20,000 nt of DNA from an uncultured virus (IMG/VR IMGVR_UViG_3300028835_001893) (IMGVR_UViG_3300028835_001893); one strand, 5' to 3'; positions 1 to 20,000 are shown, counted from the stretch's first letter. A program made the numbers and translations. The notes: generated from the sequence alone by a model not told the origin.

Positions 1-187
1 GAGTAAAACCCATACATTTTAACTCTGTAAAACGTTCAGATAATTCTTCTATTTCAATATCGTCAGGTAGATTAATCCCAGCTTGTTCTCGTATTGAAAG
101 ACATTTTTCCAAAGACAATTTAGATGGGATTAGTACTACATAATTAGTCGACGAACTATTGGTTATAAAATCTGTTTTAACTTTCAT
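1..187 (-). CDS. TNSSS-motif protein (copy 5; 3' end runs off the window)
   Basis: Not in the ORF track. ATG at 187-185 reads MKVKTDFITNSSSTNYVVLIPSKLSLEKCLSIREQAGINLPDDIEIEELSERFTELKMYGFY... with no stop before position 1. GAGGA SD-like sequence upstream; same N-terminal motif as the four preceding genes. Confidence 0.88.
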   Translation of the reverse strand, partial: MKVKTDFITNSSSTNYVVLIPSKLSLEKCLSIREQAGINLPDDIEIEELSERFTELKCMGFT

Positions 188-190
188 TCT

Positions 191-553
191 TTATCCTCGC
201 TCTATTACTTCAATCCATATTGACTTGAAACCAAAAGTTTCTGATAATTCTTTTTGTCGAATCTTAGAATCTATAATAATATGTCGCATATAGTGGGGAA
301 TATCCTCATAATTATTGTACATACTAGTAGATTCGGTTATTTTAAATATACCTTCTTCTTTTTCTTCAATCGTTTGTGGATTGTAAAATCTTAAAGTAGA
401 ACATTCTCCAGTGTATTTATACTCTTGTATATATTCTTCTAAATAACGGTTAAAACTATCTTGAAAACTATTTAAGTTCTTATCTGTTGATGCAAAATAC
501 AATATAAAACTTGCTGAACTACTATTAGTCACAAAATCTGTTTTAAATTTCAT
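191..553 (-). CDS. TNSSS-motif protein (copy 4), hypothetical
   Basis: 120 aa, begins MKFKTDFVTNSSSASFIL; tightly packed in operon. Confidence 0.88.
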   Translation of the reverse strand: MKFKTDFVTNSSSASFILYFASTDKNLNSFQDSFNRYLEEYIQEYKYTGECSTLRFYNPQTIEEKEEGIFKITESTSMYNNYEDIPHYMRHIIIDSKIRQKELSETFGFKSIWIEVIERG

Positions 554-564
554 TCTAATATTCC

Positions 565-1071
565 CTAATGGTGACTAATTTGGAGGTGTGGAAGTTTTCT
601 AAAAATTTCTCCATGTTCCATATCTGACCAAAAAGCTCCACCTTCATCAGAATAACTAAAGAAGTAAATTACTCGTCCAATATTTTTTTTTATAAATTGC
701 ACAGCGAGTTCTTTCGCTATTTTCCTTCGTTCACGGTCTTGTATTCTATAAGCTTCTTCGATAGGCATTCCACCTCTTTTAACAAGGTTGTCAGCATAAT
801 CCCATCCAAGATCACCTTCGAAATGCCCAGACTGAATCTCTTCGGTAAGTTTGTCAGTAACACCCCCTAATACTGGTTCAAAGTCAAACTCAAAATAACT
901 CTCTTTTAATATCAAAGGTTCCTGCGTTTGTATATCTTCCAAAACTGCTCTTGCTTGTTCAGTATACATTATGTATTTCTTAACATCTTCAAATGACTCC
1001 ACTACTTTATCCCAGGCAACTATAAAACTTGAAGAACTTGAGTTTGTTATAAAATCTGTTTTTGTCTTCAT
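565..1071 (-). CDS. TNSSS-motif protein (copy 3), hypothetical
   Basis: 168 aa, begins MKTKTDFITNSSSSSFIV; ends MEHGEIFRKLPHLQISHH. Confidence 0.88.
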   Translation of the reverse strand: MKTKTDFITNSSSSSFIVAWDKVVESFEDVKKYIMYTEQARAVLEDIQTQEPLILKESYFEFDFEPVLGGVTDKLTEEIQSGHFEGDLGWDYADNLVKRGGMPIEEAYRIQDRERRKIAKELAVQFIKKNIGRVIYFFSYSDEGGAFWSDMEHGEIFRKLPHLQISHH

Positions 1072-1077
1072 TACGAT

Positions 1078-1455
1078 CTAACACATCCGACTTCCAAAAA
1101 ATAACTTAAAGTCTCTTGCCCCAAAAGTCGTTTTAAGATGTCTCTTATTTTCGCTAATTATTCCTAGGTCTTCTTCACCACTTTCTTCACAATTAGAATC
1201 AAATACGAAGATTGGTACTCCAACTAGAATAGAATATTCATCGGGTGCACCCGCTTCTTCACTAACTAAGAAAAAATTACTACTGAGTTGTTTCTCTATT
1301 TCATTTATTTCTTCATCTGTTTCATTCTGAAAAACTAGTTTTAGTATATCGCTATATGACATCTCACATGCAACTTCGTCTGTTTTAACTTTAAATCCTA
1401 ATAATATAAAATTGCAAGTTGAACTATTTGTTACGAAACTTGTTTTTATCTTCAC
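1078..1455 (-). CDS. TNSSS-motif protein (copy 2), hypothetical
   Basis: 125 aa, GTG start overlapping the upstream TGA (GTGA); begins MKIKTSFVTNSSTCNFIL; very acidic. Confidence 0.85.
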   Translation of the reverse strand: MKIKTSFVTNSSTCNFILLGFKVKTDEVACEMSYSDILKLVFQNETDEEINEIEKQLSSNFFLVSEEAGAPDEYSILVGVPIFVFDSNCEESGEEDLGIISENKRHLKTTFGARDFKLFFGSRMC

Positions 1456-1979
1456 TTTTTTAAACTCCTTTTGATTTTTTCTTTTTCTTTTTCTTTTTCC
1501 TCTTTTATCGCTTCCAGTTCTTTTTCAAATTGTTTACTTTGTTCTCGTTTAAACTGAAGTCTTGTTTTTATTTTGAAATCTGTTAAGTCTAGAAACAAGT
1601 CTGATTCCCTATTTTCATCATAATAATCATCTTCACCAAGATAACGTTTTATCATCAATCCTTCATCTTCCCAGTTTTCATTTCTACATGTATCTACTCT
1701 AAGACTACGACCTCTAGCAACGTCAATCCAGTCACCATCATAAATAAAAGTTTCGTAATTACAAGTCCATGGAATAACAATATTTCCGTCAAAATCAGGA
1801 TTATCTTTTAACCATTTTTTAACTATCATCTCATGTGGATGTGGTGCATCTCTTGGACCCTCTTTCCAGTTCTCAAAAAATATATCTAACATCTTCCTTG
1901 CCGCGTCAATCGGTTTTCTATAGTCCACAATGTATGCAGTACTAGAACTGTTAGTTACAAAATCATGTTTTATCTTCAA
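1452..1979 (-). CDS. TNSSS-motif protein (copy 1), hypothetical
   Basis: 175 aa, TTG start with AAGGAGG SD; begins MKIKHDFVTNSSSTAYIV; charged C-terminal coiled-coil. Confidence 0.88.
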   Translation of the reverse strand: MKIKHDFVTNSSSTAYIVDYRKPIDAARKMLDIFFENWKEGPRDAPHPHEMIVKKWLKDNPDFDGNIVIPWTCNYETFIYDGDWIDVARGRSLRVDTCRNENWEDEGLMIKRYLGEDDYYDENRESDLFLDLTDFKIKTRLQFKREQSKQFEKELEAIKEEKEKEKEKIKRSLKK

Positions 1980-2013
1980 AAAACGTTCCTCCTTGAAAAA
2001 ACTCAGTTATAGT

Positions 2014-2178
2014 TTATATTCGGACGGCTCGAATACCCCTATTTTGACTTCTCCTATTCTTTTTACAAGAGGGGCAGTACACTCGTACCACCCCCCTACC
2101 TTTCCATTCATATTCCATTCTTGCCATATATGTTTTTCGACAACCAGGACAAATCGCCTTAACTTTAAATTTACTCAT
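2014..2178 (-). CDS. small zinc-ribbon protein
   Basis: CPGC...CPSC knuckles, basic. Start moved to ATG 2178 (MSKFK), which has a GGAG SD and overlaps the upstream gene end. Confidence 0.7.
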   Translation of the reverse strand: MSKFKVKAICPGCRKTYMARMEYEWKGRGVVRVYCPSCKKNRRSQNRGIRAVRI

Positions 2179-2353
2179 TTTTTTTACTCTCCAGTTCATT
2201 TGGTTTTCGAGTCATCATTAAACAAAACAAAACAAAAATAGCAACTATCAAATTGCTAATAGAGGAGAGAAACAAACTAAGAGGAACATTAATTATGAAT
2301 GTAAACCACAAAAACATTCGAATATCTCTTCTCATTTCTTCTTTTGCTTCCAT
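2171..2353 (-). CDS. small two-helix membrane protein
   Basis: Hydrophobic MFLWFTFIINVPLSLFLS...LIVAIFVLFCLMM; start at ATG 2353 behind AGGAGGT SD. Confidence 0.7.
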   Translation of the reverse strand: MEAKEEMRRDIRMFLWFTFIINVPLSLFLSSISNLIVAIFVLFCLMMTRKPNELESKKNE

Positions 2354-2363
2354 AATCCACCTC

Positions 2364-3461
2364 CTATAATTCATAAGGACATATATCTGGATGTTGTTTT
2401 AAAAGTTCTCTACATCTTATAAAAGGATCTGATCTATTCCATGCGTCCTCAATTGATTTATATTCAAGAGATACACTATGTTGTTTATAATTAGCAAAAG
2501 AACATGGAACTAATCTCATATCTGGAGTAATATAAACAGACATCCTTCCAGACTCACACGTATCAATTGACATTTCTTGCTGTGGTGAAAACTTAGCAAA
2601 CTTTTTTACTTTGTTCACCATACAACTATCAAGTCCCACCTTAAACTTACATTTCGGTTCTTTAATTAGTTTACTAAACTGACGTATTTGACTAATTTTT
2701 GGTACCCAGTATAGAAGCTCCTTACCTCTACCTTGTGGTTTAAACAAAAGGAAAATAATTGCATTAAGTTTTTCTAAATCACCTTTACCATTCCATATAT
2801 CTATACCCTTTAGTATCTTTACTGCAAGTGGGTGAGATACAGAAGAATATATAAAGTGAATATTGGTTTTCATTCCATTGTCTATAAATCTTCTTAACGA
2901 ATTATATGTAAAGTCTTGTCCATAGTCAGATACAGCTACAGCACCGCAAAGTTTTGATATCTCTATTTGTTTATCTGTTAAGTTAATTCCACTAGTAGTA
3001 TAGTTCGGAACTACATTATTACTCCTAGCATACTCAACAATCTTTTCAAAATCCTCATGAAGATTTGGATCTCCTCTTCCTCCTAATGCTATTTGATTTG
3101 TATGATGTTTACACTCATCTACAATTCTTTTAAAATCTTCAAATTTCATATTTGGTTCTTGATTATCTCCCTGATAGCAAAAATCACATCTGTTCTTACA
3201 ATGTCCCATTATCCCACAATCAATCATTGACGGCATATCAAGAGAAAATGGATCAGGGTGACCCTTAATACCTCGTAAGGCTTCAAACCCTGTCAGTGTG
3301 TTAAATAACAATTCATAGCGATCATTTTTAAAGCATTTATCAAAATAAGCACCTATTTCTATTCCAGTACGTTTGTCTTTCAATGTTCTAAATTTCATAT
3401 TTGACAGATCAGAATCGAACCTTCTACCCATCTTTATGAATTGTTCCATTTTCTTTACCAA
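2364..3461 (-). CDS. radical SAM protein with C-terminal SPASM/twitch domain
   Basis: CxxxCxxC (CKNRCDFC), ALGGRGDP (GGEP-equivalent), NYTTSG, and C-terminal CESGRMSVYITPDMRLVPC...CRE...ICP. Start uncertain (TTG 3461, ATG 3449, 3431 or 3398). Confidence 0.92.
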   Translation of the reverse strand: MVKKMEQFIKMGRRFDSDLSNMKFRTLKDKRTGIEIGAYFDKCFKNDRYELLFNTLTGFEALRGIKGHPDPFSLDMPSMIDCGIMGHCKNRCDFCYQGDNQEPNMKFEDFKRIVDECKHHTNQIALGGRGDPNLHEDFEKIVEYARSNNVVPNYTTSGINLTDKQIEISKLCGAVAVSDYGQDFTYNSLRRFIDNGMKTNIHFIYSSVSHPLAVKILKGIDIWNGKGDLEKLNAIIFLLFKPQGRGKELLYWVPKISQIRQFSKLIKEPKCKFKVGLDSCMVNKVKKFAKFSPQQEMSIDTCESGRMSVYITPDMRLVPCSFANYKQHSVSLEYKSIEDAWNRSDPFIRCRELLKQHPDICPYEL

Positions 3462-3972
3462 ACTTTGTATAAACTACACCATCGATCGTTCTTATTTGTC
3501 TAAATTTCCCCATTTTTAAAAGTAAAGGAGCATTTTTATGTAAGGACTTCTGATCTTCTGGCATTGAATTTTCCCATTCTTTTTCACTAATAACCTCGTC
3601 AGAAACCAAAATAATAAATTTGTTCTCCTTATCTGGGTCATAGTCATTTTGAACAATCAGTAGAGTCTTGTAGAATGTTTTTCGAAGGACTTGTCGCAAA
3701 CATCTTCCACGAAACCGATTATGATAGTCTCCCCAACAAAAACCATTGTCTTCTAATATTGATTCTATTTTATCGGCGTTCTCCCGGTTTTGTTCTACTA
3801 TTTCATTAAGTTCATCAAAATGTTCGATTAAGAGTTTTAATATAGGTCTCCATTTTTTACCTACAGCTTTTAAGACCTTGTTTTTATTTTCTTCGTCTTC
3901 TAAATTGAAGATGATTTCTCGCCAGTAGTTATTTTTTGGAACTATAACAAATGTATCTACTAAGTTTCCCAT
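3424..3972 (-). CDS. hypothetical protein
   Basis: 182 aa ORF overlapping both neighbours in operon fashion; no recognised motif. Confidence 0.75.
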   Translation of the reverse strand: MGNLVDTFVIVPKNNYWREIIFNLEDEENKNKVLKAVGKKWRPILKLLIEHFDELNEIVEQNRENADKIESILEDNGFCWGDYHNRFRGRCLRQVLRKTFYKTLLIVQNDYDPDKENKFIILVSDEVISEKEWENSMPEDQKSLHKNAPLLLKMGKFRQIRTIDGVVYTKFGKENGTIHKDG

Positions 3973-4268
3973 TTCTTGCCTTCTTCCTTTATTAAAATCT
4001 CCTGAAAACCTTCTGGATAATGAAATGCTCTTATCTCTTCCATTTGTTCATCCATACTCATGTTAAGATCGTATACTTCTATTATCTTAATTGCACTATG
4101 TTTAGGACTATATTTATCATAAACTTCTTTAAACTTTTCTAGTCCTTTAGTATAAACAGGAAAGTCGTACCAGTCAATTTGGTCGCATAGAACTATCATA
4201 TGGTCTTCTTTATTTTCGACTCCTGTTTCAAACCACGAAATTATATCTTGTTTTGTTGCTGCACTCAC
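3960..4268 (-). CDS. hypothetical phage protein
   Basis: 102 aa, GTG start with TAGGAGGT SD. Confidence 0.8.
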   Translation of the reverse strand: MSAATKQDIISWFETGVENKEDHMIVLCDQIDWYDFPVYTKGLEKFKEVYDKYSPKHSAIKIIEVYDLNMSMDEQMEEIRAFHYPEGFQEILIKEEGKKWET

Positions 4269-4279
4269 ACTTACCTCCT

Positions 4280-4331
4280 ATTTATCCTGTCCATCTGTAG
4301 TTGCATTTACTACAAGCTGGACAAGATAAAT
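4280..4331 (-). promoter_or_regulatory. long imperfect RNA stem-loop immediately 5' of an SD (processing, stability or regulatory element)
   Basis: Minus-strand RNA UUUAUCUUGUCCAGCUUGUAGU-AAAUGCA-ACUACAGAUGGACAGGAUAAA: about 20 bp with one G-U pair, one G.A mismatch and one bulge. Fills the intergenic gap; no U-tail. Confidence 0.65.
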
Positions 4332-4345
4332 GACGAAAAAGTTTA

Positions 4346-4585
4346 TTAAGATGTCTCAACATTCGCACTTTTTCTTGGTCTATTAGAAGTTTTTCTTCTT
4401 TTAATTATTGTAATAATATACTCAACAGTCACGACTAAAGGACCAATAAATAATAATATGAGACAAACCCAAAGGTCTACAGCAGTAACAGAGCCATAAA
4501 TCTTGTTATAGTATAACATCCGTTTAATACTTATAACAAACCCAGCTACAAACCATACTAATAATATAATATGTAAGACTGTCAA
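4346..4585 (-). CDS. small membrane protein
   Basis: 79 aa, two hydrophobic helices, basic tail; TTG start with AAGGAGGT SD. Confidence 0.75.
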   Translation of the reverse strand: MTVLHIILLVWFVAGFVISIKRMLYYNKIYGSVTAVDLWVCLILLFIGPLVVTVEYIITIIKRRKTSNRPRKSANVETS

Positions 4586-4588
4586 TTT

Positions 4589-5644
4589 TCACACCTCCTT
4601 GGTTAAATATGATTTTACTAATTTAATACATAGTTCATCTACCAATTGCTCATTTGGTGATTCTGGTAGAGGACTAATTTCCTTAAGTTCTCTAAGTTGA
4701 CTGGTAAGAACATCCGTAAGCGATATTAACTCATCATAAGTAACATTCCCATTTAAAATCCATCGTAAGAGACCTACGTCTGGTCGAGGAAAAGTAATAT
4801 GACCAGTTCCAACTATCTCTTCTCCTTCTGATAACAGACGATATAAATGGGCAGCATGTTTTGTATCATATCCAAACTTTTCTTCAAGTTTTGCTCTAGC
4901 TGGATGTCTGTTCTTTTTCCAGTTTTGATATGAATTCCATTCTCTCATAGCGTTCATATAAGCCTTTTCTCTCTCAAGAGCTTCAAGAAAATTGTCACTC
5001 ACTGGAACAAGAGTTTTGATTGCTTTATAATCTAATGCTTTCAAATTTTGCGTTAAAGCAATAAAAGCAACCGTTTCTTCCATCTTATCTAATTGTTCTC
5101 TAAGACCATGAAACTTTCCAATTTGTTGTAAGTATAATGATAATAACTTATTAAAAGCTCCAATCTGGTCTTTTGGTATTAATGAACGATTATCTGGAAG
5201 ACCATACTTCTCACGAGTTGGTTGTTCTTTGGGAGGATTTAGAAGCCAGTTTCTATGTCGTTTAATACGTTTTAGTTGTTCATGTGCATAACCTATAAAT
5301 GAGTCAGTACATAATCTAGAAACAATATGTTCTTCCATATGGATTATCGCAATCCATTCTTTTGTATGATGTTTCCAGAAAGATTCGGGAATAAATAGAT
5401 ACTCAATAATTGACGGGTTGTTAACTAGCAACATCTTCATAAAACTACATATATCATAAAGCGTGGTGCTTTTTTCTTTATCTTCATAGTCTCGTAAATA
5501 AATCTTATTTAAGAAACCATAAAAGTACTCCTCACTTGGTATAAAAACTCCTCCTATATCAACATCTGAAGTTTCTATATCAGTTCCATATAAATTGCTT
5601 CCGACTATTGTTTTAAATATCAACTTAAAATCGTTTGGTATCAT
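4589..5644 (-). CDS. Pol-beta superfamily nucleotidyltransferase, RlaP/PF10127-like
   Basis: GSNLYGTDIETSDVDIGGVF (GS...DxD), NNPSIIEYLF, FIGYA, GYDTKHAAHLYRLL. Start moved to ATG 5644 (GGGAGG SD). Confidence 0.88.
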   Translation of the reverse strand: MIPNDFKLIFKTIVGSNLYGTDIETSDVDIGGVFIPSEEYFYGFLNKIYLRDYEDKEKSTTLYDICSFMKMLLVNNPSIIEYLFIPESFWKHHTKEWIAIIHMEEHIVSRLCTDSFIGYAHEQLKRIKRHRNWLLNPPKEQPTREKYGLPDNRSLIPKDQIGAFNKLLSLYLQQIGKFHGLREQLDKMEETVAFIALTQNLKALDYKAIKTLVPVSDNFLEALEREKAYMNAMREWNSYQNWKKNRHPARAKLEEKFGYDTKHAAHLYRLLSEGEEIVGTGHITFPRPDVGLLRWILNGNVTYDELISLTDVLTSQLRELKEISPLPESPNEQLVDELCIKLVKSYLTKEV

Positions 5645-6002
5645 TACTATCCTCCCGTAATTTGTTAAGTAATTTCTTCTTTGCTTCACTTACCAATTCT
5701 GAAACAATGTCAGAGCTAGTTGTTAGGAATTTAAAAGTTAATCCATCTAACACTAAAGAAGTATATAGTTTCCTCTCAAAATCCCACTGATTGAGACCTT
5801 CCTTTTTACAAAATTCTCCTATAGTTTTTGTTAATATGTGAGGGATTTCTAAAGAAACTGGAGTTTCTTCTTTTTCACCAAACCATAGACTTGGCCCTAC
5901 ATCAACGATCGCCTTTGCTACGGCATATATCATACTTCTTTCGACTTCAGAATATCCAAGAGGATTTCTCAGTTTTTCAAGTATCTCTTCTAGTTGGTTC
6001 AT
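5625..6002 (-). CDS. hypothetical protein, paralog of 5999-6343
   Basis: Shares NPLGYSE, GPxxWxGEKExTPVSLEIPH and QWDFExKLY with its neighbour; GAGGAG SD. Confidence 0.82.
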   Translation of the reverse strand: MNQLEEILEKLRNPLGYSEVERSMIYAVAKAIVDVGPSLWFGEKEETPVSLEIPHILTKTIGEFCKKEGLNQWDFERKLYTSLVLDGLTFKFLTTSSDIVSELVSEAKKKLLNKLREDSNDTKRF

Positions 6003-6343
6003 AATTTATACTCCTCTACTTTTTCATTTGCTTCTTTATTTAGTAAATCTCGCAGAACCTTAGATTTCCCTAACAAGAAAATAAATGTTAATCCTTCTAG
6101 TATTAAATGAGTATACAACTTAGTTTCGAAATCCCACTGGACAAGTTTCTTTTCTCTACACATTATGTTAATTTCTTCTATTATCTCATGAGGAATCTCT
6201 AAACTAACTGGAGTCTTTTCTTTTTCACCAGTCCATACTTCTGGACCTGACATTAACATCCTTCCTAACATTTCAAATATTATGTCTTTAACCTCTTCAG
6301 AATATCCAAGTGGATTTTTGTATCTTTCAATTATATCTTCCAT
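5999..6343 (-). CDS. hypothetical protein, paralog of 5625-6002
   Basis: Same shared motifs; GAGGAG SD; ATGA overlap with the next gene. Confidence 0.82.
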   Translation of the reverse strand: MEDIIERYKNPLGYSEEVKDIIFEMLGRMLMSGPEVWTGEKEKTPVSLEIPHEIIEEINIMCREKKLVQWDFETKLYTHLILEGLTFIFLLGKSKVLRDLLNKEANEKVEEYKL

Positions 6344-7670
6344 TATTATACTCCTCTATTAATTTAGTTAACTTCTCTTTTGTATTTAGTTCGGGTTCGT
6401 CAGTAACTTTATCTAAAAGAAAACTCAGAATCTTTCCAATTATTGGACTAGGACTAAAGCCAGTTATTTCTATTATATCATTCCCCTTCAAAACTAAATC
6501 TTTAAATCTATTTGGTGGTTTCTCGCTTATTACTTCTTCTATTGAACCCACCAAAGTCCTTGCTTCTTGTATACTATATGGGTGTCGTTTTAAGTTTCCT
6601 TTTTTGTCTGCTAATATCATACGAAGTAGGTCTTTGTATTCTATATTAGACTCATTTAATTCTCGTAGAACTCGTCTAATAGCCTTCTTATGGTTAGATC
6701 CAATATCTCGCATATGTAGATATATTAGTTTAGAAATGTAGTTTACTTCTATATTTGAGAACTTCAAAGCACCTAATTCGTCTTTCACTAAATTGGACCC
6801 TGCTTCAACATGTCCCATAAATGTTAAGTCATTTGTTTTCGGATTTATTTTACATGCAACTGGCTTTCCTATATCATGTAGATAAGTTGCTAGTTTTAAA
6901 AGTGGATAACGAACTGAAATACAATCACCACATATCATACTATGTTCAAATATATCTTCTAAATGATGTGGTCCATGTGGGTGGTCAATACAGTCTTCTA
7001 AAGAAGGAAAAATGTATTGTAAAGCTCGAATCTGATGTAGAGTTCTAAAAAAATTAGAAGCTTTTCTTATTTGCATTGTTTTTAGAACTTCTAATCGGAC
7101 TCGTTCTGGCGAAACAAAAGTCTCTATATATTCAGAATGACTAATTAAAGCATCCCATGAGTCCTTTTCGATAATTCCATCTAACTTCGTAACAAACCTA
7201 CATGCCCTTATCATCCGGTTTGGATCTTCAAATATTCTTTCACCTGGTTCTCCAACGAATCTTATTATCTTATGTTCTAAATCAAAAAGTCCATTATGTA
7301 GATCAATTACTTCTTTTTTGTTAACATCATAAGCCATTGCGTTAATAGTAAAGTCTCGACGAGATAAATCTTCTTCGAGAGTCACTGGGAAAGTAACTTC
7401 TACATCTTTGTTATTCCAACCATGATATCGGTCGCGTCTATATGTAGCAACTTCAGTTCCATTAACTATCACAACTCCAAACTTTTTTCCAAGAGGTACT
7501 ACAGTTTCATTTTTAAAGATCTCCTCAACCTCATCGGGAAGAGCAGATGTAACTATATCAATATCATGTGGGTTTTTATTACCTAGAATAAAATCTCTAA
7601 CTGCTCCACCAACTATGTAAGCTTCATATCCATAAGTTTGTAGTCTTTCAATTATCGGGTGTGATCTCAA
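6327..7670 (-). CDS. cca: CCA tRNA nucleotidyltransferase (class II) with HD domain
   Basis: YIVGGAVRD..DIDIVT, EVATYR, EEDLSRRDFTINAMAY, EDPNRMIRACRF (EDxxR), PERVRLE, LHDIGKP (HD), C-terminal LKGNDI...IGKIL; TTG start with GAGGAG SD. Confidence 0.93.
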   Translation of the reverse strand: MRSHPIIERLQTYGYEAYIVGGAVRDFILGNKNPHDIDIVTSALPDEVEEIFKNETVVPLGKKFGVVIVNGTEVATYRRDRYHGWNNKDVEVTFPVTLEEDLSRRDFTINAMAYDVNKKEVIDLHNGLFDLEHKIIRFVGEPGERIFEDPNRMIRACRFVTKLDGIIEKDSWDALISHSEYIETFVSPERVRLEVLKTMQIRKASNFFRTLHQIRALQYIFPSLEDCIDHPHGPHHLEDIFEHSMICGDCISVRYPLLKLATYLHDIGKPVACKINPKTNDLTFMGHVEAGSNLVKDELGALKFSNIEVNYISKLIYLHMRDIGSNHKKAIRRVLRELNESNIEYKDLLRMILADKKGNLKRHPYSIQEARTLVGSIEEVISEKPPNRFKDLVLKGNDIIEITGFSPSPIIGKILSFLLDKVTDEPELNTKEKLTKLIEEYNNGRYN

Positions 7671-7984
7671 TTTCTATTATCTCCTCTGTTCTTTAGTTTT
7701 CTTCTCATTTCTGGCCTGTCTTTTATATAAGTACAATACCAAAGAGAAAATTCAGGATCAGTAATCATATCTCTTACTTCAGATCTGTCTTTTATTTCTA
7801 CACAATAACGATAAGCATATTGAGAGTCAGTAATTCTACTTCTCATTTTAGGTCGGTCTCTTATTTGCTTACAATACTCATAAGCCCATTCAGAATCAGT
7901 AATCAAATTTCTCATCTCAGATGTATCTTTTTCTAAACACATTTTATAAGCTATTTCAGACATTTCTTTTGGAAAGATCCACAT
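7667..7984 (-). CDS. 23-aa repeat protein, paralog of 7956-8306
   Basis: Begins MWIFPKEMS; three copies of (M/V)RxxITDxx(W/Y/F)xxxYCxxI(K/R)DRx(E/K). Confidence 0.82.
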   Translation of the reverse strand: MWIFPKEMSEIAYKMCLEKDTSEMRNLITDSEWAYEYCKQIRDRPKMRSRITDSQYAYRYCVEIKDRSEVRDMITDPEFSLWYCTYIKDRPEMRRKLKNRGDNRN

Positions 7985-8240
7985 TTAATAGCTCCATTAA
8001 AAGTTTTTTGCAAGTAATTCTTTCTCTTATCTCAGGTCTGTCTTTTATAAATTTACAATACCGATAAGCCCATTGAGATTTGGTAATTCTAGCTCTAATC
8101 TTAGATCTGTCTTTTACATCTTTACAATACCAATAAGCATATTCAGACTCAGTAATCCTGTCTCTTATCTCAGGTCTGTCTTCTATAACCCTACAATAAT
8201 AATAAGCGTCTGCGGACTTAGTAATCAAATCTCTAATAAA
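7695..8240. repeat. degenerate 69-bp coding tandem repeats (two arrays of about 3 units)
   Basis: Recurrent tctcttatctcaggtctgtctt / tctgtcttttat...acaatacc / gtaat(c/t)ct units at 69-bp period within each of the two genes. Confidence 0.75.
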
Positions 8241-8306
8241 TGGATCATCTTTTTCTAAACATATTTTACAAGCTATTCTTGACATTTCTTTTGGAAAAAT
8301 CCACAT
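7956..8306 (-). CDS. 23-aa repeat protein, paralog of 7667-7984
   Basis: Start set to ATG 8306 (MWIFPKEMS, GGAG SD) to match the paralog; three IRxxITxSxxAYxYCxx(I/V)xDRx(E/K) repeats. Confidence 0.82.
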   Translation of the reverse strand: MWIFPKEMSRIACKICLEKDDPFIRDLITKSADAYYYCRVIEDRPEIRDRITESEYAYWYCKDVKDRSKIRARITKSQWAYRYCKFIKDRPEIRERITCKKLLMELLNVDLSKRNV

Positions 8307-8697
8307 ATCTATTATCTCCAAATTTTACATAACATAAACTTTTTCCTTCCCAATATTGTATAACATGAGGCTGTGGCCAATAACCATGGTCTAATCTATT
8401 AAAGTACATAAGTACCTGAGGTGTTCTCTTTAAGATCGTATCCAAAGAAAAACGAGTAAGTGGTTTCTCACGATAGTCACGAAATAAATGTATGGAAGCA
8501 GCTATCTCCGCTAGTTTACCCCACTTAGAGCGAATTATCTCTACTCCATAGCTATTATGAAGAAAAGTTCTATGATAATCAACAAAAATATCTGGAGGGA
8601 ATATTTTGGAATACTGGTCTAAAAACTTATGTACTTCCCAATATTCTTTATCCAGATATCTTTTACATTCCTTTGCATGGTCACTTACATATGTCAT
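8266..8697 (-). CDS. His-rich hypothetical protein, DUF6915-like
   Basis: Start ATG 8697 (MTYVSDHAK) coupled to the upstream TAA (TAATG). The pattern H...VHKFLD...HRTFLHNSYG...HLFRD resembles DUF6915 as I recall it. Confidence 0.6.
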   Translation of the reverse strand: MTYVSDHAKECKRYLDKEYWEVHKFLDQYSKIFPPDIFVDYHRTFLHNSYGVEIIRSKWGKLAEIAASIHLFRDYREKPLTRFSLDTILKRTPQVLMYFNRLDHGYWPQPHVIQYWEGKSLCYVKFGDNRYVDFSKRNVKNSL

Positions 8698-8870
8698 TAT
8701 GATCCTACTAATACTTCCATACCAGCTATAAGTCCGATAAAAATAACTCCAGCAATGATCGCCAAGATAATTACAGCAGGTATAGAGGCAATTGACCACT
8801 TGACCATAAACCTAACCATTGACCAAAAAGGCATTTTGACGTTAGTTACAACTACTTCGGTTCGGTCCAC
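8697..8870 (-). CDS. small membrane protein (57 aa)
   Basis: Not in the ORF track. GTG 8870 with AAGGAG SD reads MDRTEVVVTNVKMPFWSMVRFMVKWSIASIPAVIILAIIAGVIFIGLIAGMEVLVGS*; its stop overlaps the next ATG. Confidence 0.8.
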   Translation of the reverse strand: MDRTEVVVTNVKMPFWSMVRFMVKWSIASIPAVIILAIIAGVIFIGLIAGMEVLVGS

Positions 8871-9024
8871 TTCTCTTCTCCTTCCTTAAAGTTAATTTTT
8901 AACAACTTCTCACCTATTATGTAGTAATATATATAGAAAAAACAAATAGAAAAGAAACAACTAAACAGTAATGTTCTATAGAACAAAATATAAATTTATG
9001 CGTTGTTAACTTGGAACTTTAATT
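8871..9024. promoter_or_regulatory. divergent promoter region between accessory and structural gene blocks
   Basis: The only long intergenic gap; very AT-rich; genes diverge on both sides. Exact promoter elements not resolved. Confidence 0.6.
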
Positions 9025-9504
9025 ATGGATATAGAAAAATATTTAGAACAGATACAAAAAGACGAATCTATATTTCCTATTGACTCGTTTGAGAAGAAAA
9101 AGAAGAATGTCTTAAGAACTGTTTATCCTGAACAGACAAGTCCACCTACAGAAAACGAACGAATTATGATAGATTTCGATGGTGTTATTAACAGTTATAA
9201 ACATGGTTGGATGGACGGGAAATTAGTAGACGAACCCAATCTTGGCACCAAAGAAGCTATTGACGAGTTACACAATAGAGGTTATCAAATAGTTATTTTT
9301 ACTACAAGGGCGTTAACGACACACATTGAACCACCTGCTTCCAAATTAATAGAAGATTTAAAAAACTATCTTCGGGTTCACAATATTTATTACGATGAAA
9401 TTACTGCCGAAAAACTTCCTGCTGTTGCATATATAGATGACAGAGCTATTAGGTTCCACAACTGGAAGCAAGTTTTAAAGGACTTTAACAATATAAAGGA
9501 ATAA
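9025..9504 (+). CDS. HAD-superfamily phosphatase (capless, PNK-phosphatase-like)
   Basis: Motif I IMIDFDGVI, motif II IVIFTTR, motifs III/IV EKLPAVAYIDDRA; N-terminal extension of about 45 aa. Confidence 0.85.
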   Translation: MDIEKYLEQIQKDESIFPIDSFEKKKKNVLRTVYPEQTSPPTENERIMIDFDGVINSYKHGWMDGKLVDEPNLGTKEAIDELHNRGYQIVIFTTRALTTHIEPPASKLIEDLKNYLRVHNIYYDEITAEKLPAVAYIDDRAIRFHNWKQVLKDFNNIKE

Positions 9505-9530
9505 TCTCTTTTTAAAGGAGGATAAATAAA

Positions 9531-10253
9531 ATGAAGTATTCATTTGCCGAACTTGGACAAAATATAGTTTCCAGAAGGTTTGGTGGAACTACAGTCGGAG
9601 TTGCTGACCCATATACTACAGGCTACCATTTCATATGGTTTTCTAAATTACCCCCAAAACTGGTTGACTATACAAGAGAAGGAATTTCAAAAATCTCTAG
9701 TATCTCCGAAATACAGAATATTTTAGCGGCTTCATGTTTATCCGTAACTCCTCCCGGTGGAACTTTAGGGAAAATTGAGTACACTGGTCTAGGAGGGATA
9801 AAATGGGCAGTCCCATCAAATATCGATTATGGAAATACAGTTACGGTCAAGTTTTTAGAATTTAACAAAACTCCCATTCTAGACATTATGCATGGTTGGG
9901 TAAAAATGATTCGTGACTATAGAACTGGTATTAGTGACATATTGATAGATGGTGACGAAGGTGAAGGATATACAAAGAAAACATATGCTGCAATGATGTA
10001 TTATTGGACAACTGCTCCTGATGGAAAAACGGTCGAATATTATGCAGCCTACGACGGAATGTTTCCAGCAAAAGACCCTCAAGATTTATTTACAAGTGAT
10101 GTAGAAACCGTTGGTAGACTTGATATTGAAATCGAATTCAATGTTGATTATGGTTGGCATGAACCTTGGGTAAAAGATAAATGTGACTCTTTTACAAATA
10201 CATTTATGGAAGCTAAAGAAGTTGTCAAGAGATATGGTACAAGAGAACAATAA
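9531..10253 (+). CDS. tail tube protein (T4 gp19-like)
   Basis: SVTPPGGTLGKIEY..GG...PSNIDYGNTVTVKFLE...MHGW...DGMFP...IEIEFNVDY pattern typical of contractile tail tubes; AAGGAGG SD; structural context. Confidence 0.7.
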   Translation: MKYSFAELGQNIVSRRFGGTTVGVADPYTTGYHFIWFSKLPPKLVDYTREGISKISSISEIQNILAASCLSVTPPGGTLGKIEYTGLGGIKWAVPSNIDYGNTVTVKFLEFNKTPILDIMHGWVKMIRDYRTGISDILIDGDEGEGYTKKTYAAMMYYWTTAPDGKTVEYYAAYDGMFPAKDPQDLFTSDVETVGRLDIEIEFNVDYGWHEPWVKDKCDSFTNTFMEAKEVVKRYGTREQ

Positions 10254-10293
10254 TCTAAGATAATTAACCTTTCCCAAGAGGAGGAAATAAAAA

Positions 10294-11337
10294 ATGATAC
10301 TTACAGAAAATATTAATCTTACTGACTCAATGTTGTTTCTACTTAGTGCTCGAGACACTATTAAAGAAGTAGTAGGTATGTCCTCGATTGAGCATAAAGA
10401 TATAGTTAAGAACTTCGTTATGAATGAAGCGTCTGATTACCAAATTATGTCACTCCTAATTGATGGCACATTACCAGAAGAGAAATACAATGTTGGAGAA
10501 GAAATGTTACTTTTCAGTCAGTTAAAAGAACAAGTAGTTTCTAATTATCCAATATTATCAGAAGCAATAGGTGAAGACCTAACAAGGAATCTTATTTTTG
10601 AAGTTGGACCGATTTCTCCAGACTATTCTTCAGCAGCCCCTATAGTAGAGTTCTTGGTCTCTAAACGTACTTTTGAACAAAGAGCAACTCGTGGAGGAGG
10701 TGCTGCCGTTATAGCTGATCCTAAAAAAGCTTTAGATATAGTCAAAACAAGTCTTAAATTTTGGAAAGGTAAAGCTAAAGTAATAAAGGATCGAATTGCT
10801 GCTGCTGCTGCTCCAGACAAAGCAACTTTGGCATTACAGTTAAAAACTGCACAGAAAAAGATTACTGGTTTAGAGAAACAACAAGGAAGTATTACGGCAA
10901 GTTTAAAACGAGCAGGTGTACTTGCAGCTGGAAAAGGAAAGGGGGCAGCAGTGGCCGGCGCTGCTCAAGCAACTACATTCTTAAAAGGTCTTCCTGGTGC
11001 TTATGCTGTAGGAGCTAAACTAGGAATTTCGGCAACAGCCGCTGGTGGAGTAATAGCTCTTGGAGGTCTGGCAGCTGCAGCTATTCTTACTTATGCATCA
11101 ATAAAAACCTACAAACGATTCTTAAGTCAAGCTGCTAAAGCCTGTAAAGGAAAAAGTGGTAAAGAGAAAACTGCTTGTATGAAAGCTTATAGGGTAAAAG
11201 GTTTAAAAGCACAAATAACTGACTTAAGTAGGGGACTTACGGGATGTGCCAAAACAAAAGATCCAGCAAAATGTAGTAAATCAGTGACAAATAAACTTAC
11301 TAGTTTAAAGAAGAAACTAGCCAAAATACAGAAGTAA
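10294..11337 (+). CDS. putative virion protein: acidic N-terminus, Ala/Gly-rich hydrophobic segment, C-terminal 4-Cys helical domain
   Basis: 347 aa, GAGGAGG SD; charge switches from acidic to basic after about residue 128; TM-like GGVIALGGLAAAAILTYASI. Confidence 0.6.
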   Translation: MILTENINLTDSMLFLLSARDTIKEVVGMSSIEHKDIVKNFVMNEASDYQIMSLLIDGTLPEEKYNVGEEMLLFSQLKEQVVSNYPILSEAIGEDLTRNLIFEVGPISPDYSSAAPIVEFLVSKRTFEQRATRGGGAAVIADPKKALDIVKTSLKFWKGKAKVIKDRIAAAAAPDKATLALQLKTAQKKITGLEKQQGSITASLKRAGVLAAGKGKGAAVAGAAQATTFLKGLPGAYAVGAKLGISATAAGGVIALGGLAAAAILTYASIKTYKRFLSQAAKACKGKSGKEKTACMKAYRVKGLKAQITDLSRGLTGCAKTKDPAKCSKSVTNKLTSLKKKLAKIQK

Positions 11338-11338
11338 A

Positions 11339-11698
11339 ATGTTGACTATACAAGAGTACTTAGATAGTTTACAAAACGTATCAGAGATCTCACAACATAC
11401 GATTTCCCTTGGAACAGGTGGGTGGAAAATATGGGAACGGATCTCGTCCGATGTAGCAACAGTTACTGATAGGTGTATGAGGTTAAAGACTCCGATAGAA
11501 AGAAAAATATGTAAGTATAGAATAAAGATTATAGAAGCAAGAAGAAAAATTGCTTTCTTAAGAACTATCGATTGTAGATTAGCAAAACAACCAGAGGCTT
11601 GTGATAAACAAGTAGACGAACAAATTACGAAATTAAATCAATCACTTAGAGATAATACTGAGAAAGTTGCCCAAGCAATTAGAACTAGACCAAGATAG
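11339..11698 (+). CDS. putative virion protein with 4-Cys helical domain
   Basis: 119 aa; C-x11-C-x20-C-x8-C matching the C-terminus of the upstream gene. Confidence 0.65.
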   Translation: MLTIQEYLDSLQNVSEISQHTISLGTGGWKIWERISSDVATVTDRCMRLKTPIERKICKYRIKIIEARRKIAFLRTIDCRLAKQPEACDKQVDEQITKLNQSLRDNTEKVAQAIRTRPR

Positions 11699-11723
11699 AA
11701 ACTGAAAGAAAGGGGATAGAACA

Positions 11724-12515
11724 ATGACATTTACAGGTTTCAACTTAAAATTTCCTGAGTATGAAGTAATTACACCACAAACAAGACTATCGTTTAATGT
11801 ACGGTCGTTAAGTGTACAAGAGGAAGAACATTTGAAAGGGAGTCTCATGACTCCAACTAAAATAACTGAACATCTTAATAAGTGTATTTATGATGCACTT
11901 GTGAAGAAACCTGATTTAGTTAAAGATTATGATTCTTTTTTAAAGAACGTTACAATAAAAGATCGAGATGCTTTATTGTATGGACTATACCATATAACTT
12001 ATGAAGAGATAAGAAACTACATGGTTAGATGTGGAAAATGTGATAGTGAATATCCAGTTACAATTAAAGCTTCAAGCACATTCAACTTCAATACTTATCC
12101 TGGAAAAGATGTTCTTACAAAAAGAGTAAAAGCTAAACTTCCTATCTCCAAAGTCGTAACTGCTACTATCAAACAACCCACTCTTTTCGATGAAATCTTC
12201 GCAATGAAAGAACTTCTAAATACTCCAGGTTCGAGTATAGACACAATTACAGAAACATTAATAATTGATAAGTTTGAAGAAGATATCCAAGAGAAGACAG
12301 AACCAATTACATACAATGACAGACAAGATATAATTGATGCATATAGAAGTTTACCAGCAAAGGACAAGCGAGAAATTCATGAGAATTATATGGAAAACTT
12401 TGGAAAATATGCGGTCGAATTAAAGATGAAAAGTTTCTGTGCTTCTTGTGGAACGGAAGAAACTTTAAATATTGATCTAGTGGAAAACTTTTTTCGTATG
12501 GTGTACACGGCATAA
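11724..12515 (+). CDS. T4 gp26-like baseplate hub / tail assembly chaperone
   Basis: PEYEVITP..VRSLSVQEE..L, DRDALLY, CGKC and CASC zinc knuckles, IKQPTL, C-terminal ENFF. Confidence 0.72.
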   Translation: MTFTGFNLKFPEYEVITPQTRLSFNVRSLSVQEEEHLKGSLMTPTKITEHLNKCIYDALVKKPDLVKDYDSFLKNVTIKDRDALLYGLYHITYEEIRNYMVRCGKCDSEYPVTIKASSTFNFNTYPGKDVLTKRVKAKLPISKVVTATIKQPTLFDEIFAMKELLNTPGSSIDTITETLIIDKFEEDIQEKTEPITYNDRQDIIDAYRSLPAKDKREIHENYMENFGKYAVELKMKSFCASCGTEETLNIDLVENFFRMVYTA

Positions 12516-12693
12516 TGAAATTGTTGAGTTCAAAAAAGATCAAGCTGAAAGCATTTATATGTGTATGGAAATGAGTAAACAATCATATATAGAAACTATT
12601 ATGATGCCAGTTAAAAGATTTCAAGACTACTTAAAATGGAAATCAGATCTTGAGGATGAGAGAAAGAAGATGATTCAAGAAGAAACTCTTTAA
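12493..12693 (+). CDS. gp51/GT-like chaperone extension, probably reached by frameshift from 11724-12515 (alternative own start ATG 12559)
   Basis: Not in the ORF track. The +1 frame is open 12481-12693: FVWCTRHNEIVEFKKDQAESIYMCMEMSKQSYIETIMMPVKRFQDYLKWKSDLEDERKKMIQEETL*; MP..R....L pattern of tail-chaperone extensions. Confidence 0.65.
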   Translation, partial: FVWCTRHNEIVEFKKDQAESIYMCMEMSKQSYIETIMMPVKRFQDYLKWKSDLEDERKKMIQEETL

Positions 12694-12706
12694 ATAAGGA
12701 TATTCT

Positions 12707-13144
12707 ATGGCAAATTTACTTGATAGATTCAATAAAGAAGTAATTGGATCTAGAGGAAGGATAGCTGACTACTTAGCTAAAATTTCATCAAAAGGAGACT
12801 TTGCCAGAACTACGAACATAAATGTAATACTTACATCATGGAATAATATATTATTAACCCCAAGAAGAAGTTATATATGGGACCCCGACTATGGTAGCGA
12901 TTTATATAAAATGGTTTTCGAACCAGCAGATAATGAAACAGTAGAGAAAATTAAAGATGAAGTTGCTACTCAACTTATGATATATGACGATAGAGCTAAA
13001 ATTACTAATATCGATATTACATTTTTGTCAAATTTAAAAGGATTTGATGTCACATTAAATGTTAATTATATGGGAGAAGAGTCAGAACTTAATTTAACTT
13101 TAGATGAAGTTATGTTTGCCAACTTTATGGAGGCCACTACTTAA
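12707..13144 (+). CDS. baseplate wedge protein, gp25-like (GPW/gp25 family)
   Basis: NILLTPRRSYIWDPDYGSDLYKMVFEP...YDDRAKITNIDI. Confidence 0.88.
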   Translation: MANLLDRFNKEVIGSRGRIADYLAKISSKGDFARTTNINVILTSWNNILLTPRRSYIWDPDYGSDLYKMVFEPADNETVEKIKDEVATQLMIYDDRAKITNIDITFLSNLKGFDVTLNVNYMGEESELNLTLDEVMFANFMEATT

Positions 13145-13656
13145 TGAGATTATACTTTGCGGCGTTGAAAAAATTCAAAGGTCGTTTCTCACCAAAATGG
13201 ACTGGAGAATATATTCCATTATTATTGACGCCACTGACAAATACTTACGGCGCTTTATTTATTGTTGGTGCAGAGTCAGTAACAGAAGAAGATACTTATT
13301 ATTGTCCAAGGATAGCTAGTTTTCCAACGTCTGAGATCGAGTTACGAGTTCGAAAGGAACTAGAATATAATAAAGAACAAAAGAAAACTGAATGGGTAGT
13401 TATTGAGTCCCTAGATTGTTCAGTAAAGAAAACAGGAACAGAGTTTAAAATCGTCCCAAAAAAGGTTGGAAAATATATAAGGTCTCCCCTACGTTTGGAG
13501 TTCGATCCTAGTCAAAGTACTTCAGATACTAAAGTATATAAGTTACACGGAGATATAAATATAAGTATTGAAGAATCAGACTTACAAACTATGAGAATGA
13601 CATTATCTAGAAAAATGGCTTTTTACAAAAGTTTAAAATCATTACGAGGAAAATAA
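13144..13656 (+). CDS. hypothetical protein
   Basis: 170 aa, TAATG-coupled to the gp25-like gene. Confidence 0.72.
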   Translation: MRLYFAALKKFKGRFSPKWTGEYIPLLLTPLTNTYGALFIVGAESVTEEDTYYCPRIASFPTSEIELRVRKELEYNKEQKKTEWVVIESLDCSVKKTGTEFKIVPKKVGKYIRSPLRLEFDPSQSTSDTKVYKLHGDINISIEESDLQTMRMTLSRKMAFYKSLKSLRGK

Positions 13657-13658
13657 GA

Positions 13659-14303
13659 ATGCAACGATATGCTCGTATCTACGATTATATTCATGAATAT
13701 CAAAGACTAGTTTACGATTATTATAGTAAACATGGAATCGCGTTCTTAGTTACATACTACAATATAAATACTCAAGCTACTGTTTGGGAAGATGAAGATT
13801 TGATGGGTGGCGCTTATGAAGAAGTTGGAAATCTTACAGGAATAAAATTTAACAAGATTTTACTACTTCCTATATACTTTATTGAAGAAGTTTCTACAGC
13901 TTTTGACGCACAAGATATTGGTTATATTAAAGAGAATGAAACAAATATAGTAATACCAAATACTTATGGTATAACTCCATATACAAGAGACCTAGTCAAG
14001 TTCGAACAAGAATATTTAAGACCAACAAATGATATATATCCTACATTCGCAGTTACTGGTGCTGAGATTTCAGCAAATACTGATAGAAGATTTTGGAAGT
14101 TAAAACTAGAAATTTTTCAAAGTAAAACGACTACTCAAATAGACAAACAAGTAGAAGAAACACATGTATTCTATGAATACGATAAAAAGATCCATACGTT
14201 AAGTGACTCTGAAACATTAACAAAGTTATTATCTAAAAATGAAACTCTCAGAGGAGTACTAAAAGATTTGTACGACGAAAATTCAGGTTTTTATTTACTA
14301 TAA
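13659..14303 (+). CDS. putative structural protein (possibly neck/head-closure, gp14-like)
   Basis: 214 aa in structural operon. HGIAFLVTYY...EDLMGG...GITPYTRDLV loosely resembles neck proteins; function tentative. Confidence 0.45.
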   Translation: MQRYARIYDYIHEYQRLVYDYYSKHGIAFLVTYYNINTQATVWEDEDLMGGAYEEVGNLTGIKFNKILLLPIYFIEEVSTAFDAQDIGYIKENETNIVIPNTYGITPYTRDLVKFEQEYLRPTNDIYPTFAVTGAEISANTDRRFWKLKLEIFQSKTTTQIDKQVEETHVFYEYDKKIHTLSDSETLTKLLSKNETLRGVLKDLYDENSGFYLL

Positions 14304-14317
14304 CTTGAGGACATAAT

Positions 14318-16798
14318 ATGACTCAATCAATTTCAAGTCAAATTTATCTTTCGAGAGACTCAATAAGACAACAAATAACGGACTACGTAAAAACATATCT
14401 TGAGTTAGAAAATGTAGACCTTACGAAATCGTCTTTCCTTTCTTTTTTGATAGACATTATCTCAACTCTTACAGGAAATTTGATGTTTTATCAGATTTCT
14501 ACTTACAAAGAGTTCTTCTTAACAAAGGCACAACTACCCGAGTCAATCTTAAACCTTTCTGCTTTTCTTGGATATACATCTCAGGATGCGTCCTACGCAA
14601 CTGCAAATGTTCTAATAAAAGTTCCTCTAACTTTCCAAGTTTCTCCTGCTATTTTTACAATTTCAGAAGGATTTAAGTTTTACGCTGGTAGTAATATAGA
14701 GTTTACAACGTATTATACTACAACACTCACAATTACTAGTAATGCGTCTGCTACAATAGTTTTAGCTGAAGGAAGTAAGAGATATAATATTCCCTTCACT
14801 ATAGAAGATGGGATCCTTTCCTTCGTTCTTCCTGTAAGACAATATAAAACAAGTGAACAAGAATTCCAAATTGACGAAGATACACCACTCTTCCAATTTG
14901 TAACTCTTGACGTTCCAATTACAGGGAAAGTTGCTGAGATGACAGTCGAGATTCGAAATCCTGGAGATACTGCATACACAACATGGACTAATTTTAATAG
15001 TATTTATTTAATGTCATCAACAGACAAAGGTTATGTTACAAGAAGAACTGACGAAGGTCAGCGACTTTATTTCGGAAATAGTCTAATAGGCGTTCAGCCA
15101 ACACCAGGGGCAACTATAAGAGTTACTATCATTGAAACCGAGGGTGCAGACGGAAACGTTATAGCTGGTTCTATAAAAACTGGTGATAGAATATATACAA
15201 CATCGGGTACCACAACTCAAATAGTAAATTATATTGTTACGAACCCATCTCCTGCTGTTAACGGAAAAGATGAACAATCTATAGAAGACATCAGGAAGAA
15301 TTCGATTGCTAACTTAACTGCTCTTGGAAGATTAGTATCAGGGGGTGACTACAAAAATATCGACATAGTGATACCTACTTCCCCATTGGCAGCGAACTCT
15401 TTACCTGTTCTAAAAAGGTCCGATGTTAAAGTAAATGAAATAAATATTTTTACAACGTTACTTTTTGGTTCTGAGACTACTACAATAGAGAATATGGTTC
15501 CTTCAAGAAACGCAAAAAATACAGTTCCAATTACTACTACAACTATTCCGAGAGGAACAACTATATCTATCAGTGGAGTAGACTATATAACTTTATTTGA
15601 CATGGATATAGACTTGTTAAATTCAGTTGCGAACTACACTTATACAATATATTCAGCAGAACAAACTCCAGCACTTGTGACCAGTTATAACTCTGATTAC
15701 GATTTATACGCAGATAATTTAACTGTTTCAAAAGTCGGAAATACTGCTGTTTTTGAACTTCATTATAATTCAACAGAAACAGACGCAGATCTTACTACAT
15801 GTAAACTGGAAGTAGCTTCCACTAGTATGAAATATGATATGACGAACGACACAACTGCACATAACTTTGTTCTAATTATTAACCCTTATACAGAGGTACC
15901 AGCAAACGAACAAACATATTATTTTACAATCTATGATGCAAGCAATGCAGCAATTGCAAAATACTCTGGTAGTATAGTCTTTAGGAAAGATTTAACTGAC
16001 TTTATGAGATCAAATACAGTTTCTGATTCTACTAGTACAATAATTTACGATATTCCAGTAGTTAAGAAAAGTTGGTATAATGGAATAATAAAGAAAGACT
16101 TTGAGAATCAAGTTCTTCAAGTAATGATGACTTCTATGGACTTCGCAAGTTACAAGATGTTAACTGACTTCGCTAACGTCAAATTCTGCAATACTACTGG
16201 AACTATGGAGAATATGAAGTTAAACCCAGTTACTAAGGGCTCTATACTAGACATTCTAAATATCCCACCAGTCAGTCCTTTATTAGATAGTAGATATATA
16301 GTTGATCCATATCGTCCCAGAGGAGATTGGTCTGGACATGGTAACGAGATAGCTTATTGTACTGACGCAACAGCAGTTACTTGGGCCTTTATTGAACCAG
16401 TGGCTGATGATATACTTTATATAGGAAATACGAAATATATCTTTGCAGGTAAAGGTTGGATTCCAATTCCCGATTACCAAATGCCTCTAGAAATAGATGT
16501 AGAAGTTTTTAAAGAAGATACTTATTCGGGTACTTACAGTGACCTTTCGGATGCTGTAAGAGATGCTATAATAGCCGAGTTTAGTGACAGATTTGGTCCA
16601 AACGTTGAAATATATAGATCAGAGATAGATGAGACAGTCCAGAATGTAGACGGAGTAGACCATTGTAGAGTCGTGAAACCAGAGTCAAGTATTTTCTACA
16701 CTTTTAAACTAATCGAATTAACAGAAACAGAGTTATTAGAATATGGTCCCGAGTATGTTTATTTTACTGAAGACAGTATTACAGTAAGGATTTTATAA
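14318..16798 (+). CDS. baseplate wedge protein, T4 gp6 / baseplate J-like
   Basis: EFFLTKAQLPESILNLSAFLGY, LYFGNSLIGVQPTPGATIRVT..TEGADGN, GKDEQSIEDIRKN...RLVSGGDY, IYRSEIDETVQNVDGVDH. Confidence 0.88.
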   Translation: MTQSISSQIYLSRDSIRQQITDYVKTYLELENVDLTKSSFLSFLIDIISTLTGNLMFYQISTYKEFFLTKAQLPESILNLSAFLGYTSQDASYATANVLIKVPLTFQVSPAIFTISEGFKFYAGSNIEFTTYYTTTLTITSNASATIVLAEGSKRYNIPFTIEDGILSFVLPVRQYKTSEQEFQIDEDTPLFQFVTLDVPITGKVAEMTVEIRNPGDTAYTTWTNFNSIYLMSSTDKGYVTRRTDEGQRLYFGNSLIGVQPTPGATIRVTIIETEGADGNVIAGSIKTGDRIYTTSGTTTQIVNYIVTNPSPAVNGKDEQSIEDIRKNSIANLTALGRLVSGGDYKNIDIVIPTSPLAANSLPVLKRSDVKVNEINIFTTLLFGSETTTIENMVPSRNAKNTVPITTTTIPRGTTISISGVDYITLFDMDIDLLNSVANYTYTIYSAEQTPALVTSYNSDYDLYADNLTVSKVGNTAVFELHYNSTETDADLTTCKLEVASTSMKYDMTNDTTAHNFVLIINPYTEVPANEQTYYFTIYDASNAAIAKYSGSIVFRKDLTDFMRSNTVSDSTSTIIYDIPVVKKSWYNGIIKKDFENQVLQVMMTSMDFASYKMLTDFANVKFCNTTGTMENMKLNPVTKGSILDILNIPPVSPLLDSRYIVDPYRPRGDWSGHGNEIAYCTDATAVTWAFIEPVADDILYIGNTKYIFAGKGWIPIPDYQMPLEIDVEVFKEDTYSGTYSDLSDAVRDAIIAEFSDRFGPNVEIYRSEIDETVQNVDGVDHCRVVKPESSIFYTFKLIELTETELLEYGPEYVYFTEDSITVRIL

Positions 16799-17910
16799 TG
16801 GAAGAATTACTTTCAAAAGCTAAAATTAACAAATCCATATTAAAACGTGCTCTAACTAAGATAGTCGGTACGAACTTATCTCGACTTTCCGAACCATGTT
16901 TCTATCCATCTATAAGGAAGCATTATCATGAATTACTTCGAATCTGTGGTTTAACAGAACGAGATGTTAAAGATTTTACAAAAAGGCGTTGGGGAAAAAG
17001 GAAAGAATCTAGATTTAAAATTCATATGGATCCAAAATCGAACTTCTACGTTTTTCTTATGCAGTACTTTCTTTTAGAAAGAGATCAGTCATCTTTTCAG
17101 ACTTCAATGGTATTCTTCATAATACGATACTATACAAATTTAATGTTTAAACAGATTGAGTTTTGTAATCCTGCTTTGTTCAAATATGCTTTAGAACATT
17201 TAACCAGAACTCATCTATTTTCTAGAGAAAAGACAATACCAAATGCACTATATTATCTTTCAAAAGAAATGGTTAGGAAATATCAGAGTGATTTAAAAAG
17301 TAATGATTTAGATGGAATATCTAAGTTCATGCAAGAAAGTAGAACAAGAGTTAGTCAGAGTATAAAAAGTTTTGCCGAGACATATTACAAAGCAAGCAAA
17401 GAAGGGACTGGAATAACAACTCTACCAGAACCAGCAGAAGCTGAAGAGGATACATATCAATATCAAGTAGTTGAAAAAAGTACTAGATCAGTTGATGAAG
17501 TTACAAGAAAGATTACAATCTATAAATTTATAGACAAAAAGGCCAAAGAAGAAGCAAGGAAACTAACTAGAGTTGCTTCTGAACTTGCTGAACTAATTCC
17601 TTCAGGATTGACTAACACAAAATACTCAGATGACATTCGAATTACTTTGCAATTATTTGTAAAAGACTTAAAGAATGTAAATGTAATATGTGGAAAAGCA
17701 TATTATGAATATGTCAGACGATTAATGGCATTAAAAAGAACTAAGTCAACATTATATTTTAAACAACGAATCAACATTCTATTACTAAAAGTTCTGGATG
17801 ATATTAAATTTAAGAAAAAGTACGAATCATTAACAAGTCAAACAAAATCACTAGTGAATTTGTTCCTCGCTTACTATATTACAATGGTGTTAAGAAATAC
17901 AATCTGTTAG
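16798..17910 (+). CDS. hypothetical basic alpha-helical protein
   Basis: 370 aa, TAATG-coupled to the baseplate gene; no recognised motif. Confidence 0.78.
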   Translation: MEELLSKAKINKSILKRALTKIVGTNLSRLSEPCFYPSIRKHYHELLRICGLTERDVKDFTKRRWGKRKESRFKIHMDPKSNFYVFLMQYFLLERDQSSFQTSMVFFIIRYYTNLMFKQIEFCNPALFKYALEHLTRTHLFSREKTIPNALYYLSKEMVRKYQSDLKSNDLDGISKFMQESRTRVSQSIKSFAETYYKASKEGTGITTLPEPAEAEEDTYQYQVVEKSTRSVDEVTRKITIYKFIDKKAKEEARKLTRVASELAELIPSGLTNTKYSDDIRITLQLFVKDLKNVNVICGKAYYEYVRRLMALKRTKSTLYFKQRINILLLKVLDDIKFKKKYESLTSQTKSLVNLFLAYYITMVLRNTIC

Positions 17911-19121
17911 TAGTAAAGTGCTTTCTCCTGTAGATCTTCATAAGTACTTTTATCTTCACTACTTACCCTATTAGGTATTAGACTAGGAGCTCTACTTCTA
18001 GGTGCTCGTCTCTTAGACTTTTGTCTGTTTATCAGTTGTGGTTCTTCACTTGCAATTCGAGAAACTTCCACAGACTCTGGTCTTGTATATCCAACTATTT
18101 TTTCAGCAGTAGAATAATGATTTTTAATTTCTCCTTTTGTTTGTCTAAGTGCATCTAAGTATGAATATAAGGTTGGTCTATTTCTTTCTTTACCAATTCC
18201 TTCCTCTGTTAACATAGTATTGAATAAACTTCCAAAGTCTATCCTCACATCAACTATCCCAAGTCTTTGGTTAAAAGCAATTTGTTGTTGGTCACCACCT
18301 TTTATTACTGAAATATTCGTAATCATAGAGGGATCTAAGTTATATATTCCAGGTGCTGATACCTTTTGGAAAAATGGCCACTTATAAGTATTACCTTCGC
18401 TTGACCTCGGAACTGCTAAACAAAGAAGAACTGCCAACGGACCAATTATGTACTCCTCTGTAGATCTTGCGCTTCCTGGATTTGGGTTATATAATCTAAT
18501 AGTCATTGTATAAGATGGAGTAAAACCACTATTCTTCCAAAGTTGTGGGAAGTCGACTCTAGCACCAGTTAACAAAGCACTAAGTGTTCCTCCACCTCTA
18601 GTGGCTTCAAGAGTTGTCATAGCTCTTTGAGCCACTTCTCCAGCACGAGCGGCGCCTTCAAAGATTGCACTAATTGTTTTACTTTCCGTGGCTTTTGCCA
18701 CTGTTTCTGCACCCCCTTTAATTTTCTTCATTGCTTGAGATAAACTTTCGGTACCAGTTATTTGCATTACTTCTCTAATACCTTGGGAAGTTACATCTGT
18801 AATTTTCTGGAGGAAACTTTCTCCATACTCATTAGTAAATGAGTCCGTAGGAAAGTTGTCAGCTAGAAAAGCTACTTTAATTGCTCCACTGTGAGATCTT
18901 TCAAAACCAAGAGGTCTTAGTAAGTTATCATACTCAGTCCAAGCAGATTTTAATTTAAAAACAGTCATCCCTACAGTAGCAACTGGTTTCGAGGGAATAA
19001 TTGTCGCAATCGGCATAGACTCCTCAATAACGTGGCTACTAACAAAGTTACCTGGTGGTAACCCAATAATAGATCCTTCTTTTGGAATCTTAGTTATCGT
19101 TCTTCCACCTGTATCTAACAT
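17907..19121 (-). CDS. putative baseplate/tail tube initiator (gp48/gp54-like)
   Basis: SFTNEYGE...FPQLWKNSGFTPSYTMTIRLYNP...LLCLAVP...WPF...MITNISV pattern; directly downstream of a TMP-like gene; GGGAG SD. Confidence 0.5.
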   Translation of the reverse strand: MLDTGGRTITKIPKEGSIIGLPPGNFVSSHVIEESMPIATIIPSKPVATVGMTVFKLKSAWTEYDNLLRPLGFERSHSGAIKVAFLADNFPTDSFTNEYGESFLQKITDVTSQGIREVMQITGTESLSQAMKKIKGGAETVAKATESKTISAIFEGAARAGEVAQRAMTTLEATRGGGTLSALLTGARVDFPQLWKNSGFTPSYTMTIRLYNPNPGSARSTEEYIIGPLAVLLCLAVPRSSEGNTYKWPFFQKVSAPGIYNLDPSMITNISVIKGGDQQQIAFNQRLGIVDVRIDFGSLFNTMLTEEGIGKERNRPTLYSYLDALRQTKGEIKNHYSTAEKIVGYTRPESVEVSRIASEEPQLINRQKSKRRAPRSRAPSLIPNRVSSEDKSTYEDLQEKALYY

Positions 19122-19146
19122 TTTATTATCTCCCTTTTACCTGAAA

Positions 19147-20000
19147 TTAACTCAATTGAGCAGAGGCTAAGCCTCTCGTATACTGATCACCTTCAGAGAA
19201 TCCTCCAGTTGGACTACCCACTTGAGGTGTATTTATCACATTTGCATTAGATGAGTTTACTGAATTATTAAAGGTATTTACTAAAAGTGCTGTTCCCTTC
19301 TCAGCAGTCTCTTTACCTACTACTGCAGCCTCTAAAACTTTTTCTCCTACTTTTGCTGCTATCATCTTCCCTTCAGCCATCTTTACTTCAGCTTCACGTT
19401 TTAAATACTCACCTGTTCGAACAGCCGTTGTTTTACGAGTTTCTTCTGTAGTACCACCGTATGTAGACATTCTTGCTATTTCAGCTGGAGTAAGTATTTT
19501 ACCTTCTTTCTTCAAATATTTTAGAAAAGCTTCTTCTCTTCTTACTCCATATTTTTCTGGACTTTCAAACGTTCTTATACCTCTAAAAGCAAGGAACCTT
19601 TCGTTCCATTTTGTTCTTATTGCATTAACTTGTTCGTGACCATATTTCAAATACTCACCTAAATGTTCATCCATATATTTTTGTTGTTCTGCTTGAATAA
19701 TCTGGTATTTTGTACTCCACGGACCTAGTCCGTACTTTTTTCTCATCTCATCTGCCTTAGCACTAAGACCAGTACGCATCTTTAAAGCTTCACGTGATTC
19801 AACTCTTTCTTTACCTGGAACACCACGTCTGACCTTCGCAGCATGCTCTTCAAGTATCTTCATAGAAGCTTCTGTTGATTTCTTAGTCCTTTCATCAAGT
19901 GCTTTCCACCACTTTTTAAGTATGGGACTTATTAAGTACTTATTTATAAGACGCCCAATTGCATATCCAGCCGCACCGGCTGCCAGTACAGCTAGTATTG
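19147..20000 (-). CDS. C-terminal part of probable tape measure protein (5' end outside window)
   Basis: Frame stays open beyond the track's ATG 19863 to the window edge (ILAVLAAGAAGYAIGRLINKYLISPILKKWW...); helical Ala/Lys/Glu-rich; N/S-rich C-terminus (NNSVNSSNANVIN). Confidence 0.6.
   Translation of the reverse strand, partial: ILAVLAAGAAGYAIGRLINKYLISPILKKWWKALDERTKKSTEASMKILEEHAAKVRRGVPGKERVESREALKMRTGLSAKADEMRKKYGLGPWSTKYQIIQAEQQKYMDEHLGEYLKYGHEQVNAIRTKWNERFLAFRGIRTFESPEKYGVRREEAFLKYLKKEGKILTPAEIARMSTYGGTTEETRKTTAVRTGEYLKREAEVKMAEGKMIAAKVGEKVLEAAVVGKETAEKGTALLVNTFNNSVNSSNANVINTPQVGSPTGGFSEGDQYTRGLASAQLS

Follow-up and report, generated by a model that had tools for sequence, protein, structure and literature searches.

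The locus lies at the start of a 20,000-nucleotide stretch of DNA from an uncultured virus (hereafter ‘the window’), where five close-set minus-strand ORFs, encoding proteins of 118–175 residues, are found downstream of, and on the same strand as, a gene for a CxxxCxxC radical SAM enzyme. The ORF listing of the window indicates that the five proteins have N-termini of the form MK.K..F[VI]TNSS, with TNSS at residues 9–12 in each of them, and that neighboring genes overlap by up to 4 bases or lie up to 11 bases apart. An initial annotation of this DNA had described the same five consecutive, tightly packed genes. We refer to the shared N-terminus as the ‘tag’ and to the products of the array as tag proteins 1 to 5.

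The radical SAM gene (2364..3461, minus strand) encodes 365 residues from a TTG start. It is separated from the array, as the initial annotation had also noted, by two tiny genes on the same strand: a hydrophobic small ORF of 67 residues (2171..2374) and a zinc-ribbon-like ORF of 61 residues (2014..2199) that contains two CxxC pairs. Homologs of the 67-residue ORF are found only in the closest relatives of the locus (L005–L007, L041 and L042), and sequence comparison places it outside the conserved core. The 61-residue ORF is likewise kept only in the closest relatives, and its matches to zinc-ribbon families in Pfam are weak, every one of them falling under the cut-off.

The array itself, entirely on the minus strand, comprises tag protein 1 (1452..1979; 175 residues from a TTG start; subfamily 7), tag protein 2 (1078..1455; 125 residues from a GTG start; subfamily 10, with the motif reading TNSST), tag protein 3 (565..1071; 168 residues; subfamily 2; match to phrog_7397 at E 9e-13), tag protein 4 (191..553; 120 residues; subfamily 6) and tag protein 5 (1..187, ORF 2–187; subfamily 1), of which the window edge leaves only the N-terminal 62 codons. 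The suggestion that the array might continue beyond that edge was not borne out. In the virus record G001, which is identical to the window at 17,723 of 17,724 overlapping bases, tag protein 5 is complete (118 residues; L002:17386-17742) and is the final gene of the array, followed by a convergent tail-sheath gene; the array therefore has exactly five members. Tail genes adjoin the tag array in the window.

The tag spans approximately 18 residues with the consensus M-K-[IVL]-K-x-D-F-[VI]-T-N-S-S-S-x-x-[FY]-[IV]-[IV], in which the three serines are invariant. We collected 103 distinct tag ORFs from 34 IMG/VR loci and the window, and the tag always begins at residue 1. A 36-position profile of the tag retrieved 8,167 protein-cluster representatives at E ≤ 0.001, and nearly all of the best 150 of those matches align from residue 1. 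The five tags of the window do not represent a DNA repeat, a possibility ruled out by their codon use: 53 of 113 same-residue codon pairs differ, some of them being serines written as AGY in one tag and as TCN in another.

Past residue 20, the tag ORFs split into 21 BLAST clusters. The nine subfamilies with at least three members were compared by hhalign from residue 21 to the end, and 35 of the 36 pairs gave probabilities below 6%, with the best (subfamilies 3 and 9) reaching 53%. The earlier observation that similarity ceases beyond about residue 20 thus holds at the level of profiles, with no homology detected by hhalign between the nine largest subfamilies in that region. The Pfam cut-off was passed by three of 122 scanned representatives, each with a different family, and the weak matches of the 120- and 175-residue window proteins to phrog_7397 (E 0.02) are via the tag. 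Judged from these comparisons, the tag is a real, modular N-terminal unit, present at the start of dozens of small domains that have nothing else in common.

AF2 models of tag protein 3 (pLDDT 86) and tag protein 5 (pLDDT 75.7) both give residues 1–10 values below 50, and this part of the tag is predicted to be disordered in the two subfamilies concerned. In both models residues 13–18 form a core strand (strand 1), which is paired with an internal strand that leads into an acidic loop. Tag protein 3 contains a second conserved block (Y.F.Y.DEDG...EMEHG...IS.H), and in many subfamilies, as well as in bacterial tag proteins, a hydrophobic strand leading into an acidic or glycine-containing loop pairs with the tag strand; this second feature could reflect a shared minimal fold, or else an active site. 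Fold searches with the tag-protein models returned no Foldseek match at E ≤ 0.001 and a best VIA Z-score of 3.6. With 118–175 residues and folded domains in the AF2 models, the array products agree with their initial description as full-size proteins rather than short RiPP precursors.

The window enzyme is a member of the radical SAM superfamily (Pfam Radical_SAM, PF04055; 37.6 bits, above the cut-off of 29.5), matches phrog_7293 at E 1.6e-27, and has 769 homologs at E ≤ 1e-5, approximately 55% identical; we refer to its group as phage clade A. The cluster cysteines (C88, C92 and C95, forming the CxxxCxxC motif) are invariant among 48 sequences, and the C-terminal region adds no more than four invariant cysteines (C280, C302, C320 and C361), rather than seven. 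The SPASM model (PF13186) scores 16.9 bits, under its cut-off of 21.5. Those four cysteines and the sub-threshold score therefore identify the C-terminal region, as far as sequence can, as twitch-like with one auxiliary cluster and not as a full SPASM domain, so that only the twitch part of the originally proposed SPASM/twitch tail is retained. The best solved relative of clade A is SkfB (profile match, E 5.2e-5). The window contains no Pfam match to a PqqD/RRE domain; the enzyme does have a predicted N-terminal docking element (residues ∼49–64), and a second group of phage enzymes, clade B, is without it.

The link between the tag and the enzyme is strong. Among 35 phage sources selected by the tag, 30 also hold a radical SAM gene (17 of clade A and 13 of clade B). 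In a reciprocal sample of 80 loci selected by the enzyme, 77 extend downstream for 700 nt or more; 56 of these have a tag gene downstream on the same strand within 1.5 kb, and the remaining 21 have none within 5 kb. The tag gene adjoins the radical SAM gene in three different gene orders across phages and bacteria, the family of tag protein 3 (subfamily 2) being the commonest direct neighbor of clade-A enzymes. A scan of 50,697 phage records found the enzyme in 166 and the subfamily-2 tag protein in 175, with near-identical tallies by genus. The cultured phages that hold either of them are T4-like: both are present, approximately 20 kb apart, in Matisse and RB43 (where gp118 and RB43ORF121c are the orthologs of tag protein 3), and the T4 genome has neither. 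Phage genomes carry 5–10 different tag proteins per enzyme. Clade A is present in all three large tag-bearing phage contigs. A single tag gene, unaccompanied by a clade-A enzyme, is found on an 86-kb phage fragment.

A similar pairing is found in bacteria. Of 51 tag loci from bacteria and MAGs, 43 hold a SPASM radical SAM gene whose product resembles either the window enzyme or clade B, and in about 41 of these an enzyme of a further group, clade C, is encoded directly beside the tag gene. The usual context (∼41 of the 51 loci) is an operon of four genes, one of them for an Avs2-like STAND NTPase, located in defence islands. Three of four scanned proteins of this sensor match PADLOC Avs2 at E 4.9e-22 to 4e-26 and the fourth at 3.7e-16; the N-terminal domain of the sensor is trypsin-like, and the operon includes an extra 140-residue gene. 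Avs2 was found in none of five records of phages that carry the pair. In a blind sample of 401 Bacteroidota genomes, two carry the tag, and these two alone also carry the clade-C enzyme; one of them was the center of the sample and had been picked because it carries the pair.

The clade-C enzymes contain a SPASM domain (TIGR04085, 32 bits against 27) and eight further conserved cysteines. Their best solved relatives, PDB 5v1q/5v1s/5v1t, align at E 9.8e-17 over nearly the whole enzyme and correspond to what we take to be SuiB, the streptide Lys-Trp cross-linking enzyme; a weak profile match to 4k36/4k37 (E 2e-5) was also observed. A kinship with small-molecule enzymes would have spoken against the original proposal; these matches, together with that to SkfB, instead group the enzyme with peptide maturases. 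The tag-profile search and co-occurrence check that had been proposed at the same time indicate that tag proteins are not commonly found without such a radical SAM enzyme. We know of no described function for this pairing of a radical SAM enzyme with a TNSSS tag, which is seen across thousands of phage and bacterial proteins.

Co-folding of the window enzyme with the motif peptide, also suggested at the outset, was carried out with the first 36 residues of tag protein 1 and scored 0.93 in three of three runs (controls: 0.00, 0.00 and 0.02). The score is a model confidence rather than a measurement; the runs used custom alignments and included ligands, which was not so in the calibration, whose mark was passed by 116 of the 157 solved complexes and by 2 of the 215 mismatched pairs. 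The result may derive in part from likeness to solved peptide-bound radical SAM maturases. Contact agreement between the runs was at least 86%, with a partner pLDDT of at least 61. The predicted interface takes in every tag residue from 1 to 20. On the enzyme side it comprises 63 residues, of which 35 show conservation of 90% or more where 18.1 would be expected (p = 7.5e-7). Within the tag, the best-conserved positions are placed by the model inside the barrel, facing invariant active-site residues. The docked pose requires an unfolded substrate, because both AF2 models build residues 13–18 into a core strand. The adjacency, co-occurrence, disorder and predicted docking together support, by inference, the original proposal of a common tag by which the neighboring enzyme recognizes or modifies these proteins.

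We consider it reasonably probable that the locus encodes a RiPP-like maturase system, in which many full-size proteins share a portable N-terminal tag that the radical SAM enzyme modifies. The enzyme (2364–3461) would recognize the invariant tag on all five downstream proteins, with tag residues 2–7 docking as a beta strand on the N-terminal element of the enzyme (residues 57–64) and F7 to approximately S13 reaching into the barrel, with the SAM cluster on one side and the auxiliary-cluster domain on the other. The 5′-deoxyadenosyl radical would then take a hydrogen from a tag residue, leading to a covalent modification. Candidate chemistries include a C–C or ether cross-link from the beta-carbon of a Ser, Thr or Asn residue to either of the tag's two invariant aromatic positions, F7 or F/Y16, similar to streptide and cyclophane chemistry, and the oxidation of serine to formylglycine, as carried out by anSME. 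Since residues 13–18 become the first strand of each fold, the modification would have to occur before or during folding. One enzyme could thereby mature a diversified set of full-size proteins. By analogy, the matured proteins most likely act in phage–host conflict, because the same pair is located with the Avs2-like STAND NTPase in bacterial defence islands. Weighing against the maturase reading are the 21 enzyme-selected loci without a nearby tag gene, the lone tag gene of the 86-kb fragment, the missing docking element of clade B, the need for an unfolded substrate and, in the related KpAvs2 system (see below), a radical SAM protein that is dispensable against one phage.

Such a system would share with RiPP radical SAM/SPASM maturases a radical SAM core with an auxiliary-cluster domain and, according to the models, an N-terminal recognition stretch that docks as an added strand, with the next residues entering the barrel. 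It differs in that its substrates would be folded proteins of 83–236 residues rather than short peptides, with recognition stretch and core together occupying only ∼18 residues. Further differences are that PqqD/RRE was not detected, although a docking strand at the N-terminus of the enzyme is predicted, that conserved genes for a protease or an exporter are missing next to the tag–enzyme pair, and that the phage enzyme retains only four auxiliary cysteines.

The system also resembles anSME, a radical SAM/SPASM enzyme whose target is a Ser or Cys close to the N-terminus of full-size proteins, modified prior to folding; the match of clade C to 4k36/4k37 and the three invariant serines of the tag are further points of likeness. 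The sulfatase signature, C/S-x-P/A-x-R, does not occur in the tag consensus, and formylglycine formation is for that reason only one option. A search of NCBIfam and Pfam gave no match to a sulfatase or to an anSME equivalog. The tag proteins themselves are not sulfatases.

The closest described relatives of the pair are Avap1 and Avap2, accessory proteins of the KpAvs2 anti-phage operon that are, respectively, a radical SAM enzyme and a small, DUF6375-like protein (Bechon et al. 2024, PMC11564622). That work describes Avap1 as dispensable and Avap2 as required against one phage, and Avap2 as binding the sensor; the authors report no pVip-type nucleotide products for Avap1. Both systems encode a small protein of ∼135 residues beside a radical SAM enzyme, and the Avs2-type STAND NTPase operon in defence islands is shared by the bacterial relatives of the window pair. 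By eye, the published Avap1 insert has an N-terminal F-x-x-x-T-G element and a T-N-x-C-x-x-x-C-x-x-C motif, as in clades A and C, and Avap2 has a start of MKIW-NGYGSEHS followed by hydrophobic residues, which has the same shape as the tag but is without TNSSS. The KpAvs2 sensor, as described there, carries an Mrr nuclease, whereas that of the bacterial relatives is trypsin-like; the 140-residue gene is an addition of the tag-bearing operon, and the phage pair differs in occurring without Avs2 and in having its small protein multiplied into arrays. The DUF6375 HMM (PF19902) gave no matches in five tag-bearing bacterial genomes and five phage records; the HHpred search used in the paper is more sensitive, so that a distant kinship may exist.

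Binding of any kind would fit the predicted docking and the co-occurrence, and the tag proteins might bind the enzyme not as substrates but as interchangeable adaptors or regulatory subunits, plugging its active site or redirecting it to some other substrate (for instance a nucleotide, nucleic acid or host protein). The 5–10 tag proteins per phage enzyme are consistent with this idea, as is an Avap2 that, according to PMC11564622, binds the sensor and is needed where the radical SAM enzyme is not. We nevertheless regard it as unlikely, given that the most conserved tag residues are predicted in the barrel, where the substrates of peptide maturases sit, that the nearest solved relatives of the enzymes modify peptides, and that the authors of the same paper report no pVip-type nucleotide products for Avap1. 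Alternatively, the TNSSS loop could be the first active-site motif, and the strand with its acidic loop motif II, of a single divergent family of small enzymes or binding proteins, with which the radical SAM enzyme would have no more than a metabolic connection, such as the supply of a ligand. The pairing of the second half of the tag with an internal strand and acidic loop in both AF2 models, the recurrence of that block in many subfamilies and bacterial proteins, and the 53% probability for subfamilies 3 and 9 all point in this direction. However, the most invariant part of the tag (residues 1–10) is disordered in both models, the 35 other profile comparisons and both fold searches argue against a common family, three unrelated Pfam domains follow the tag in three representatives, and the confident predicted docking of residues 1–20 would be left unexplained; we therefore judge this account to be quite improbable.

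The loci of T4-type internal proteins in large myoviruses also consist of tandem, diverse small proteins that share only a short N-terminal sequence, which in their case targets them to the capsid. This likeness, and the position of the window array beside tail genes, would be accommodated if the tag were a sorting or packaging signal and its link to the enzyme incidental synteny. That explanation seems very improbable: the tag has a different sequence and is tied to radical SAM genes in three gene orders, bacterial chromosomes carry it on just one gene, within an operon with the enzyme and a STAND NTPase, where capsid targeting would make no sense, and T4 itself has neither tag nor enzyme.

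Returning to the maturase reading, a more far-reaching version of it, which we put forward tentatively and consider rather doubtful, is that the ∼18-residue handle directs one covalent modification onto thousands of unrelated small proteins, with the bacterial version being a working part of an NLR-like (Avs2) immune operon, and with large phages having captured the enzyme and expanded the tagged proteins into arrays that supply matured decoys or inhibitors against that class of sensor. If true, the arrays would represent a post-translationally armed repertoire of phage counter-defence, and the Avap1 and Avap2 accessory genes would be explained as well. The tag is nearly identical between phages and bacteria although their enzymes match one another only at E 1e-40 to 1e-58, which hints at a constraint on the tag beyond recognition by the enzyme.

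The rSAM (radical SAM enzyme) gene of the window (2364–3461, minus strand) lies just upstream, on the same strand, of five tightly packed genes, with two small minus-strand ORFs between them (2171–2374 and 2014–2199), an arrangement that agrees with the initial annotation. In order downstream of the enzyme, these five genes occupy positions 1452–1979, 1078–1455, 565–1071 (encoding a 168-residue protein), 191–553 and 2–187, all on the minus strand, and each product begins with MK.K..F[VI]TNSS, the TNSS being residues 9–12 in all five. We refer to this shared N-terminal segment of about 18 residues as the tag, and to its carriers as tag proteins. The fifth protein is 118 residues long in full, according to the near-identical virus record G001 (35 kb; 11% completeness by CheckV estimate), which matches the window at 17,723 of 17,724 bases over their overlap. 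The array had been suspected to continue beyond the window; in G001 it ends at the fifth gene, facing a convergent tail-sheath gene. The remainder of the window is phage DNA, encoding baseplate proteins, a tRNA nucleotidyltransferase and an RlaP-type nucleotidyltransferase. A DNA-level search of positions 1–6000 against the phage collection gave no match, and a promoter and terminator scan returned 46 elements against 44.2 expected, no better than shuffled sequences.

An IMG/VR alignment query with the tag returned 34 loci. Together with the window, these contain 118 tag ORFs (103 of them distinct), from one to seven per locus, with the consensus M-K-[IVL]-K-x-D-F-[VI]-T-N-S-S-S-[TSA]-[SAC]-[FY]-[IV]-[VIL] from residue 1; F7, [TS]9, N10, S11–S13 and [FY]16 are invariant. 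The loci were selected by a tag-derived pattern; additional copies inside each locus were not, and are equally conserved. Conservation of the tag exceeds that of the enzymes. Past residue 20 the tag proteins separate into 21 BLAST clusters, and the initial impression that similarity ceases at about that point was upheld by profile–profile comparison of the nine clusters that have three or more members, in which 35 pairs scored below 6% probability and one pair scored 53%.

A search of 1.84 billion representatives with a 36-position tag profile (alignment A2) yielded 8,167 proteins at E ≤ 0.001, of which 22 reached E ≤ 1e-10. Among the best 150 of these 8,167, nearly all aligned from the first residue, and only three of the 122 that were scanned (the best 150 minus the shortest) passed the Pfam cut-off, in three unrelated families. 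Apart from those three domains and phrog_7397, a family of unknown function that covers the 168-residue subfamily, Pfam, NCBIfam, PHROGs and PADLOC provided no name for any tag protein. A variant tag (MKIR.GFVSNSSSSSF) was also found. Three metagenomic proteins of 211–288 residues (P0010, P0011 and P0012) carry one tag at residue 1 and another internally, and look like fusions of two adjacent tag genes.

The core result is the link between tag and rSAM enzyme, which holds from the tag side and from the enzyme side and in three gene orders. The initial annotation had proposed testing whether the two co-occur; an rSAM gene was found in 30 of the 35 tag-selected sources (the 34 IMG/VR loci and the window) and in 43 of 51 bacterial tag loci. 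In 17 of the 35 sources the enzyme is of the window type (clade A) and lies upstream of the array, while in 13 it is of a second phage type (clade B) of about 350 residues, without the N-terminal extension, and follows directly downstream of a tag gene in 12 of the 13. The five enzyme-less sources comprise four loci that are cut short and one lone tag gene, and the parent contig of one of the five encodes a clade A enzyme elsewhere. Three large contigs of the clade B type (102–269 kb) each also carry clade A with adjoining tag genes, and contain five to ten tag genes in total. From the enzyme side, a single-sequence query of IMG/VR recovered only its own contig and an alignment query recovered 207 relatives. 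Among 80 enzyme-selected loci, 77 had enough downstream DNA; a same-strand tag gene was present within 1.5 kb in 56 of these, most often of the 165–180-residue subfamily to which the window's 168-residue protein belongs, and no tag gene was found within 5 kb in 21.

Of 50,697 cultured-phage records, 166 encode a relative of the enzyme, 29% identical over 85–90% of its length, and 175 encode a tag protein of the 168-residue subfamily. Grouped by the first word of the organism name, records with the enzyme and with the tag protein number, respectively, 107 and 115 for Klebsiella, 20 and 20 for Enterobacter, 12 and 14 for Cronobacter, 11 and 11 for Citrobacter, 9 and 9 for Escherichia, 2 and 2 for each of Raoultella and Pseudotevenvirus, 1 and 1 for each of Buttiauxella and ‘Klebseilla’ (spelled thus in the record), and 1 and 0 for Vibrio; the agreement is one of tallies and listed rows, and some of the tag-only records are partial genomes of 88–100 kb. 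The tag itself was sought by profile search of single genomes; tblastn of its 36 residues against the cultured phages gave no match, probably because of the short query and the low-complexity filter. In Klebsiella phage Matisse and E. coli phage RB43, about 20 kb separates the enzyme gene from those of two tag proteins (RB43ORF121c and RB43ORF116c in RB43). Neither the enzyme nor a tag protein was found in phage T4. A conserved protein of about 738 residues with no assigned function, Matisse gp116 (L039:3114–5330) or RB43ORF119c (L171:3256–5475), is encoded by a gene that separates the two tag genes.

The 51 tag loci in bacteria and metagenome-assembled genomes came from a scan that took one genome per species; some are on contigs of several megabases and one is in the isolate Tissierella praeacuta DSM 18095. 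A few lie on ‘archaeal’ contigs that are probably mis-binned virus, since they have phage gene order. Of the 43 loci with an rSAM enzyme, two have clade B and 41 have an enzyme that matches that of the window, full-length copies doing so at E 1e-40 to 1e-58. In about 41 loci the enzyme is of a third type (clade C), encoded directly downstream of one tag protein of about 135 residues. A four-gene operon, comprising a STAND NTPase (750–1070 residues), a 140-residue protein, the tag protein and the rSAM enzyme, is common to about 41 loci. All four STAND proteins scanned matched PADLOC Avs2 models (E 4e-26 to 4e-16), and two of the four have a sub-threshold trypsin-like N-terminal domain. An MBL-fold gene is sometimes found upstream of the operon, and annotated examples have type I restriction and GmrSD genes beside it. 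Across 401 evenly sampled Bacteroidota genomes, only two carried the tag, and the same two and no others carried the clade C enzyme, adjacent to it; one of those two genomes was the centre of the sample. The conserved protein of about 140 residues, encoded at about 5560–6010 in most of the bacterial loci (L122–L170), gave no family match; in 41 loci its gene separates that of the Avs2-like NTPase from that of the tag protein, and it adjoins the sensor, the position held by Avap2 in the published KpAvs2 operon.

Avap1 (an rSAM enzyme) and Avap2 (a small protein), accessory proteins of that anti-phage operon, are the only described relatives that we found. According to the paper on that operon, Avap2, for which HHpred gave a match to DUF6375, binds the sensor and is needed for defence; phage T2 is resisted only with Avap1, which is dispensable against SECphi18, and the function of both is stated as unclear (PMC11564622). 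Inserts in its supplement appear, by eye only, similar in shape between Avap1 and clade C and between Avap2 and the tag protein; Avap2, unlike the tag proteins, lacks TNSSS. The DUF6375 HMM had no match in tag-bearing genomes, and its silence across 401 Bacillota genomes is little informative because the control genomes were also silent. Beyond PMC11564622 the literature search yielded no other mention of Avap1 or Avap2, and the available part of a preprint on Avs2–trypsin–MBL systems does not mention an rSAM enzyme. The initial annotation knew of no functional description of the tag/rSAM pairing, and a search within the literature library, PMC5219037 included, likewise found none of the tag family or of its pairing.

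The window enzyme had been assigned a SPASM/twitch tail, of which the twitch part was retained: clade A is twitch-like with one auxiliary cluster, because only four cysteines besides C88, C92 and C95 are invariant. Clade C has a full SPASM domain and keeps eight further cysteines. Profile comparison of clade C with solved structures gave 5v1q/5v1s/5v1t as best matches (E 9.8e-17, nearly full length), which we take to be SuiB, the streptide cross-linking maturase; lower matches were GDGT/MAS synthase (7tol) and PqqE (E about 1e-7) and anSME (2e-5). The nearest solved relative of clade A is SkfB (E 5.2e-5). No NCBIfam equivalog was reached, and pVip models matched the enzymes weakly, via the shared rSAM core. 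The enzymes therefore group with peptide and protein maturases and not with small-molecule enzymes of known function.

In AlphaFold2 models of the 168-residue protein (21 sequences; mean pLDDT 86) and the 118-residue protein (15 sequences; mean pLDDT 76), residues 1–10, the most invariant part of the tag, have pLDDT below 50. The first strand spans residues 13–18 or 13–20 and pairs with an internal strand (134–141 in the 168-residue protein, 85–91 in the 118-residue protein) that leads into an acidic/Gly loop. Comparable strand-plus-acidic blocks recur in several more subfamilies and in bacterial tag proteins, and the tag families may therefore have a common minimal architecture undetected by profiles. 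For the 168-residue model, neither a Foldseek search of the PDB (no hit at E ≤ 0.001) nor a wide VIA search (best Z 3.6) led to a fold assignment.

We co-folded the window enzyme (48-sequence alignment), SAM and two 4Fe-4S clusters with the first 36 residues of the tag proteins (99-sequence alignment). All three runs scored 0.93, whereas the three controls gave 0.00, 0.00 and 0.02. In calibration, 116 of 157 solved complexes passed the mark applied here, as did 2 of 215 mismatched pairs; custom alignments and riding ligands differ from that calibration, however, and likeness to solved peptide-bound rSAM maturases may add to the score. Contacts agree by at least 86% between runs, with partner pLDDT of at least 61. 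The predicted interface includes all of tag residues 1–20: residues 2–7 pair with enzyme residues 57–64, F7 to T9 contact N153, Y154, T155, G173 and A174, and other contacts run along the barrel and the auxiliary-cluster region (C280, D300, C302, E303 and C320). Of 63 enzyme interface residues, 35 are at least 90% conserved (18 expected). The model supports binding of the tag by the window enzyme. The docking element (Y..hFN..TG) is common to clades A and C and the Matisse-type enzyme, and absent from clade B.

The proposal that the motif is a shared recognition or modification tag for the rSAM enzyme is thus supported, inferentially throughout, by several independent genomic lines and one modelling test. 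The idea that the tag is a DNA repeat or gene-conversion tract was rejected for its synonymous codon diversity: 53 of 113 same-residue pairs among the five window tags differ in codon, AGY/TCN serine switches included. Selection on the tag is at the protein level. The initial annotation had also allowed that the enzyme might group with small-molecule enzymes of known function; the nearest solved relatives are instead SuiB-type (clade C) and SkfB (clade A). A QueE-type deazaguanine role for clade B was rejected, its QueE match being weak (E 2.5e-6) and far below the cut-off.

For a recognition tag, the enzyme would most likely bind the nascent or unfolded N-terminus by strand addition, place tag residues 7–13 over SAM and then install a covalent change. 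One candidate is a cross-link joining an aromatic ring to an aliphatic beta-carbon, the chemistry of streptide and three-residue cyclophanes; the invariant F-[VI]-[TS] triplet is predicted to lie deepest in the barrel. Alternatively, a serine might be oxidised to formylglycine in an anSME-like manner, though the sulfatase motif is absent. Both fit the invariant residues, and the sequence gives no choice between them. We rate the system as an rSAM maturase with its recognition sequence, the new aspect being that many full-size proteins would, we infer, be its substrates. Avs2 was found in none of five records of phages with the pair, so the phage arrays would function in the absence of this sensor; mimicry of the host tag protein as a means of counter-defence is an attractive candidate reading.

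The family is large and unnamed, and it is linked to an immune operon whose accessory genes are unexplained. Were the tag modified, this would be RiPP chemistry at the level of whole proteins, with one 18-residue handle serving over 8,000 protein clusters, none of them named in any catalogue, and the rSAM accessory gene of Avs2 immune operons would gain a concrete, testable role. Phage RB43, with its enzyme and two tag proteins, offers a laboratory test system, and a short tag that steers a radical enzyme to arbitrary proteins could be of use in protein engineering.

Several further features of these loci were observed. In one IMG/VR locus (L012:3950–5879) the clade A enzyme is split into parts of 177 and 223 residues by a 239-residue HNH endonuclease ORF; a report on a Slopekvirus describes the same enzyme split beside homing endonucleases (PMC9960720). 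A protein of about 80 residues with a type IV pilin-like N-terminus (L016:7410–7655 and its clade B counterparts) sits between a tag-gene array and SbcD/SbcC-like genes within the phage replication module, and a QueD-like gene lies near the clade B enzyme. Immediately upstream of the rSAM block of the window are the genes for the RlaP-type nucleotidyltransferase (4589–5689, minus; Pfam RlaP E 3.6e-14; phrog_388) and the tRNA nucleotidyltransferase (6327–7670, minus; phrog_2244, E 4e-70), which may form an RNA-repair module. Two adjacent minus-strand paralogues (5625–6002, 125 residues; 5999–6343, 114 residues), neither with a PHROG match, share long identical stretches such as NPLGYSE and TPVSLEIPH. 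Beyond the window, G001 encodes a 499-residue protein (L002:7813–9312) in which a long Ser/Thr dipeptide run is followed by RCC1-like repeats of about 50 residues.
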